A DNA stretch of 55,792 nucleotides from a virus (lineage: Duplodnaviria > Caudoviricetes), in the IMG/VR virus record IMGVR_UViG_3300048592_000081, positions 1 through 55,792 of that record; one strand, given 5' to 3'. Positions within the stretch are counted from its first letter, which is position 1. Every line of letters starts with the position of its first letter. Positions 1-55,792 of the stretch are shown piece after piece. Below the pieces are notes generated by a model that saw nothing but the letters and a program-made list of their open reading frames with translations, made no database searches and was not told the DNA's origin. The position numbers and the translations under genes are program-made.

Positions 1-106
1 CCAGGTGAGGGCTTGGTCCTGCTGCGCGCTGCCGAGCGTGTTCCAGGTGAGGGCTTGGTCCTGCTGCGCGCTGCCGAGCGTGTTCCAGGTGAGGGCTTGG
101 TCCTGC
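1..106. repeat. 42-bp tandem repeat (~2.5 copies), coding
   Basis: Unit CCAGGTGAGGGCTTGGTCCTGCTGCGCGCTGCCGAGCGTGTT; encodes NTLGSAQQDQALTW on the minus strand. Confidence 0.97.
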
Positions 107-396
107 GTGACTTGCCCGTTGGTCGTGAACTCCCCGACCTCAACCGTCGCGTAGTCCAGCTCGACGTCATCGTAGATTGTCCAGGCGACCTTGTAGGCCG
201 TGCCGGCGCTGAGAGTGATCGCCGTCGATTCGGTGATCGTGCCGGAGCCGAACTCTGCCGCGAAAGCCTCCGAGCCCGCAGTAACGCCCGTCGCGGACCC
301 GTTGCTCTGCTGCCCGTTGCGGACTTGCAGCCCGCTCGGCGGCGTGCCGGTGTAATCGGCAGCGGCAACGACGATCCAGTAGGCGATGCGGGCCAT
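1..396 (-). CDS. 5' part of a fibre-like virion protein (Ig/FN3-like N-domain then 14-aa Trp repeats); continues across the window junction into 55791..54958
   Basis: ATG at 396, 1 nt after the TGA of the upstream gene. Open to position 1: MARIAYWIVV...AGTAYKVAW...EFTT then (QDQALTWNTLGSAQ)n. The same repeat, in the same phase, opens the 55791..54958 frame. Confidence 0.8.
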   Translation of the reverse strand, partial: MARIAYWIVVAAADYTGTPPSGLQVRNGQQSNGSATGVTAGSEAFAAEFGSGTITESTAITLSAGTAYKVAWTIYDDVELDYATVEVGEFTTNGQVTQDQALTWNTLGSAQQDQALTWNTLGSAQQDQALTW

Positions 397-397
397 G

Positions 398-1228
398 TCA
401 GAACGTGTAGCTCACGCGCGGCTGATAGGTGTTGCCGCCCGCAGGGACGAGAGTCGCGGCGGAAAGGGTGGGATGGGTGTAGCCGGATGGTGCGGCGTAG
501 GGGACGATGATCTGGCGGGGGGCGCATAGCTGCCACGGGTTATCGAATAACGACAACTGCCATTGCGCCCCTATGTTTATGTTGAACATAAACACAAAAT
601 GGATTGCCCCATAAAACGCGCGACCGCCAGTAATTCTATTCCCAATCGACGGCTGTATGGTTGTTGATGAAATAGTGCTTGTGTTGGAATTTGTATTGTT
701 GTATCGGCCGTTTATGTATAACGTCCGCCCGTTTGAGCCCCACTCGGCGCCATACACAGCGGTTTCATTTTGCCGCGCCGAGGAAGCCGTTGAAATTGCA
801 TCAACTCCCGCAAGCCCAAACCCAAAGCGCCCGCCTGTCCAGTTACCCGCATCGTTACCCAGCACACAGTTAAAAATCGTTGTCGATCCGTCTCTGATGG
901 CAAACAGAGTCGGATACGTGCTGCTTGTCAAGGTGCCGATTGACGCGCCAACGACTAATGACCCGTTGACACCGACTAAGCGGAATTCGTTGTTGTCCGG
1001 GAGGTTGACTATCCCCCCGCCGGAATACGAACCAAAATTTACAGCCCGACCGCCGCCATTGACGCCCGAGGAGATGCCGGAACTCGTCAGCGAGGTGCCT
1101 GCTATGCGAGTAGGGGCGCTGCCGCTCCACAGCCCCACCACATACGGCGCAAGCGGATGATGCGCGTTTAGCACGATCTCCGACGGCGGCTGACGCGCCC
1201 ACGGTCGGCTGACGATCAAGCTCGTCAT
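398..1228 (-). CDS. LamG/concanavalin-A-like lectin-fold virion protein, candidate receptor-binding protein
   Basis: G/S/T/N-rich beta protein with LYING...IGNR...FYGAI LamG-like motifs; core is visibly lower in GC than flanks. Confidence 0.7.
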   Translation of the reverse strand: MTSLIVSRPWARQPPSEIVLNAHHPLAPYVVGLWSGSAPTRIAGTSLTSSGISSGVNGGGRAVNFGSYSGGGIVNLPDNNEFRLVGVNGSLVVGASIGTLTSSTYPTLFAIRDGSTTIFNCVLGNDAGNWTGGRFGFGLAGVDAISTASSARQNETAVYGAEWGSNGRTLYINGRYNNTNSNTSTISSTTIQPSIGNRITGGRAFYGAIHFVFMFNINIGAQWQLSLFDNPWQLCAPRQIIVPYAAPSGYTHPTLSAATLVPAGGNTYQPRVSYTF

Positions 1229-1671
1229 TACGCAGTCGTCGCGGTGATGTTGGCCTGATAGACGTTGCCGCTTGTCAGGGCGACGCCCATGTCGTTCTTC
1301 GCCACGAGCTTCAAGTAGCGCGTGATCGGCACCCCGGCGTCGCGCAGGCTGAAGAACTTCCGGTGGTCGTTTGTGTCGTTGGTCGGCAGCACGCCGATCA
1401 GGTGCAGATCGGCTTCCCCAGTCGCGGTCGTGCCGGACTCCGGGCCGCTGCCGTAGTTCGTGTTATCAAGAGACAACTTGGCGAACAGTACCAACTGCTT
1501 GTTACCGCTCGGCGTGCCGTTCGGGTTGCACTCGACCTCGAACACGACATCGAACGGGATTGAGGCGCCAAGGTCGATGGCCGATGACGTGACGTAGGTT
1601 GCGCTGGCGAGCGTGCCCAGCGCCAGGACCGCGCTGCTGCGAGTGCCTTGGGTAAATGTGGTCGTTGCCAT
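1228..1671 (-). CDS. putative virion structural protein
   Basis: 147-aa beta-rich ORF coupled to its neighbours in the fibre module. Confidence 0.7.
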   Translation of the reverse strand: MATTTFTQGTRSSAVLALGTLASATYVTSSAIDLGASIPFDVVFEVECNPNGTPSGNKQLVLFAKLSLDNTNYGSGPESGTTATGEADLHLIGVLPTNDTNDHRKFFSLRDAGVPITRYLKLVAKNDMGVALTSGNVYQANITATTA

Positions 1672-1679
1672 TCAGCGCC

Positions 1680-2171
1680 TCACAGACTGATTGCGCGCAC
1701 GATGTCGTAGCCGGTCACCTGGCCCTCAAAGACCATAAGCCCAGGCTCGGCATCGCTACCGATGCCAGTGGCGAACAGCTTCTCTCCACGGGTCGCCGGC
1801 CGCTTGCAGTGGACATACACGGCGGCGCGGACAGCCAAATCAGCCGCCGTGCCCTTCCATACCTCGTCGATGCCGGCGCGTACGTTGGGCTTGCTCGGGT
1901 TGATGGCGCGCGCCTCATTGCCAAACAGCCACACCCAGATGCGCGCCTTTCCGACCGCGAGGTTGTCCACCCGCACCCAGTCGAAGCCGTTCAGCATGAT
2001 TTCGTCTTGCGTCACGGCGGTGCGCCACACGATGAACTCGGGCGAGGCCGCGCCGTTGAACCACTCGGCCATCGCGCCGGTGGCACCCGAATCCCGGTAG
2101 CCCACGAACTCAGGGTCAGTCTCAGCCGCAATCGCAGCGGCGAGGGTCGTCAGTTGTGCATCAGTCAGCAT
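1680..2171 (-). CDS. hypothetical phage protein
   Basis: 163-aa ORF with GAGGAAGG SD, operon-consistent. Confidence 0.75.
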   Translation of the reverse strand: MLTDAQLTTLAAAIAAETDPEFVGYRDSGATGAMAEWFNGAASPEFIVWRTAVTQDEIMLNGFDWVRVDNLAVGKARIWVWLFGNEARAINPSKPNVRAGIDEVWKGTAADLAVRAAVYVHCKRPATRGEKLFATGIGSDAEPGLMVFEGQVTGYDIVRAISL

Positions 2172-2183
2172 GTCAATCCTTCC

Positions 2184-2471
2184 TCATTGATCCGGCCACG
2201 GTGGATCTCCCCACACGACACGGCCACGGAACAGGCCGGCGTGGCCCCAATACGGCTTGCTTGGCGTGACTGGCTTGTAGCTGACGACCCGTAGCGTTCC
2301 GTCGCGTCGGCCTCGCCCGACGAGTAGGTGGAACGGGCCGCCTTTGATGAAACTCCAACGCCACACATAACGCGGCATTGGGGTCAGAACACCTCGATCC
2401 AAGTTGCGCTTCCAACGCCGATCCAAGCGGCGCTTCAGCAGCACGGCGAAGATCAGACAGTTGGAATGCAT
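2184..2471 (-). CDS. hypothetical basic protein
   Basis: 95-aa ORF filling the gap between co-oriented genes. Confidence 0.55.
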   Translation of the reverse strand: MHSNCLIFAVLLKRRLDRRWKRNLDRGVLTPMPRYVWRWSFIKGGPFHLLVGRGRRDGTLRVVSYKPVTPSKPYWGHAGLFRGRVVWGDPPWPDQ

Positions 2472-2478
2472 TCATGAC

Positions 2479-2976
2479 TCACGCCAGGGTGTCACACTTC
2501 ACGCGAAGCGTTCCACCGTCGTCCGTGTAGGCAGCAGCGGCAGCACCGATCGTCCTGCGAACCCACACGGCCTTGTGCTGGCCGGGCGGGATGTCGCCGA
2601 GCGCCACTGCGGTACCTTCGATCGGTGCAGCCGAGAAGGACACGCCGGAAGGCGCGGTGTTCTCGTTGGCGACGGTCTGCTCTTCACCGTTGATGGCGCT
2701 CGTGCCGGCACCAATGTCGAGTGCACTGTCGGTGCTCGGTGTGTTGGTCTGAATCCAGATGACGGAGTTGAGCATCGTCAGCGTTGCGTGCGAGTTGTGC
2801 ACGTAGAGGCATCGGTACTCGGTATCGCCGGCCGACGCTTCACCGCTGGCAACGGTGTCGAAGAGATCCGCTCCGACTTCGTTCGACGACTTGGCTCCAC
2901 CAAGGGATGCGTCGGGATCGGCATTGGCAGCGCCGCCCGACAGGCGGAAATCGATGTCTGCTGCGACGATGGGCAT
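2479..2976 (-). CDS. putative virion structural (tail-associated) protein
   Basis: AGGAG SD; LSGGAANADPDASLGG...LFD...GDTEYRC...WVRR motif resembles phage tail-region proteins. Confidence 0.75.
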   Translation of the reverse strand: MPIVAADIDFRLSGGAANADPDASLGGAKSSNEVGADLFDTVASGEASAGDTEYRCLYVHNSHATLTMLNSVIWIQTNTPSTDSALDIGAGTSAINGEEQTVANENTAPSGVSFSAAPIEGTAVALGDIPPGQHKAVWVRRTIGAAAAAYTDDGGTLRVKCDTLA

Positions 2977-3045
2977 TTGTGAACTCCTGAACAGGTTGTG
3001 GAACGACCGCCCGAGTCACAACATCGGACAGCCAATTGTAGCGAG

Positions 3046-3348
3046 TCAGTCTCTGACGACGATCTTGACTGGCGTGGTTGAGATGGGGTCGCCATCCGGC
3101 GACGTGGCTCGAACACTCAACTCGTACTCACCGAGTTCGAGCCCTTGCGTTTCTTCAGCACTCAAGCGCAGCCGGCCGACATTGACGAAACCGACGATCC
3201 ATTCAGTCTCCAGGTCAACGGGTGCGCAATTGCTGAACTTCATCGAAGCAGCAAGTCCCCAGCCCGTCATGTCGTACTGCACGCCATCCTCGGTGAACGT
3301 GACTCGAAGCACGAGCGCGTCTCCGCGACGCAGGTTGATGATGCTCAT
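3046..3348 (-). CDS. BppU-N-like Ig-fold adaptor protein
   Basis: ATG 3348 after AGGAGAAGG SD; RRGD...YDMTGW...LSAEET..L..GEY pattern typical of BppU-like domains. Confidence 0.6.
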   Translation of the reverse strand: MSIINLRRGDALVLRVTFTEDGVQYDMTGWGLAASMKFSNCAPVDLETEWIVGFVNVGRLRLSAEETQGLELGEYELSVRATSPDGDPISTTPVKIVVRD

Positions 3349-3349
3349 T

Positions 3350-4513
3350 TCACACCTTCTCCTGAGCCCGAATGTCGTCCTTCTGGCGTGATCCGAAAGA
3401 CGAACCCATCCAGAACTCACGCGCGCCAACGATTGTCGCAACGGCCGCGATCATGACGATGTTGTCCAAGGTCGATTCGGTGATCTTCCCGGCCCAGGCA
3501 AGCAGGCCGATGCTGGTCCAGGACGAAAAGATCAGCACCAACGTCAGGAACTCAATGAAGGTGAAGCGTCCAACGACGGTACGGACGTCCTGCATCTGAG
3601 CATTCTCGACCGCATAGCGGCGAGCACGATCGACACTTTCCTCGTGCGCCTCGAAGATGTCGAACCAATTGGCTTGTACAGCCTCACGAACGGCTTGCGC
3701 TGCCTGCGGATCTGCTGAGATGATCTCGGCAAGAGCCTGCTCGTTCTGCGCCCCCGTGGCCGCCTTTGCAACTTCCAAGACCTTCTCGACGGTCTGAGCT
3801 TGGCGTTCGGCCTTTTCCCCGTTTTTCCCCCACATTCGGACGAGATCAGGGACGACATTCAGCAATGCCGGAATGGCGAGTTTCGCAACGGGTGGCAGGG
3901 GCATTTCGGACTCCTTTGGAATGTGGATCGTCTCGATCGGCGCAGGCTTGTTGGTAGAAGCACCAAGAACTTGTCGTGCGATTTCCCAGCGGCGCTCACG
4001 ATCGGCAGCGCCGTTCTGACCACCGTTGATGCGCAGCGTGATCAACTTGAAGTCGCCGCGATCGGCCAGTTCGTTGAGACCTTTCCAGTCCCAATAATCG
4101 GCTGCCGACCATGCCGCCCACTTCGGCTCTGCGAGCTTTTCAGGATCAGCCTCGAAGTCCGGGACAGCCGAACCAAAGTGCTTCCGAAGCCGGTCTCGCA
4201 CTGCGGCGTGATTGAACCTGCCAGTGGTTTGAATGAGTCCGTGGCCTTTGTAACGCTCACCGTCGCCGGGCTGCGTGTTCCCTAGATCCTTGCGCCCTTC
4301 GTAGCGTCGCTGCGCTGGCGTAGGCCTCCAAATTTCTTTGCTGTGCTTGAGAGAAACGCTCTCGTGGCCGATCTGCGCAAGAAATGCCGCGAGTCTGTCC
4401 GGCGTGTTGATCTTGTAGAAGCCACATGCCTCGGACAGCAGCGGCGCGTACAGGTCGGCACGTTCTTGCGTGCAACCTGTCGCAGCCTTTAATGTGTCGG
4501 GGGTGAGAAGCAT
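3350..4513 (-). CDS. GH19 (chitinase-like) endolysin fused to a C-terminal holin-like membrane domain
   Basis: AAFLAQIGHES, YKGHGLIQTTGRFN, A.W..ADYW and INGG.NG GH19 motifs; C-terminal part has two hydrophobic segments followed by FWMGSSFGSRQKD. Confidence 0.85.
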   Translation of the reverse strand: MLLTPDTLKAATGCTQERADLYAPLLSEACGFYKINTPDRLAAFLAQIGHESVSLKHSKEIWRPTPAQRRYEGRKDLGNTQPGDGERYKGHGLIQTTGRFNHAAVRDRLRKHFGSAVPDFEADPEKLAEPKWAAWSAADYWDWKGLNELADRGDFKLITLRINGGQNGAADRERRWEIARQVLGASTNKPAPIETIHIPKESEMPLPPVAKLAIPALLNVVPDLVRMWGKNGEKAERQAQTVEKVLEVAKAATGAQNEQALAEIISADPQAAQAVREAVQANWFDIFEAHEESVDRARRYAVENAQMQDVRTVVGRFTFIEFLTLVLIFSSWTSIGLLAWAGKITESTLDNIVMIAAVATIVGAREFWMGSSFGSRQKDDIRAQEKV

Positions 4514-4541
4514 TGGTTCCTTACCGAGCCTGGAAAGTATT

Positions 4542-5441
4542 TTAGTTCAAGATGTCATAGTTAAATGAGAAATCCTGAACAACGGAACTTTGAATGTCGA
4601 ACGACAGAGTGAAATCGTTGCTTACAGGCGATCTTGATTCAAAGGTAAAGTCAATGCGGTAAGGCTGCAGTGATTCATAACCTTCTCTCACACTGACGAA
4701 CATCAGATATCCAGCAATGACACCGGGCGTGCTTGCTGCAGCAAAGTCGGACGTCATTTGCTGCACAGAGTATTGCCACGACATTGCAGCAATGCCTGTG
4801 TGGGTGGCCTTCAAAACGCCAAGATCGTCGTACACACGGACGGTGTAGGTCTGACCTACCTCCGGGGTGACGTTGGCTTGCGTGTGATCGACCAGGAGGT
4901 CCATCTGCGTCACGCGGTTCCGATGTACCCACGTCAGGTCAAGCTGCGTTGTTGCTCCGCTGATGTCGACGAGGTTGAACCACGGTGATCCATTGGCTTC
5001 GACCTGAGCAGGCGGGTAGGGACGAGGGAACCTGTAGTTGAACGTAAGCCCCTCGGGTGGGCTGTAGGCAATCGGGACCGAGCCGCCCGTCAGAGTCTCA
5101 GGCAATGGCTTCACGCCGATGGTCTCATTGCCCGCATACTCGATTCCATCGGTTGCAACGAAGTCATCGAAGAACCAGATGGTCGTGCCCGCACCGTGGC
5201 TCGCCGGAATGGTGTCTCCGCAGCCGCGCGCAATGCCGAAGTCGCTGCCGGCTTGGCTGACGATGGCAACGATCTCTTCGCCAATCATCGCGGCCGAACC
5301 TAGACGAATGTCGTTCGGAGACGGAGACGTCAGGCCAGTGACCGAGATCAGGGTGTCGAGCGGGCCGATCGCGCCAGTGATGACTGCGGCCGGACAGAAG
5401 GTCAATGACAGATTGCGAGCCGTGTAGTGCGTGTTCGCCAT
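4542..5441 (-). CDS. tail tip protein, distal (C-terminal-type) part
   Basis: ATG 5441 directly after the TGA at 5443; IARGCGDT, RPYPPA and LTWVHRNR motifs usually seen in the C-terminal half of GTA/Chi-type central tail proteins. Confidence 0.75.
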   Translation of the reverse strand: MANTHYTARNLSLTFCPAAVITGAIGPLDTLISVTGLTSPSPNDIRLGSAAMIGEEIVAIVSQAGSDFGIARGCGDTIPASHGAGTTIWFFDDFVATDGIEYAGNETIGVKPLPETLTGGSVPIAYSPPEGLTFNYRFPRPYPPAQVEANGSPWFNLVDISGATTQLDLTWVHRNRVTQMDLLVDHTQANVTPEVGQTYTVRVYDDLGVLKATHTGIAAMSWQYSVQQMTSDFAAASTPGVIAGYLMFVSVREGYESLQPYRIDFTFESRSPVSNDFTLSFDIQSSVVQDFSFNYDILN

Positions 5442-5442
5442 G

Positions 5443-7236
5443 TCAGGCCCCGTAACCACAGTAGTAGGAATCGTCAGGCGGGTTGTCCTCGACCTCTGGC
5501 GCACCGCTGCGCACCGCGACATCCGTGGACAGGTTCAAGGGGTTGCCCTGCTCGATGGCAATGCCGAGATACGCCGAAGTGTTCTCTAGCACGTTGAAAT
5601 CGGCCGTGCTCAAACGACGGTACTGCGTGCGGTAGGGCAACTCGTACAACTGATAGTCGCCAACGCACGGCGTCCAGGTCGGTGGCGTCCAGGTCGGTGG
5701 CCCAATCACCGTGAAGCCGCGCTGCGGAGTCCCAAAGACATCCTGAACAGCCGTGACCTTGATCTTCCCGTCTCGCAGCGTGCCGTAGTCGATCGATGCG
5801 ATCCGCAGAACCATGTCGGGGATGTTCCGCTGCAAGTCCTGAATGCGGACCGCGCCGCCAGGGTAGAGCGAGAACGCACGACGATCGAACGTCAGAGAGA
5901 AACGACGCAAGCCGGGCGCCGCCGCCTTGAGGTCGCGCTTTGCCAGCCGGCTTGCGATCTCTGCAGTCGGAACACCTGGGTATTCTTTCGACAGCACGTT
6001 GATCGAGCCACCCGATGCCTGCAGCGCCGCGAGGTTGGATGCGCGGACAACCCGGTCCTCGTTCGTCACCGGATCACGGTATGTCACGCGGATCTCGTTG
6101 ACCACCTTGGTCGGAGAACTGACCGCAGCCTCGCCAATCTCAAGCAACCCGTTCTCGATGTCGAACAGCGGCAGTTGGTCCTGCTTGTAGTCATCGCGGA
6201 TCAGTCGCAGTGTCAGCAGTCCTTGGCGGTCCTCATAGAGCACCGCACCGATTTGATCAAGCACGGACTGAACGAATGTCTGAATCTCGTCTCGACGCGA
6301 CCAGCGACGGCAGAATCCAAGGTTCTCTGCATAGAGGACGTCGGCTGCTTCCCGGAACGCCGTGTCGTTCAACTTGGCACTCGACAGCCCCCGGCCCCAC
6401 TCGCGGTTCGTCAGCGCTTCGTAGATGACGTGCGCCGGGTTCATCGACTTGATCAGCGTGTCACCAAGACCACCCTCGCCTTCGCCTTCGCCTGCGCCAG
6501 CAAGATCGACGTTCGCCTCGTACTTGATCGTTGTGTACAGCAGAGCGTCGGGCGGGTCCGGTGGCGTCAAAAAGGTGATGACATTGCCTGCCACGGTGTA
6601 GTCCACGCCTGCTACGAGATTCACAATGGCCGAATAGCCGCCGCCCTCGTTGTAGGACCAGTAGTAGTCCTGAATGAGACTGACGGATGTGAGCGTGCCG
6701 GTCAGACCCCTCATTTTGACCGTGTAGTTTGTGCTACGGGCGGATAAACCGATGGCCTCGGAGAAGTTCAACGTGGTGTTGCTGCCCGGCGCATTGCTCT
6801 CGGCTTCGCTTACCGTGCGGATCAGGTTGATGACCGCTGTCTCTGGATACCAGACCGCGCCGTCCCACCCTTGCAGAATGCGGCGATGCCGGAATGCCCA
6901 CTTCTTCGGGTACGGATTGTTCGCACTGATCTGACCGCTGAAGAACAGCGTGAACATGCGACGGAAGCCCGGAAGCGTGCCGAACACGGATGTCATGGAA
7001 GCCGGCGCAACCTGGGTAGGCCCACCCATGAGCACGTCGAGCGTGCCTGCGATGCCACCTTCCTTCTTGTCACCTCCGAACAACTTGCCGGCATCGATGG
7101 TGATCTGCGAGTTCGCCGTCACTGAACCACGCCATGCCCCCTTGTCGCCGACCTTGATCTCGATCAGTTCATCCACGGGGCCACGACCGACACCCATATG
7201 GATGTCGAAGTAGTAGCGGTATCCGATGATTGCCAT
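5443..7236 (-). CDS. central tail tip / hub protein (Phage-tail_3-like)
   Basis: GYRYY, LFGGDKKEGG, NNPYPK, MNPAHVIYE and LRLIRDDY motifs. Confidence 0.85.
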   Translation of the reverse strand: MAIIGYRYYFDIHMGVGRGPVDELIEIKVGDKGAWRGSVTANSQITIDAGKLFGGDKKEGGIAGTLDVLMGGPTQVAPASMTSVFGTLPGFRRMFTLFFSGQISANNPYPKKWAFRHRRILQGWDGAVWYPETAVINLIRTVSEAESNAPGSNTTLNFSEAIGLSARSTNYTVKMRGLTGTLTSVSLIQDYYWSYNEGGGYSAIVNLVAGVDYTVAGNVITFLTPPDPPDALLYTTIKYEANVDLAGAGEGEGEGGLGDTLIKSMNPAHVIYEALTNREWGRGLSSAKLNDTAFREAADVLYAENLGFCRRWSRRDEIQTFVQSVLDQIGAVLYEDRQGLLTLRLIRDDYKQDQLPLFDIENGLLEIGEAAVSSPTKVVNEIRVTYRDPVTNEDRVVRASNLAALQASGGSINVLSKEYPGVPTAEIASRLAKRDLKAAAPGLRRFSLTFDRRAFSLYPGGAVRIQDLQRNIPDMVLRIASIDYGTLRDGKIKVTAVQDVFGTPQRGFTVIGPPTWTPPTWTPCVGDYQLYELPYRTQYRRLSTADFNVLENTSAYLGIAIEQGNPLNLSTDVAVRSGAPEVEDNPPDDSYYCGYGA

Positions 7237-7448
7237 CAGTCTTCCTCGCCGGCCGCTTCAGCCCGCACGCGGGAAGCGATTTCCTTGCCCATTGCGTCAC
7301 CCGTCCCTTCAATCACTTCAACCGGATAGCCGTGCGACAGGAAGTGCTCGAAGTTCAAGCCATGCCGCTGGAACCACATCCGAGCGCCACGGACGCAAAG
7401 CCGCGCATCGCGGACATGCTTGATGGTCACGATCAGTTCGGTCGTCAT
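7236..7448 (-). CDS. small tail assembly protein
   Basis: C..GAR.WF..HGL.F motif conserved in this tail-tip module. Confidence 0.8.
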   Translation of the reverse strand: MTTELIVTIKHVRDARLCVRGARMWFQRHGLNFEHFLSHGYPVEVIEGTGDAMGKEIASRVRAEAAGEED

Positions 7449-7681
7449 TTCTTCCCACCGTCGCCTTCAATGCTCGTGGTGCGGTAGTTCCCGATGCCGA
7501 GGACCATCCAGTCTTCCGACCAGCAGTCGCCGAACGTGACTGCTTGCGGTGTGCCCTCGTCAGCTTGCGGAAAGTCGAACTCGTCGAACGCCGCAGGCTT
7601 CGGCGGCTGTACCTTCGGCATGAGCGCAGCCGAGATGACGACGCTGGCGACGAGTAGGATGATGCCGGTAACGATGTCCAT
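7445..7681 (-). CDS. small tail tip protein with N-terminal hydrophobic segment
   Basis: DFPQADEGTP..V.FG motif; typical position after the BR0599-like gene. Confidence 0.8.
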   Translation of the reverse strand: MDIVTGIILLVASVVISAALMPKVQPPKPAAFDEFDFPQADEGTPQAVTFGDCWSEDWMVLGIGNYRTTSIEGDGGKK

Positions 7682-7690
7682 GTCTGAGCC

Positions 7691-8506
7691 TCAGAAAACC
7701 GGATCGCCATCGAAAGGTGACTTGCCGGGCAAGCCCGGTACTCCACCGTAATTGTCGTAGTTCGAGAATTCTTGGCAGTTCTCAGGCGTGAAGTTGCAGC
7801 CAGGGTACGCATCGCCACTAGCCCCGACGTACAACTCGTTCAGATTCGTCAATGCCGTCAGAACCGAGCCTTCGTGGATCTCGATCGGGATGTACTCGAT
7901 GCCGCGAATCGGATGGACCCATTCGATGAAGCCTCCGTCAAGATCGCCGTCCGACAGTGCTCCGATGCCGTCCACCGTCAGTTCATTGCCTGAGATCGCA
8001 AGAACCGTGATCGGCGTCGCCCATACTGCCTTGCCGACCTTGCACGTCAGCGGGTCGTAGAGCGCATAGGGACACGACCGCTGCCAGGACAGCCGCAGAC
8101 CCTCGCGCGCCAAGGTGGCCGATAGCGTCTCGCAGATGATCCGCGCGGCTCCGGGCAATGGGTAATTGACCTGACTGACCTCACCCGAGTAGAAAACCTG
8201 CGTCTCGACACTGCCCTCGTGCTTGCCGAGGATCGTCAACTCGATGGCTTGCGATGGTGCACCACGCATGAACACCTGGGCGGGGCCGATCCATGACGGG
8301 GCATTGAGCGTCAGCATGTCGGCTGCAGCCTCACCGGATTGCCGCACGCCATCGTCGCTGATCGCCGCTGCCTTGTATGTGTTGCCGCCGACATCGAGGT
8401 CTTCGTCGGCCGAGGTATAGCGCCACACCGTCGAGCCGAACGTGAAGACGTAGAGCGAGACCGGCCTGCCGTCCTCGATCGATGATTCGAGTGTGTTGAA
8501 GGTCAT
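7691..8506 (-). CDS. BR0599/DUF2163-family tail hub protein (gpL-like, Cys cluster)
   Basis: WRYTSAD, WQRSCPYALYD...C, YPGC...C..F.N..NYGG.P motifs. Confidence 0.85.
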   Translation of the reverse strand: MTFNTLESSIEDGRPVSLYVFTFGSTVWRYTSADEDLDVGGNTYKAAAISDDGVRQSGEAAADMLTLNAPSWIGPAQVFMRGAPSQAIELTILGKHEGSVETQVFYSGEVSQVNYPLPGAARIICETLSATLAREGLRLSWQRSCPYALYDPLTCKVGKAVWATPITVLAISGNELTVDGIGALSDGDLDGGFIEWVHPIRGIEYIPIEIHEGSVLTALTNLNELYVGASGDAYPGCNFTPENCQEFSNYDNYGGVPGLPGKSPFDGDPVF

Positions 8507-9084
8507 ACGATCTCGAACTGCATGCGCAGGTTACGCCCCATGCCGATGTTCCTGAGTCGCTGCGATGCCGGAATGCTGTCGCGCAAGAAGTATTCGGTCA
8601 GGTAGCGATCACGCTGCTGGCGATAGTACAGGGTGTCGCCGCGGATGTACGCGAAGATCACATCGGAGGCGCCGAGTATCGCTGGCCGCTTGTCGTCGAG
8701 CGCAAGCCGCGGTGAGCGAGCATCGGCGAATGTCGTTGTCGTGTAGCCGGGAATGGCGTTGTCGTACCAGTAGAGTTTGACGACTGCATCGCTGACGTAA
8801 GCCAGCGCCACGTTCATGTTCTGATCGAACGCGAGCGAGATTTCCGTGATGTTGAAGTCCTGGATCAACTGGAATGGTGCCTCGTTGCCCGGCTGCAGGT
8901 ACACCCATCCGTCGTTCCCGTTGTAGAAAGCTTTCCAGTTCTTGACGCGCAAGCCCAGTGACGGATTGTTCAGTGCCACGCCGCCGAGTTCGTAGTCGAT
9001 CAGCAGCGACGACAGCAAGGTATCGGGCGGCATGAACAGGGAGTTCACGGCAATCGACGAGTAGGTGTTAAGCGGCAGGGCCAT
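8503..9084 (-). CDS. virion structural protein
   Basis: DYELGG.ALN...SLAFDQN...LDDKR...YRQQRDRY motif of Chi/YuA-type tail modules. Confidence 0.8.
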   Translation of the reverse strand: MALPLNTYSSIAVNSLFMPPDTLLSSLLIDYELGGVALNNPSLGLRVKNWKAFYNGNDGWVYLQPGNEAPFQLIQDFNITEISLAFDQNMNVALAYVSDAVVKLYWYDNAIPGYTTTTFADARSPRLALDDKRPAILGASDVIFAYIRGDTLYYRQQRDRYLTEYFLRDSIPASQRLRNIGMGRNLRMQFEIV

Positions 9085-9093
9085 GATGGTGCG

Positions 9094-10032
9094 TCAGATC
9101 GTCTTGCGAGCCCAGGCCAGCTTGAGGTCGAGCATCAGCGTGTTGGTGTTGCGCTTCGGGATTGGCGGGTCGAATGACATCTTCCACTGGCCGAATCCAC
9201 CACTGAGGATGCTCATCATGTAGACATCGGCGTTGCCTTGGGAAATCGAGAATGTCGCGCGGTGGGTGATCTCGTAGCTGTTATCAACGTAGGTTCCAGC
9301 CGAATAAGTGCCAGATGCAATCTGAGTTGCGGTCGGCGTGGTCGTGTAGTCACCAAGAGTTCCTGAAGCGTAGATGATCGGGTAGATATCAGGGACTTCC
9401 GTATCCATTCCGCTTGAAGTGAATCTGGTGTAATAAAGACTCCCCCAAGAAGAGAATGCCGAAGGACGCAGAACCGTGTCGTAATCAATACCTGCAATGT
9501 TGACCACTGCGATGGTGTCGGTGATCTTAGGGTACAGCCGCAACTCGTAAATGACGTCCAAGAACTCGTCGCTGAGTACCGTGATTGCTGTCGGCTCGCC
9601 GAGCCCGTCGAGGATCAATGCGCGGCTGAAGCAGGACGTGTCGGAATTACCGATGCCGACTTCCGTGAGGTTGCCTGCCGCAACACCTTCGTTGAACCTG
9701 TAGGTCCATCGGACATACGCATAGTTGTCAGTCAGATCGACACCGCGCACGATTGACGTCGCGCTCGTCGTAGAGGCAATGCGGTTGTCCAGTTGGCTCT
9801 GCGTAGCAACAGGTGTCGACGTACCCGTTCCAACCATGCAACGCGACTGCGGGTAGATCGTGCCGAACGTGTTCAGCCCGTTGTTCAGGATCAGGTTCGG
9901 GAACCAGTCGGCAAGCACGCGACGCCGCCCTGTGCGCCTGCTGACAGCCTCCATGCGGAAGCGGCCGGCGAGACCGACGTTGGCCTTGCGGGCGATGGTG
10001 GGGCGGTCGCTACGGAAGATCATGGGAATCAC
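9094..10032 (-). CDS. virion structural protein (paralog A)
   Basis: GRFRMEA...FPNLILNNGLN...VGTG...F.EG.AAGNL.EVG...FSRALI.D..G.P; start codon uncertain. Confidence 0.85.
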   Translation of the reverse strand: MIPMIFRSDRPTIARKANVGLAGRFRMEAVSRRTGRRRVLADWFPNLILNNGLNTFGTIYPQSRCMVGTGTSTPVATQSQLDNRIASTTSATSIVRGVDLTDNYAYVRWTYRFNEGVAAGNLTEVGIGNSDTSCFSRALILDGLGEPTAITVLSDEFLDVIYELRLYPKITDTIAVVNIAGIDYDTVLRPSAFSSWGSLYYTRFTSSGMDTEVPDIYPIIYASGTLGDYTTTPTATQIASGTYSAGTYVDNSYEITHRATFSISQGNADVYMMSILSGGFGQWKMSFDPPIPKRNTNTLMLDLKLAWARKTI

Positions 10033-10051
10033 CTGTGCTTCTGAATGGACG

Positions 10052-11038
10052 TCAGACCCGACCCCACGACTGGCGGAACGTCAGGCTGAGAACCTTCGTA
10101 TTGTCCTTCGGGATCTTCGGAGTGAATGCAAATTGGTATTTCGGGTTGTCCCAAGACGGACGACGGAACGGGCAGACTGCACCGAGGCCACTGGCAAAGT
10201 TCGCTTCTGACAGAGAGAACTCGAACGTGCAATCCCGCTGAAGAGAATTGTCCACGTAAGGCAACATCGGCGGGGTCGTACCACGAGAAACACGACCTGC
10301 CGGAGCGGCTGTGCGTGCCCCTAGAATATTCGTTTCAGCAACGGCGCATGCCTGTGTTAGAGAAAATGCCATGGACAAATGATAATTTGATGACCACGGG
10401 CCTGAACTCGCATGAACATTATTTACGCTTGCCGCTCGACCCGTGTAGTCATAACTGGAACCAGAAATGTTGATGGCCCCCAAAACATCGTCTAGCGGGG
10501 GATAGGTTCTGAAGAAATACTCAACATCGAGAATGTCGTCTGCCAGTTTCTCGATTGTCGTCGGTGTGCCAACCCCATCAACCACGAGTGCTCGACTGAA
10601 CAAAGATCCTGACGCCGCCCATGCGACACCAACCTCGGCAATGGTCCCTGTGCCGACGCCTTCTGCGAAACGACGAAGCGTGCTCACTTCCGCGTAATCA
10701 GGTGGGCCGGCAAAGTATGTGTCGAGTTGTCCTGCTACTACCGAAGCATTTGATCCAGCGAGCCACGATGCGAGCGCCGAATCGGTGACAGCAGGTGCGG
10801 TGTTTCCACTGCCAATTTGAAAATGAGAACTGACGGTTTGACTTCCAAATGGCTGATCTTGTACTTTTCCGAGCCTATTCAGCCCAGCGTTCGTGATCAG
10901 GTTGTCGAACTCAAGAACCTTGTGCGGCGCACGGTCTCGCTTCATGAGCGAAAGGCGGAACCTACCGCTCACCCTGGTAGGAATGACGATCTCGCGCTTC
11001 GGCTCGATGATCTTGCGGGTGAAGACGATCAGACTCAT
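10052..11038 (-). CDS. virion structural protein (paralog B)
   Basis: ATG 11038 overlaps the upstream stop (ATGA); same motifs as 9094..10032. Confidence 0.85.
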   Translation of the reverse strand: MSLIVFTRKIIEPKREIVIPTRVSGRFRLSLMKRDRAPHKVLEFDNLITNAGLNRLGKVQDQPFGSQTVSSHFQIGSGNTAPAVTDSALASWLAGSNASVVAGQLDTYFAGPPDYAEVSTLRRFAEGVGTGTIAEVGVAWAASGSLFSRALVVDGVGTPTTIEKLADDILDVEYFFRTYPPLDDVLGAINISGSSYDYTGRAASVNNVHASSGPWSSNYHLSMAFSLTQACAVAETNILGARTAAPAGRVSRGTTPPMLPYVDNSLQRDCTFEFSLSEANFASGLGAVCPFRRPSWDNPKYQFAFTPKIPKDNTKVLSLTFRQSWGRV

Positions 11039-13074
11039 ACCAATGTGCCCCCAACGATGCTCGGCGTGACGTCCATCGCCTCGTCCGGCCATTCCTCGTA
11101 AGTAATCAGTTGCTCGTTCAGCCCGCCGCCAACGATGCTCGGCGTGACGCCCATCGCCTCGTCCTCCATCTCGTAGTCGAGCAGCGCGACACGCAGTTCG
11201 CCGGACACGAGGTCGTAAGACGTGATCTCGATGGACTCAGGCGGCCAATCACTGTACGTCGACAGGATGGCCCTCAGTTCCCCGTCAACGATATCCGCGG
11301 CAGGAGCAATGCCTTCGGTGTAGTACAACTTCTCTTTGAGTGCTGCTGCAACAATCGACGGATCAACCGTCATCTCGTCGAGCGGCGTGAGCGGATAGGG
11401 CTTGCTTGTGACGAAGCATTCAATGGGTGGAAGCCCGTCGTCGCGTGCCGTCTTGACGACGATACCGCTGCGCAGCACTGCGGAATCATCAACGAGGTGT
11501 TGGATCTCGAAAGAGTCCTGGTCGAAACGACTCGGCAAGACGAAGGTGATCCTCTCAATCTCGGCGAGCGCAATGGCCGGTAGCGCCACCGTGACGTAGA
11601 AACGCTCATAGTCGCCAACCTTCTCGACCGTGGCGATCGTGCGATAGAACGGCGTGCGGCCATCCTTGAACACGACGGCGAGCGTCAATCGAGCGTCCTG
11701 CGGCACCTTCAGGTAATCAGCAAAACCGGCATCGCGCGCATCGAAGAAGATCCCGCCGATGTCGCCGATCGGATAGATGTGCGCCACCCAGTCGGGAAAC
11801 CAGAAACACACGGCACGGCCGCGAGCGTTCTGCAGGAAGGCCCGCCATGCGACCATCTGGCGGCGGCCGAACGTGTGAACCGTGGCCCGCATGCCAATGC
11901 GTGTCCGCAGTGCCGGATCGGTGACATCGACCGTGCCAGTGTCGTTGTCGAGCATGAACACCGAGCGATCGAACTCGGCAGTCACGTTGTTCTGGCGGTC
12001 GATCTTGAATCCGAACAACGGGGCACAGGCGCCCCACGATCCTTCGGTGATCCCCTTGAACGGCTCTTTCAACTCGAACCGAGCTTGCAGGTTGCTCGTG
12101 TCGTCGGTCAGGTGATTGAACGGCGTGGCGTCGAGCACGCGAGCCACGCGCAGCGGCATGATCTTCGCCCCGATGCCCCATGTGCCGACAGGTGCCGATG
12201 CGAATGTCAGCGTGTCGGTTCCGTCGTATCTTGCGCTGATCTCAAGGATCTCGTAGTTCGCCTGATTGACGTACACCACGACGAGATCGCCGACATTAAA
12301 CTCACGGTACTGCAGCGTCTCGGTCGGGAAGGTCAGCGTCGAGGCGAGAACCGTGCTCAACGGGTACTGTTCATGCCACAACGGGATAAGACATTCGTTC
12401 TTGCCGGTGCCCGTAAAGAAGTTGTCCAGGCGTGCCCGCAAGATTCCCTTGCGGAGAAACGAAGCCTCGAATGATCGGCGCGGATAGCGGCGAACCGATC
12501 GACGCTGCTCGACGTCGGCCTCGCTCGACAGCACGTCGGTATTCCAAGACAGTCGTTCGAGAATCCCGCCCGCCCAATTGGGCATGACCGAGAAGAACGG
12601 ATAGGTCAGGCGGGTGTCGCTGATCTCCGGGATCGAGGCATCGGGGACAGGTGCGGTGTCGAACACCCAGCCTTCACTGCCAGAGGCATAGACTAGTTTC
12701 CCGTACTGCCAGATCGAGAAAGCCACGTAGCACGATGACGTGCTCGTGCTCAGGTTCACGAGGATGATGTCGAGCCGCTTGCGCCCACGGGGGATGAAGA
12801 CGGTGTACTCGGCAACGCCGTCAGTCACCGTGTTGCTGAACAGCACTCGCCCGTTCTGCTGCTCGACCGAAGCGACCCAGGTGGCCGCGTCATCGACGTA
12901 GCACTTGATCGTGTAGACACCACCCTCGAAGTCAAACCACTTGGCGAGGTGGAATGTCGTGCGTGCCGCGGCAGTGCCGATAGGTGATGCGACCGAGATT
13001 GCCGTCTCGCCAGCCGTGAACTCCGCGTTCTGCGGCGCAGGAATGGCGAACTGAAAGGCAGCACCGACCGCCAT
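11035..13074 (-). CDS. distal tail (Dit-like) virion protein with C-terminal repeats
   Basis: Follows the tape measure gene; PNW.GG..ERL.W.T...EQRR..R..PRR motif. Confidence 0.8.
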   Translation of the reverse strand: MAVGAAFQFAIPAPQNAEFTAGETAISVASPIGTAAARTTFHLAKWFDFEGGVYTIKCYVDDAATWVASVEQQNGRVLFSNTVTDGVAEYTVFIPRGRKRLDIILVNLSTSTSSCYVAFSIWQYGKLVYASGSEGWVFDTAPVPDASIPEISDTRLTYPFFSVMPNWAGGILERLSWNTDVLSSEADVEQRRSVRRYPRRSFEASFLRKGILRARLDNFFTGTGKNECLIPLWHEQYPLSTVLASTLTFPTETLQYREFNVGDLVVVYVNQANYEILEISARYDGTDTLTFASAPVGTWGIGAKIMPLRVARVLDATPFNHLTDDTSNLQARFELKEPFKGITEGSWGACAPLFGFKIDRQNNVTAEFDRSVFMLDNDTGTVDVTDPALRTRIGMRATVHTFGRRQMVAWRAFLQNARGRAVCFWFPDWVAHIYPIGDIGGIFFDARDAGFADYLKVPQDARLTLAVVFKDGRTPFYRTIATVEKVGDYERFYVTVALPAIALAEIERITFVLPSRFDQDSFEIQHLVDDSAVLRSGIVVKTARDDGLPPIECFVTSKPYPLTPLDEMTVDPSIVAAALKEKLYYTEGIAPAADIVDGELRAILSTYSDWPPESIEITSYDLVSGELRVALLDYEMEDEAMGVTPSIVGGGLNEQLITYEEWPDEAMDVTPSIVGGTLV

Positions 13075-13075
13075 G

Positions 13076-16000
13076 TCAGCCGCCCTTCAGCATCGAGCGC
13101 ACGGTCGGCAGGTTCTTGCGGAGGTGCATGATCGTGACTTGCTCGCCTTCCGCGCCAGCCATTGCCTCGGCCACGCGGCTGCGATCGTCCACGAGCACGA
13201 ACCGCTGCGCCATCGTCGCTGCGCCACCGCGGGCAGCAAGACCGCCGTTCATCACGTTCCGGGGGTCGCTCTTGGACAGGACTTCCTCGTTCTTCTGCAA
13301 GATCGCCGGGTACTCGTCAGGACGCAGGCCGACGAGTCCGCCCGAGTGGTAGCGCGGTGCGTTGGCGAACCACGTCGGAGAGACATTCCGCGAGCGGTTC
13401 GATCCCTGACCGACGACCATGCCGCTGTGAGCAACGGGAACGCCGATGGACCGCAGTGCGATGAGGATCTGCTGTCGGAGGATCGCCTTGGCAATCTCGG
13501 CGAGCACGTCGGCAAGCGTCTGCAGGATCGTCTGACCGACAGCCTTGAAGACATCCCCCCACTTGGCCGTGCCTTGCGCAACCTTCGTCAGCGACTCTTG
13601 CAATGCGTTGAGCGAGTTGTCAATGCCTTGCCCAATGCCACGCCGAATGATCTGACCCGTGCGGTCGAACTCGGCGTTCATCCGCTCGCCGCTGCCGATG
13701 GCGAGTAACAACTTGTCGATGAACTCCTGCACACGCACGGGATCGAACGCACCGTCGATGGACAGTGCGAACTCGCGGCCGAGCGCCGCCAGTGCCTCGA
13801 TCTGCGGCTGCAGTTGAGCAATGACCTCGCGCCGCTCGACGTCGGCCTGCTGCTGCGTCAGGATGCCCGCAGCCTCCTTGTCGGCAATGGTGCGCAGCCG
13901 AGCCTCGCGGCTTTGCAGCAGATCATTGACCTGACTCTCGCGTCGCTGCAGTTCGTCCTTGATGAACTTCTGACGCTCAAGGATTTCCAGTTCGCGGATC
14001 GTCGCGTCGAGCCGGCGCCCGGCCTCGTCAGCAGGCGCCGTGTCACGTTGGTTCGCTTCGAGCGTTGCGCGGAAGTCGGCGATCTGTCGGTACGTGCCTT
14101 CGTAGGACTTCCGAATCGCCTCAAGGCGGGCGTCTAGTGAGTCCTTCTCCTTGCGGCCCGATGCAGCTTCAGCCTGCTCGATCTTCGACAGGATGGCTTC
14201 TTGTTCGGCCAGGAGTTTGTCGTTGAACTTGCGCGTCGTCTGCAACTTCAGTTGACCGACAGCCGTCTCAAGTTGCGCGAGGAACTGACTGGCCTGTTCG
14301 CCACCGAGTTTCTGAATGCGGCGCGCGAGCGCTTGGTACTCGGTATCGATGGCTCCGAGTTGCGCAGACAACGTGTCGGTCTGCGACCGATCGATCTTGG
14401 CGTCGAGCGCTTCGAGGGCTCGCGTGATCGCCTCGATCTCGCGTTGCCGCTTGGCAATGTCGGCAGCGCTCGCCTCGCCGGACCCAGCCGGCGTGCGCTT
14501 CGGTGGGGCAAGGGTTGTTCCGGCTTGCTGAATCTTGACTTGCTGCGGCTGTGCAGCAGCAATCGCCTCATCAGCAAGGTCGTTCCCAATCTCACGAATC
14601 CGCTTAAGGTCTTCTTCAGACTGGCGACGAATTTCTGCAACACGCGACGACACTTGTTCGTTCGTGCGGAACGTCAATGTGTCTATGGCCGACTGAATGC
14701 CTTCGCCCAATCCTTTCAAGCCGAGCGCATTGGCACCGGCCTTCAAGATCGTCAGAAGAGTGCGAGTAAAAACAGTTGACGAATTGAGAATGCGCTTGTA
14801 CGCATTGCTGATGAGTCGCGGGAGGTCTTCCCACAGTTCCATCGCGCCGAACTTGATGCGCGACCACAGTTCGGCAAACCCCGTGACAAGCGCCACGCCG
14901 GCAAGCCGTACTTCGACGAACTTGTCTCGGAAATACGCGCCAATCTGCCAGCCGATGACGAATGCATTGAAGGCAAGAACTGCCTTTTGAACTAACGTCA
15001 GTGCTGTGCTAACGCCAAGAATCGCCTTCGCCGCAGCGCCGCCGCGCGTGACGATGCTTGCGAAGATATTGCCAGCAAAAGCCGCGACGACGACGACGAG
15101 TGCAGACTTGACCAGTTCTAGGTTCTCAACCAAGAACCGAAGTACATTCGCAACGGAACTGAATGCCGACGAAAGGTCTCTGGCGAACTGCTTCCCGTCG
15201 TCGCTGCGGAAGAACTCCTGCAACTCGCGCAGCAGATTGACGTAGGCATCGGCAAAGCCGGCGTCGGCAATCTCCTTCTTGAAGAACAGGACCGAGTTGT
15301 TGAAGCGCTGCTGCTCGGCGTCCAGGGAGCGAAGCGCCGGGCTCAGTGCTCCTTGTGCAGCACGACGGATCGACTCAGCAACCGTCAGCAAGTTCTCAGC
15401 ACCGACCAAGCCCTGTTCAAGCGCCTTGTCGAGATTCGGGAAGACGTCTTTCAACGCCTCTTGCGCGAACGCGAACGCACCCGGCAAACGCTCGCCGATC
15501 TGCTGCCTCAGTTCTTCAGCCTGAATCTTGCCCTTCGAGAACGACTGCCCGAGTGCGTTGAATAGGCCGTTCAACTCGTCCGGCGTCAAGTTGATGACCC
15601 GAGCGACCTCTGCGAACGACTCGAAGATGAACCGTGTCTCGTCCAGGCCCGCGCCGCTGCGACGTGCGGCGGCCGAGAACTTCGCGTAGCTCTTGCTTGC
15701 GAACTCGAAGTTGACGCCAAGCCGCTCGGCTTGCTCGGCGAGATATTCAATCTCTTCGGCGACTTCAGGGCCTGTCGCGTCAGTGTCGAACGCAAACGCC
15801 AGGGTATTCGCCAAGCCCTGACGCTGCGTGAAGGCACGAAGCGAATCGCCAGCCAGTCCGATGACACCCTGCAGCCCGACATAGGCTGCAGTCAGCGCAA
15901 GAACCTCACCTCGGATGCGCTGAATCAGCGACAGCGTGGTCCGGCCTTCGTCACGGAACAACGAGAAGCCCTTGGCGCCCCCCTTGGTCGTCTCGACGTT

Positions 16001-17482
16001 GTAGGTCTTGACTGCCGTCGTGAGTTGCTTCGTGGCCTCGGTTGCCGTGCGAGCACCGCGAGCAAGCCGCTCTTGCGCTTCACCTAGGTTGCGGTTGTCG
16101 ATGCCAGCCGCACGCAGCGCGTCGCGTGACTGCCGCGTGACTGCAATCTGATCGCGCAGTGCCGCGGCAGCACGCTTGACGCGCGCCTCGGCCTCTGCGA
16201 GAGGCTTGATGAACTGCTGCGCCGAGTCGCCGCCTGCCCGGACTGCCGCCGCGTACTGCGTGACCTGTGCTCGCGCCTGACTCAGTTCACTTCGCGTGGC
16301 CCGCAGAGCCGCAGCCTGTTTCCTGAAATCATCGATGAGGCGGGCCTGCCCGGAGATGGCGTCCTGAGCCGCACGGAGATTCCTGAATTGATCTGCGACG
16401 TCCTTGACTGGCCCGTTGATCTTGGAGATCCCCGATGCGAGTTCCTGGATCTGCTTCTCGACCCCATCAAGGGTCTCGCGGGCCTTCTCGGCTGGCGACG
16501 TGATCTGTTTGATCGCATCGGCCACGGAGACGATCTTCGGCCGCAGGTTCGTCGAGGCGCGGGCGAGAGTGCTGTACTGGCGTGCTGCCGCTTCAGCGTC
16601 GTCTGCGGTCTTGCGCAGCCCGGCATCACGCTTGTTCGCTTCCTCGATCTTCCGTTGGTTCTCAAGGTAGCGCCGGGTGAACTCTTCGGACTCACGGATC
16701 GCCGCGAGTTCGCTGTCGGCTTGCACACGACCGCGGCGCTGCTGCTCGAACTGCGCGGCATGCTGGATGATCGCCAGTCGGTCAGCCTCGGCCTGCTCGA
16801 TCTTCTTGATCGCTGCGACACGCTGATCGGCAGCTAGGCGCGCGTCGGCCTCATTGCCGGCCTGCAGGCGTTGAAGCAGTTGTTGCTCACGCGCGAAGTC
16901 GCGCGCAGCCGCCTTGCCTTCTTCGAGCGTCTTGTTGTAGTTCGTCAGTTCGCCGCGCGCACGGTTGAACGCAGTCGCTGCGGCGAGAACCTGTTCGTCG
17001 ACTCGCGCGATGGCGGCAGCGACATTCGACGTGTCGTCGCCGGTTTCCTTGAGCGCGGCTTCAAGGTTCTCGAACGACTGACGGAATCCAGTCAGCCGCT
17101 TCTCGGCATTCTGATAGGCGAGTGTGAGGCGCTGCAGCCGCGCCTGTTGCTCGTCGCTGCGATTCTCGCCGAGCTTGGCGTTGAACGCATCGAGCGAGTT
17201 GCGGGCCTTCTCGACAGCCGCTTGCTGCTTCTCGATCTGTTCGGTGAGTTTCTGCAGTTCCTGCAAGGCGCCGCGCCGGGCGCCGAGTTCCTGCTGAACC
17301 TGCTTGAGCGCTTCCTGCGAAGCGGTCAGTTCCTTGAAGGAGCTTTCGCCGCGCCGAGCGGCAGCGGCTTGCGCGTCGAGCGCCTTTTCGAGATCGACAA
17401 TCGACTTGGTGATCGACTCAAGATCGCGGCCCCCTTGCAACCGGGCCTTGATGAGAAGTTCGACTTGCTTCTGGTCAATCAC
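13076..17482 (-). CDS. tape measure protein
   Basis: 1468-aa Ala-rich helical protein; SKGKIQAEELRQQIGERLPGA tape-measure motif and C-terminal RYHSGG...PAIL..NEEVL. Confidence 0.95.
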   Translation of the reverse strand: MIDQKQVELLIKARLQGGRDLESITKSIVDLEKALDAQAAAARRGESSFKELTASQEALKQVQQELGARRGALQELQKLTEQIEKQQAAVEKARNSLDAFNAKLGENRSDEQQARLQRLTLAYQNAEKRLTGFRQSFENLEAALKETGDDTSNVAAAIARVDEQVLAAATAFNRARGELTNYNKTLEEGKAAARDFAREQQLLQRLQAGNEADARLAADQRVAAIKKIEQAEADRLAIIQHAAQFEQQRRGRVQADSELAAIRESEEFTRRYLENQRKIEEANKRDAGLRKTADDAEAAARQYSTLARASTNLRPKIVSVADAIKQITSPAEKARETLDGVEKQIQELASGISKINGPVKDVADQFRNLRAAQDAISGQARLIDDFRKQAAALRATRSELSQARAQVTQYAAAVRAGGDSAQQFIKPLAEAEARVKRAAAALRDQIAVTRQSRDALRAAGIDNRNLGEAQERLARGARTATEATKQLTTAVKTYNVETTKGGAKGFSLFRDEGRTTLSLIQRIRGEVLALTAAYVGLQGVIGLAGDSLRAFTQRQGLANTLAFAFDTDATGPEVAEEIEYLAEQAERLGVNFEFASKSYAKFSAAARRSGAGLDETRFIFESFAEVARVINLTPDELNGLFNALGQSFSKGKIQAEELRQQIGERLPGAFAFAQEALKDVFPNLDKALEQGLVGAENLLTVAESIRRAAQGALSPALRSLDAEQQRFNNSVLFFKKEIADAGFADAYVNLLRELQEFFRSDDGKQFARDLSSAFSSVANVLRFLVENLELVKSALVVVVAAFAGNIFASIVTRGGAAAKAILGVSTALTLVQKAVLAFNAFVIGWQIGAYFRDKFVEVRLAGVALVTGFAELWSRIKFGAMELWEDLPRLISNAYKRILNSSTVFTRTLLTILKAGANALGLKGLGEGIQSAIDTLTFRTNEQVSSRVAEIRRQSEEDLKRIREIGNDLADEAIAAAQPQQVKIQQAGTTLAPPKRTPAGSGEASAADIAKRQREIEAITRALEALDAKIDRSQTDTLSAQLGAIDTEYQALARRIQKLGGEQASQFLAQLETAVGQLKLQTTRKFNDKLLAEQEAILSKIEQAEAASGRKEKDSLDARLEAIRKSYEGTYRQIADFRATLEANQRDTAPADEAGRRLDATIRELEILERQKFIKDELQRRESQVNDLLQSREARLRTIADKEAAGILTQQQADVERREVIAQLQPQIEALAALGREFALSIDGAFDPVRVQEFIDKLLLAIGSGERMNAEFDRTGQIIRRGIGQGIDNSLNALQESLTKVAQGTAKWGDVFKAVGQTILQTLADVLAEIAKAILRQQILIALRSIGVPVAHSGMVVGQGSNRSRNVSPTWFANAPRYHSGGLVGLRPDEYPAILQKNEEVLSKSDPRNVMNGGLAARGGAATMAQRFVLVDDRSRVAEAMAGAEGEQVTIMHLRKNLPTVRSMLKGG

Positions 17483-18151
17483 TTTCGTCGAGCCTCTTCA
17501 GTACCTTAGCCAGTTGCTTGCCGGCTTTGGAGTCGAACACTGAAGCAATGACCATCTGCATCTGCGCCGCATCTGCTCGCCGTCGTGCGGCTTGGCGTTG
17601 CCTGATGATCCGTGCCTCCGACCACGCGAATCCGATGGGGTAGTTCCTTGCTTCGGTGTGGCCCTCCGAAAGCAGCAGACTCACATCGCGGCGAAGACCT
17701 TGGTAGAACCGGATTACCCGATTCTCGCCGTCGTCTTCGTGATCTTGTTGCTCACTTCCGTCTTCTTCAGGAGCGCCGCGATTAGCTCCATCGCTTTTTT
17801 TATGCCACCCACGTCGTTGAACGTGAGTTCGCCGATGTCGAGAAGTGCCTGCACCTGGATCGGGAAAGGCAACCGCTCGGCATCCTTGGCAGAACCCTCG
17901 CCGGCCGCCAACGCGATGACGTTTGCAGCGAATCCCGGAGCATTCGACACCACAGACAGCACGAGCGGCTGCATCTTCTGCGCGTCCATCTGTTCCAGGT
18001 TCCCGAACAACTCGAACAGCGATTCGAGATCCGGGAAGTGCTCGCGCACGAGCACCGCCACGTCGTTGAGACCGAGTCCCCGGACCTGGAACGAGTTCGT
18101 CGTTCCGATCTGGATGACCCGGTGCTCTGGCTGAAAGCCTGCGAGGGGCAT
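17475..18151 (-). CDS. tail assembly chaperone G-T-like frameshift product (-1 at 17795..17801)
   Basis: A AAA AAA slippery heptamer; the -1 frame is open from there into the 17475..17684 ORF. Confidence 0.8.
17714..18151 (-). CDS. tail assembly chaperone (gpG-like)
   Basis: Between tail tube and tape measure genes; VRGLGL.D...L motif. Confidence 0.9.
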   Translation of the reverse strand: MPLAGFQPEHRVIQIGTTNSFQVRGLGLNDVAVLVREHFPDLESLFELFGNLEQMDAQKMQPLVLSVVSNAPGFAANVIALAAGEGSAKDAERLPFPIQVQALLDIGELTFNDVGGIKKAMELIAALLKKTEVSNKITKTTARIG

Positions 18152-18163
18152 GCGTTACTCCGA

Positions 18164-18991
18164 TCAGCTCGCCACTGCGCGACCGTCGATGTAGACGCCC
18201 TGGATGTTGGACGCCTTCTGCAGCACCTCGAAGGTGAACGACATGGTTTGCCAGTCGTCGCCTTTCAGGTTGTAGTCGCCGTTCGGCGACAGCTTGCAGT
18301 ACGGCATGTAGTAGTCCCGGTTCGAGCCCTTCGGGTTGTCGGCCACGAAGCGCAGCGCACCGTAGATCGACTGCGACTTCGAGATCACCTGTTCACGGGT
18401 GGCGGCGGCCACGTCGTAGGTGATCTCGATTTCCGTGTCGTCCGGGATGTCCGCGGAACCCGGGATGATGTAGAGACGGCCGAGCGCCTCGTCGACTTCC
18501 CAGTTGGTTGCAGCCGCGACGTTGGTCGCAAAGCCGACACCCTTGGCAATGACGACGTTGCTGACGATCCGCACACCACTGGGGTTCGTCTCGCTCGCAC
18601 CGATCTGGTAGAACATGCCCTGCTTGACCGTCACGACTTGCGTCGAGGCCACGGCAGCGGATTGCACTTCACTGGTCGCGCCGTCCGACAGGAACAGCAA
18701 CGCGAGGTTCGTCGCGTCGATGTGGTCCGTCGTCAGCGTGCCGGTGCGATCGAGTTGCAGCGACACGGAGTCGTCCTTGACCCGAATGCCGCCCTCCGAC
18801 GAGAAGTGATCCAACACCTCTTCCTCGGACGTCATGTTGAATTCGGTCGTGTTGCCGAAGTAGCGCTCGCCCTCGCCTTGCGTGGCAGCGGTGATGCCGG
18901 CAGCAACCTGTGCCGGCGTGAAGCGGTCGAAGAAGACCCGGCCACGGCCGAGCGTGTAGTTCTTGCCGCCGAGATCGGACGTGATGGGCAT
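18164..18991 (-). CDS. major tail tube protein
   Basis: NYTLGRG..FF, ERYFGN, LRFVADNPKG and LKGDDWQ motifs; strongly biased codons. Confidence 0.9.
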   Translation of the reverse strand: MPITSDLGGKNYTLGRGRVFFDRFTPAQVAAGITAATQGEGERYFGNTTEFNMTSEEEVLDHFSSEGGIRVKDDSVSLQLDRTGTLTTDHIDATNLALLFLSDGATSEVQSAAVASTQVVTVKQGMFYQIGASETNPSGVRIVSNVVIAKGVGFATNVAAATNWEVDEALGRLYIIPGSADIPDDTEIEITYDVAAATREQVISKSQSIYGALRFVADNPKGSNRDYYMPYCKLSPNGDYNLKGDDWQTMSFTFEVLQKASNIQGVYIDGRAVAS

Positions 18992-19035
18992 TGCTTGCTC
19001 CTACAGTGGATGGGAAAACAGCAAGTGGATTTTAA

Positions 19036-19551
19036 CTACGAGGTAATCCGAGCGAGCCCCACTTGCACAGGGAGATAGAAAAAGCTCCTGCTCGAAACGT
19101 TCTCGGTCGGCGGCCGAACAATGCCGGCGCCAGCCTCGAATGACGTGATCAGCCCGCCGAGAAGGAAATGCTCGGGGTACTTTCCGCCGCCGTCGCTCGT
19201 TCGACGACGGTTCACTCGGTCGAGCCGCTGCTCGACGTCATCGAGCAGGCTGTAAACAGGATCGGACGGATTGATCTTGTCGTCCGGGCACCAACCCTGG
19301 ATCAGCAGCGACCATTGCTCGCGTCGCGCTTCCGATTCACTGCCGTAGACCGATGGCCCGGGACGCGGCGATTCGAGGATCGAGAGCATCGTCGCCGGGT
19401 CGCTGTCGCTGAAGCGAGCACGGCCGCGGAACACCAAGCCGTCGAGCGTCGCAGGAAGTGCAGGCGTCACGCCGGCAATCGGCGTTAGCGTTGTGCCTTC
19501 CAAGAGCGTCGTCAACGCCTTGAGGACTTGCAGGCGATAGGAGTCAGCCAC
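19036..19551 (-). CDS. tail terminator/completion protein
   Basis: VFRGR, LSILE, QGW motifs; position just before the tail tube. Confidence 0.75.
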   Translation of the reverse strand: MADSYRLQVLKALTTLLEGTTLTPIAGVTPALPATLDGLVFRGRARFSDSDPATMLSILESPRPGPSVYGSESEARREQWSLLIQGWCPDDKINPSDPVYSLLDDVEQRLDRVNRRRTSDGGGKYPEHFLLGGLITSFEAGAGIVRPPTENVSSRSFFYLPVQVGLARITS

Positions 19552-20155
19552 GGCGGCTCAACCTGTCGAATTGACGAGTGAAATTCTGGAACAGTCGATC
19601 CTGGATCTCGGTCGTGCGGTCAGTGATGACGCCCGTCATGACCTGATCGACGGACGGACCATAGAGAAGCCAGATCGGCAGCAATGTCTTGCCGCTGTTC
19701 TGCGTCAACTGCACAGGCTTGTAGGCCTTCTCGGGCCGCTGGCCTTCAGGAAGGCGAATAGCGAGACCGATGTTGTTGTTCCGCAGTTCGATCAAGAAGG
19801 CTCGACGCAACGAGACACGCTGCCCTCCGCGCACGCGCACGATGATCTGCTTACCTCGCGTGTTCTCGCGTGTCGCGCCTTCGGCGAACCGGGCCAGCGA
19901 CGTCGGACGATCACGGCCGACGATCGAACCTTCGAGCCTCGTGCGAGAAGCCCGCTTGCCGATGCCGTATCGGTTGCCCTTCAGATAGCCGCGAGGGAAG
20001 TTGATCTCGACTTCCATCTGGCGACGCACCGCCACTTCCTCGTCACGGAGGGTGTCGTTGACTGCGAAGAACGCAGCGTCTGTCGCAAGATCAGGCAGCG
20101 CGTCGAAATACCGACGCGCATCCTTCAGACCATCGACGACGAACGCTACGCTCAT
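19544..20155 (-). CDS. neck/tail completion protein (gpZ-like)
   Basis: Arg-rich; GRDRPTSLARF and LYGPSVDQV motifs. Confidence 0.75.
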   Translation of the reverse strand: MSVAFVVDGLKDARRYFDALPDLATDAAFFAVNDTLRDEEVAVRRQMEVEINFPRGYLKGNRYGIGKRASRTRLEGSIVGRDRPTSLARFAEGATRENTRGKQIIVRVRGGQRVSLRRAFLIELRNNNIGLAIRLPEGQRPEKAYKPVQLTQNSGKTLLPIWLLYGPSVDQVMTGVITDRTTEIQDRLFQNFTRQFDRLSRRG

Positions 20156-20511
20156 TTCCGAGTCACAACCCAGGCTTCTTCGAGTGGCCCGGTGGCCGGT
20201 TCCTTGTAGTCAAGGATGAACTCGACACCGGGATGCAACTCGGGAATGGTGAAGACCCCACCCCGCTTGGTCGTGAACTCAAAGCCGTCCACGTCCTCGG
20301 GAATGAAGACGATTCGATCAACACCCTCGACGATCTCCGCGTAGCCGCCCTCTGCGAGATCCCCGTAGGGCCTACTGATGCGGTTGTGCCAGCGGACTCG
20401 GGTCTCGACGGGAGTGCTGATCGAATCATCCAAGTAGAACGCCTGCACGCCGAGCGTCGTGTTGACCGCTCGACGTGCCGTGGCCTTCGCCTCTGCGAAG
20501 TTGAAGGTCAC
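20152..20511 (-). CDS. head-tail joining protein (FII-like)
   Basis: Position and size; GTG overlaps the upstream stop. Confidence 0.7.
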   Translation of the reverse strand: MTFNFAEAKATARRAVNTTLGVQAFYLDDSISTPVETRVRWHNRISRPYGDLAEGGYAEIVEGVDRIVFIPEDVDGFEFTTKRGGVFTIPELHPGVEFILDYKEPATGPLEEAWVVTRK

Positions 20512-20732
20512 AGGTCTTCCTTGACCTCGGACTTCTTGACCTTCGTCGCAGACTTCTTGTCTTCGACGACGGTCATGTCAGCCGGGACGGTAGCGATGTT
20601 CGTCACGCTGCCGACGCGCTCGAAACGCTCGGCTTCTTCTTCGGTGAACTCGAACGGCATGCCGAGTTCCGGCCAAATGCGCTTGCCGTCGCGGCGAACG
20701 CTGACGGACACCACAGGGACTCGCTTGATCAT
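20508..20732 (-). CDS. small head-associated protein
   Basis: AAGGAG SD; follows the capsid gene. Confidence 0.7.
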   Translation of the reverse strand: MIKRVPVVSVSVRRDGKRIWPELGMPFEFTEEEAERFERVGSVTNIATVPADMTVVEDKKSATKVKKSEVKEDL

Positions 20733-20753
20733 CAGGGGCTCCTTGAGAGGAAT

Positions 20754-20781
20754 GGGGGAGGGGTGTCAGACCCCTCCCTCC
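20754..20781 (-). terminator. possible terminator/stabilising hairpin after the capsid gene
   Basis: GGAGGGG-TCTGACA-CCCCTCC stem; poor U-tract. Confidence 0.45.
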
Positions 20782-20798
20782 GTGTCGCCGTCAGGTCG

Positions 20799-21848
20799 TC
20801 AGACCGTCAGGATCTTGAAGCTCGCGTTCGGCTTCTTCGGGACCATCAGCGGCGCCGATTGCGTCATCAGGTACTCCACGCTCGGGTCTTCCTGCTGCCA
20901 CATCTTCGGGAACCGCTCCATCGCCACGAGACCGGCGCGGAAGTCCTTGATGGCGCCGAAGCAACGCACGCCTTCCACGTCGCTGACACCGACCACGGTG
21001 TCTTGATCCAGGAAGAACTGCTCGGCGCCGTTCTCGTCAACGTACTTCGAGCGGTCGATCCACAGTTCGATCTGACCGCCGCCGAACACGCCACCGTAGG
21101 TGCCCATGTACTCCTGGCCCTCGAAGCCGTCGTAGGCCCGCTGGATGTTGACGTTCAGGCCACCGTAGTTGCGGTCCTGCAGTGCCTTCAGGTCGACCCG
21201 CGCCGCGAAGTTGGTCCAGGCGTTGCCGCCGAAGATCACGCGACGAATGACGGCACCCGAGCGGTTGTGCGCGTTGATGCGCGCCACGCGGATGTCGTCG
21301 AGCGGATCGGCCGTGCCCTGATCCCACGCATCCGCGCCGCCGCCCACGTCGTAGGACAGCGATGCATGGCGCTGGAACGCCACCGTGGTCGTCGGGTAGT
21401 CGTCGCTCGCCAGCGTGACCGAGGCGTCGATGATCGCGCGAGCCGCCAGCCACTCGTAGCGGTTGGTCAGCAGCGCGTCATGCAAACGCAGGATCTCGGC
21501 CACGGCGGCGTCGCGGCGTTGCCCCAGGCTCAGACTGCCGGCGCCCAGCGCTTCACCCGCACGACGCTCGATGACCATGTTCGGGTCGACGGCGTGCTTG
21601 GGCTTGACGTAGGCCGGCTTGAAGGACAGCGACGAGTAGCCGCCCATCCCCATCACCTTGCCTTGGACGTTCGGCACCACCAGCGGCGCAAGCCGACGGT
21701 AGTCCTGATCCACCTTGTCGAAGAAGATTTCTTCGGTGTCGAAGTTGATCTGGCGCGGGAAGAACTGCAGCCAGAACGGAGTGATCGACTTGATGTGGCG
21801 CGTGACTTCCAGAAGTTGCGCCGTGCTGTACGGGCTGTTGAATGCCAT
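20799..21848 (-). CDS. major capsid protein (lambda gpE family)
   Basis: F...FF, LAP.V.P, FKPAYVKPK, E.LMTQSAPL.VP..PN motifs. Confidence 0.95.
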   Translation of the reverse strand: MAFNSPYSTAQLLEVTRHIKSITPFWLQFFPRQINFDTEEIFFDKVDQDYRRLAPLVVPNVQGKVMGMGGYSSLSFKPAYVKPKHAVDPNMVIERRAGEALGAGSLSLGQRRDAAVAEILRLHDALLTNRYEWLAARAIIDASVTLASDDYPTTTVAFQRHASLSYDVGGGADAWDQGTADPLDDIRVARINAHNRSGAVIRRVIFGGNAWTNFAARVDLKALQDRNYGGLNVNIQRAYDGFEGQEYMGTYGGVFGGGQIELWIDRSKYVDENGAEQFFLDQDTVVGVSDVEGVRCFGAIKDFRAGLVAMERFPKMWQQEDPSVEYLMTQSAPLMVPKKPNASFKILTV

Positions 21849-21881
21849 GATTCAGTCCTCTCGATCTTGTGGTTGCTGGGC

Positions 21882-22277
21882 TCAGACCGCGGCCCAGCCG
21901 CCGCCGACCTTGCCGACGCGGAACAGACCGTTGAAAAACGCCTGACGCTCGGCGAAGGTGTCCATCGCGGCCACGGCGTAGAGCGTGGCGTTGCCGGCGA
22001 TGCCCGCCAGAAGGTCGTCGTTGAAGACCCCCTGATAGGCGTACTGGCAAGTGCCGCCGCTCGTGCAGTCCTGCATCACCAGGACGGCCTGTGCCGCAGT
22101 GTGCGTGCCGGAGACGAAAACCACCACGCCGGCCGACGTGCGGGCGCCGATGGTGTACTTGCCCATCGTGGCACCGGCAGCAGCGCTCGCCGTCTTGATG
22201 GGGAGATCGCCCGCGAGCAGTTCCTGCGGAACGAGCGGGCCGTAGGTCGTGACGCCTGCGAGATCGTTGACAGCCAT
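21882..22277 (-). CDS. head decoration protein (gpD-like)
   Basis: Between protease and capsid genes; L.AGD...Y..G.FN motif. Confidence 0.8.
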   Translation of the reverse strand: MAVNDLAGVTTYGPLVPQELLAGDLPIKTASAAAGATMGKYTIGARTSAGVVVFVSGTHTAAQAVLVMQDCTSGGTCQYAYQGVFNDDLLAGIAGNATLYAVAAMDTFAERQAFFNGLFRVGKVGGGWAAV

Positions 22278-22305
22278 ATCGGCTCTCCTTCAGTGGTTCG
22301 GTTGA

Positions 22306-22698
22306 TCAGTGCTTCTTGGCCGACTCGAAGCCGCGCACGCCAGCCATGCGCGCGGCGGCAAGGATGCCCGCAGCAGCGTTGTCGCCCGCGTTGTCGGTCC
22401 CGGTGGCGGCATCGGCGCCGACGTTCGGGTGTTCGCCGTTGTCCATCGCCTCCTTGAAGGCACTGGTGCCTGCGGCGTCCTGCTTCGGGGAGACGGCGAG
22501 GATCGCCTTGGCCTCATCGACGGACATCGAGGTGTTGAACGCCAGATGGGAAGCCAGTTGCTCGCGCCCCTTGGCCTCGTCACAGGTCTGAATGCCGGAC
22601 ACGCGGGCGCGCTCGGCCTTCACGGCATCGGCTTGCGCCTGCGCCAGTTGTTCCGGGGTGGCCTGAGTGTTGGCGCCCGGCTTCGTTGCATCGGACAT
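22306..22698 (-). CDS. nested in-frame scaffold protein (Nu3-like)
   Basis: AAGGAGG-ACGAA-ATG internal start; AERAR..GI..C.EAKGRE.LA scaffold motif. Confidence 0.75.
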   Translation of the reverse strand: MSDATKPGANTQATPEQLAQAQADAVKAERARVSGIQTCDEAKGREQLASHLAFNTSMSVDEAKAILAVSPKQDAAGTSAFKEAMDNGEHPNVGADAATGTDNAGDNAAAGILAAARMAGVRGFESAKKH

Positions 22699-23598
22699 TT
22701 CGTCCTCCTTCTTGCTGCGTTGCGGATTCGAGCCGGAAAGCTCGCCCAGGAAAGCCATCGCGGCCGACTGCGGCGTTGCGATGGAGTCGATCAGGCCGAG
22801 CGACAGTGCGTCGTCGGCGCGATACGTTCTTGCTTCGGTTGCCCGAACGGCCTTCTCATCCATGTCGCGCATGCCGGCGACGTGGGCGACAAATGCCCCG
22901 TAACTCTTGTCGATGGACTTCTGAATGTCGGCCTTGACCTCGGTCGACAGATCCTCGAAAGGATTGCCGTCGACCTTGTGCTTGCCGGCGTGAATGAACG
23001 TCACCTTGATCCCAGCCTCGTCCAGCCACTTCTCCATGCTGACGTGCATGGCGACGACACCGATGGAACCGACACCCCCGCTCGGAGTAACTGCAATCTG
23101 ATCAGCACCGGCCGCCAGTGCGTAACTCGCCGAGTAGGAGTTCGAGTCGACCACGGCGAGCGTGGGCTTGCCGTTGGCGAGTCGACGAATGTCGGCTGCG
23201 CACTCGAAGCAACCCGCAGCCTCGCCCCCGTAGCTGTTGTGGTCGTAGATGATCCCGAGGACATCAGGGTCAGCCGCAGCCATCGCGGTCTGCTGACGCA
23301 CGAAGTTGTAGCCGGTGACGAAGCCCCACGAATAGCCGAATCGGTTGATCAGCGTGCCGTGAACCGGAATGACCGCAATGCCCTGCGAGAAGGCGAAAGG
23401 CTTGGTCTGTGCCTGCGGTGCCATGCCGTATGCCGCACACAGGTCTGCTCGACGTGCCATGAAAGCCGCTTCGGCTTCCTCGTGCCGCGCGGCCGCGAGC
23501 ATCGAGAGGTCGTGAGCAAGACCGTTGTAGTGCGCGGCAACGGCCACTTCGCGCAGATTCATCCGCGTGAGTGCTGACCGTGCTGCGTGATCGCTCAT
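22306..23598 (-). CDS. S49 prohead protease with C-terminal scaffold (lambda gpC/Nu3-like)
   Basis: IPVHGTL, NSYGGE, SASYALA, GSIGV, AGKHKVDG motifs; likely start MSDHAAR at 23598. Confidence 0.93.
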   Translation of the reverse strand: MSDHAARSALTRMNLREVAVAAHYNGLAHDLSMLAAARHEEAEAAFMARRADLCAAYGMAPQAQTKPFAFSQGIAVIPVHGTLINRFGYSWGFVTGYNFVRQQTAMAAADPDVLGIIYDHNSYGGEAAGCFECAADIRRLANGKPTLAVVDSNSYSASYALAAGADQIAVTPSGGVGSIGVVAMHVSMEKWLDEAGIKVTFIHAGKHKVDGNPFEDLSTEVKADIQKSIDKSYGAFVAHVAGMRDMDEKAVRATEARTYRADDALSLGLIDSIATPQSAAMAFLGELSGSNPQRSKKEDEMSDATKPGANTQATPEQLAQAQADAVKAERARVSGIQTCDEAKGREQLASHLAFNTSMSVDEAKAILAVSPKQDAAGTSAFKEAMDNGEHPNVGADAATGTDNAGDNAAAGILAAARMAGVRGFESAKKH

Positions 23599-23668
23599 CT
23601 GAGCCCTTTCAGTTGATGCTGACATGAATTGTACCGATTGGCGAACATCGCTATGAAATCGCCAAGTT

Positions 23669-23974
23669 TCAACGGCCATTCAACTTGTCGGAGATGCGAT
23701 CGACCTTCGAGTCAACTCGCAAGACCAATGACTTGATCTCGGCATTCTGATTGCGGAGTTCCGCCTGCTGAGCTTCGAGAGTGGCGAGGCGTTCAGCCGT
23801 GCGCTGTTGCTCGACAGACTCGATTCGACGTTCGTGTTCGGTCAACGTCTTTTCTCGCACGCCGTCGCGTGTCCAGAACCACGCGAACTGAGCCAGCAGG
23901 AGAATGATCACTCCGATGTTGATGCCTTTGTCGATGTGCCAACGGTCGGAGTTCAAAAACCTTTCCGCTGCCAT
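23669..23974 (-). CDS. single-pass membrane protein with coiled coil (holin/XhlA-like?)
   Basis: GGAG SD and ATG 23974; INIGVIILLLAQFAWFW transmembrane segment followed by heptad repeats. Confidence 0.7.
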   Translation of the reverse strand: MAAERFLNSDRWHIDKGINIGVIILLLAQFAWFWTRDGVREKTLTEHERRIESVEQQRTAERLATLEAQQAELRNQNAEIKSLVLRVDSKVDRISDKLNGR

Positions 23975-24035
23975 CAACGAACTCCATTGGCGAGCGCCGG
24001 CAAGGCGACGTAGGTTGGAAGAAAAGGGAAGTTCA

Positions 24036-25637
24036 TCATGCTCCGGCTCCTTCTTCGTCTCGCATGGTCGCTTGAGCATCGTTTGTTCCCTCCTTGGTTG
24101 CGTCAAGACCAAACGCAAGATTCAAGGACTCCATCATTCGACGTTCACGCGACTGCTGCTTAAAGAGCCGGCGATAGTCTTCGCCAAGTCGTCCGGCTTC
24201 CTTCTCCCAAGTGCTCAAGCCACCCTTGATTCGCATCAGAGCGGCTTGCGTTTCCTTCAACTCATCGATCTGCCCGCGGCTCGCTCCGATCCAGTCGCAC
24301 GACATGAGCGCTTCGCGCATCACCGGGTCGTTGTAGAACGTGTCGAGCGTGAATCCGGGCGGCAGCGGGACATTCCCCGCGTTGATCTCTTCTTCGAGCC
24401 ACAGCGCGTAGATCATGCCGGCGAAGCGGTCTGCAACAACCTTCTTGCGGCCCTGCATGTACTTCCATGTCTGCCCCATGCTCGCGCGAGCCGACGAGTA
24501 GTTCGTCTTCGTGTAGTCGCGGGAGAACTCTTCGTAGGACAGGCCGAGCGCGGCCGAGGTGTGACGAAGCAACGATTCCTCGAAACCCGTGCCGACGCCA
24601 CCGGGCGTTCCCATCGGCTTGAGCGAGAGTTTCGTGCCGGGGAACAGGTGAGGCATCTTCACACCGTCAATGGCGATGTGATTCGACCCGCCGATGTATG
24701 CCTGCAGCGCGTTCATGTACTGCCCGAGCATGTCGGCAAAGCCGGTCTGCCCCGCGCCCATTGCGCCGAACACAGCCTCACGCGGCAGTTCAGACTCGAC
24801 CGCTGCTGCATAGGTCGCGTTGACCACGGCATTCTGCAGCGTGATCTCCTGGAACCGGCGCGTCATCCGCATCTGCTTGAGCACAGACACCATGTCGCTG
24901 ATGCCGCGCGACTGATCGGGTTGCAGTTGCTCGATGATGTGAATCACCTGACGGCGACCCCACGGCTTGCGAGCAGGAACCTCGCGCCACTGCAAGGCAG
25001 AGGGGTCCATCCACCAATCGGTCGGATGGGCCATCTGGATGTGGTACGCGATCGGCTCGCCGAAGATGTTCCGACGAATGCCTCGGCGCAAAAACTTGTC
25101 GTCAGGCAGGCCGTCACGGTTGGACAGCCGTGAAGGACTGACCATCTGGATCGCAGTGCTGAATGGGCGGCCACGCTGTCGCAGCCACTCGGCTGTCGCA
25201 AGAACTTCCCCCGTGAAGAGGAAGCCGCCGATGGCGAGACGGACAAGGCCGGTCAGCGTGTTCATCCGGCTCGCGTCGAGCCAGCATTCCGGGCTGTCCG
25301 CGATCAGGTTGAAGCGGGACTCGACTGCGACCTGAAACTCTTCACTCCAAGCCTCGTCGGTCCCGAGCAGTTCGTAATCAGGTTGTGCGTTCAGGCGGAA
25401 CTGAGCACCAACGATGCTGTCGCGGTGCGTGTGGATCGCGCCGGTCGCGTAGCCGTCGTTCTGAACCGAGTCCCGGCCTCGGGCGTCGGCTACTTCCTTG
25501 ACCGGGTTGATCTGCCGGTCGGGGCTGATGATGGGAGGCGTCCAGTTGAACGTCTCGCGTGAGGTGCGGTCGGCCCCTTCGAGCCCACCGCCGACAGCCT
25601 TCTCGGCGATCGGCAGGATGTCGAGACTGAGTTGCAT
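24036..25637 (-). CDS. portal protein (lambda family)
   Basis: R.RD..QND.YA, Q.RG.S, G.SYE..S.DY..TNYSS.RA, IDE.KE motifs. Confidence 0.95.
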   Translation of the reverse strand: MQLSLDILPIAEKAVGGGLEGADRTSRETFNWTPPIISPDRQINPVKEVADARGRDSVQNDGYATGAIHTHRDSIVGAQFRLNAQPDYELLGTDEAWSEEFQVAVESRFNLIADSPECWLDASRMNTLTGLVRLAIGGFLFTGEVLATAEWLRQRGRPFSTAIQMVSPSRLSNRDGLPDDKFLRRGIRRNIFGEPIAYHIQMAHPTDWWMDPSALQWREVPARKPWGRRQVIHIIEQLQPDQSRGISDMVSVLKQMRMTRRFQEITLQNAVVNATYAAAVESELPREAVFGAMGAGQTGFADMLGQYMNALQAYIGGSNHIAIDGVKMPHLFPGTKLSLKPMGTPGGVGTGFEESLLRHTSAALGLSYEEFSRDYTKTNYSSARASMGQTWKYMQGRKKVVADRFAGMIYALWLEEEINAGNVPLPPGFTLDTFYNDPVMREALMSCDWIGASRGQIDELKETQAALMRIKGGLSTWEKEAGRLGEDYRRLFKQQSRERRMMESLNLAFGLDATKEGTNDAQATMRDEEGAGA

Positions 25638-25642
25638 GTCAG

Positions 25643-25885
25643 TCAGAAGGTGAAGTGTGCCGGGTGGAAGTTCGAGTTCGCAGTCGGTGACGTGCCGCAG
25701 GCAACCGAAAGTTGCGATTCGAGCATCTGGATGTAACTGTAGAGCCGGCTTGCGTTGGCAGCAGCAAATTCGACACGTTCGCCGCTGATGTCAACGACAA
25801 CGCGGGGTGAGGTGCCGGTCACCAAGGCGTGATACGCCTTACGTGCTTCTGTCAGAAGCGTCTGCGTGGCAATGATGGCTGGCAT
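25643..25885 (-). CDS. head completion protein gpW-like
   Basis: L.EAR.AYH.L.TG...GERVEF...L..YI..LE motif between TerL and portal. Confidence 0.9.
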   Translation of the reverse strand: MPAIIATQTLLTEARKAYHALVTGTSPRVVVDISGERVEFAAANASRLYSYIQMLESQLSVACGTSPTANSNFHPAHFTF

Positions 25886-25934
25886 TTGAATTGCCTTTCA
25901 AATAAAACCTTGCCCGGCTACGAAGGCCCCCGCT

Positions 25935-28900
25935 TCAGGCGAGCGCTTTCCCGAATTGGGCGAAATCGTAGGAGGATTTTAGCGAGTTCGCAAACGGCAC
26001 CTCTTTTTCAGGCTCTCGAACGAAGTCGTTCTTGTCCCACTCTGCAGCCCAGCCGGGCGGGTCTGCCCAATTCAGGTTCTCGACTCGCAGCAGTTCGGAC
26101 ACGCACAAGCCGATGCAGTAGTAGGACAAGTCCCATGCCTCGTTCCGCAGCCCAGCGGTGTTCTGCCAACCCTTGTCGGTGCGGGTCTCGGCGCAAAGCT
26201 CGGCGAACCATGAATCACTCATCCAGTCGGGGAAGCGGTACATCCCCTTACCCGGTTCAAGACAGTCGAGCCGACCATCGAGGTCGTCCTTGATCAAGTT
26301 CGAGTTGAGCATCAGCAACGGAATGTCGCCTCGCGCGCCCGACTTCATGTCCTTGCGCTGACTGTCAGGGTAGGTGATGCGGGTACGAGGATGGTTCGGC
26401 AGCGTGTCACCCTTCAGGAGAATGAAGCGACGATGCTTGTTGTCCTCTCGCAACTTGCGGTAGTACGAATAAGCCATTGAAGTCACGCCGGATCGACCGC
26501 CCGAGTCGCAACCGACGAATCGGATGCTCATGAGACGCCCCGACCCGTCGTCGAGTTCATATTCCTTCTCGATGACGTGTTCGGTGATCTCGTCCCAATC
26601 CTCAAGGTAGGTGTTCGGCTTCACCCACAGATGCTCACCGTCGTCATCGGTGCGCTTTGATTTCCGAATGTCGTAGCGATCCACAAGCACCATGTCAAAC
26701 TTGATGCCAGGAAGAATGCCGAAGACCTGTACGACGAACATATTCTTCTGAACGTCGATGACCGCCACGAGGAAGCGAACACCTTCCGGCACCTTGCGTT
26801 CGGCGAACTTCTCGGCTCGCGCCTTGAGCACTTCCGGCAATCGCGTGTCGTTCGCAGACTTCGGGTAGTAGGGCTCACCGAGGTCGTTGTTGTAGAACTT
26901 CTTTAACGCCTCTTCCGAGCCCGTGCGTTGGTACTCGTCGTTTGCGTTCAGGTAGTTCTCAACGAGGGCTCGCCACGACACGAACGCGGCGGCGACACCA
27001 CGAAGCCAAAAGGAAGCGATGCTCGTGCGAGGGGACGGCCCGAAGATCCGTCCATCCTTGTCGACCCCCTGGGTGTCCTTGACCCAAATGCCGAACATCT
27101 GCATGTCCTCCCGGTAGTCCGGGTGGATCTTCTCGCCGCAATGCGGGCAGACCATGCGAACCGTAGACGCCTTGTCCATGTTCGTCCCGGCAAGGTCGTT
27201 GTCCCATGTCAGGTGTGTGAACTTGCCCTCGAAGTATTGATCGCAGAACGGACAAGGCCAGAACCATCGGCGACGATCGCCGCGGTTGTAGAGCTTCAGG
27301 ATGCCTTCGCACGGAGGCGCCTCGTGTGGTGTCTGCGGAATCCACTTCGGGTTTGACACCTCGCGCGATGGCGACGACTCCGCGACCGTCATGGCGTATG
27401 AACCGAACGTCGTCGTTCGTTTCGACGCAAGGTCGAACGGCTCGCCGTCACCGTCGATGTCATCGGGCATGCGGTCGCGGTCGGTCAACACGATCCGGCC
27501 GATTGGTTTGCCTGCCAGTTGGCTCGGCGTCGGCCAGGAAAGTGTCAGCAGCATGCCCGACGTGTACTGTTTGTCGAATCGGTTGTCAGCGTCGGCAGTC
27601 GGCAGCAGCATCTCGCCCACTTCGGGCGTGTGGCGATGCAGTCGGTCAATACGACGGATGCCGAAGTCGCGCGCATCGAGCATCGTCGGACAAACCACCA
27701 TCATGTCCATCGGATCAACCTTGACCGAATAGAGAATGCCATTGATGATGAGCGAATCCGTGTTGTGGGTCGGGACCATCTGCCGTCCTGCCAAGAATAG
27801 ATGGCTCGGGGCGTCGACTTGAATGCAGCGAACCGGAACCGAATCGACAGGAGTTACGTTGACTATGCGGCGACGCCCTGTGTGTGTAGGTCGCTTTTTG
27901 ACTGTTCTGCTGCGCAACTTCAACATTTGCCGTTCAAGATTGAACGGTCTTTGCTCAGACGTAGGAGTCCAAGCGATCTTCCAGCTTTTCTGTCCTTGCT
28001 TCTTCTCACCTTTGTACGTGTAGGTTGGAACGCTCTCACGAACATGCGCCTTGATACCAAGGCCATTGCATAGTTGCAAATAACCGTCGCGCAAGCAGTC
28101 TTCGCTAGTTGAAAACTCAACAGTAATATTGTTTGCCACGCAACCATCGGTGTCATTCAACCCTCGAAGCAACTCCCATCTTTGTTCAATTGATGCGCGC
28201 TGATAAATCTGAGGAATGCGTTTGCTAACCGGCCATTCGGCGGTACTGAGAAGACCAATGCAATTTAAAGTTTTCCTAAACGTGTGAGTCAGTCTATTAG
28301 ATGGGTTCGGATCGATCGTCACCGTGTATGACGCCTGAGTCACGTCATGTTTTGATTCAACGACATAGCCTGCCGACTCAATTTTTTTCGTAATCGACGG
28401 CATATCCTCATCTCGTAGCGTGAGATAGTTTCCGTACGAATGTCCATCGCCGAGCCAAATGCCAAGCATGTACGGATCAATCGGAAGATCTATCTTCGGT
28501 AAGTCAAGAGCTTTTGCGTTTTTTATCGCGTATCTGTTCCTAATCTTGCGGTACTTGAAAGTCTTGGCAATTTCATCCGTGGTTAGAACACGAGCGCATT
28601 CACGAACGTCGTCGTCGCATAGCCATCGGTGTTCAGCATCGGCGACGATTGATGTCGCGTCGTCAAACACAACTCGATAGCACTGATGGTTGTGCATGAC
28701 CTCAGTTGCGAGTGTCACGCGAGTCGGCTTACCTTCGTCACTAAAAATGACATCCCCGACACGAAGATCTCCCATAGTCGTCCACCCTGACGGCGTAGCT
28801 ATCCGCGTTCTGATGTCGAGTGCTTTGGCCGACTGAGCTGGGCCGACGAAGATCATCCCCGTGTAGCGCCTTGAAATGAACGTGTCCATCGGCTCGACCA

Positions 28901-29087
28901 TGTACGGGACGGTCGAGTTCTTCCACTTGCCGACATAAGCGCCGGGCTGATTGATGTAGCGGTACTTCTCCGCAGCCTGAGAAACGCTGACGTTCTCAGG
29001 AGGCGTAAGCATCTGAGCGAGATCACGAATGATCTCGCCGACCGACTTATAGGTCTTCTTCGCTTTCGGTTTCCTGATGTTCGCCAT
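25935..29087 (-). CDS. terL: terminase large subunit (lambda GpA family), intein-containing
   Basis: PYM.EPM, GPAQSAK/T P-loop, ESSP, GD.RRW..PCP.C, IDVQ, DSGG, RNEAWD motifs. Confidence 0.95.
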   Translation of the reverse strand: MANIRKPKAKKTYKSVGEIIRDLAQMLTPPENVSVSQAAEKYRYINQPGAYVGKWKNSTVPYMVEPMDTFISRRYTGMIFVGPAQSAKALDIRTRIATPSGWTTMGDLRVGDVIFSDEGKPTRVTLATEVMHNHQCYRVVFDDATSIVADAEHRWLCDDDVRECARVLTTDEIAKTFKYRKIRNRYAIKNAKALDLPKIDLPIDPYMLGIWLGDGHSYGNYLTLRDEDMPSITKKIESAGYVVESKHDVTQASYTVTIDPNPSNRLTHTFRKTLNCIGLLSTAEWPVSKRIPQIYQRASIEQRWELLRGLNDTDGCVANNITVEFSTSEDCLRDGYLQLCNGLGIKAHVRESVPTYTYKGEKKQGQKSWKIAWTPTSEQRPFNLERQMLKLRSRTVKKRPTHTGRRRIVNVTPVDSVPVRCIQVDAPSHLFLAGRQMVPTHNTDSLIINGILYSVKVDPMDMMVVCPTMLDARDFGIRRIDRLHRHTPEVGEMLLPTADADNRFDKQYTSGMLLTLSWPTPSQLAGKPIGRIVLTDRDRMPDDIDGDGEPFDLASKRTTTFGSYAMTVAESSPSREVSNPKWIPQTPHEAPPCEGILKLYNRGDRRRWFWPCPFCDQYFEGKFTHLTWDNDLAGTNMDKASTVRMVCPHCGEKIHPDYREDMQMFGIWVKDTQGVDKDGRIFGPSPRTSIASFWLRGVAAAFVSWRALVENYLNANDEYQRTGSEEALKKFYNNDLGEPYYPKSANDTRLPEVLKARAEKFAERKVPEGVRFLVAVIDVQKNMFVVQVFGILPGIKFDMVLVDRYDIRKSKRTDDDGEHLWVKPNTYLEDWDEITEHVIEKEYELDDGSGRLMSIRFVGCDSGGRSGVTSMAYSYYRKLREDNKHRRFILLKGDTLPNHPRTRITYPDSQRKDMKSGARGDIPLLMLNSNLIKDDLDGRLDCLEPGKGMYRFPDWMSDSWFAELCAETRTDKGWQNTAGLRNEAWDLSYYCIGLCVSELLRVENLNWADPPGWAAEWDKNDFVREPEKEVPFANSLKSSYDFAQFGKALA
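27762..28823 (-). mobile_element. 354-aa intein with LAGLIDADG homing endonuclease (class-3 signature)
   Basis: Starts ALD..T.I.TP.G; DAEHRW block B; LGIWLGDG and LRGLNDTDG; VRCIQV block F; ends PTHN with +1 Thr. Confidence 0.95.
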
Positions 29088-29676
29088 ACCTGTTCTCGGG
29101 AGTCTTGAAGCGTTCCTCGATTCTCTTCACGGTTTCCTCAAGCATCCCGTGCGTGAGCCCCTTGATGATGCTGCGCTGTCGCTCGGTCAGTTCGGCATTC
29201 CGCTCGACACCATCGAGCATCAGCAGTGTCGACATCTTGATGATCTTGAAGACCTCGCTGACTTCCTCGATCACCTTCTCCGTTCGCCAAAGGATGCCGG
29301 CCTTTTCCTCGAAGTCCTGACGGCTTCGTTGCCCTGCCCAAAACTCCTTCGTCAAGTCCTTCGGCAAGTCCTTGTACGACATCTTCAGGATAGCCTGCTC
29401 AATGTCCTGGAACGGCTTGACGATGAATGGCGCTACGTCGGCAATGTGGTAGATGTCAGAACCGTTTCGCCTGCCTGACGGCTTGATGTTGTTCTCGAAT
29501 ATCTTCTTGCGGATCGTCCGGTAGTCGCTGCGGAAGATCACTTCAAGTTGAGCAATGTTGCAGCCTTGGAAGATCATCTCCCGGCTGGCATCGTCGACCG
29601 ACGCGCTACCTCGACCGACGTCGACCTTCTTAATCTCGGCCGAAGCGGTCACGACCGTCCCGCTGGCTCTAGCCAT
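29047..29676 (-). CDS. terS: terminase small subunit (DUF1441-like)
   Basis: Directly upstream of TerL; N-terminal wHTH-like region and DLP..L.KEFW...R..FE..AG.LW motif; alternative ATG at 29682. Confidence 0.85.
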   Translation of the reverse strand: MARASGTVVTASAEIKKVDVGRGSASVDDASREMIFQGCNIAQLEVIFRSDYRTIRKKIFENNIKPSGRRNGSDIYHIADVAPFIVKPFQDIEQAILKMSYKDLPKDLTKEFWAGQRSRQDFEEKAGILWRTEKVIEEVSEVFKIIKMSTLLMLDGVERNAELTERQRSIIKGLTHGMLEETVKRIEERFKTPENRYGEHQETESEEDL

Positions 29677-29878
29677 ACGCATGTTCCTTGATCAGCCTGT
29701 CGAGTGCGGGACGCGAGAGAAGCAGCAACGCTTCGATGTGGCGTGCGTGGTATCGCTGCAATGTCCTGCGTCCACTGCGGTACTGTGCGTAGGTCGGATA
29801 GGCGACACCGATCAGCCGGGCAGCATAGGTCGGACCTAGCCCGGTCGTCTTCTCGAAGTGAAGCAAAGCCTTGTTCAT
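29669..29878 (-). CDS. small HTH DNA-binding protein
   Basis: TYAARLIGVAYPTYAQYRSG HTH pattern; overlaps the terS start. Confidence 0.7.
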   Translation of the reverse strand: MNKALLHFEKTTGLGPTYAARLIGVAYPTYAQYRSGRRTLQRYHARHIEALLLLSRPALDRLIKEHAYG

Positions 29879-29900
29879 CGCACAGCGCATGTGTGCAATG

Positions 29901-29930
29901 AATATATCACGGAGAAAAAAACGTCCGCAA
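29901..29930 (-). promoter_or_regulatory. candidate sigma70-type promoter for the HTH/terminase/virion operon
   Basis: TTGCGG-N18-TATATT with extended TGn. Confidence 0.45.
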
Positions 29931-29970
29931 CGCGATACCGGGAGACCTTCGGATCTACGTTTGCGGACGT
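29915..29970 (-). terminator. terminator-like stem after the helicase
   Basis: ACGTCCGCAA...TTGCGGACGT 10-bp stem (30-nt structured loop) followed by a T-run. Confidence 0.55.
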
Positions 29971-30027
29971 GCGCCCAACGGTGGGCGCAAAGCCCCAACT
30001 CGCCGGGCTACTCTATCACGGTGAAAT

Positions 30028-31500
30028 TCAGGAATGACGATCCTTATTCCTCAACTTCCGAATCATGCGCTTGAGGATGGAGAACAGTTTCTCCTGCGCG
30101 TCCCCCTTGTTCTTCAGGCACTCATAGACATCCTCGTCGCGCGTGCCTTCCGCAACAAGCATCTCGACAATGACCGGGTTCTTCTGACCCTGCCGGTCAA
30201 GACGGCCGATGGTCTGAAGGTAATACTCAAGCGAGTAGATCAGGTCGAAGAACACGAGGATGTGCCCGCCGTGCTGCAGGTTGAGGCCGTGCCCTGCGCT
30301 CTGCGGATGGATCAGCAGCATCGGGATCTTCCCCTTGTTCCAATCCTTGATGCACTTCCCCTCCTTGTCCATGAGGGTTGCCTTCGGGAATGCCTTCCGC
30401 AGTCGTGCCAATGAGGATTGGAAGTAGTACGCGACAAGCAGCGTCTCCCCTTGTGTCTGCGCTTCCTCGTGCATCTCCTTGAGCGTGTCGATCTTGTGCT
30501 CATGCAGATGGTGGACTCGCTTGACCTTCTTCAGATCCTCGGTCTCGTAGTCCCCGACAAGCAGCGTCTCATAGACCGACCCTGACGCCATCTGCAGCAG
30601 CATGGATGACAGCATCGCGGCCGTCTTTGCCTCGATCTCCGTGCCATCGGTCAGCGTGATGATGAAGTCATGTTCGAGCTTGCGGATGAGATCGAGTTGG
30701 TGCTGCGACAACTTCACCTTGCGCTGTACGACAGTAGGCTCTGTGCGAGGCAGATAGTCCTTCGCTTTCATCACGAGCGTAATGTCGGCAATCTTTTCCA
30801 AGATCACGTCCTCGGCGCCAGGGCGCAACTTGTACTTCATTGAATACTTGTTGTAGCTGAAGTAGGCATCCCTGTACCAAGTGATGTTCTTGCCAAGACG
30901 ATGCCCGAGGTCAAGCAGATAGACCTGTGCCCATAGGTGCTCGTAGGTCTCGGCTGCAGGTGTCGCCGTCAACAAGTGCATTCGCGTGATCAGCCCATCG
31001 GTACGACGGACCTTGGCGAGAGCCTTGAATCGGGCTGTCTTATGGTCCTTTAGGGCTGAACTTTCATCAACTATGACCGTCCGGTACGGCCACTTCTCTT
31101 TCCAGAAATACACAAGCCATTCGACTTGCTCTCGGTTGATGACATGGATCGTTGCCGGATCGCGGGCGCAGTCTTCCTTGGTGCGACGCCCGTCAGCCCG
31201 GATCAACGTGTAGTTCATCCATGCTGTGTGCTGCCATGCCGCGATCTCGGTCGGCCAAGTGTCGGTAGCCACGCGCAGCGGCGCGATGACAAGTACCTTC
31301 TCGGTTGCGAACTCCTGCAGTAGATCGGAAATGACGGTGAGCGCCGAGACCGTCTTGCCCAAGCCCATGTCGATGCAGACAAGCGAGAACGGGTGTGCCA
31401 GCATGAACGGCACAGCGATGTCACGCTGATAGCCGTGCATCGCATCGCGGTCGCGCTCGACATGAGCAAACTTGGCGCGGATGCGGTCGTCAAAGGTCAT
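30028..31500 (-). CDS. SNF2-family helicase
   Basis: DMGLGKT, VIAPLRVA, IVDESS, LTATP, SAGHGLNLQ, Q.IGRL.RQGQ motifs. Confidence 0.95.
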   Translation of the reverse strand: MTFDDRIRAKFAHVERDRDAMHGYQRDIAVPFMLAHPFSLVCIDMGLGKTVSALTVISDLLQEFATEKVLVIAPLRVATDTWPTEIAAWQHTAWMNYTLIRADGRRTKEDCARDPATIHVINREQVEWLVYFWKEKWPYRTVIVDESSALKDHKTARFKALAKVRRTDGLITRMHLLTATPAAETYEHLWAQVYLLDLGHRLGKNITWYRDAYFSYNKYSMKYKLRPGAEDVILEKIADITLVMKAKDYLPRTEPTVVQRKVKLSQHQLDLIRKLEHDFIITLTDGTEIEAKTAAMLSSMLLQMASGSVYETLLVGDYETEDLKKVKRVHHLHEHKIDTLKEMHEEAQTQGETLLVAYYFQSSLARLRKAFPKATLMDKEGKCIKDWNKGKIPMLLIHPQSAGHGLNLQHGGHILVFFDLIYSLEYYLQTIGRLDRQGQKNPVIVEMLVAEGTRDEDVYECLKNKGDAQEKLFSILKRMIRKLRNKDRHS

Positions 31501-31858
31501 CGTGAATCACGACGTAAGTGAAGACGGGCTTGTTCAACGCACACATTTGGTCGATCATGTCCTTAGTCCCTCGGCTCTTGCCGTCCCATACAGCAACTAG
31601 AGCATCCGCGAGGTTCGCCATCTGAGCATTGCGTTTGAATCCTGCTGTGCGATCCAAGGCACCGTCCTTGTCTTTCCATGCGGCATAGAAACGCTCTACG
31701 GGCAGTCCGCACGATCGAGCGTATTGCAAGGCCAGTGTGTCGACACCACGGGCCATGCCGCTGAAGATCACAGTCGGTTTGAAACCGCTGCTCTTGACGG
31801 CACGCTCGACGGCAGTGATATCGGTAATGGTACGACTGCCAGCAATGACGACTTTCAT
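31490..31858 (-). CDS. SLOG-superfamily (YspA/DUF2493-like) protein
   Basis: IAGSR, SG.ARGVD, AG..RN..M, WDGKSRGT motifs. Confidence 0.85.
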   Translation of the reverse strand: MKVVIAGSRTITDITAVERAVKSSGFKPTVIFSGMARGVDTLALQYARSCGLPVERFYAAWKDKDGALDRTAGFKRNAQMANLADALVAVWDGKSRGTKDMIDQMCALNKPVFTYVVIHDDL

Positions 31859-32070
31859 TTGGGTTTGTCTGAATAGGAAGGATCAAAATAGCCGTATGCC
31901 CAATAGGCGACAGTAGTCCCGCAATCGTCACATCGATATTCAATTTCCATTGCCGGGCCATCGCCGTTTGGCAAGACTTCTAGGTGACTACGACAGATGT
32001 CTTTGAACGTCTCGCACCGGCACTTGAAGCAGCGCTTCGGAGAACCGTCTTCGTAGTAGTTGTCGCTCAT
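31855..32070 (-). CDS. small Zn-ribbon protein
   Basis: CFKC...CDDC, WAYG; ATGA-coupled on both sides. Confidence 0.7.
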   Translation of the reverse strand: MSDNYYEDGSPKRCFKCRCETFKDICRSHLEVLPNGDGPAMEIEYRCDDCGTTVAYWAYGYFDPSYSDKPK

Positions 32071-32351
32071 TTCAAGATCGCCCTCGCCTGATCCAGATCA
32101 TCCACGCAGTAGACCTCGCACGCCTGCGCTCGCAAGAGTCGCGCCACGTAAGCCTGCTGTGCTCGCGCGTCCTCGTCCTTCCGCTTGACCTCGATCCAGA
32201 CATGCCTGCCGTCCCGCACGGCGTAGACGTCGGGCATGCCGCGACGCGACGGGCTCGTGATCTTGACGGCGAACCACCCTCGGATGTGCGCGAAGTCGAT
32301 GATGTCCGACTGAATGTCGGATTCGAGTTCTTTCGGTGGCTCGAATCTCAT
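32067..32351 (-). CDS. VRR-NUC domain nuclease
   Basis: LES.IQ, G.PD, WIEVK, Q motif; ATG 32351 overlaps the polymerase stop. Confidence 0.9.
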   Translation of the reverse strand: MRFEPPKELESDIQSDIIDFAHIRGWFAVKITSPSRRGMPDVYAVRDGRHVWIEVKRKDEDARAQQAYVARLLRAQACEVYCVDDLDQARAILK

Positions 32352-33394
32352 CTCATTTCCTTCTTGCACTTGCCGCACATGGCACGTCCCTCGGGTTGTT
32401 CGTCCGTTTCGATCCAGGAGTCACGGATGGACTCACGGCCCTTGCCGCACAGCGCAATGTCACGTTTGACGTCGACAACGTGGTAGGTCTTCTGATCGGG
32501 CAAGCGGGCGATGATCCGGCCGCTTCGGCCGCGAAGTCGCGGGTCGTCCGTCTTGGCGCCAACGTCCTGCAGGATGGCGTATGCCTCGCGGATGTAATGG
32601 TCGTAGTCAATGTCGTGCGGCACGTAGGGCAACAGTTCCATCATTGTCTTCGCTCCGATGGTCTGCGGGACACTGTTGCCGTTCTTCTTGTACTTGAAGC
32701 CGCCTCGGACGTCCTTGCTGTAGTACCAGCGCAGAGCTTTGCCGATCTCTATTCCATCCTGATCAACGGCACCGCCAGTGACACGACGAACGGTCAGGAA
32801 CTTGCGAGGGTCGGCACACCACTCGATCGTTTCCTCGATCGGCGTGCCGTGCTTCAGGTACTCGACGACAGCCTCGGTGCAGATGTCCATGTCGGGGTTC
32901 TTCTTGAGCCCCGCTGCTCCGGGTAGACCACGGCCGGATGCCGTGAAAGCGCCTTTCGTCTTGACCTTGCCGTCCTTGTCGATTGCCACGTAGCTGTTCA
33001 CGTCGCGGCTATGAAGCGAACGGTACTCGGTCTCTTCGAGGCTGAAGCCCGTGCGCCGCTCCCATTCCAAGCACGCCTGATTGAACTCATCGCGGCAATC
33101 CCGAGGAACCTTGGTGACAAAGCCGTCTGTGTTGGCACTGACGACATTGATCATTCGTTCTTCGAGTTCTTCGATCAACATGAGGATCGACAACTGCCCG
33201 GTCAGCGTTGTCTGGATCATCAGGTTCGGGCTGTAGAGCGCCGAGAATGGCGAGCCGAATTTACCGAATGAGCCGTTCAACGTCAGTTTAAGAGACTCCG
33301 CAGTGTTCTTAGCCTCCATTTGTTCGGCCTCAAGTTGAGCGAGTTCAACTTCTAGACGAGCAATCTCAGAGCGCAATGAATTTGCGTCGCGCAT
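32348..33394 (-). CDS. family-B DNA polymerase, C-terminal subunit
   Basis: Motif B KLTLNGSFGK, motif C variant SANTDG, DVNSY, K.KG; own GAGGAGG SD. Confidence 0.9.
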   Translation of the reverse strand: MRDANSLRSEIARLEVELAQLEAEQMEAKNTAESLKLTLNGSFGKFGSPFSALYSPNLMIQTTLTGQLSILMLIEELEERMINVVSANTDGFVTKVPRDCRDEFNQACLEWERRTGFSLEETEYRSLHSRDVNSYVAIDKDGKVKTKGAFTASGRGLPGAAGLKKNPDMDICTEAVVEYLKHGTPIEETIEWCADPRKFLTVRRVTGGAVDQDGIEIGKALRWYYSKDVRGGFKYKKNGNSVPQTIGAKTMMELLPYVPHDIDYDHYIREAYAILQDVGAKTDDPRLRGRSGRIIARLPDQKTYHVVDVKRDIALCGKGRESIRDSWIETDEQPEGRAMCGKCKKEMR

Positions 33395-34034
33395 CTCGTG
33401 CCTCCTCTAACGTCTGAAAGTAGCCTAAGTATTCACGGACACCATCTCTTGTTGCTCTGACAACAAAACCACCGTCTTTATGGGGAGTAATACCTCGCTC
33501 GCCAGTTGAAGACGAACACCAGACCGTTTCATTCGAGATCGCAGTTACCGCATCATCCCGATTCGCAAAGAACTTGCGCTCAAAATTATTACGAGCTTTG
33601 AACGCAAGTTCAGCAGAATCAAATCTTCCAATTCGATAACGCACATGCTCAAAGTCCATGCGAGCCTCAAATCTCCCCTTTATTTGAACAACTCCGGTGA
33701 ATCCACTTGTATTGTTCTTAAACTTCCTGCGGTTCAAACATTGTGTGGTTCTCGTCGCCCACTTGCAATTGGCAGGCGAATATCCCTTGTCATTGTCCAT
33801 GCGCTCAATAGTGAAATTTTCACTTGGGCGAGCACCCATGTCTTGCACAAATTTCTCAAAGTGTTTCCAGCGCGGTGCAACCTTAATTCCACGGCCACCG
33901 TAGTTCTCATAGCCGGGGAAGTTCGGATTTGTGCATCGCTGCCACATGCCCGACCAACAGTAGTACAAGGGGTGGTCTCTAGGCGCATAGCCCTCAATCG
34001 GCACGTTGCGCGGGTGGTAAGTTCGGTTTGGCAT
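33366..34034 (-). CDS. HNH homing endonuclease with AP2-like DNA-binding domains
   Basis: W..M..RC.N, YGGRGI, TIERMDNDKGY.P.NC.WAT, NTSGFTGV; low GC; overlaps both polymerase halves. Confidence 0.92.
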   Translation of the reverse strand: MPNRTYHPRNVPIEGYAPRDHPLYYCWSGMWQRCTNPNFPGYENYGGRGIKVAPRWKHFEKFVQDMGARPSENFTIERMDNDKGYSPANCKWATRTTQCLNRRKFKNNTSGFTGVVQIKGRFEARMDFEHVRYRIGRFDSAELAFKARNNFERKFFANRDDAVTAISNETVWCSSSTGERGITPHKDGGFVVRATRDGVREYLGYFQTLEEARDARRKFIAL

Positions 34035-35175
34035 CTTCAATCCTTCGCAACTCGGCCTTCAAAGCGGCAATGCGCTTTTTCACTTCGTCAATCTTCTTCC
34101 CGATTGTACCGATACTCTTCTTCGCCGCGATGCGCCGGGCAAAAATGCGGCTGTAGATTTTCAGGAAGTGCGGGCCAATGTGCTTCGGGTACAACTCGCT
34201 CCGAAGAATGATCATCGGATAGTAGGAGGTCACGTCACGATCGAGAAGGACAAACTCATCGTCGCTGTAGTGACTGGATCGCGTCTCCGACGAATGCAAG
34301 CCTCCAATCCCCATGCGGTAAACCGAGCGCCCCATCTCAATCTTCAAGTCCTTCAGATAGTCGGGCATCTTGACGACGCCCGCCCGATCGACGACAAACT
34401 TGGTTCGACGAATGCCGTCGAGTACCTCGCGCATCGTCGGGGTCTGGAACTGAATGAAGTCCGGCACCTCGTAGTTGAAATAGCCGGGCTCGACGTCAGG
34501 CGCGTACAACTTTCGCCCCGTCGCCCGCTCGATCTCGGTCTTGATCACAGCCTCCGCGATCTGAGCGTCCGACTTGCTGCGCAGATCCACGCCGTACTCA
34601 ACGCTCATCATCGCGCGCAACTGCAACTGCGCCTTCAACTCGTCAAGCATGTCATGCGTCACATCCAGGTCGTTGCCGTGGTACGCGCGCAGCACCTCGA
34701 TCTTGTTCTCGTCAATGCGGTCATCCACCTCGATCGGCAGTTCCTGCATCTTCCGAGAGTGCATGCGGCCGGCGTAAATCTTCAAGCTCGGCATCTGCGG
34801 AGCACCGGGGCTCACGGACATGAGATCGATGCAATCGAAGAAGTCCGGGACCGTCAGCCCGAGCCTGTCGAGCATCGTCCACCAAGGCACTCCGTACTGA
34901 ATCAATTCATCGCTGGCACGCTTGAGTTCGCCGTTCGTGGCGCCACTCATCGCGTACAGGATCATCGGAATGTCGTAGGCTTTGAAGTTGAAGCCGACCA
35001 CGCGCCACTTGCGGAAGATCGTCGCAATACTCTTGCGGTCAAGCGGGCTGTCATTCCACTTCTCAAAGACGCGCACGCGACCGTCAGCGGCAGACTTGAA
35101 GCCGATTGACCAATAGTTGACGTAGCACTCCGTATCGCAGAGAGCAATGGGGCGGTCTTCGGTGTAGTTGTTCAT
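33994..35175 (-). CDS. family-B DNA polymerase, N-terminal subunit (exonuclease plus motif A)
   Basis: DTE (ExoI), GFN...YD (ExoII), Y..ND (ExoIII), GGLHS, DVTSYYP (motif A); start uncertain (35175 or 35202). Confidence 0.9.
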   Translation of the reverse strand: MNNYTEDRPIALCDTECYVNYWSIGFKSAADGRVRVFEKWNDSPLDRKSIATIFRKWRVVGFNFKAYDIPMILYAMSGATNGELKRASDELIQYGVPWWTMLDRLGLTVPDFFDCIDLMSVSPGAPQMPSLKIYAGRMHSRKMQELPIEVDDRIDENKIEVLRAYHGNDLDVTHDMLDELKAQLQLRAMMSVEYGVDLRSKSDAQIAEAVIKTEIERATGRKLYAPDVEPGYFNYEVPDFIQFQTPTMREVLDGIRRTKFVVDRAGVVKMPDYLKDLKIEMGRSVYRMGIGGLHSSETRSSHYSDDEFVLLDRDVTSYYPMIILRSELYPKHIGPHFLKIYSRIFARRIAAKKSIGTIGKKIDEVKKRIAALKAELRRIEDAKPNLPPAQRAD

Positions 35176-35179
35176 CGCC

Positions 35180-35211
35180 GAAACAAGAACGCCCGGCATC
35201 ACCCGGGCGTT
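35180..35211 (-). terminator. intrinsic terminator after SSB
   Basis: AACGCCCGG-N6-CCGGGCGTT stem followed by CTTGTTTC. Confidence 0.6.
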
Positions 35212-35243
35212 GCGGTCACTACTGGTTGTGGATCAGCGAACGA

Positions 35244-35894
35244 TCACAGACCGTCGTCGTCATCGCGGTCCATGCCGTCACCGGCCGGGCCTTCACCGTC
35301 GTCCTCGTTGCTCCACGCATCACTGTCGTCGATGCGACCCTCACCGAACGGCTTGTCGTCGCGGATGAACTGCACGCCCACGAGGCCCGCGTTGAGCCGC
35401 TTCCCGTAGCCGGCACCGACCTTCTTCCCGTCCTGATACCACGGACGGATGAGGATGTGGCCCCAGCACCCACCGTAGATCATGTCGGCGATCTTCTCGG
35501 GCTCACTGACAAGCTCGCCACGCTTATTGCGCACGCTCGGCCGCCGTTCCTCGCGGGCCGAGACGATCCAGTGCCCACCGTAGGTGTCGGTCTTGTCGCT
35601 GTCGTCGCCATTGCGGCAGAACTTCTTGTCACTGCTCACCGTGGCGTTGTCGTTCTGCTTCAGCAGATCGTTCATCGCCTCAACGATCAGGTTCTTCGCC
35701 TCGACGTGCGTCTTCTTGGGCAGCATGCCGACGATGCCGTACTTCGGCTTCGCCTTGCTGTCCTCGTCACCACCCTTGCCGGCGTAAGGCTTGTCCAGGT
35801 GCGGGTACGAGAACCGGACGTTCTCGATCTTGATCATCCCGTTGGTGTACAGAATGGCGTTAGCAACGCGCTTCTTGATTTCCATCGTCGACAT
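35244..35894 (-). CDS. DUF2815-family ssDNA-binding/annealing protein
   Basis: NVRFSYP.L, RNGD, YGGCW, L.GVQF.RD...FG and an acidic tail; start MSTME at 35894. Confidence 0.9.
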   Translation of the reverse strand: MSTMEIKKRVANAILYTNGMIKIENVRFSYPHLDKPYAGKGGDEDSKAKPKYGIVGMLPKKTHVEAKNLIVEAMNDLLKQNDNATVSSDKKFCRNGDDSDKTDTYGGHWIVSAREERRPSVRNKRGELVSEPEKIADMIYGGCWGHILIRPWYQDGKKVGAGYGKRLNAGLVGVQFIRDDKPFGEGRIDDSDAWSNEDDGEGPAGDGMDRDDDDGL

Positions 35895-35895
35895 T

Positions 35896-37221
35896 TCACA
35901 GATCCTCTTCGGTTTCACGGTCTTCGTCGTTCTCGAACACGAGAGCCGACACGTCTTCCACCGCTGGCCGCTTGTCGGAAAGCGGAACCAGGGTGGCTCT
36001 GCCCGGTGGCTTGAACGCCAGGTCGGACATGAGTTCCTTGATCTCGTCGGGCTTCTTGCCGGCCTTGCGCAGCCGCTTCTCGGCTTGGTTCGGCGAGATC
36101 ATCTTCGATTGGTACAGGTCATCGCGCGGCACGCCGACCGACACGAGCGCATCGGCTGCCTTGCTCTCGCTCATGAACTTGCGCTTGCTGCGGCCCTCGA
36201 CGAACTTCATTCCGGGAATGTGCTCGCCGTCCTTTCCGCGACGCATGAGTTCGTCATCCATCGCAGCCCACCACGCTTCTGCCATCCGGCGATACGGATG
36301 CAGGCGGGCCAGTTGAGCGGTCGTCAGGCTACCGGCCTGCGCCATGTGCATCTTGAACGGTTCGAGGTCGTCGTCAAGTCGCGCCACGAAGTCGCGCATC
36401 TGCTCGACGGTCTGCGTCTCGTCACTGAACACGCCGCTGATCAGATCCTCTTGAAGTTTGGCGTTTGCAGCGCACGTCGCGCGAACCTTGCAGAACCGAC
36501 ATTGCTTCGGTCCAGGTGTGCGCGGTGCATCGAGGCGCCACGCTGCAGCCATTCGCTCACGACAGTAGTCCTCGAACTCACGCAGCCGCCTTGCGGTCGT
36601 GTGCCACTCATCGAAGTGGTTCAACCGAGGCTGATTGATCCTAATGATGAAGTCGTCGAAGCCGTAGTGCTCGAACCGCGGATCGCGCCACAACCCGATG
36701 GCATAGAGCATCAGTTGCGGGTTCTCTTCGGCGTAGACGATGTTGTCCGGCGAAGCACCAAACTTGTGATCGCACACCGTAGCACGCCCGGGACGCAACG
36801 CAGCGAAGTCGAGCGTGCCGCCTTGATTCGGGATCGGGGTGAGGTGTGAGAAATCAACGTGCAACTCCACTACCTGTTCGCCGGGCTCCCACTCGCAACG
36901 GTCTACGCAGAGGCCCGCGTGGTACAGCATCTCCGAGTCGATCTCGATGAGGTGCCCGGTGTCGATGTCTCGGCCGACCCATCGCTTCGTGCCGAGGTAA
37001 TGGTCTGGTCGACGTCCGGTGTTGAGCCAGTCTTCGGTAACGGCGTGAGCGACAGTTCCCCATGCCGCGTCGAATCCGGCCTCGTCGTCGGCCAGAACAT
37101 TAGGCACAAGACTGCCACTGCAAGCCAAGTACATATGGCTCGAAGAAGCTCCAAAAATGGAATGCTCTCCACCGTCTTTCGCCTTAGCCAGTGCGTCGAG
37201 GTTGATGTGGTGCTCTGTCAT
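35896..37221 (-). CDS. DUF2800 Cas4-like PD-(D/E)XK nuclease
   Basis: HS..GASS....C.GS, GT.AH, GTLD, D.KFG, N.QL.LYA.G, QPR, C.FC...C motifs; start probably MTEHH at 37221. Confidence 0.9.
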   Translation of the reverse strand: MTEHHINLDALAKAKDGGEHSIFGASSSHMYLACSGSLVPNVLADDEAGFDAAWGTVAHAVTEDWLNTGRRPDHYLGTKRWVGRDIDTGHLIEIDSEMLYHAGLCVDRCEWEPGEQVVELHVDFSHLTPIPNQGGTLDFAALRPGRATVCDHKFGASPDNIVYAEENPQLMLYAIGLWRDPRFEHYGFDDFIIRINQPRLNHFDEWHTTARRLREFEDYCRERMAAAWRLDAPRTPGPKQCRFCKVRATCAANAKLQEDLISGVFSDETQTVEQMRDFVARLDDDLEPFKMHMAQAGSLTTAQLARLHPYRRMAEAWWAAMDDELMRRGKDGEHIPGMKFVEGRSKRKFMSESKAADALVSVGVPRDDLYQSKMISPNQAEKRLRKAGKKPDEIKELMSDLAFKPPGRATLVPLSDKRPAVEDVSALVFENDEDRETEEDL

Positions 37222-37354
37222 TTCGGTGATGAGGCGACCGCCGCTAGGCAGACACTCCGACATGAACCACCCGCATTGCGAGCCGCCCCATCACCGAAAT
37301 GCCCCGTCAGAACGGGGCACTCCCGACGCGCCGCAGCGCACGGGAGAAGGCCGG

Positions 37355-37696
37355 TCACATGCCTTCGTCGGCCTCTTCGAGCTTGGCCTTGGCCGCCTCG
37401 TACACCTTGTCGATCACCTTCGGATCGGTGATCTCGGCCATCTTGTCGACGCCGCCGACGTCCTTGATGATCGCCTTCGCGGCCGGCGTGCCGCACTTCT
37501 CCTTGACCTCGCCCAGCGCGGCCTGCATCTCTTCGCGGCTGTGCTTGGCCTCGTAGCCGGCCGGCTTCTCGGCGGCAGCGGGCTTCTCGGCCTTGGTCGC
37601 CTTGGCCGAAGCCGGCGCAGCGCCACCGGCCTTCATCGCAGCGGTCAGGGCAGTGACGGCAGCGGTCAGTTCTTCGATCTTCTGTTCGAGGGACAT
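37355..37696 (-). CDS. Ala/Lys-rich conserved phage replication-module protein
   Basis: AGGAG SD; MSLEQKIEELTAAV coiled N-terminus; usual neighbour of DUF2800. Confidence 0.85.
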   Translation of the reverse strand: MSLEQKIEELTAAVTALTAAMKAGGAAPASAKATKAEKPAAAEKPAGYEAKHSREEMQAALGEVKEKCGTPAAKAIIKDVGGVDKMAEITDPKVIDKVYEAAKAKLEEADEGM

Positions 37697-37781
37697 TGAA
37701 ACGATCTCCTAGCTAGAGAGTTGGCCTTGATGAATCCCTGCTGCCGAGTGGCCGGCTCGGCGGGATCTTGGGAAAGTGGGG

Positions 37782-38318
37782 TCAGCCCCGAGGCGTGCTG
37801 TCGGTGTACGGCTTGAAGTCCGGGCCTTTCCAGCCCGGCCGCTTCTGCACCTTGCCGTTGCTGTCCTTGATCGCCTTGCCGTCAACGAACTTGTCCAGGT
37901 TCGTGAAGGCGCCGTGCGCAATCGCGCCGTCCGGGTTCGGGCTTGTGCTGACGAGAGCACCGACAGCCACCCATGCCGTGTCGAACTGAGCGTCGATCAG
38001 GTCGGCGTGGTTGCAGCGAAGGATGTCGCCCTTGTGGTAGCCCTCACGGAACTCCTTCGCGTACCGGCGCAGGGTGTTGTGCAGGATGCCGAGGTGCGCC
38101 TGCTGCGCATCGGACACGCAGCCTCGCATGATGACCTCGATCATCTCGCCGACCTCTTCGAGCACGAGCCCCGTGTAGAGCGTCGCCTGTCGGGCGTGGA
38201 ACTTGCCGGTGCTCTGTCCTGCGGCCTCCATGAAGCCACGAACGGCATTGAACAGGTCGGTGTAGCACTCGCGGCGATTGTCGTCGGACTCGACGAGTTC
38301 GATGGGCATCTTCAGCAT
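37782..38318 (-). CDS. MazG-like/PRA-PH nucleotide pyrophosphohydrolase
   Basis: LV.EE..E, DA..D..WV..G, N..K...K..NGKV.K..GW..PD motifs; start uncertain (38339/38318/38309). Confidence 0.85.
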   Translation of the reverse strand: MLKMPIELVESDDNRRECYTDLFNAVRGFMEAAGQSTGKFHARQATLYTGLVLEEVGEMIEVIMRGCVSDAQQAHLGILHNTLRRYAKEFREGYHKGDILRCNHADLIDAQFDTAWVAVGALVSTSPNPDGAIAHGAFTNLDKFVDGKAIKDSNGKVQKRPGWKGPDFKPYTDSTPRG

Positions 38319-38357
38319 CTCCGTGTCTCGCGGACTCAAGGTCTTCGGGTTTAGGGT

Positions 38358-38430
38358 GTCGCTGCCATCCGGTCACACCTACTCGCTGGGGGAGGGACCA
38401 CTTTCGGCGCCGTGGAAGGACAGCAGCGAC
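38358..38430 (-). ncRNA. candidate structured 5' leader or small RNA (73 nt)
   Basis: 13-bp closing stem GUCGCUGCUGUCC/GGAUGGCAGCGAC beginning at the predicted +1 of the promoter. Confidence 0.45.
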
Positions 38431-38437
38431 GGGATGG

Positions 38438-38465
38438 ACTGTAGCACCTTCCGCTTGTCTGTCAA
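38438..38465 (-). promoter_or_regulatory. sigma70 promoter for the replication operon
   Basis: TTGACA-N16-TACAGT with extended TGn. Confidence 0.75.
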
Positions 38466-38510
38466 CTGTTTGTTGAGTCTATACTTGCCCCGCCTCGTCG
38501 GAGACCCCCT

Positions 38511-38798
38511 ATGCACTTCCCCTCCTGGATCGACAGGGGGCGCAGCCCGCTCACGCGGGCGCAGCGTCGCCTGAAGTACATGCTCTCACACGCCGCCCTG
38601 CGCAAGTACGGCCGGACGTCCATGCATGACCTCGCGCGTGACGTGGGCTGCAACCACTCGTCCATCTTCAACGCGATCAATCGCGGCCGATTCACCGACC
38701 AGATGGCCGAGTCCATCGAACGGGTGCTTGGCCGAAGCGAGCTACCGAAAGAATGGCTCATCGATCCGTTGAATGTTGGCGAGGTGAGCAATGCCTGA
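38511..38798 (+). CDS. Cro-like HTH regulator
   Basis: SMHDLARDVGCNHSSIFNAINRG HTH; GGAG SD; divergent from the replication operon. Confidence 0.8.
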   Translation: MHFPSWIDRGRSPLTRAQRRLKYMLSHAALRKYGRTSMHDLARDVGCNHSSIFNAINRGRFTDQMAESIERVLGRSELPKEWLIDPLNVGEVSNA

Positions 38799-41328
38799 TG
38801 AGGTGATCACACGAGACTTCCTGCGGCAACACGGAATCAACCTGATCGAGCAGGGCTACACCGTCGTTCCGATCCAGCAGGGCAAGAAGGCGCCGGGCTA
38901 CGAGGGTTGGCAGAAGGCGCAGGCGAGCAAGACGCAGATCCGCGAATGGCTCGACTCCGGGTTCAAGAATGCCGGCGTCGGCATCCTGACCAAGTACACC
39001 TGTGCGATCGACATCGACTGCATGGACGAGGCGACCGCCCTGCAGTTCGAGCAACGGTGCATCGAAAACATTGGTCCAGCGCCCGTGCGGATCGGCAAGG
39101 CGCCCAAGAGACTCTTGCTGTATCGCACCGTCGAGCCTTTCCGCAAGCGGCGATCGGCAGTCTATGTCGATGAGTGGGGTGAGAAACAACTGATCGAGGT
39201 GCTGGCTGATGGGCAGCAGTTCGTTGCTTTCCACATCCACCCCGAGACAGGCAAGCCCTATGAGTGGATCAACGGCAAGTCACCGTTGAACGTGCGGGCC
39301 GGTGAACTGACCGAGTTGCCCGCGGACAAGATCGAAACCTTGATCGCCGAGTTCGAGGTACACGCCGAGAAGCAGGGTTGGGATCTGCACAAGAAGGCTC
39401 ACAACAGTCTTGCGTCCACGGGCAGCACCGTCGATCACGACAACCCGTGGGTCGAGGACAGTGCACCAGTCACGATCGGTGACGAGGAACTGCGTACACG
39501 CCTGCTGCTCGTGCCCGGTTCGGACGACTACGACACATGGTCGCAAGTCGGCATGGCGCTCTATCACCAGTTCGACGGCGGGCAAACCGGCTTCGACTTG
39601 TGGAATGAATGGAGCGAGACTGCCGACAACTACGACCCCGATGCCCTTGAGCGCCATTGGAAGTCGTTTGACATCAGCGGCAAGAAGCGTGCGCCGCTGA
39701 CCGCCCGTTTCATCCTGCGGCTGTCCAAGGAGGCAGTCGAGCGCACGGCAATCGAACTGTCGGTCAAGCTCAAGGACGCCTTCATCAATGCCAATGACCT
39801 CGCAGCGTGGGAGAAGGCCCGGCAGATGGCACGGACGGCCGAGATCGACGGCCTTGCCCGGTCGGCACTGGCTGTGGTGGCGAAGGAACGGCGTGACGCT
39901 ATTACCGGCACCAAAACGTCGCTGACCGAGATTAAGAAGGCGATCTCCTTCCTGCCGAAGAAGTCCGAACGAACACCGTCTTGGTGTGAAGGATGGGTCT
40001 ACGACGTGTCGGATGACCGTTTCCTGCACGTCGAGCGGAAGATCACATGCACCAAGCAGGGCTTCGATGCCATGTACGACAGGCAGGCATTGACGAAGAA
40101 GGACATTCTCGACGGCAAGGCATCACCCTCTCAGTCGGCCAGTCAGCTTGCGCTTACGCTGTACCGCATCCCGACTGTCGACGGCAGGCGCTACATGCCC
40201 GGCCGCGATGCCATCTTCCACGAACCTGACGGCACGTTCGCCAACACCTATCCCGAGCACGAGATCCCGGACAAGCCCGAGAAGGTCTTGCCGCGAGACA
40301 CACGCAACATCGAGCGGGTCAAGAAGCACATCGCCCACTTGTTGAGCGATCCCAAGGAGCAACGACTGCTGCTCGATTGGCTCTCCTGGGTCGTCCAGAA
40401 CCCAGGCAAGCACGTCAACTACGCCGTGCTGCTGCAGGGTGTTGAGGGTGACGGCAAGTCATTCTTCGCCGAACTGATGCGAACGGTCATGGGTGTGTCC
40501 AACGTGACCATGTTGAATGCCCACTCTGTCGTCAATTCCGACTTCACGGATTGGGCTTACGGTCAGTGCTTGTGCTGCGTCGAGGAAGTTCGCATCACCG
40601 GCACGAAGGGGCGTGACAAGTGGCAGGCGATCAACAAGATCAAGCCGTTCATCACTAACAACATCATCGAGATCCACCCCAAGGGAAAGTCTGTCATCAA
40701 CGTGACGAACACCTCGTCGTACATGCTGTTCTCGAACTACAAGGACGCATTGCCGCTCGACGACAACAGCCGCCGCTACCTCGTCCTCTTCTCGAAGTGG
40801 CAGCGCAAGGAAGACATTCTTGCCTTCAAGGAGGACAACCCGTCCTACTACATCCGCCTGTACGGGGCACTCGGCGAGTCGGCAGGCGCCTTGCGGCAAT
40901 GGCTCCTTGACCACGAGCAGCACGAGACTTTCAACCCGCTCGGCGACGCACCCGAGACTCGCCATCTGAAGGTGATGGTCCGCAAGTCCAAGCCCGAGTT
41001 CATCCAGGTGCTCGACGACATCATCGAAGAGGACGAGACCCTTGAGGCATGCCGCGAGTTGGTGGACATCACCGGACTGCAGGATGCCATGCTGTTGAGA
41101 GGAATCGACTGGCCCGGACCCAAGGCTTTGTCGTCCATGCTTGAGTACGATGGATATGAAATCATTGGGAAGGTCAGGCTTGCGGGTGACGGCGGCATCC
41201 ACAAGTTCTATTCAAAACATCCAGAACGCTTCACCTCCTTCAGTGAAAAGACTGGAATGTCGCCTGACCCGTCCAAGGTGCGGGCCTTCATGACGGAACG
41301 GGCGCGACGACTGCTCGACGATCTTTGA
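38791..41328 (+). CDS. primase-polymerase / PriCT-2 / SF3-type helicase fusion
   Basis: Prim-Pol AIDID and HP.TG.PY.W; DYDTW..VGMAL PriCT-2; Walker A GVEGDGKS, Walker B CVEE, SN motif C, SRRY. Confidence 0.92.
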   Translation: MPDEVITRDFLRQHGINLIEQGYTVVPIQQGKKAPGYEGWQKAQASKTQIREWLDSGFKNAGVGILTKYTCAIDIDCMDEATALQFEQRCIENIGPAPVRIGKAPKRLLLYRTVEPFRKRRSAVYVDEWGEKQLIEVLADGQQFVAFHIHPETGKPYEWINGKSPLNVRAGELTELPADKIETLIAEFEVHAEKQGWDLHKKAHNSLASTGSTVDHDNPWVEDSAPVTIGDEELRTRLLLVPGSDDYDTWSQVGMALYHQFDGGQTGFDLWNEWSETADNYDPDALERHWKSFDISGKKRAPLTARFILRLSKEAVERTAIELSVKLKDAFINANDLAAWEKARQMARTAEIDGLARSALAVVAKERRDAITGTKTSLTEIKKAISFLPKKSERTPSWCEGWVYDVSDDRFLHVERKITCTKQGFDAMYDRQALTKKDILDGKASPSQSASQLALTLYRIPTVDGRRYMPGRDAIFHEPDGTFANTYPEHEIPDKPEKVLPRDTRNIERVKKHIAHLLSDPKEQRLLLDWLSWVVQNPGKHVNYAVLLQGVEGDGKSFFAELMRTVMGVSNVTMLNAHSVVNSDFTDWAYGQCLCCVEEVRITGTKGRDKWQAINKIKPFITNNIIEIHPKGKSVINVTNTSSYMLFSNYKDALPLDDNSRRYLVLFSKWQRKEDILAFKEDNPSYYIRLYGALGESAGALRQWLLDHEQHETFNPLGDAPETRHLKVMVRKSKPEFIQVLDDIIEEDETLEACRELVDITGLQDAMLLRGIDWPGPKALSSMLEYDGYEIIGKVRLAGDGGIHKFYSKHPERFTSFSEKTGMSPDPSKVRAFMTERARRLLDDL

Positions 41329-41356
41329 GTGTTTTTCACTCCGAGTGCTTTTCATT

Positions 41357-41382
41357 GCCGCCTTCGGGCGGCTCTATTTTTT
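41357..41382 (+). terminator. intrinsic terminator after the primase
   Basis: GCCGCC-TTCG-GGCGGC followed by TCTATTTTTT. Confidence 0.8.
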
Positions 41383-41459
41383 CCATTGGACCCACTTTTT
41401 GATAGCCAAAAGCTATCACGCTGCTTAAAAAGCAGTCAATTTAACTGCCCAACACCCCT

Positions 41460-41578
41460 TTGTTCCAGATGTTCCAAATCACCCCTAGTTCTGGCTCCGT
41501 GCGTAGGGGAAAAAAAATTACAACAAAAATTTTGGTGGCAAGGGTGGAACTCGCCCTTTTATGGAACATCTGGAACAA
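41460..41578. repeat. 17-bp inverted repeat flanking an A/T-tract core; candidate replication origin
   Basis: TTGTTCCAGATGTTCCA (41460-41476) and TGGAACATCTGGAACAA (41562-41578). Confidence 0.7.
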
Positions 41579-41781
41579 GACCCAGGTTGAGTGCTTTTCA
41601 TTGAAGCCATCCCGCACTTCTGCCAAACGAGTCACCTCATTGGCCGGCGAGTCTTTCACACAGATCGAGTCTTTTTCATTGGTCTAACGGCTGTTCTGAC
41701 AAACTTTGTCGCCGAATAGCCGTTTCGACGACAGTTGAGTCGTAGGATTAAAACCCAATTCAAGATTTTGCGAGAAAGGCG

Positions 41782-41793
41782 GCTCTGCGCCCC
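41782..41793 (-). other. candidate cos site (12-nt cohesive end)
   Basis: Minus strand reads GGGGCGCAGAGC, 11/12 identical to the phage Chi cohesive end as I recall it (GGTGCGCAGAGC); lies in the long non-coding gap beyond the primase. Confidence 0.6.
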
Positions 41794-42034
41794 CGCCCGG
41801 CTCGAACGGCACGCGGAGGGACCCATTGGCCCCCATAACATCCCTCTAGATCAATCCAGAATCACGCAGGATCGACGAACGCGGTCAACCCTAGTGCACC
41901 CTACATGCCAGCCATTCCGAATGCCAGAAACGCGGGAAATCGGCCGCGTCGCCCATTGCGTTTCAATGGCATGCGTGAGTGTCTTTGACTGGCCCAGCTA
42001 GGGGCACGAGGGGCAATGCATCCCGCATGCCCAC

Positions 42035-42065
42035 AAAGCAAAAGCCCGGCGCATCGGCCGGGCTT
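42035..42065 (-). terminator. intrinsic terminator ending the leftward accessory operon
   Basis: AAGCCCGGC-N6-GCCGGGCTT perfect stem followed by TTGCTTT on the minus strand. Confidence 0.8.
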
Positions 42066-42088
42066 GAATGGGGGGAGATCGGTCTAGG

Positions 42089-42241
42089 TTAAACGTCCGG
42101 CATCAAAGCCGCACCGATCCCCTGCCCCACTGCAAAGACCCATAGTGCATCCCCTGGGGCACCAGACACTAGAAGAACGAACCCGGAGACCGCTGCACCC
42201 ACGGAAGACAGTAGAGCCAGCATAACGCGCGCCGCAATCAT
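42089..42241 (-). CDS. 50-aa hydrophobic (two-TM) protein
   Basis: Not in the ORF track; ATGA-coupled; MIAARVMLALLSSVGAAVSGFVLLVSGAPGDALWVFAVGQGIGAALMPDV. Confidence 0.6.
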   Translation of the reverse strand: MIAARVMLALLSSVGAAVSGFVLLVSGAPGDALWVFAVGQGIGAALMPDV

Positions 42242-42564
42242 GCTGCACCCCCCATGCCATAGGACAAACGCCGACCTAGCTTGAATTGCACCCCTTCCGC
42301 TGCGCCCGGTATGTCATTCCATCGCATGAACAACATTACCGCATCCGCGGGCCATACCGGCGCATCCTGGGGCGCATGAGGCAAGCGCCTAGGCTTGATT
42401 GGCTGACATGCGCGCATGTAGTCGATAGAGCATTCAGAATGCCCTTCTTCCGGGTCGAAACATTCAATCCACCACTGGTGCGGAGAATGCGAACGATTGA
42501 CAAAGAACAAAACCAATCGGCCGGTTTCCCGATCTCGGCGGATAACAACGGTTTCGGTTTTCAT
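42238..42564 (-). CDS. hypothetical protein
   Basis: ATG 42564 after GGGGAATGACGTC junction. Confidence 0.7.
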   Translation of the reverse strand: MKTETVVIRRDRETGRLVLFFVNRSHSPHQWWIECFDPEEGHSECSIDYMRACQPIKPRRLPHAPQDAPVWPADAVMLFMRWNDIPGAAEGVQFKLGRRLSYGMGGAA

Positions 42565-42568
42565 GACG

Positions 42569-42976
42569 TCATTCCCCGATATAGAAATAAACCCGCCCAT
42601 CCGATCCGCGGAACAAACGCGAGGAACACACCCCTTGCATTGCTAGCTTTTCGTATTCCTCCCATTCCTCATCCGTGCTATCCGTGCCAATCCCACATTC
42701 CCGAATGTCTCCACTTATCCATTGAATCAGCAGCGCTGACAGTTCATTGTCAGACCATGCGCGGATCTCTTCATCGCTCCATCCGCCCGAGGATCGAACG
42801 AAAGCCCGGAAAGCTTCGCATTTCTCTTCCGTGTCGAGAATCGGATAGTCCGGCGCATCCTCGCACGCATGGCCCCAGGTAACGCGGCCAGCGTCGCGCC
42901 CGATCTCGGCCACGCTGGCCGAATAGTCGCGCGGCGCAGCATTGCGGAAAAAATCAGTGATGTCGAGTTCCATCAT
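42569..42976 (-). CDS. acidic hypothetical protein
   Basis: SAS.AE.G..AG..TW...G.W...EI..W...L.ALLIQ phage-like motif. Confidence 0.8.
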   Translation of the reverse strand: MMELDITDFFRNAAPRDYSASVAEIGRDAGRVTWGHACEDAPDYPILDTEEKCEAFRAFVRSSGGWSDEEIRAWSDNELSALLIQWISGDIRECGIGTDSTDEEWEEYEKLAMQGVCSSRLFRGSDGRVYFYIGE

Positions 42977-43219
42977 TCATTCCCCTTTGCAATGCGACAC
43001 TTCGCAATAAATCGGCGCCCCTTGGGAGAAATCAACCCGCGTGAACCCGTCCGTATAAAGTGGATCGGCACTCGCGTAAAGGTGCAATTCTTCGGGCGCA
43101 TCCTCATTGCCGATGATGACAAACGATTGAAAAGGTGGGAGACCCGGAACCCCTTTTAATGCGGTTTCTTTCAACCATTGGACATCGGTCGGATCATTCA
43201 AGAATTGTTGATGCATCAT
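42977..43219 (-). CDS. hypothetical protein
   Basis: Coupled ORF in the leftward operon. Confidence 0.7.
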   Translation of the reverse strand: MMHQQFLNDPTDVQWLKETALKGVPGLPPFQSFVIIGNEDAPEELHLYASADPLYTDGFTRVDFSQGAPIYCEVSHCKGE

Positions 43220-43467
43220 TCAACCCCTACTGTTGCGGCTTGTTTCTTTGTCACGTCCTTAAATGATTTCGGCCACTGCCCATCACTGGCGCGCCCATAG
43301 GCGACAGTGAAAAAGTGACCATCGGCCACACCTTCGATAATGTTGCATTTCCGTGCGCGCGGGTTCTTCTCAAAGAACAACAAAGCCGCAGCGCTTGCAG
43401 TGTCGGCCACTGCCGAAGAATGAGATCCGGAATAAGCCTGGAATGATTTAACTTGATTGGTCATCAT
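43216..43467 (-). CDS. hypothetical protein
   Basis: Coupled ORF in the leftward operon. Confidence 0.7.
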   Translation of the reverse strand: MMTNQVKSFQAYSGSHSSAVADTASAAALLFFEKNPRARKCNIIEGVADGHFFTVAYGRASDGQWPKSFKDVTKKQAATVGVE

Positions 43468-43991
43468 TCCACCCCCTCGGTTTCGTTCTCCGCGTCACAT
43501 TGCGCCCGGTATTCCCGCTCGCACTCCGCAACAATGCGCGCCGATTCATCCGCGGCATATGCGGCATCAATCGCATTGTCGTGAATCGGGGCATAGTCGA
43601 CAGCCGATGCCATACCCTGCCCCATGGTCCACCCGGACAGAAACCCTCGGTCATGCGGCAATCGAAGGACAATGCCGCGAATGACGTCCGAACAATCATC
43701 GTCGACATACCATCCTTCATGATGGATTCGCGCGCCTTCGATTTCGTCACAGTAATCGAATCGAAGACCATAGGCGCGCGTACCATCAAGATAGAACCCG
43801 CGGCCGTCCGTATTGTTCGGGGTCGGCGCATGGTAATAATCACCAATCATGCCGCGCCGCGCGCGATTCGCAAAGCGCTGTGCCAGTGTTTCGGTCGGCA
43901 GTGTTCCGACATACCTGGGGAATGAGAAACCCGCAAACGTGAATTGCGGCAATCCGCAATCCGCAAGGGATGGAGTGCGTTTAATCAACAT
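43464..43991 (-). CDS. hypothetical protein
   Basis: ATG 43991 after GGGGAATGACGTC; H.GWY.D...RG.V.RLPH.R.F..G...AA.AAD..A...AE.EREY motif. Confidence 0.75.
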   Translation of the reverse strand: MLIKRTPSLADCGLPQFTFAGFSFPRYVGTLPTETLAQRFANRARRGMIGDYYHAPTPNNTDGRGFYLDGTRAYGLRFDYCDEIEGARIHHEGWYVDDDCSDVIRGIVLRLPHDRGFLSGWTMGQGMASAVDYAPIHDNAIDAAYAADESARIVAECEREYRAQCDAENETEGVE

Positions 43992-43995
43992 GACG

Positions 43996-44421
43996 TCATT
44001 CCCCCTTAGCGTTGACGCACGGGTAAGACTCCCCTTCACCCGGCCGAGTATCGTCGTGCCAGTCAATGAAGAAACACAAAGCCGCACCCCGCACGTCCCA
44101 TCGTCCACATTGCCCATTGGAGGCAATGCGGCCGGAATAGCCGAGATGCCGCGCAGCTACGCGCGCCGCGCCGCGCATAGTCGATGCCATGACAGAAAAT
44201 CGACGGACAAAACAATAGTTCGCTTCTCCGCCGAAAGTGTCGGTGAATTCGACATTCCACCGGACTACGGAATTGCGCCGGATATAGCGCTGCAGTCTGC
44301 CCATTGCCGACGCGAGACCCGGAGTTGGATTTTGTGCAAACGCACGTCGAGCTTGTTCAAGATGTTGCCGAGCTTGGTCGACCCGTGCGGCTTGGTTTTC
44401 GTTCATGGTTGGCCCCTTCAC
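43996..44421 (-). CDS. hypothetical protein
   Basis: E.TDTFGGEANY..V.R phage-like motif; start 44421 or 44406. Confidence 0.75.
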   Translation of the reverse strand: MKGPTMNENQAARVDQARQHLEQARRAFAQNPTPGLASAMGRLQRYIRRNSVVRWNVEFTDTFGGEANYCFVRRFSVMASTMRGAARVAARHLGYSGRIASNGQCGRWDVRGAALCFFIDWHDDTRPGEGESYPCVNAKGE

Positions 44422-44981
44422 TTTCTAGAAATGTAGATCCCGCCGACATACAAGTCACGTTTGTGGCCATATGGGGAATCCACGTAACGAATGGCGGGAT
44501 TTTCAATGCCGATCCGGCGCACGGTATCGGCACAAACGTGCTCCCAATGCGATCCGTAGCCGTATTGAAAGGGAACGATGATTGAGTGCCATCCGTCATT
44601 CTGCGGAATCTCAATTCGCGCAGTGAAGTATGAATTACCATTGACGGAATCGAACCATCGGCGCACGATGCAATGGATAGCCGATCCATCGTAACCGTCG
44701 CGGATCGTTTCGAGGCAATGCTCGATTGTCTGATCTTGCACGATGCGCGCGGCTTCGCTGATTTCGGCCGGACGGAATTTCGATCCGTAACGCTGGCGCA
44801 TGTTGCGCGCCGCATCGTTGCAAATGTCACGGAATGTCATGCCGCGATGAGATGCCCCCTGCAACATCGCATAGCCGATATGGCACCGATCCCGATAGAT
44901 CGCGCCATCATTCATTACGGTTAAAACAAGATCGTTTGCGCCTGCAGTGGTGGCGCCGGTTTCAAACGTCGGAGTTTTCAT
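44418..44981 (-). CDS. hypothetical protein
   Basis: ATG 44981; RWFD..NGNSYF and PFQYGYG motifs. Confidence 0.75.
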   Translation of the reverse strand: MKTPTFETGATTAGANDLVLTVMNDGAIYRDRCHIGYAMLQGASHRGMTFRDICNDAARNMRQRYGSKFRPAEISEAARIVQDQTIEHCLETIRDGYDGSAIHCIVRRWFDSVNGNSYFTARIEIPQNDGWHSIIVPFQYGYGSHWEHVCADTVRRIGIENPAIRYVDSPYGHKRDLYVGGIYISRK

Positions 44982-45001
44982 AGGTTGCCCTAGTGAGAAT
45001 G

Positions 45002-45091
45002 TCAGACAAGCCCCAGTGCGCGCAGAGTGCGCAACATCGGGAAAGAAAGCCCCGCCCCTGCAGCGGCGCATGCCAGAAGAACGAGGATCAT
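45002..45091 (-). CDS. 29-aa hydrophobic peptide, first ORF of the leftward operon
   Basis: MILVLLACAAAGAGLSFPMLRTLRALGLV; same GGGCAACCTATG start context as the next gene. Confidence 0.45.
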   Translation of the reverse strand: MILVLLACAAAGAGLSFPMLRTLRALGLV

Positions 45092-45140
45092 AGGTTGCCC
45101 CTTGTTTGCGCCGTCGACACTGTGTCAGCGGCATGAATGC

Positions 45141-45169
45141 ATCATCGGCACCATGGGGGCCATTGTCAA
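45141..45169 (-). promoter_or_regulatory. candidate sigma70 promoter of the leftward operon
   Basis: TTGACA-N17-GATGAT. Confidence 0.55.
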
Positions 45170-45216
45170 GCGTCATTCGTCGCATTGTTACAATTTTGTC
45201 GTGCGTGGCATTGTGA

Positions 45217-45277
45217 CTCGGCGCCATCCCGCTAGCCCCCTGCAGCGCTCGGCGCCATCCCGCTAGCCCCCTGCAGC
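45217..45277. repeat. direct repeat, 2 x 30 bp (31-bp period)
   Basis: CTCGGCGCCATCCCGCTAGCCCCCTGCAGC at 45217 and 45248. Confidence 0.95.
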
Positions 45278-45663
45278 ATGGCCCGGCCGGCGCCGGGTCG
45301 ACCCCCTGCGGGAAATACCCCCACCCCTATGCTCACCGTGCGCACGCCCGCGCACACGTAAGGGGCGCGAGGCCCAGGTGCAAGCTCGGCCGATCGCCTG
45401 CAGGCCCGCCACCTGGGCAGAAAGCACGAGCACCATTCCTTACTTTGGAGACCCAGCCCGTTCCTAGTTTTCTGGCTATCACCAGAACCAAATAACGGGA
45501 ACGACTCGGGCCAGCGGCTCACCCAGGTCTTGCACCACTGGCCGAGAGTCACGATGCAGGTTCTCGACCCTGGCGTTAAAGACAATGCTTTTTCTTACTT
45601 TGCAGGGTCAGCCCGTTCCAAATTTTCGGGCAAAAGTCACAATGAAAATTCTCGCCTGACCCG

Positions 45664-45691
45664 TTGACAAGGCTTTCCGTTGTGCTACAGT
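45664..45691 (+). promoter_or_regulatory. sigma70 promoter of the rightward accessory arm
   Basis: TTGACA-N16-TACAGT with extended TGn. Confidence 0.8.
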
Positions 45692-45730
45692 CCCGACCTA
45701 TGCACTGCACACATCAACCAAGGACGATCA

Positions 45731-46117
45731 ATGTCTGACCAGGACCAAGGGTTCGATCCCTCGCCCCACCTTCTCGCCAAGTTCGAGTTCATCATTCAAC
45801 GGCTCATCGCCACCAACAAGATCGACGACATCATGTCCACCACGCAACGCAAGTCCGGCAGCTTCGCTTCTCAGGTTCTCGACCTCGCGCCCGGCGAGTG
45901 CGCTTCCAAGGCCCGCATCTGTGACCCGACCATCGAGGTCAGCCGGCTCAAGGACGAACTGCCTGAACTGCGTCAGCAACTCCGCAACTCCGTCGCACCG
46001 GCCGTCCGCAACGCGGCCGAGAAGACTGGCGCGTCCTACGGTGTCGAGGTGGGAGAGACCATCACGCCGAGCGGCAACCTGTACCTCGTCGCCATCGTGA
46101 CCCGCAAGGCCGAGTGA
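45731..46117 (+). CDS. hypothetical protein
   Basis: AAGGA SD and ATG 45731. Confidence 0.75.
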   Translation: MSDQDQGFDPSPHLLAKFEFIIQRLIATNKIDDIMSTTQRKSGSFASQVLDLAPGECASKARICDPTIEVSRLKDELPELRQQLRNSVAPAVRNAAEKTGASYGVEVGETITPSGNLYLVAIVTRKAE

Positions 46118-46131
46118 TTCTCACAAAGCGC

Positions 46132-46160
46132 TTGCAGTCAAACGAATGACGCAGTACATT
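46132..46160 (+). promoter_or_regulatory. candidate sigma70 promoter
   Basis: TTGCAG-N17-TACATT in an intergenic gap. Confidence 0.55.
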
Positions 46161-46262
46161 CCACTCATGAGCAGCACCCGATCAGTCATCCCGCTACAGG
46201 GAAATGACGACGGGCATGAGCCTTGTCTGACGGCTCACCACCCTCTGCGGGAACACACCACC

Positions 46263-46544
46263 ATGAACACTCCGACGTTCAAGCACACACCTGGACCTTG
46301 GCACACGAGTCCGAACATCAAGTCTCATAGTGTTTGCGATCAGTACGGTACGACCGTGGCTGTCGTCGGCAACGCCTTCGGTGTCTCGCATGAACGCCGC
46401 CTTGCTGACGCACGGTTGATCGCCGCTGCGCCTGACCTCTTGGCGTCGCTTAAGGCGCTGGTTGTGATCGCGGGTACTAACGGCGTCGATCCTTGGGCCA
46501 TGCGGCACGCCCAATCTGCCATCGCCAAAGCGGAAGGTCTGTGA
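46263..46544 (+). CDS. hypothetical phage protein (HTPGPW...ARLIAAAP family)
   Basis: Common phage motif pair KHTPGPW and ARLIAAAPDLL. Confidence 0.8.
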   Translation: MNTPTFKHTPGPWHTSPNIKSHSVCDQYGTTVAVVGNAFGVSHERRLADARLIAAAPDLLASLKALVVIAGTNGVDPWAMRHAQSAIAKAEGL

Positions 46545-46840
46545 TGACCGTTTACAACATCGAAAAGGTCAAGCCGCCACCCAAGAAGCGCGGCATCAAG
46601 CCCGGAACAATTCTCGGCCCGAGGGTAGGTTCACGCCCTTGGCACTTGCTCAATCTGTCTGTCGGCCAGTCCTTCTACGTTGAGGTGGAAAAGGACATGG
46701 CATCTACCATGGGCCATCTGTCGAACAACATCTTTCACAACGACCTGCAGGGCAAGATCGAGTTGCAGGCATTGCTCGCCATTCATCCAAAGACACGCGA
46801 GGTCATCGAACTCGTTCGCGCTCTGAGGGTGAAGGAATGA
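46544..46840 (+). CDS. hypothetical protein (possible DNA-binding)
   Basis: TGATG coupling; basic N-terminus and L.VGQSF motif. Confidence 0.7.
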   Translation: MTVYNIEKVKPPPKKRGIKPGTILGPRVGSRPWHLLNLSVGQSFYVEVEKDMASTMGHLSNNIFHNDLQGKIELQALLAIHPKTREVIELVRALRVKE

Positions 46841-46922
46841 ACCCGCTGGCCCACGATCCCGATTGGGACGATCCGAACGGGGCGGCGAGGCAATTCCTCT
46901 CGCTAAACCGAGAAAGAACAAG

Positions 46923-47192
46923 ATGCCTACACCATCGCTGAACATCTCATTGCAGCAAGCCCTGAAGACCGCAGGGGATGCAGGCGACATCAAGTCCTTG
47001 CGAGCCCTCGCCATCCAGGAGAGCCAGCGTGCGCAGGAATACCTCGATCTGCTCGCCGCAGTGGTCATGTCCTGCCGAGGTGCTGTGTACGTGCCGAAAA
47101 ACTACAAGGACGTCTATCCTGTTCGCCGGCTTGCAATGAGCGCCATTGGCGACACGATCAAGATCGAGGACGCTACGAGGATCGGCAAGTGA
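46923..47192 (+). CDS. hypothetical protein
   Basis: ORF in the co-oriented cluster; start uncertain. Confidence 0.6.
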   Translation: MPTPSLNISLQQALKTAGDAGDIKSLRALAIQESQRAQEYLDLLAAVVMSCRGAVYVPKNYKDVYPVRRLAMSAIGDTIKIEDATRIGK

Positions 47193-47308
47193 CGCGGCCC
47201 ATCGCGCCACCCAACAGGCCGTTCCCCACGTACAAGGGACAGCCGCTCCCCCGCCGCCGTGTCAAGCGTGCACTGCTGCCAACCGAACCTGCGAGATGGT
47301 GACGTGAC

Positions 47309-47863
47309 ATGCTTGAAACCGTAGCCATTGCCGCTGTCTGCTCGTGGGCCAACCCAGGCGCCGCCCCTTACCGGCGAGGCCCGACGACCAACACCGTCGC
47401 TGCAGCCGTGGCTCGCTACGGCTTCCCGCTCGACGTGCAAGTCGAACTTGTCCGCAAGGAACGGCGGATCGAACCGGATGCTGTCGTGACGATCACCAAG
47501 CAGGGCATGTACGCGCCCAACGGTACAGCCACCAACCTGCGTGACATGCACTGGCGCAATGGGCTGTGCCGCGGAACCGTGGACGTCAGCAAGTGGACAG
47601 AAGGCCATAGCGAGACGGCCCTTGTCTACTGCGTGCGCGAGCACTGCATCGCCGTGCCGATCGTATGCGGCAACGTGAGCCGGATCGACTTCAAGCCTCA
47701 TCCTCCGAAAGAGCCTCTGTTCCGCGCGTGGGAGAACCCCAAGCACGAGCCGCCGCCGTGGCTCAAGAAGGTGCCGCCGCACCGCGGGACGATCCCCGAG
47801 CCCTCAACGTTGCTGCTCGTGAGTGCGGCTGGGGTGATGGCGAGAATCAGAAGGAGGAAGTGA
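47309..47863 (+). CDS. MHFG-family-like PEP-CTERM protein
   Basis: CSW.NPG..PY, RDMHW, C, W, LVYC..HCI.VP.VC.NVSRI, then IPEPSTLLL + hydrophobic segment + RIRRRK C-terminus. Confidence 0.88.
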   Translation: MLETVAIAAVCSWANPGAAPYRRGPTTNTVAAAVARYGFPLDVQVELVRKERRIEPDAVVTITKQGMYAPNGTATNLRDMHWRNGLCRGTVDVSKWTEGHSETALVYCVREHCIAVPIVCGNVSRIDFKPHPPKEPLFRAWENPKHEPPPWLKKVPPHRGTIPEPSTLLLVSAAGVMARIRRRK

Positions 47864-48348
47864 TGCACAAGATAGGCGTTACTTTTGAAATGCTCAAGTC
47901 ATTGGGCGAGGTCTCCATTCGTCTCGGCACCAGCGACAAGTTCGTCGATGTTGCACTGCAATGGGCTGAGGGAGCGAATCAAGAGATCGCCAAGTTGCGG
48001 GCCGATAAGGAAGCCGCAATAGCCAATGCTGACCGTTATCATTTTCCTGCACTACTCCCTCGGTTGGCACTTCGTCAGCATCTACTTCTGATGACAGCAA
48101 AACTAATCCCCGGGTATGTCGTCACCTGGAAGCAACCCTTGCGAACGCAGACGATCTTCAGCGCAGTCGTGCGGCCATTGGTCGAGCCCGACAAGTACGG
48201 TCCCGAGGTCGCTCGGGTGCGCGGCTTCGTGTCGCAGCAGCAAGAGGTCATCGATCGGGCTCACCGCATTGCCGATGAACTGCAGGCCGGCAACTACCGT
48301 GGCCCACGGACGATCAATCTGACCAAGGCGCCGAGGGGGAAGGTGTGA
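47863..48348 (+). CDS. hypothetical protein
   Basis: AAGGAGG SD; TGATG coupling. Confidence 0.7.
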   Translation: MHKIGVTFEMLKSLGEVSIRLGTSDKFVDVALQWAEGANQEIAKLRADKEAAIANADRYHFPALLPRLALRQHLLLMTAKLIPGYVVTWKQPLRTQTIFSAVVRPLVEPDKYGPEVARVRGFVSQQQEVIDRAHRIADELQAGNYRGPRTINLTKAPRGKV

Positions 48349-48713
48349 ACAAGAAGACTGCCGTCACCGCCGCCCGCGCCGCGCTCGATGCGAGGCAGGT
48401 TACCCCCATGTCTCAGCCGAACAGGAAAATCGCCTACACCGCCAGCGACACGCTGCGCAAACTCGGGTATCAATGGGATGAGGCTGCGGAAGCGTGGAGG
48501 CTCGCCGCTGCACCGCCAGTGCCGCAAACGCAGCGCCCGGTGCGGCTGACGGATGAGCGGATCGACGCGGCACACCGGACAGAGAAGCTAGCCATCATCG
48601 CGCTCATGCACCACGACATCAGTGTAGAGAACTTCACATGGGCTCTGCGGCTACTGGCCCGCGCCGTCGAGGCCGAAGTGCTGCGCCTGAACGGCATTGG
48701 AGGCGACGTATGA
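48345..48713 (+). CDS. hypothetical protein
   Basis: GTGA coupling; L..LGY.W and LTDE.I...ARAVEA motifs common in betaproteobacterial phage ORFs. Confidence 0.75.
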   Translation: MNKKTAVTAARAALDARQVTPMSQPNRKIAYTASDTLRKLGYQWDEAAEAWRLAAAPPVPQTQRPVRLTDERIDAAHRTEKLAIIALMHHDISVENFTWALRLLARAVEAEVLRLNGIGGDV

Positions 48714-48970
48714 CGCTGACACCTTTCCGAGGCCGCTGCCATACCTGCGGTCACGATCACGATGCTGAAGGGCAGACGCTGCACGACATCCTGACCACCG
48801 TCGAACCCAGCGCGCGCATCGAAGCCGACCGCGCCGCGATGCAGATGGCGTTGGAAGCGCTGACGCTTGCAGGCGAAAAGATGCCACTTGACGAGCCGTG
48901 GACAGACCGCGATGCCATCATCAAGGCGCGTATTGCCGCCATAGCAGCACTCCGGGAGCGGCTGAAATGA
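48710..48970 (+). CDS. hypothetical protein
   Basis: GGAGG SD; AM..ALEAL...AI.ALRERL motif. Confidence 0.7.
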   Translation: MTLTPFRGRCHTCGHDHDAEGQTLHDILTTVEPSARIEADRAAMQMALEALTLAGEKMPLDEPWTDRDAIIKARIAAIAALRERLK

Positions 48971-49200
48971 ACTCAAAGAATGTCCGCGGAATCACCTTGC
49001 ACTACGAGGATGACACGTCCGAGACCCATCTACTCGTCAAGCCGAGCCCCGCGTTCCATGACGAGTTCAACGAACTGCGGCCACTCGTTGCTGCCGCCAA
49101 GAAACGTAAGGCCGAGAAAATGAATGACGACCCTTGGACAATTCGGCTTATCGTTGCCGCCATTCTTCTCACGATCGCACTCGTCCTTGTGACGCTTTGA
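48967..49200 (+). CDS. small protein with C-terminal TM segment
   Basis: ATGA coupling; ends LIVAAILLTIALVLVTL. Confidence 0.65.
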   Translation: MNSKNVRGITLHYEDDTSETHLLVKPSPAFHDEFNELRPLVAAAKKRKAEKMNDDPWTIRLIVAAILLTIALVLVTL

Positions 49201-49210
49201 GGGACAACCA

Positions 49211-50173
49211 ATGACAACCAACCCGTACAAGAACTTCATCCCGTACCTCGTCAGTTCGGACGCCAAGACGGACGACCTGGATCTCGATCTCCATCGATCC
49301 AAGGAGCCGTCAGGCGGCCAGTGGCGCAGCATCGGACTGATCAATGCGCTGCCGGGCGAAGGTCTTCTCGTCGACCTGAGCGACGCCGGTAAGTTGATGG
49401 CGGTCCGCTTCAATGAACGCATCTTGCCCGGCAAGGTGCGAGACGAACACCTAGGCAAGCGTGTCGCCAAACTCGAACAGATGGAAGGGCGCAAGCTCTC
49501 GAAGAAGGAGTACGCGCAACTCCGCGAAGAGATCGAGTTCGACTTGCTGCCTCGCGCGTTCATCCGACGAACCGTCGTTCCGGTCATCTTCACCAAGATC
49601 GGTACGTCCGATCACCTGATGATGGTCTGCACATCCTCGCAGAAGCGTGCCGACGACGTGGTTGCCGTGTTGACTGCAGTCTTCGGCGAGACTCTGAAGC
49701 CATGGAAGATTGAAATGGGCAGGCCGATCGCCGGGAGTCTGACGACACTGGCTTGCGACGGCTTCCTTTTCAACGAGCACACGCAAGAGGAATGCTCGTT
49801 CTATCCGACCGACGCAGCCGTGCTCAAGGGCAGTGGCAAGAAGACCATTCGCATCAAGGACAAGGACATCCAAGAGCACGATGTTCAGACCCTCCTGAAG
49901 CAGTCCTACGCAGTCACGGAACTGGCCTTGCGGTATGGCGAGGATGAGGACGTTCCCACGCTCACCTTCACCGTGAATGACAACTTCGTATTCAAGCGTG
50001 TGACCCTGCCCGACGTCCAAGTGACGCCGCTCAAGGAGGACGCATTCGGGTTCGCCCTGTTGTGCGTTCAGACCTACTTCAGAATGATCAAAGACATCGT
50101 TGCGGCATTCGGCGGAATGGCGCAACGCCAGAAGCCTTCAACTGAGACTGTTGACGAGGACGACGAACTGTGA
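49211..50173 (+). CDS. rdgC: recombination-associated protein RdgC-like
   Basis: ERILPG.V, E..EGR.L.KKE...L.EE....LLPRAF, SSQKRA, V.ELAL, FGG motifs. Confidence 0.88.
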   Translation: MTTNPYKNFIPYLVSSDAKTDDLDLDLHRSKEPSGGQWRSIGLINALPGEGLLVDLSDAGKLMAVRFNERILPGKVRDEHLGKRVAKLEQMEGRKLSKKEYAQLREEIEFDLLPRAFIRRTVVPVIFTKIGTSDHLMMVCTSSQKRADDVVAVLTAVFGETLKPWKIEMGRPIAGSLTTLACDGFLFNEHTQEECSFYPTDAAVLKGSGKKTIRIKDKDIQEHDVQTLLKQSYAVTELALRYGEDEDVPTLTFTVNDNFVFKRVTLPDVQVTPLKEDAFGFALLCVQTYFRMIKDIVAAFGGMAQRQKPSTETVDEDDEL

Positions 50174-50439
50174 ACACCATGACCGACAAGAACAAGATCG
50201 TCGTGCGGATCAACCACAAGTACATCGATCCGAAGATCCCGCTCGACGGTCAGGTGGATTGGCTGTACCTCCGACTCAGGCTTGAAGGCGTGCCGATGGA
50301 CCGCGAGAAGTTCTACAACATATCTTTGCCGCTGAAGCACCGCTTTGCGGTCACACACGGTCGGCTCGAATGGTCAACTGAAGCCACGGCCGACCGTGGA
50401 ACAGAAACGGTGTTCACATGGCTGGATCAGCAGCAGTGA
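50170..50439 (+). CDS. hypothetical protein (paralog of 51320..51553)
   Basis: GTGA coupling; L.LEGVP...VTHGRL...VFTW. Confidence 0.75.
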   Translation: MNTMTDKNKIVVRINHKYIDPKIPLDGQVDWLYLRLRLEGVPMDREKFYNISLPLKHRFAVTHGRLEWSTEATADRGTETVFTWLDQQQ

Positions 50440-50633
50440 TCACCGCCAAGCCCGGCGAGCCGGACTACGCCAAGCAGCAGTGGAGCGTTTGGCAGCAGGG
50501 CGCCACGGCCGCCCGAGAAGGCAAGAAGGCGTCAGACAACCCTCATCCTCCGCTGCGCTATGAGTACGTCTCGTGGCACAACGGATGGGCCGCAGCAACC
50601 CATCAGATAGCCAAAGAGGACGACGAACTGTGA
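50436..50633 (+). CDS. Rmf/CrpP-fold small protein
   Basis: QG..A..EG....NP.......W..GW pattern of ribosome-modulation-factor-like proteins. Confidence 0.65.
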   Translation: MITAKPGEPDYAKQQWSVWQQGATAAREGKKASDNPHPPLRYEYVSWHNGWAAATHQIAKEDDEL

Positions 50634-51007
50634 GCCGCTTCCGTGACGTACTCGCCCTCCGTGGGCGGATCATCTTGTTCACCAGGACCGCTTCGGTTGG
50701 CGTGGTGTTCGAGCAGATGGCCGAGCGCAATCACGCGCAAGTCATCTGTACCCGAGGGTGGGCAGATCCAACCGGCCCGATCCAGACATGGCACCGCATC
50801 CTGGCCTCTCGTGACTACGGTGTGCTGTCCTGCGATCAGCGCACCTACCTCTCGGGTGCTTGGCGGCTTGGCGGCACCGACTACGTGTGGGTCGGCGACT
50901 GCTTCGACACACCGGAGGTTCACGCTCGCTACTTGCGGGCTTGCGGCAAGGCGCGAGAGCAAGGCGTCGACGTCAGGTTCTGGACATTGAGCGAGGATGC
51001 AGTCTGA
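50630..51007 (+). CDS. hypothetical protein, degenerate helicase C-terminal-like domain
   Basis: GTG 50630 overlaps the upstream stop; RIILFT...VLSC...SGAWRL..TDYVWV...RACGK.R pattern. Confidence 0.65.
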   Translation: MSRFRDVLALRGRIILFTRTASVGVVFEQMAERNHAQVICTRGWADPTGPIQTWHRILASRDYGVLSCDQRTYLSGAWRLGGTDYVWVGDCFDTPEVHARYLRACGKAREQGVDVRFWTLSEDAV

Positions 51008-51074
51008 TGGCTAAGAACAATAGGCTTCAGAATGAATTCACTCCGGGTCCGCTTCTCATCGAAGAACTCGAAGG

Positions 51075-51323
51075 ATGAAGACGCTCACCTCGCTCTCTCC
51101 CGAGATCATCGAAGGTGCGCGCGGTCCATGCCGGGCGCACAGTGGTCTTGCCGTTGCGCTGCAGTACGGAGGCCACGACGTCATCGTGATGGGCGGGAGC
51201 CGAGCCGCCTTGGCTGAGATCGTCCATCAACTCAATCCGAATCTCTCGATCAACCCGGCCGGTGTCTACCCCGTGACACTGATCCACGACCACTACGTCA
51301 TCCGCAAGGATGGAGACCTATGA
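51075..51323 (+). CDS. hypothetical protein
   Basis: Coupled ORF. Confidence 0.7.
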   Translation: MKTLTSLSPEIIEGARGPCRAHSGLAVALQYGGHDVIVMGGSRAALAEIVHQLNPNLSINPAGVYPVTLIHDHYVIRKDGDL

Positions 51324-51553
51324 CGACAATCCGCGTCAAGTTCGAGCGCAAAGTGCTCGAAGCGATCAACCACGACGTTCATATCAACAACACCGTCATT
51401 CGCAAGTTGACGGCAGAAGGCATTCCCGTCGAGGGTGGCCTTTGGCTGCGCAGCGTGAAGCACGGCCGACTCTGCGTCTTCAACGAAGGCCCGCGGATCG
51501 TGTACGAGTGGACACCTGGGTCCGACTCACCGGATGAGGATGACGAACTGTGA
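51320..51553 (+). CDS. hypothetical protein (paralog of 50170..50439)
   Basis: L.AEGIP...VKHGRL...VYEW. Confidence 0.75.
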   Translation: MTTIRVKFERKVLEAINHDVHINNTVIRKLTAEGIPVEGGLWLRSVKHGRLCVFNEGPRIVYEWTPGSDSPDEDDEL

Positions 51554-52155
51554 ACGACTTCAGCATCGATCTTGAGACCCTGCATACCCGCTACAACGCG
51601 GCAATCCTGAGCATCGCCTGTGTGCAGTTCGACATTGCAACCGGCAATCTTGGCAAAGAGTTTTACGTCGAGGTCGAGTTCAACTCGGCCATCAAGGCAG
51701 GTAAGGTCAGCGGTAGAACCTTGGCTTGGTGGGCGCTACAGAGTGACAAGGCCCGCCGCATCTTCTCGGACAGCGCGAATAAGCAACCGTTGCCCGTCGC
51801 TCTCGACAATCTGCGGACATTCCTGTTGAAGACGTGCGAACGGCCGAAAGACATGCGGGTGTGGGGCAACGGGGCCACGTTCGACATCACGATCCTTGAG
51901 CATGCCTACGACAACGGGGCTGTTGGTTTGCCTGAGCCCTGGGCTTACTGGAATGTCCGCGACATGCGGACACTGATCGACGTCGCTGGCTTGGACAAAA
52001 GCGAGTTCCCGCCACGCGAAGGCGTGCATCACAACGCACTGGACGATGCCCGCTATCAGGCTCGCGTGATGAGCGTGGCATGGCAGCGTGTCCGCGGCAA
52101 GCCGGCCACCAAGGGGAAAGTCAGCCCGGTCAAGGTTGAGGACGACGAGTTGTGA
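51550..52155 (+). CDS. DEDDh 3'-5' exonuclease (Rv2179c/DUF5051-like)
   Basis: IDLET, WGNGA.FD..IL, RD.RT, HNALDDA.YQA motifs. Confidence 0.92.
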   Translation: MNDFSIDLETLHTRYNAAILSIACVQFDIATGNLGKEFYVEVEFNSAIKAGKVSGRTLAWWALQSDKARRIFSDSANKQPLPVALDNLRTFLLKTCERPKDMRVWGNGATFDITILEHAYDNGAVGLPEPWAYWNVRDMRTLIDVAGLDKSEFPPREGVHHNALDDARYQARVMSVAWQRVRGKPATKGKVSPVKVEDDEL

Positions 52156-52562
52156 ACAAGAAGAAGCCTGTCCTTTGGGGTGTGCAGACACAGCGAATCC
52201 TCGATCTGCTTGAGCACCAGGGTCCGATGACCCGAAGCGAGGCGTGCCAGATCCTCGGGATCGACCGCCAGTCAGCAGCTTCAATCTTCTCCCGTTTGAT
52301 ACGACCGACCAAGCGGCCGGAGAATCGACCCAAGCGGATTTACATCTGCGGCTATCGCAATGACGAGGAAGGTCAACGCCGCTATCCACGGGCGATCTAT
52401 GCCATCGGCGATAAGCCGGATGCGCGTCGCCCAACGGCTGACCTAAAAGCCGCGAAGCGGCGCTATTGGATGAACCGCAAGGGTCGATTGCTCAACAGCG
52501 TGTTCGTTCTAGGGCTCACCAGGGCTCAACGAGAACAAGTCAAAAACCCCACAATGCCGTAG
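52152..52562 (+). CDS. winged-helix DNA-binding protein
   Basis: IL.LL...GPMT.SE....LG HTH; R.YI..Y, RA.YA.G...DA..P motifs. Confidence 0.75.
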   Translation: MNKKKPVLWGVQTQRILDLLEHQGPMTRSEACQILGIDRQSAASIFSRLIRPTKRPENRPKRIYICGYRNDEEGQRRYPRAIYAIGDKPDARRPTADLKAAKRRYWMNRKGRLLNSVFVLGLTRAQREQVKNPTMP

Positions 52563-52577
52563 GACATTAAAAATGTC

Positions 52578-52606
52578 TTGCGTCATTCCAAGGCATTCAA
52601 TACAGT
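52578..52606 (+). promoter_or_regulatory. candidate sigma70 promoter
   Basis: TTGCGT-N17-TACAGT, preceded by the palindrome GACATT-AAA-AATGTC. Confidence 0.6.
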
Positions 52607-52634
52607 CACATCAAACAACAGGAGAGGAACCCCA

Positions 52635-52991
52635 ATGAACGGAATAACGATCAGCGACGGGCCGAAAGTCCCGACAGGAACGGAAGCCGAGGTGTGCAAC
52701 GACATCGCACAGCGTCAGGCGTTCGGTCTGAACAAGTACGGTGTCGCCGTGGCCGACAACCCGCTGAACATCTTCGAGTGGATGAGGCACGCCTACGAAG
52801 AGGGTCTGGATCAGTCGGTGTACCTGAAGCGTGCAATGGACGAGATTGGCAAGAGCCAGTCCTTCGTCGTCACCGGGATCAACCGCATGGGCGGCGAAGT
52901 CCTACTGACCACGGAGTTCGACGATAACGTGACAACCCGACTGGAATCCGGCGATCGGGTCGTCCTCATGATCCTCAAGAAGCGAGGCTGA
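52635..52991 (+). CDS. all-alpha NTP-pyrophosphatase (MazG-like) small protein
   Basis: R...G..KYG...W..HAYEE.LD..VYL motif; GGAGAGG SD. Confidence 0.65.
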   Translation: MNGITISDGPKVPTGTEAEVCNDIAQRQAFGLNKYGVAVADNPLNIFEWMRHAYEEGLDQSVYLKRAMDEIGKSQSFVVTGINRMGGEVLLTTEFDDNVTTRLESGDRVVLMILKKRG

Positions 52992-52994
52992 CCC

Positions 52995-53516
52995 ATGTTC
53001 GACTTCTTGTCTGCCCCCAAGGCACGCACCCTCCTTCTGCGTCAACTCGAAGCGGCAGAGCGCGATCGCGTCAAGCACATCACCGCCGCCGAAGAGCATA
53101 CGGCTTGGGTCGCCATGTTGGAGATCCGCATCGCGCGCATTCGTTCCGAACTCGGTTCCTCTGTGCCCGTCCAAGCCGGCGAGCACGAACTGCCCCAACC
53201 CTTCACCCCCCCAGGAGATCGCATGAGCGACATGAATACAGGCGACGTATGTCGCCGTCTCGGCGTCAACGTCAGCAGCGAACTGCTGTCGAGCCTCGGA
53301 ATCGAACCGGCCGAACGGAACCGTCGGGCCTTCCTCTACAGCGAGGCGCAGTGGCCAACGATCTGCAAGGCTGTGAGCCGCTACGTCGCCAGCCGGATTG
53401 ACGCTCCCACGCCGCCGCGACCGGCGAAGCCCGAGAAGGCGTCGAAGGTCAAGCCGACTTCCGGTTCCACCGACACCAAATCCATGTTCAACGACGAGGA
53501 CGACGATGAACTCTGA
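52995..53516 (+). CDS. hypothetical protein (possible internal start at 53223)
   Basis: GAGG SD; in-frame AGGAG-N5-ATG at 53223. Confidence 0.75.
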   Translation: MFDFLSAPKARTLLLRQLEAAERDRVKHITAAEEHTAWVAMLEIRIARIRSELGSSVPVQAGEHELPQPFTPPGDRMSDMNTGDVCRRLGVNVSSELLSSLGIEPAERNRRAFLYSEAQWPTICKAVSRYVASRIDAPTPPRPAKPEKASKVKPTSGSTDTKSMFNDEDDDEL

Positions 53517-54153
53517 AACTACTCCGAGCGCCGTGTTCGTGCGTCAGGTCTTCCATGTGACGCGAGACGGCATCACCGAACAGAAGGATGTCCCCATTCG
53601 GCTCACCGAGGACATGCGGTTTGCCATCAACGTCCCCGACTACGTGTCGAACACGATCAACGTCAGCAGCGAACTGTACGGTGACAGCGCGAACGACGTG
53701 CTCAACAAGTACGAGGAAGTGTGCGACGACTACGCACGGTGGAAGCTCGGCTCCGAGAGCAAGCCGATGCTCCGACTGCGCGTGGCCTTCTCGCCGATCG
53801 ATGGCGGCGTGAAACTTCACGGCATTGCCGCCATTGCTGGCATGGGCCTGATGCCCGTGTGGGTCGTCGACAAGAAGGATGCCGGGACGTTCGTCTTCAA
53901 GCGGGAAGGCGACAGCCTGGGTCATCGGACAGAGATCGACCCGACCTCCGATGTGCTGCTCGCAGACACCCCGGAGATCCGCCAGAAGATCGAGGTGCTG
54001 ACCAACACGATCACCGTGGCTTCCGACATTCTCGCCCTCGTGCCGCGGGCAAGCGATCCCGCTGCCTACATCATGGCGATCGAGACCGACCTGAGCAAGA
54101 CCAAGCCGGTGCAAGCCGACACTTCCCCTGTCGTCGAAGACGACGATCTGTGA
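53506..54153 (+). CDS. hypothetical protein
   Basis: GAGGA-N5-ATG 53506. Confidence 0.8.
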   Translation: MNSETTPSAVFVRQVFHVTRDGITEQKDVPIRLTEDMRFAINVPDYVSNTINVSSELYGDSANDVLNKYEEVCDDYARWKLGSESKPMLRLRVAFSPIDGGVKLHGIAAIAGMGLMPVWVVDKKDAGTFVFKREGDSLGHRTEIDPTSDVLLADTPEIRQKIEVLTNTITVASDILALVPRASDPAAYIMAIETDLSKTKPVQADTSPVVEDDDL

Positions 54154-54170
54154 GCCCAAGGAGAAACGAC

Positions 54171-54437
54171 ATGGCTACGAAGAAGACCGCCGCCAAGAAG
54201 GCGACCCCGAAGAAGACCGCCGCCAAGAAGGCGCCGGCCACGAAAGCCGAGGTGTTCCGCAGCGACTACAAGCCCGGCGCTCGGGTCAAGGTGACGCGCC
54301 GCAATGGCGTCGTGGTTGCCGGCCGCGTGGTCGAGGTCTTCAGCAAGGCCACGGGCGCCTTCATCAAGGTCAACTACGGCACGAAGCAGATGCCGTTGAT
54401 CGGCGACTTCCGGCCGCGCGTGGTCAAGGGGTACTGA
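54171..54437 (+). CDS. histone-H1-like Lys/Ala repeat protein with small beta-barrel domain
   Basis: AAGGAG SD; MATKKTAAKKATPKKTAAKKAPA then an SH3/KOW-like PG.RVKV...G.V segment. Confidence 0.85.
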   Translation: MATKKTAAKKATPKKTAAKKAPATKAEVFRSDYKPGARVKVTRRNGVVVAGRVVEVFSKATGAFIKVNYGTKQMPLIGDFRPRVVKGY

Positions 54438-54439
54438 CC

Positions 54440-54736
54440 ATGGCGCTCGATCGTGACAAGCCGCTCGGTCAGCGGCGCGGTGACGGATACCACTTCGGCA
54501 TTCCGACGCACAGCCTCCCTCGCGCCATGCGGCGTGTCAGCGTGGGAGCGTCGGATGAACTGAAGAGGGACGCCTGCGGCTGGCTCGACCACGCAGGCCA
54601 GCCGCACGGCCGCCACCTGGACAAGTTGGCTCGCAAGGCCAACGCCAAGACGCTGACCATCGTTGGCGGTCGACGTGGCCCCTACGACGGCATGCAACTG
54701 CAGTCGAGGTTCCCCTTCTCCAACAAGAGGAAGTGA
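54440..54736 (+). CDS. basic hypothetical protein
   Basis: Last ORF of the rightward arm, converging on the late operon end. Confidence 0.7.
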   Translation: MALDRDKPLGQRRGDGYHFGIPTHSLPRAMRRVSVGASDELKRDACGWLDHAGQPHGRHLDKLARKANAKTLTIVGGRRGPYDGMQLQSRFPFSNKRK

Positions 54737-54772
54737 CAGGCGTGGGCGGCAACTTGACGCCGCTTCAACCCC

Positions 54773-54961
54773 TCACGCAGCAATGCGTGTGATCTCGACT
54801 TGAATCGAAGTGCCTTGCCCAATGACCGGAAGCAGCAATGCCTCTCCGGTCATTTCTATTTGGACATCATAGAAGGCTTCTCCCGAAGCCCGCTTGACCG
54901 ACAGTTCGATCTCGACCTGAGAATCGAAGCCGTACCAAGGCTCGACGGCAATAGAAATCAT
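54773..54961 (-). CDS. small beta-rich protein, last gene of the fibre module
   Basis: ATG 54961 overlaps the upstream stop (ATGA). Confidence 0.65.
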   Translation of the reverse strand: MISIAVEPWYGFDSQVEIELSVKRASGEAFYDVQIEMTGEALLLPVIGQGTSIQVEITRIAA

Positions 54962-55791
54962 CGGACCACCTTGGGCGCGAATCGCCACCAGGGCTCGATG
55001 GTCGCAGTCAGCCGCAACATCGGCGGCAAGGTGTCAGACTCGATCAACCAAATGAGCGTGAGATCCTGCTGTGCCGATCCGATGATCTGCCACGTCAGTT
55101 CTTGATCCTGCTCGGCGGCGTTCAGTGTGTCCCAGGCAAGCGTTCGATCGGCCTCGACATCGTTCGCTATGCCCCACGCAAGATCCACGTCTCGCTCGAC
55201 CCCGTTGAGGATGTTCCAAGCGAGCGCCTGATCGGCAGTCACAACACCCGTAGGAGCCTCGATATCCCATGAGAGGGGGCGATCCTGCTCGGCGGCGTTC
55301 AGTGTGTCCCAGGACAGCGATTGATCGTTCTGAACTGCATTGGTGATGCCCCACTCGATCAATCGATCTGACTGGATCGCATTGAGGACATCCCAATTCA
55401 ACGCTCGGTCGCTGACAACCGTTCCAGGTTGTTCTGCTATGTCCCAAGTCAGTGAAACGTCAGACTGAACTGCACCAAACGTGTTCCACTCAATCGGAAG
55501 ATCCGATTGAACGGCGATCAGGATGTTCCAGGTCAGCGAAGCATTCGACTCAACAGCATTGCCGATGCCCCACTCGATCGATTGATCGGATTGGACGGCG
55601 TTGAGGACATCCCACAAAAGCGCTTGATCATGAGTGACCGTGCCTGCAGTTGCTTCAATGTCCCACGAGAGCGCTTGGTCCTGCTGCGCGCTGCCGAGCG
55701 TGTTCCAGGTGAGCGCTTGGTCCTGCTGCGCGCTGCCGAGCGTGTTCCAGGTGAGGGCTTGGTCCTGCTGCGCGCTGCCGAGCGTGTTCCA
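54958..55791 (-). CDS. 3' part of the junction-spanning Trp-repeat fibre-like protein
   Basis: Frame open from the window end to the stop at 54958; about 18 D..L.W repeats of 14 aa with three longer hinge units. Confidence 0.85.
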   Translation of the reverse strand, partial: WNTLGSAQQDQALTWNTLGSAQQDQALTWNTLGSAQQDQALSWDIEATAGTVTHDQALLWDVLNAVQSDQSIEWGIGNAVESNASLTWNILIAVQSDLPIEWNTFGAVQSDVSLTWDIAEQPGTVVSDRALNWDVLNAIQSDRLIEWGITNAVQNDQSLSWDTLNAAEQDRPLSWDIEAPTGVVTADQALAWNILNGVERDVDLAWGIANDVEADRTLAWDTLNAAEQDQELTWQIIGSAQQDLTLIWLIESDTLPPMLRLTATIEPWWRFAPKVVR

Positions 55792-55792
55792 G
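55669..55792. repeat. 42-bp tandem repeat (~3 copies), same unit as 1..106
   Basis: Units start at 55669, 55711 and 55753; 55747..55792 equals 1..46. Confidence 0.97.

What the first reader, a model, noticed from the sequence alone, without database searches (positions are those of the whole stretch)
33311..34116. Homing endonuclease splits the DNA polymerase and appears to supply a heterodimeric coiled-coil to rejoin it
Seen: PolB is broken in the fingers hairpin, between RRIAAKK and KNTAESLKLTLNGSFGK (motif B), by an HNH-AP2 gene overlapping both halves. That leaves no room for an intron core, and there are no intein motifs. The N-half gains four heptads (IGTIGKK IDEVKKR IAALKAE LRRIEDA, net basic). 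The C-half has its own GAGGAGG SD and gains ANSLRSE IARLEVE LAQLEAE QMEA (net acidic). Both arms share the AT-richer codons of the endonuclease. From memory, intact homologs have only a short turn here. Inference: a splicing-free selfish element that neutralises its insertion with a K/E zipper extending the antiparallel finger helices, a third strategy beside introns and inteins. The nearest precedent I know is mobE-split nrdA in phage Aeh1.
Basis: partly seen in the sequence, partly recalled or inferred. Interest (0 to 1): 0.85.

Follow-up and report, generated by a model that had tools for sequence, protein, structure and literature searches.

The report
Endonuclease cassette splits and re-zips polymerase
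A phage's only DNA polymerase gene is cut in two by a selfish nuclease gene that arrives with two matching helical "arms", which most likely hold the two protein halves together without any splicing; one such case was already published for another enzyme.

Summary
On the minus strand of a complete 55.8-kb phage genome lie a PolB N-half (33994-35202), an AP2-bearing endonuclease-like gene (33366-34034) and a PolB C-half (32348-33394). The break is at the tip of the fingers hairpin.

The 40-residue N-arm and 28-residue C-arm are absent from the closest relative, which is 93% identical and intact. That relative has two residues, GD, in place of the cassette. The arms have the nuclease gene's low GC3, not the polymerase's.

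The same layout (arm, nuclease gene, arm) recurs in 9 distinct loci and in 23 of the 120 best N-half homologues. It is scattered over the polymerase tree. Arm lengths change together by one heptad and arm charges are anti-correlated.

Some intact relatives carry the two arms fused, and AlphaFold2 models these as a long helical hairpin. One split locus lacks the nuclease gene. No intron or intein signal was found. A complex prediction gave only weak support for arm pairing.

The idea is not a new "third strategy". Crona et al. 2011 showed cassette-derived tails to be essential in mobE-split NrdA of phage Aeh1. This scan has also noted similar polymerase cases on other DNA. Verdict: a new, well-documented variant of a known kind.

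The parts
33994..35202 (-). PolB N-half (402 aa): exonuclease domain, N-terminal part of the palm with motif A (DRDVTSYYP), first finger helix and the N-arm
   Evidence: ORF. phrog_1252 DNA polymerase, E 5.7e-95. The intact-polymerase profile A3 matches 34114-35175 as profile positions 1-354.
33997..34116 (-). N-arm: residues 363-402 of the N-half. About four heptads (I364, I367, I371, V374, I378, L381, L385, I388), then a Pro-rich tail encoded in the overlap with the nuclease gene.
   Evidence: Absent from the 93%-identical intact protein P0001. GC3 54% against 80% in the polymerase core. Heptad columns are conserved in 21 distinct N-arms.
33366..34034 (-). Free-standing endonuclease-like gene (222 aa from the ATG): an N-terminal beta-beta-alpha domain of a phage family annotated HNH, followed by two AP2 DNA-binding domains
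   Evidence: phrog_374 'HNH endonuclease', E 1.2e-55. AlphaFold2 model with pLDDT 83; best Foldseek hit is the tandem-AP2 protein WRINKLED1, E 3.2e-4. No Pfam HNH model matched. Homologues lie between the polymerase halves in 8 other distinct loci.
34041..34045 (-). Shine-Dalgarno-like AAGGA, 6 nt before the nuclease gene's ATG (34034), inside the N-arm coding sequence
   Evidence: Read from the sequence.
33401..33407 (-). Shine-Dalgarno GAGGAGG, 6 nt before the C-half's ATG (33394), inside the end of the nuclease gene
   Evidence: Read from the sequence.
33311..33394 (-). C-arm: residues 1-28 of the C-half (hydrophobic L7, I11, L14, L18, L21), a member of the conserved M-x-E-L-D-S-L-R-x-E-L type
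   Evidence: Absent from intact P0001. GC3 39%. The same N-terminal arm is present on 36 further database C-halves.
32348..33394 (-). PolB C-half (348 aa): C-arm, second finger helix with motif B (KLTLNGSFGK), motif C (SANTDG), thumb and a C-terminal Cys-rich tail
   Evidence: ORF. phrog_1252, E 3.6e-89. The intact-polymerase profile matches 32354-33337 as profile positions 348-677.

Best explanation
A mobile cassette sits at the tip of the fingers hairpin of the phage's only detectable DNA polymerase, which is family B. The cassette consists of N-arm codons plus a stop, an AP2-bearing endonuclease gene, and a ribosome-binding site, ATG and C-arm codons. The polymerase is therefore made as two chains.

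Each arm lengthens one of the two antiparallel finger helices by about three to four heptads. The two arms zip into a two-helix antiparallel coiled coil that stands in for the lost covalent turn. The shared palm interface holds the halves together as well.

The cassette spreads as one unit among related polymerase genes, presumably by endonuclease-triggered gene conversion. It can later lose the nuclease gene. That leaves either a split gene with arms or an in-frame fusion, which is an intact polymerase with an over-long fingers hairpin.

Shown here: the anatomy, the insert-specificity and foreign composition of the arms, the recurrence and patchy distribution of the cassette, the covariation of the arms, and the hairpin model for a fused form. 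Inferred: physical pairing of the arms, any need for them in enzyme activity, and nuclease activity and homing.
For: 1. Clean presence/absence. The nearest relative, P0001, is intact and 93% identical. It is 97-100% identical in the 30-residue windows on either side of the break, and two residues (GD) stand where the cassette is.
2. The arms belong to the insert by composition. GC3 is 54% and 39% in the arms and 49% in the nuclease gene, against 80% and 75% in the polymerase core.
3. Recurrence.
- 23 of the 120 best N-half homologues are split and all end in a heptad arm.
- 36 further C-halves start with the conserved arm.
- Of 226 intact and 10 distinct split loci, 9 have a homologous nuclease gene between the halves, including polymerases only 39-61% identical to this one.
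4. Mobility.
- On a tree of 111 N-cores the split state needs 18 changes, of which at least 15 are forced by well-supported branches. Shuffled labels need 21.8 on average.
- In the split pair P0003/P0121, identity to the window falls from 97-100% far from the break to 53-63% beside it, as expected for a co-conversion tract.
5. The arms co-vary.
- In 19 pairs, 4 of 4 long N-arms go with long C-arms and 15 of 15 short with short. The step is 7 residues in each arm (r = 0.89).
- Net charges of the two arms are anti-correlated (r = -0.78).
6. Arms in cis form a hairpin.
- Intact tips in three groups (the L032 group, L193, L313) resemble C-arms better than composition-matched shuffles do (p <= 0.01).
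- The AlphaFold2 model of L313 (pLDDT 91) has helices 354-384 and 388-421. The turn is at G-E-D, exactly where an N-arm end meets a C-arm.
7. Two-chain prediction of finger helix plus arm for each half: ipSAE 0.60 (median of three runs), best of 3 controls 0.01, partner pLDDT at least 65, and at least 68% of contacts shared between runs. The tool rates this as weak support. In its calibration the mark was reached by 58 of 80 solved complexes and 2 of 110 mismatched pairs, but scores of 0.60 or under came from only 7 of those 80 and from both passing mismatches.
8. No splicing apparatus was found: no Rfam match at E <= 10 other than three chance-level hits, and no Pfam intein family.
9. The gene matters to the phage. 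The genome is complete by IMG/VR's end repeats and CheckV. It has no PolA match and no other match to the polymerase profile.
Against: - No experiment shows that the arms bind each other or are needed. The one complex prediction is only weak support, and no interface was reported.
- Both covariation statistics count related sequences as independent. The four long pairs fall into two sequence groups and may represent only one or two events.
- 46 of 226 intact loci have tips longer than the usual 11 residues. For 12 of the 18 distinct tips of 32 residues or more, similarity to C-arms did not beat shuffles at p <= 0.01. Long finger tips can therefore also arise, or persist, without any visible link to the cassette.
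- Nuclease identity tracks polymerase identity (r = 0.70 over 36 pairs). This also fits long vertical co-descent.
- In the predicted beta-beta-alpha motif, the position of the canonical first His is Arg (R78) in 9 of 9 cassette nucleases, and no Pfam HNH model matches. Nuclease activity is therefore unproven.
- Contigs from four public runs showed no form joined across the cassette, so the intact allele was not seen in those samples.
Confidence: 0.7

Rival explanations
1. The long helical tip is an older, host-side feature of some of these polymerases. The endonuclease gene merely landed in its loop. The arms are then flanking exon sequence that is co-converted along with the gene, not something the selfish element evolved or supplies.
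For: Intact genes with 32-48-residue tips exist, and three groups of them are homologous to the arms. They are modelled as a stable hairpin. Nuclease and polymerase identities co-vary.
Against: In this window the arms have the nuclease gene's GC3, not the polymerase's. The 93%-identical relative has the short tip with exact boundaries. L193 keeps a Met where C-halves start, and L313 keeps the G-E that ends many N-arms. Both details point from split to fused, not the other way.
Confidence: 0.2
2. The arms are tolerated leftovers. The halves assemble through the large palm, exonuclease and thumb interfaces alone, and the arms contribute nothing.
For: In Aeh1 NrdA the tails were not needed for heterodimer formation between NrdA-a and NrdA-b (PMC3045599, discussion). 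Motifs A and C lie on different halves here, so a large native interface exists.
Against: The heptad pattern is kept across polymerases that are only about 40-60% identical. The arms also co-vary in length, by one heptad, and in charge. The arms persist after loss of the nuclease gene (L311) and after fusion.
Confidence: 0.1
3. The middle protein is no longer an active homing nuclease. It may be a DNA-binding relic or a domesticated factor, and the split arrangement is a frozen, vertically inherited state.
For: Arg replaces the canonical His in 9 of 9. There is no Pfam HNH match. Nuclease and polymerase identities are correlated, r = 0.70.
Against: The split state is almost as scattered on the polymerase tree as shuffled labels. 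The ORF is full length in 9 of 9 loci. The cassette is compositionally foreign in this genome. There is a mosaic identity gradient around the break in P0003/P0121.
Confidence: 0.15
4. A contiguous polymerase is restored by RNA splicing, protein splicing or ribosomal bypass.
For: Introns and inteins are common in phage polymerase genes (general knowledge; reference list of PMC10580990).
Against: No group I or II intron model matched at E <= 10. Only about 130 nt of the insert lie outside the nuclease ORF. The arms are far too short for an intein and lack its terminal residues. The C-half has its own strong Shine-Dalgarno sequence and ATG, and database gene callers report separate C-halves that begin at the same Met.
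Confidence: 0.03

Closest known systems
Aeromonas phage Aeh1 nrdA-a / mobE / nrdA-b with cassette-derived tails (Friedrich et al. 2007, recalled and seen in reference lists only; Crona et al. 2011, PMC3045599, abstract, introduction and discussion read)
   Same: A free-standing HNH-type endonuclease gene splits an essential replication-related gene. The nuclease gene overlaps the downstream half. Unique tails on the C-terminus of the first half and the N-terminus of the second came with the insert. The first tail is basic and the second acidic, as in this window. There is no RNA or protein splicing. The authors proposed that the mechanism could be general.
   Different: - The host gene here is PolB, not RNR.
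- The arms here are regular heptad helices that prolong an existing antiparallel helical hairpin. In Aeh1 the tails promote dimerisation of heterodimers rather than joining the two pieces.
- The Aeh1 case was a single genome. Here the cassette is seen in many polymerase lineages, with co-varying arms, a copy lacking the nuclease gene, and fused copies.
- Nothing here has been tested at the bench.
Split gene 43 (PolB) of Aeromonas phages 25 and 44RR (Petrov et al. 2010; recalled, and as described in passages of the review PMC2988022)
   Same: A phage family B polymerase made as two chains. An endonuclease gene lies at the split in one phage, and a short untranslated spacer without a nuclease gene in the other (compare L311 here).
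   Different: It is a different polymerase lineage (T4-like) and a different endonuclease type (seg-like). In what I read, no paired helical arms are described. I did not see the primary paper, so I cannot say where in gp43 the split lies.
T4 gene 39 / mobA / gene 60 (mentioned in PMC3045599 discussion; bypass cassette preprint 10.1101/2022.08.31.505936, search listing only)
   Same: An endonuclease insertion splits an essential gene and carries along sequence that neutralises the damage. Crona et al. also point to tail-like extensions on gp39 and gp60.
   Different: The neutralising device best known there is a translational bypass element. No bypass is needed or indicated here.
Fractured genes with split inteins around a homing endonuclease gene (Dassa et al. 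2009, PMC2677866; search listing and abstract start only)
   Same: The same gene order: half, endonuclease, half. The added sequences at the break bring the halves together.
   Different: Those added sequences are intein halves that ligate the protein. The arms here are 40 and 28 residues of plain coiled coil, with no intein blocks.
IPA-HNH homing endonucleases (atypical HNH plus AP2; Barth et al. 2023, PMC10448857, passages read)
   Same: An N-terminal domain too divergent for the Pfam HNH_3 model, plus C-terminal AP2 domain(s). They are frequent next to phage DNA polymerase genes (29% of neighbourhoods in that paper).
   Different: Membership was not tested against that paper's own profile. 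The passages I read describe no split-and-zip arrangement. Its supplementary tables, which could list such loci, were not available to me.

Membership tests
Family B DNA polymerase | Sequence similarity to PolB enzymes over the fingers, motif B and motif C | tested here: met
   A profile of 37 intact relatives searched against PDB sequences gave 23 hits at E <= 0.01, all family B polymerases. The best was E. coli Pol II, E 4.1e-6, aligned over the fingers tip. NCBIfam gave weak PolB-type hits for the C-half. No Pfam family reached E <= 0.01.
Family B DNA polymerase | PolB fold, with a two-helix fingers hairpin that carries motif B | tested here: met
   The AlphaFold2 model of an intact relative (L313; pLDDT 91, pTM 0.88) has helices 354-384 and 388-421. 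Foldseek top hits are all PolB; 9°N polymerase scores E 3.5e-15. The model is of a relative, not of the window's own two chains.
Family B DNA polymerase | Catalytic motifs A (DxxSLYPS-like), B (KxxxNSxYG-like), C (DTDS-like) and Exo I (DxE). The consensus forms are recalled. | tested here: met
   Read from the translations: DTECY, DRDVTSYYP, KLTLNGSFGK and SANTDG. The corresponding columns are invariant in alignment A3.
Endonuclease-fragmented gene reassembled by cassette-derived tails (Aeh1 NrdA type) | The host gene is contiguous in close relatives, and a free-standing endonuclease gene lies between the halves | tested here: met
   P0001 is intact at 93% identity. The middle gene is at 33366-34034.
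Endonuclease-fragmented gene reassembled by cassette-derived tails (Aeh1 NrdA type) | The tails at the break are unique to the split form and came with the insert | tested here: met
   The arms are absent from P0001 and from 170 of 226 intact loci. The arms share the nuclease gene's GC3.
Endonuclease-fragmented gene reassembled by cassette-derived tails (Aeh1 NrdA type) | The tails are required for assembly or activity | not testable with these tools
   Only indirect evidence: conservation, length and charge covariation, and a weak-support complex prediction.
Endonuclease-fragmented gene reassembled by cassette-derived tails (Aeh1 NrdA type) | No RNA or protein splicing | tested here: inconclusive
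   No intron model matched, and no intein family or intein motifs were found. No RNA-level data: no listed holder of the stretch is on record as RNA.
HNH (His-Me finger) homing endonuclease with AP2 domains | A beta-beta-alpha-metal nuclease motif with the catalytic His | tested here: inconclusive
   PHROG families named 'HNH endonuclease' match (E 1.2e-55). The model has strand 75-78, strand 90-93 and helix 95-102. However, no Pfam HNH model matches, no solved HNH structure was found by sequence or fold, and the expected His position is Arg in 9 of 9.
HNH (His-Me finger) homing endonuclease with AP2 domains | AP2 DNA-binding domain(s) | tested here: met
   Foldseek: the tandem-AP2 protein WRINKLED1 at E 3.2e-4, probability 1.00, with further AP2 domains below it. 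Pfam AP2 scores E 1.5e-4 on the L051 homologue, below the curated cut-off.
HNH (His-Me finger) homing endonuclease with AP2 domains | Mobility: site-specific cleavage of the empty allele and biased inheritance | not testable with these tools
   Indirect only: patchy distribution on the polymerase tree and a mosaic identity gradient around the break.
Group I / group II intron | A conserved ribozyme core flanking the ORF | tested here: not met
   The Rfam E-value scan of 32300-35300 returned only three chance-level hits to unrelated families.
Split intein (fractured gene) | Intein N and C fragments with their terminal blocks, and a nucleophile at +1 (features recalled) | tested here: not met
   The arms are 40 and 28 residues of heptad repeat. 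Lys is the first residue after the C-arm. No Pfam intein or Hint hit.
Antiparallel two-helix coiled coil | Heptad a/d hydrophobic pattern on both partners, and matching lengths | tested here: met
   Conserved 3-4 spacing in both arm alignments. In 19 of 19 pairs the two arms fall in the same length class.
Antiparallel two-helix coiled coil | The two helices actually pack against each other | tested here: inconclusive
   In cis, the fused form is modelled as a continuous hairpin with high confidence. In trans, ipSAE 0.60 against 0.01 in controls is rated weak support, and no contacts were given.

The most novel reading that the evidence does not exclude
The arms plus the endonuclease gene form a self-contained 'split-and-zip' module that homes as one unit into the fingers tip of many PolB lineages. 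Its life cycle would run: invasion of a short-tip gene, then a two-chain enzyme held by a coiled coil, then loss of the nuclease gene, then an in-frame fusion. This leaves permanent architectural change in the form of over-long fingers hairpins. On this reading selfish endonucleases would be a recurrent source of structural innovation in replicative polymerases, and the arms would be a natural, portable heterodimerisation tag.
Probability: 0.5. Interest if true: 0.75.

Novelty: new variant of a known kind. Interest (0 to 1): 0.62.

Why it matters
Only one system (Aeh1 NrdA) has been shown at the bench to be reassembled by tails that came in with a homing endonuclease. Its authors predicted that similar tails exist elsewhere but would be hard to spot.

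This case offers four things that one did not:
- The tails have a simple, recognisable structure: heptad helices that continue an existing hairpin.
- The cassette recurs in many polymerase lineages.
- The two arms co-vary.
- All stages of a life cycle can be seen: empty site, full cassette, a copy that has lost the nuclease gene, and fused arms.

That makes the "molecular antidote" idea testable by simple deletion and swap experiments. It also suggests how endonuclease invasions can permanently lengthen a polymerase's fingers. Finally, it provides natural split sites and zipper pairs for engineering two-piece polymerases.

Tried and rejected
- Intron: the Rfam E-value scan found nothing relevant.
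- Intein: no Pfam hit and no motifs.
- Single-protein scan of viral contigs with the N-half: 16 pattern matches, none a relative. An alignment query had to be used instead.
- Same nuclease gene elsewhere: of 80 viral loci found with the nuclease alignment, only 3 were full-length and inside this polymerase. These were the same 3 found with the polymerase query. The other 77 were partial relatives in other contexts, and I did not inspect them for arms.
- Cultured phages: the INPHARED search with the nuclease protein gave 1133 records, none with a close full-length copy inside this polymerase family. The Bastille hit is a free-standing gene, not I-BasI.
- Degenerate DNA pattern for one common C-arm start, scanned over viral contigs: 0 matches. 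The question of whether the arm occurs in other genes stays open.
- Nuclease domain: sequence and profile searches of the PDB found no solved HNH. The Atlas search gave only viral hypothetical clusters, some with AP2.
- Expression: no RNA holder was listed.
- Laying contigs from 4 runs: pieces bridge both cassette junctions. On the C-arm side these are X1 record 2, X2 record 7 and X4 record 19; on the N-arm side, X1 record 3 and X3 record 15. No joint skips the cassette. One joint, 33010 to 34541, has only 21 letters on its shorter side and was disregarded. Parts without cover are not interpreted.
- Scan notes: look-ups by sequence and by place (relatives) found nothing.
- Literature: searches for this PolB arrangement found no description of it. 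This holds only for the open-access library searched. Supplementary tables of PMC10448857 could list such loci and were not available.


Full report
**What is there**

The window is a complete virus record of 55,792 bp with direct terminal repeats. Three tightly packed genes lie on the minus strand:
- a 402-aa polymerase N-half (33994-35202);
- a 222-aa endonuclease-like gene (33366-34034), with its ATG preceded by AAGGA;
- a 348-aa polymerase C-half (32348-33394), with its ATG preceded by GAGGAGG.

The middle gene overlaps the end of the first gene by 41 nt and the start of the third by 29 nt. The neighbours are an exonuclease and an SSB upstream, and a resolvase-like gene and a helicase downstream. 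This is the same order as around the single polymerase gene of Burkholderia phage AH2. No PolA family match exists in the genome. A profile of intact relatives hits only the two halves. The split enzyme is therefore the only polymerase detectable in the genome with these two searches.

**It is a family B polymerase broken at the fingers tip**

Pfam finds nothing at E <= 0.01, but three other lines of evidence agree:
- PHROG family 1252 (DNA polymerase) matches both halves end to end.
- A profile of 37 intact relatives retrieves only family B polymerases from the PDB: 23 of 23 hits at E <= 0.01, with E. coli Pol II best at 4.1e-6. The alignment runs through the fingers, motif B and motif C.
- An AlphaFold2 model of an intact relative (pLDDT 91) finds PolB structures at E about 1e-15.

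The break falls between the two finger helices, a few residues before motif B.

**The arms belong to the insert**

The closest database relative, P0001, is 93% identical and uninterrupted. It reads ...RRIAAKKS-GD-KNTAESLK.... Identity to the window is 97-100% in the 30-residue windows on both sides of the break. The insert is therefore precisely delimited: residues 363-402 of the N-half, the nuclease gene, and residues 1-28 of the C-half replace two residues. The PHROG profile also joins position 396 directly to 395.

Third-position GC is 80% and 75% in the polymerase core. It is 49% in the nuclease gene, 54% in the N-arm and 39% in the C-arm.

**The layout recurs and is patchy**

Among the 120 best N-half homologues, 23 are stand-alone N-halves of 364-397 residues. 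Every one ends in a heptad arm after the RRIAAK motif. Among the 120 best C-half homologues, 36 are stand-alone C-halves that begin with a conserved arm of the type M-x-E-L-D-S-L-R-x-E-L. Two further rows were mis-called fragments of intact genes and were dropped.

I fetched 320 loci from four scans and classified them by script. The result was 226 intact, 81 incomplete (77 of which came from the nuclease query and lack the polymerase), and 15 split rows including the window itself. Those 15 rows collapse to 10 distinct split loci plus L235, a Bradyrhizobium copy with an in-frame stop.

Nine of the 10 distinct split loci carry a full-length homologue of the window's nuclease gene between the halves. 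These are the window, L045, L046, L051, L172, L214, L247, L249 and L274. Their polymerases are only 39-61% identical to the window's. In most of them the nuclease ORF overlaps the end of the N-half. In L045 and L046 its stop overlaps the C-half's ATG.

I built a FastTree of 111 N-cores. Ten of the 120 proteins were left out because my motif-A pattern did not find them, and all ten were of intact length. On this tree the split state needs 18 changes, at least 15 of them forced by well-supported branches. Shuffled labels need 21.8 on average. The cassette therefore comes and goes much faster than the polymerase diverges.

The split pair P0003/P0121 carries a different arm subtype. It is 97-100% identical to the window far from the break but only 53-63% identical beside it. 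That is the pattern expected from co-conversion during homing.

**Evidence that the two arms work as a pair**

Both arms show hydrophobic residues at 3-4 spacing. The pattern continues the native finger helices and is conserved in the arm alignments.

The arms fall into two length classes that differ by exactly seven residues in each arm. All 4 long N-arms go with long C-arms, and all 15 short N-arms with short C-arms (r = 0.89).

Net charges of the two arms are anti-correlated (r = -0.78). The window (+5/-4) is at one end of the range, one locus is reversed (-4/+4), and several are near neutral. Both statistics treat related sequences as independent. The long class comprises two sequence groups, so the number of independent events is small.

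A two-chain prediction used the finger helix plus arm of each half. It gave ipSAE 0.60 (median of three runs) against 0.01 for the best of three controls. Partner pLDDT was at least 65 and at least 68% of contacts were shared between runs. The tool rates this as weak support. In its calibration the mark was reached by 58 of 80 solved complexes and 2 of 110 mismatched pairs, but scores of 0.60 or lower came from only 7 of those 80 and from both passing mismatches. No interface was reported.

**Intact genes with long tips, and a split gene without the nuclease**

The usual distance between my two anchor residues is 11 residues, seen in 170 of 226 intact loci. 22 loci have 22-27 residues and 24 have 32-48.

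I compared the 18 distinct long tips with the arm collections. Three groups resemble C-arms better than composition-matched shuffles do (p <= 0.01 from 200 shuffles). The three groups are the L032 group, L193 and L313, which together make 6 of the 18 rows. Several also resemble N-arms at p <= 0.05. The other 12 rows do not pass p <= 0.01 against C-arms.

L193 keeps a Met exactly where C-halves start. L313 reads ...IKGE-DTLRARLAELE..., that is, an N-arm end joined to a C-arm. The AlphaFold2 model of L313 shows helices 354-384 and 388-421 at high confidence, with the turn at G-E-D. So when the two arms are on one chain, they are predicted to form a prolonged fingers hairpin.

L311 is split and has both arms, but only 144 nt lie between the N-half stop and the anchor residue in the C-half. 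That stretch contains a short ORF starting MSNTKIH, which resembles the start of the nuclease genes, and a ribosome-binding site for the C-half.

Together these look like stages of a cycle: empty site, invasion, loss of the nuclease gene, and fusion. The direction from split to fused is inferred from the retained Met and G-E. It has not been shown by a rooted tree.

**The middle gene**

PHROG families named HNH endonuclease match strongly, and relatives are common in phages (1133 records). The AlphaFold2 model (pLDDT 83) has two C-terminal AP2 domains. Its best fold hit is the tandem-AP2 protein WRINKLED1 on DNA, E 3.2e-4.

The N-terminal part has a strand-strand-helix element at residues 75-102 that resembles a His-Me finger. 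However, no Pfam HNH model and no solved HNH structure were found. The residue where I expect the catalytic His is Arg in all nine cassette copies. The expected position of that His is recalled, not computed.

The domain layout fits the 'IPA-HNH' endonucleases of Barth et al. 2023, which are often next to polymerase genes (PMC10448857, passages read). I did not test membership with their profile. Nuclease activity and homing remain inferences.

**Splicing**

No intron family matches in 32300-35300 at E <= 10; there are only three chance-level hits to unrelated families. The arms are too short for an intein and lack its features. The C-half has its own strong translation start.

Contigs from four public runs reproduce both cassette junctions, so the arrangement is not an assembly artefact of this one record. 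No contig skips the cassette.

**Comparison with what is known**

In phage Aeh1, tails that originated with the mobE insertion sit on the C-terminus of NrdA-a and the N-terminus of NrdA-b. One is basic and the other acidic, and both are essential for activity. The authors called them a molecular antidote to fragmentation and suggested that similar tails exist elsewhere, for example on T4 gp39 and gp60 (PMC3045599).

Split PolB genes are also known in Aeromonas phages 25 and 44RR (review PMC2988022).

My literature searches found no description of heptad arms that prolong the fingers hairpin, travel with an AP2-type endonuclease gene and recur across many lineages. That statement is limited to the open-access library searched.

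Earlier notes of this scan describe comparable cases on other DNA. These include a cyanophage polymerase whose broken ends match a hairpin that relatives carry unbroken (e1-5377538), and 'portable peptide tags' at split polymerases (e1-5686860). I reached my reading before seeing these notes. They are AI notes and do not count as support.

**Verdict**

The charge rule is weaker than stated, and the concept is already published for another enzyme.

This is a new and unusually well-documented variant of a known kind. It is of real interest to people working on homing endonucleases and phage replication, and it can be tested directly at the bench.

Noticed in passing
window 33366-34034 (-), residue 78; also L045, L046, L051, L172, L214, L247, L249, L274: In the predicted strand-strand-helix element of the nuclease-like domain, the position where a His-Me finger normally has its catalytic His is Arg in 9 of 9 cassette copies. 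H7 and H21 are invariant further upstream. The active site is either atypical or lost.
   Followed up: partly
L311:4801-5095: A split polymerase with both arms but no nuclease gene. Only a short ORF starting MSNTKIH and a ribosome-binding site lie between the halves. It looks like a cassette that has lost its endonuclease.
   Followed up: partly
L235:5030-5220 (Bradyrhizobium contig): A prophage-borne polymerase of the long-tip type with an in-frame TAA inside the tip, and a frame change just upstream. Probably a decaying gene.
   Followed up: no
P0003 / P0121 (same 41,618-bp contig, judged by the listing): A split relative with a different arm subtype. Its polymerase is nearly identical to the window's far from the break and only 53-63% identical beside it. 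This mosaic is typical of co-conversion.
   Followed up: partly
L021, L028, L052, L053, L058, L176, L226, L229, L234 (fingers tips): Intact polymerases whose tips of 32-37 residues show no significant similarity to C-arms. These may be independent finger extensions or very old fusions.
   Followed up: no
phage records (e.g. Pseudomonas phage JG054, Vibrio phage BP15): The C-half aligns to several cultured phages in 2-3 pieces, which suggests other insertions further along the polymerase gene.
   Followed up: no
window 30028-37263: The replication module has the same gene order as Burkholderia phage AH2: exonuclease, SSB, polymerase, resolvase-like gene, helicase. The best cultured relative is only about 48-54% identical in the polymerase.
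   Followed up: partly
window 32538-33280: In two sludge or wastewater runs, a high-depth contig about 10% different from the window covers the C-half core (depth 149 and 56). Near-identical contigs over the cassette have depth 3-4. A more abundant relative co-occurs; its state at the break could not be read.
   Followed up: no

Follow-up and report, generated by a model that had tools for sequence, protein, structure and literature searches.

When the genome of a tailed phage holds a gene for a protein bearing a bacterial surface-sorting signal, two questions arise: whether the gene belongs to the phage at all, and what such a product might do in an infected cell. Among bacteria that build biofilms or flocs, exosortase/PEP-CTERM sorting is found widely, and we know of no established acceptor or mechanism for it, nor of functions for most of its cargo. 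The gene considered here was recognized from the ORF list and by the profiles NF038119 and TIGR02595; it occupies positions 47309..47863 (+ strand, stop codon included) and encodes an MHFG-family PEP-CTERM protein of 184 aa. The window, by which we mean the whole stretch of DNA that was analysed, is 55,792 bp long and constitutes a single IMG/VR virus record.

The phage and the setting of the gene

The window is a whole genome, with 46 identical bases at both ends, and its record carries a CheckV completeness of 100% with direct terminal repeats. PHROG scans of the 66 ORFs reveal a siphovirus layout, in which the genes for lysis, tail, tape measure, head, portal, terminase, helicase, DNA polymerase, SSB and exonuclease lie on the - strand (~0.4-38.3 kb), while the primase gene followed by many small ORFs lies on the + strand (38.5-55.1 kb). 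The nearest cultured relatives, as judged from the major capsid protein and primase (~40-51% aa identity), are Chi/Nazgul/AH2-type siphoviruses, namely Pseudomonas phage vB_Pae-SS2019XI, Salmonella phage Chi, Burkholderia phages BcepNazgul and AH2, and Achromobacter phage phiAxp-2. These phages are virulent, and the same PHROG scans found no match to integrase families among the 66 ORFs, in keeping with the apparently lytic phage of a preliminary description of this locus.

Several side observations can be made on the structural and replication genes. The large terminase (1,050 aa; 25938-29087, - strand) contains a LAGLIDADG domain at residues 304-356 that interrupts the gpA ATPase domain; the remainder of this domain starts at residue 443, and the insert is probably an intein. 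The DNA polymerase is encoded in two ORFs (32351-35202, - strand) matching positions 45-396 and 395-656 of phrog_1252, so that the break falls at a single point, and an HNH endonuclease ORF (33369-34040) lies between the two. The split would reflect an intron or the insertion of a homing endonuclease. Side by side at 9097-11092 (- strand) are two paralogous genes for tail fibres, both of which match phrog_4176.

Relatives of the phage, at about 95% identity, were found in read runs from two different studies, one of a bioreactor (X1) and one of activated sludge (X7). In the activated-sludge run, a contig of 2,382 nt aligns to 45600-47761, shows 105 differences and joins the upstream phage genes to the MHFG gene as far as residue 151. 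In the bioreactor run, separate pieces cover 45600-47038 and 47178-47831, and parts of 47832-49200 are without cover in the runs compared. These two runs are in line with the floc connection suggested earlier; 16 further runs, which contain a 0.05-0.25 share of the words, were left out of the habitat evidence. The composition of the gene is also that of its surroundings, with a GC3 of 0.79, like the remaining phage genes, and a GC of 0.60 within a genome-wide range of 0.53-0.63. The MHFG gene is a genuine gene of a genuine complete phage.

The gene appears to belong to a phage operon. A sigma-70-like promoter sequence (TTGACA, 16 nt, TG-TACAGT; 10/12 positions) is located at the strand switch (45664..45691, + strand) and is likely to be the start of the rightward operon that holds the MHFG gene, although this is a consensus match only and one such site was found in 45.2-49.3 kb versus 0.7 expected. 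At the downstream end (47852..47865, + strand), an AGGAGG ribosome-binding site lies in the codons for RRRK, and the following gene begins with an ATG (47863-47865) that overlaps the TGA stop, an arrangement that argues for translational coupling with the next gene within a phage operon. Many proteobacterial PEP-CTERM genes are preceded by a sigma-54 site, according to the study that defined the PEP-CTERM/EpsH system (Haft et al. 2006; PMC1569441). A sigma-54 promoter was considered for the MHFG gene and rejected: no site of this type is present in 47193-47308, and the genome-wide count was 28 matches versus 28.4 expected. Two RNA-library runs (X15 and X17) gave cover confined to 49209-49300, beyond the MHFG gene. 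A small ORF farther along (48898-49197, + strand), with no family match, has a strongly hydrophobic C-terminus, WTIRLIVAAILLTIALVLVTL, and its product would be a second tail-anchor-like membrane protein of the same operon.

The protein and its sorting tail

The preliminary description had pictured a Cys-rich MHFG-type domain with MHW in place of the usual motif, a Pro-rich linker and a complete sorting signal, and the analysis upheld all three elements. NF038119 (MHFG family PEP-CTERM protein) matches residues 10-131 with 105.2 bits, against a cut-off of 100 (E 7e-30), and the alignment ends at position 120, having begun at position 3, of a 260-position profile; positions 121-260, representing a long linker and tail, have no match. 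TIGR02595 (PEP_CTERM) matches residues 162-184 with 24.8 bits (cut-off 16), and PF07589 matches C-terminal residues 161/162-184 with 22.5 bits (cut-off 20.7). In a six-frame search of the whole genome, the MHFG ORF was the single PEP-CTERM match (28.1 bits, E 3e-7).

The protein thus consists of four parts, all encoded on the + strand. An N-terminal peptide, MLETVAIAAV (47309..47338), places 10 residues before the conserved Cys11. The MHFG domain (47336..47701), delimited by the HMM, by alignments and by an AlphaFold2 model, contains five conserved Cys residues and a DMHW motif (47543-47554). Next is the Pro-rich linker (47702..47791), in which short-branch alignments show the branch-typical motif EP-x-FR-x-W-E/D; 9 of the 31 residues from 132 to 162 are Pro. 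The sorting signal (47792..47860) is composed of TIPEP, 13 hydrophobic residues and RIRRRK, so that the tail reads IPEP-STLLLVSAAGVMA-RIRRRK, STLLLVSAAGVMA being the 13 residues. This tail has the three parts by which PEP-CTERM is defined, namely a PEP motif, a hydrophobic stretch of about 14 residues and a basic cluster (PMC1569441).

Conservation was assessed in 150 aligned family members. Residues C11, M80, W96, C120 and N122 are invariant, and W13, P16, G17, H81, C87, C108, C113 and the PEP residues (P163, E164 and P165) are at least 90% conserved; each of the five Cys residues (11, 87, 108, 113 and 120) is therefore in one of these two classes of column. All of the conserved residues of the MHFG domain are present in the phage protein: Cys-x-W, PG, DMH-F/W, the four further Cys, W96 and N122. 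The family motif is DMHF(G) and the phage protein has DMHW, a Phe-to-Trp change that also occurs in other short-branch members. Judging from sequence, the protein is best called a diverged subfamily of NF038119 rather than a functional equivalog.

An AlphaFold2 model built with 150 sequences (pLDDT 90.1, pTM 0.74) has two helices (26-52) packed on an antiparallel sheet (58-130) and a C-terminal helix at 167-183; the linker is less confident, with a pLDDT of ~70. Fold searches gave a best E of 0.097 against the PDB (Foldseek) and of 0.047 against BFVD, a profile search of PDB sequences gave a best E of 0.49, and VIA-align found no chain at Z of 5 or above among 48,161. The best VIA-align chains were RelE/ParE-like toxins, with 66 residues aligned at 4.7 A (Z 3.1), and from these searches we draw no fold assignment and no functional clue. 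The matches in the ESM Atlas were to PEP-CTERM clusters only (score 0.92), and neither PHROGs nor PADLOC has a family for the protein. A homodimer prediction for residues 9-135 scored 0.03 versus a mark of 0.42.

As had been remarked from the sequence alone, the complete 55,792-bp genome lacks an exosortase gene, with no match to PF09721 at E<=1. The phage would be expected to borrow the exosortase of its host.

Relatives of the gene and the unusual N-terminus

A profile search against 1.84 billion representatives returned 1,160 clusters at E<=0.001, 598 of them at E<=1e-30. Chromosomal copies were found at seven loci (L006-L012) in MAGs that are Rubrivivax-type or otherwise betaproteobacterial. 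These proteins share with the phage protein (38-42% identity) the same domain, the five Cys, DMH, W96, N122 and the PEP-helix-basic tail, but they score 239-259 bits with NF038119 rather than 105, are 244-306 aa long with long Pro/Gly-rich linkers instead of 184 aa with a linker of about 30 residues, and have 18-19 rather than 10 residues before the first Cys. Their genes are found in housekeeping contexts, such as purB-pyrF-MHFG-LapG-LapD (L007), in contrast to the phage operon of the window. At the latter locus (L007:10723-14312, from a betaproteobacterial MAG) the genes downstream of MHFG encode LapG-LapD-LapG and a type I secretion ABC transporter, and this neighbourhood of genes for c-di-GMP-controlled adhesin release hints at a biofilm role for the host MHFG copies. 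Exosortase genes were present in all three of the bacterial genomes with chromosomal MHFG that were checked. The family is patchy, with NF038119 detected in 4 of 301 sampled genomes from the order of one Rubrivivax-type genome.

The preliminary description knew of no described phage example and suggested an HMM search across phages. In the main texts of the literature searched, no published PEP-CTERM or MHFG gene of a tailed phage was found. One preprint refers to a mobile element of Dehalococcoides that has a PEP-CTERM domain, and one further paper on PEP-CTERM deals with host genes only. Searches of 50,697 deposited phage records with three family queries likewise gave no match at E<=0.01. 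The window gene is nevertheless not alone among viral sequences, in that pattern scans of IMG/VR uncovered relatives in 22 other contigs of 4 kb to 369 kb. Leaving out L042, which encodes the same protein as L041, 20 of the 21 contigs examined (all except L053) have phage-family neighbours, which include genes for portal, capsid, tail, endolysin, terminase, integrase, DNA polymerase and primase.

Some of these contigs deserve separate mention. L034 and L038 share the SSB (phrog_112) and exonuclease (phrog_69) families of the window, and L038 also shares the primase (phrog_1156) and phrog_1273; both are therefore relatives of the window phage, yet they carry a different MHFG variant. In L001 (8686-9966), the gene just 5' of the MHFG copy belongs to a PurZ-type family (phrog_1211) of the 2-aminoadenine pathway, and DNA ligase and RNA ligase genes are near. 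In the 369-kb, jumbo-phage-sized contig L005 (9680-9967), a homologue of ribosomal protein S21 is directly 5' of the MHFG gene, and genes for Hsp20, a thymidylate synthase interrupted by an HNH endonuclease, and the queuosine pathway are nearby.

A tree against host copies, put forward earlier as a check, was built in two ways. A quick IQ-TREE analysis splits the family with an SH-aLRT of 94: the window falls on a 49-row side together with 26 of the 30 proteins that start 5 or fewer residues from the conserved Cys, and the chromosomal copies fall on the opposite, 125-row side. The 22 phage rows of a 192-row FastTree require 18 label changes, at least 10 of which are forced by well-supported branches, arguing that the phage copies are scattered over the family and form no single clade. 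In this tree the window sits in a 36-row set (local support 95) that contains, at the 50% identity level, 30 representatives with lengths of 157-217 aa, and all 30 have the five Cys and the C-terminal helix. The segment before the first Cys is 0-5 residues long in 20 of these representatives, 6-12 in six and 13-19 in four, and none has 20 or more.

Six members of the 36-row set have readable DNA context, and none of the six shows signs of a bacterial chromosome. The window is a phage genome, L013 is a phage contig, L021 has a phrog_6647 gene upstream as in the window, and L022 adjoins an endolysin gene, while the contexts of L017 and L019 are uninformative. (L023 and L024/L025, considered below, come from the same metagenome scan and lie outside the set.) This branch occurs on DNA of 35-64% GC. 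The Burkholderiales-type host suggested earlier is not supported by these data: the nearest chromosomal homologues, in Rubrivivax-type MAGs, are only 38-42% identical and are located on a different branch.

The most unusual feature of the protein is its N-terminus. According to PMC1569441, 97% of PEP-CTERM proteins carry signal peptides. The peptide MLETVAIAAV has no Lys or Arg and carries Glu3, making it uncharged-to-acidic, and by inspection neither its length nor its charge suits a usual Sec leader, although weak export may occur. A longer N-terminus is ruled out by an in-frame TGA (47300-47302) within the Shine-Dalgarno-like GGTGA (47298..47302, + strand) that lies 6 nt 5' of the ATG; between this TGA and the ATG are the codons CGT and GAC and no others. 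Ten residues without Lys or Arg, combined with an upstream in-frame stop, make Sec export followed by exosortase processing doubtful, and the processing by host exosortase assumed in the preliminary description, which presumes such export, is weakened to the same extent.

This oddity extends well beyond the window. The segment before the first Cys was classified in 162 family representatives: it is 20 residues or longer in 42, and includes Lys or Arg in 40 of these; it is 13-19 residues in 62, with Lys or Arg in 5 and neither in 57; and it is 6-12 residues in 29 and 0-5 residues in another 29, with Lys or Arg in none of the former and one of the latter. Most MHFG members therefore lack Lys and Arg before the first Cys, and many start only a few residues from it, a puzzling feature of an NCBI family annotated as exported PEP-CTERM proteins. 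The Rubrivivax chromosomal copies start MSLTLSTVLVAATVTLPSC, with the start fixed by upstream stops, and the 18-19 residues that precede the Cys in the chromosomal copies are uncharged. Among the 21 phage-borne copies with a readable 5' end, classified from their frames with three GTG starts inferred, 5 have ordinary leaders with Lys or Arg (L001, L003, L039, L040 and L047), 13 have 9-17 residues without either, and 3 have 5 residues or fewer. The presence of short N-termini free of Lys and Arg across the family, including the chromosomal Rubrivivax copies, argues that the odd leader is not peculiar to phages; MLETVAIAAV is, as far as these sequences indicate, the short end of a family continuum rather than a phage-only trait, and it may work by a mechanism that is not understood. 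For some members a leader is excluded by the DNA itself: L013 has 61 in-frame codons upstream of its MAC start with no ATG, GTG or TTG, and L017, L023 and L024/L025 have stops 1-7 codons upstream of the start. A lipoprotein Cys was considered as a family feature and rejected, in that members with ordinary leaders have no lipobox (...AHANSC, ...SYAAPVC); the window has AAVC.

These N-termini bear directly on whether the product is a conventional exosortase client, as the preliminary description mainly supposed. On this reading the short N-terminus would suffice for Sec export, the tail would be cleaved and the domain would end up on the surface or in the EPS, leading to receptor masking, superinfection exclusion or a change in flocs. 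In its favour, the PEP-CTERM signal has remained intact, even leaderless relatives retain the five Cys, as would be expected of disulfides in an exported domain, the chromosomal copies with their uncharged N-termini are presumably exported, and the 5 of 21 phage-borne copies with ordinary leaders imply that some phages surely export theirs. Against this stand the 10 residues before the Cys with Glu3 and no Lys or Arg, the stop that blocks a longer form, and the close branch members that start MAC, MDC or MIDC without any hydrophobic stretch. On balance we regard conventional display as rather unlikely for the window protein.

Possible roles of the product in infection

The 90% cluster of the protein contains 18 members from several sources. 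The 15 aligned ones share 91-96% identity with the window copy and retain all key residues, with an invariant IPEP and, in the N-terminal peptide, invariant M1, E3 and V5-V10. The window copy differs from the 14 other listed members, which are 188 aa long, in having a membrane helix 4 residues shorter, and this shortened helix could be impaired. The conserved P163-E164-P165 across the family and the invariant IPEP within the cluster may be read as evidence of selection on the tail.

The best explanation of the locus is that an apparently virulent siphovirus living in sludge has long carried the MHFG gene, a diverged member of a bacterial family, as an accessory gene. With regard to function, we tentatively favour an unconventional or poor client, or decoy, that occupies or diverts the exosortase pathway of the host, to which we assign a probability of roughly 0.45. 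Conservation of the tail argues that it still meets an exosortase and the vestigial leader argues against ordinary export, which together make a poor or unconventional client likelier than an efficiently displayed, ordinary surface protein. The promoter near 45.7 kb would drive transcription of the gene together with that of the small genes of the early region, and the C-terminal helix would hold the product in the host inner membrane. The conserved PEP-CTERM tail could then meet the host exosortase, so that the product would occupy or divert the pathway as a poor or unconventional client and, in the infected cell, surface and matrix proteins that depend on exosortase would be altered. Several findings count against the poor-client reading: the five Cys are invariant in leaderless proteins, which fits exported disulfides or a metal site equally well, the helix of the window copy is 4 residues shorter, short N-termini free of Lys and Arg occur throughout the family, and the fold offers no hint of function.

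A helix at the extreme C-terminus and the lack of a leader would also suit a plain tail anchor that acts independently of exosortase, leaving the domain in the cytoplasm, where its Cys, His and Met residues (in the 150 sequences M80 never varies and H81 is at least 90% conserved) perhaps hold a metal, to act on a host target. Moreover, the Glu of PEP is replaced (PAP, PVP or PEC) in 5 of 18 aligned leaderless relatives. Bacterial tail-anchored proteins with a single helix at the extreme C-terminus and no N-terminal signal do exist, as reported in PMC3087755. However, in the PEP-CTERM/EpsH model the PEP motif and passenger domain are periplasmic and the basic tail is cytoplasmic (PMC1569441), and the RIRRRK that follows the helix in the window protein, cytoplasmic by the positive-inside rule, along with its PEP motif points to this topology, opposite to that of a tail-anchored protein. 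The IPEP is also invariant in the 15 aligned close relatives, and in family members that have ordinary leaders this domain is plainly an exported one. A tail anchor of this kind thus seems clearly unlikely.

Similarly improbable, in our estimate, is a more specific proposal, in which the leaderless phage branch as a whole would consist of membrane-resident decoys that misdirect the host exosortase, or the host MHFG proteins, and so block the sorting of matrix and floc proteins. Were it true, the EPS matrix might be loosened for release of progeny, or a receptor removed, and the branch would be the first case of a virus antagonizing protein sorting of the sortase-like kind.

Less probable again is that the gene is a neutral, host-derived passenger drifting toward decay, with loss of the leader and the helix deletion as its marks. 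The 4-residue deletion is indeed confined to the window copy among the listed cluster members, and the NF038119 score of 105.2 bits is barely above the cut-off, as compared to 239-259 for chromosomal copies. This account is difficult to reconcile with an open reading frame, 15 aligned members that are 91-96% identical with key residues kept, the retention of the five Cys and C-terminal helix in all 30 branch representatives, a GC3 that matches the phage, and retention of the gene in relatives from two studies. Finally, a chimeric contig, the concern raised in the preliminary description, is ruled out by the independent activated-sludge contig that spans the upstream phage genes and the gene, by closure of the genome on its 46-bp terminal repeat, by uniform GC and by coupling of the gene to the next phage gene.

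The poor-client reading can be set beside several known systems. To our knowledge, nothing is known of a role for the MHFG domain in flocs. Superinfection-exclusion and receptor-blocking proteins such as T5 Llp use ordinary signal or lipoprotein leaders; the MHFG protein can be likened to them by general features only, as a small envelope-directed protein of a lytic phage encoded outside the structural genes. With the floc-related PEP-CTERM proteins of Zoogloea and Aquincola (PepA, NF033554; PMC9850573) it shares the sorting signal and the activated-sludge habitat, but its passenger domain is unrelated and has no match to NF033554. With the PEP-CTERM/EpsH system as presented in PMC1569441 it has in common the three-part C-terminal signal, together with the joint occurrence of the family and exosortase in 3 of 3 bacteria checked; unlike the components of that system, the window gene has no exosortase in the same genome, no sigma-54 site and, judged by inspection, no ordinary signal peptide, and is not in a single-gene operon.

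A small, well-folded cargo domain kept by several unrelated types of phage would offer a compact handle on the exosortase pathway. Often leaderless, the domain would also provide a natural test of what an exosortase needs in the signal and of whether Sec is required, and the MHFG protein is a candidate route by which phages may alter the flocs of activated sludge.
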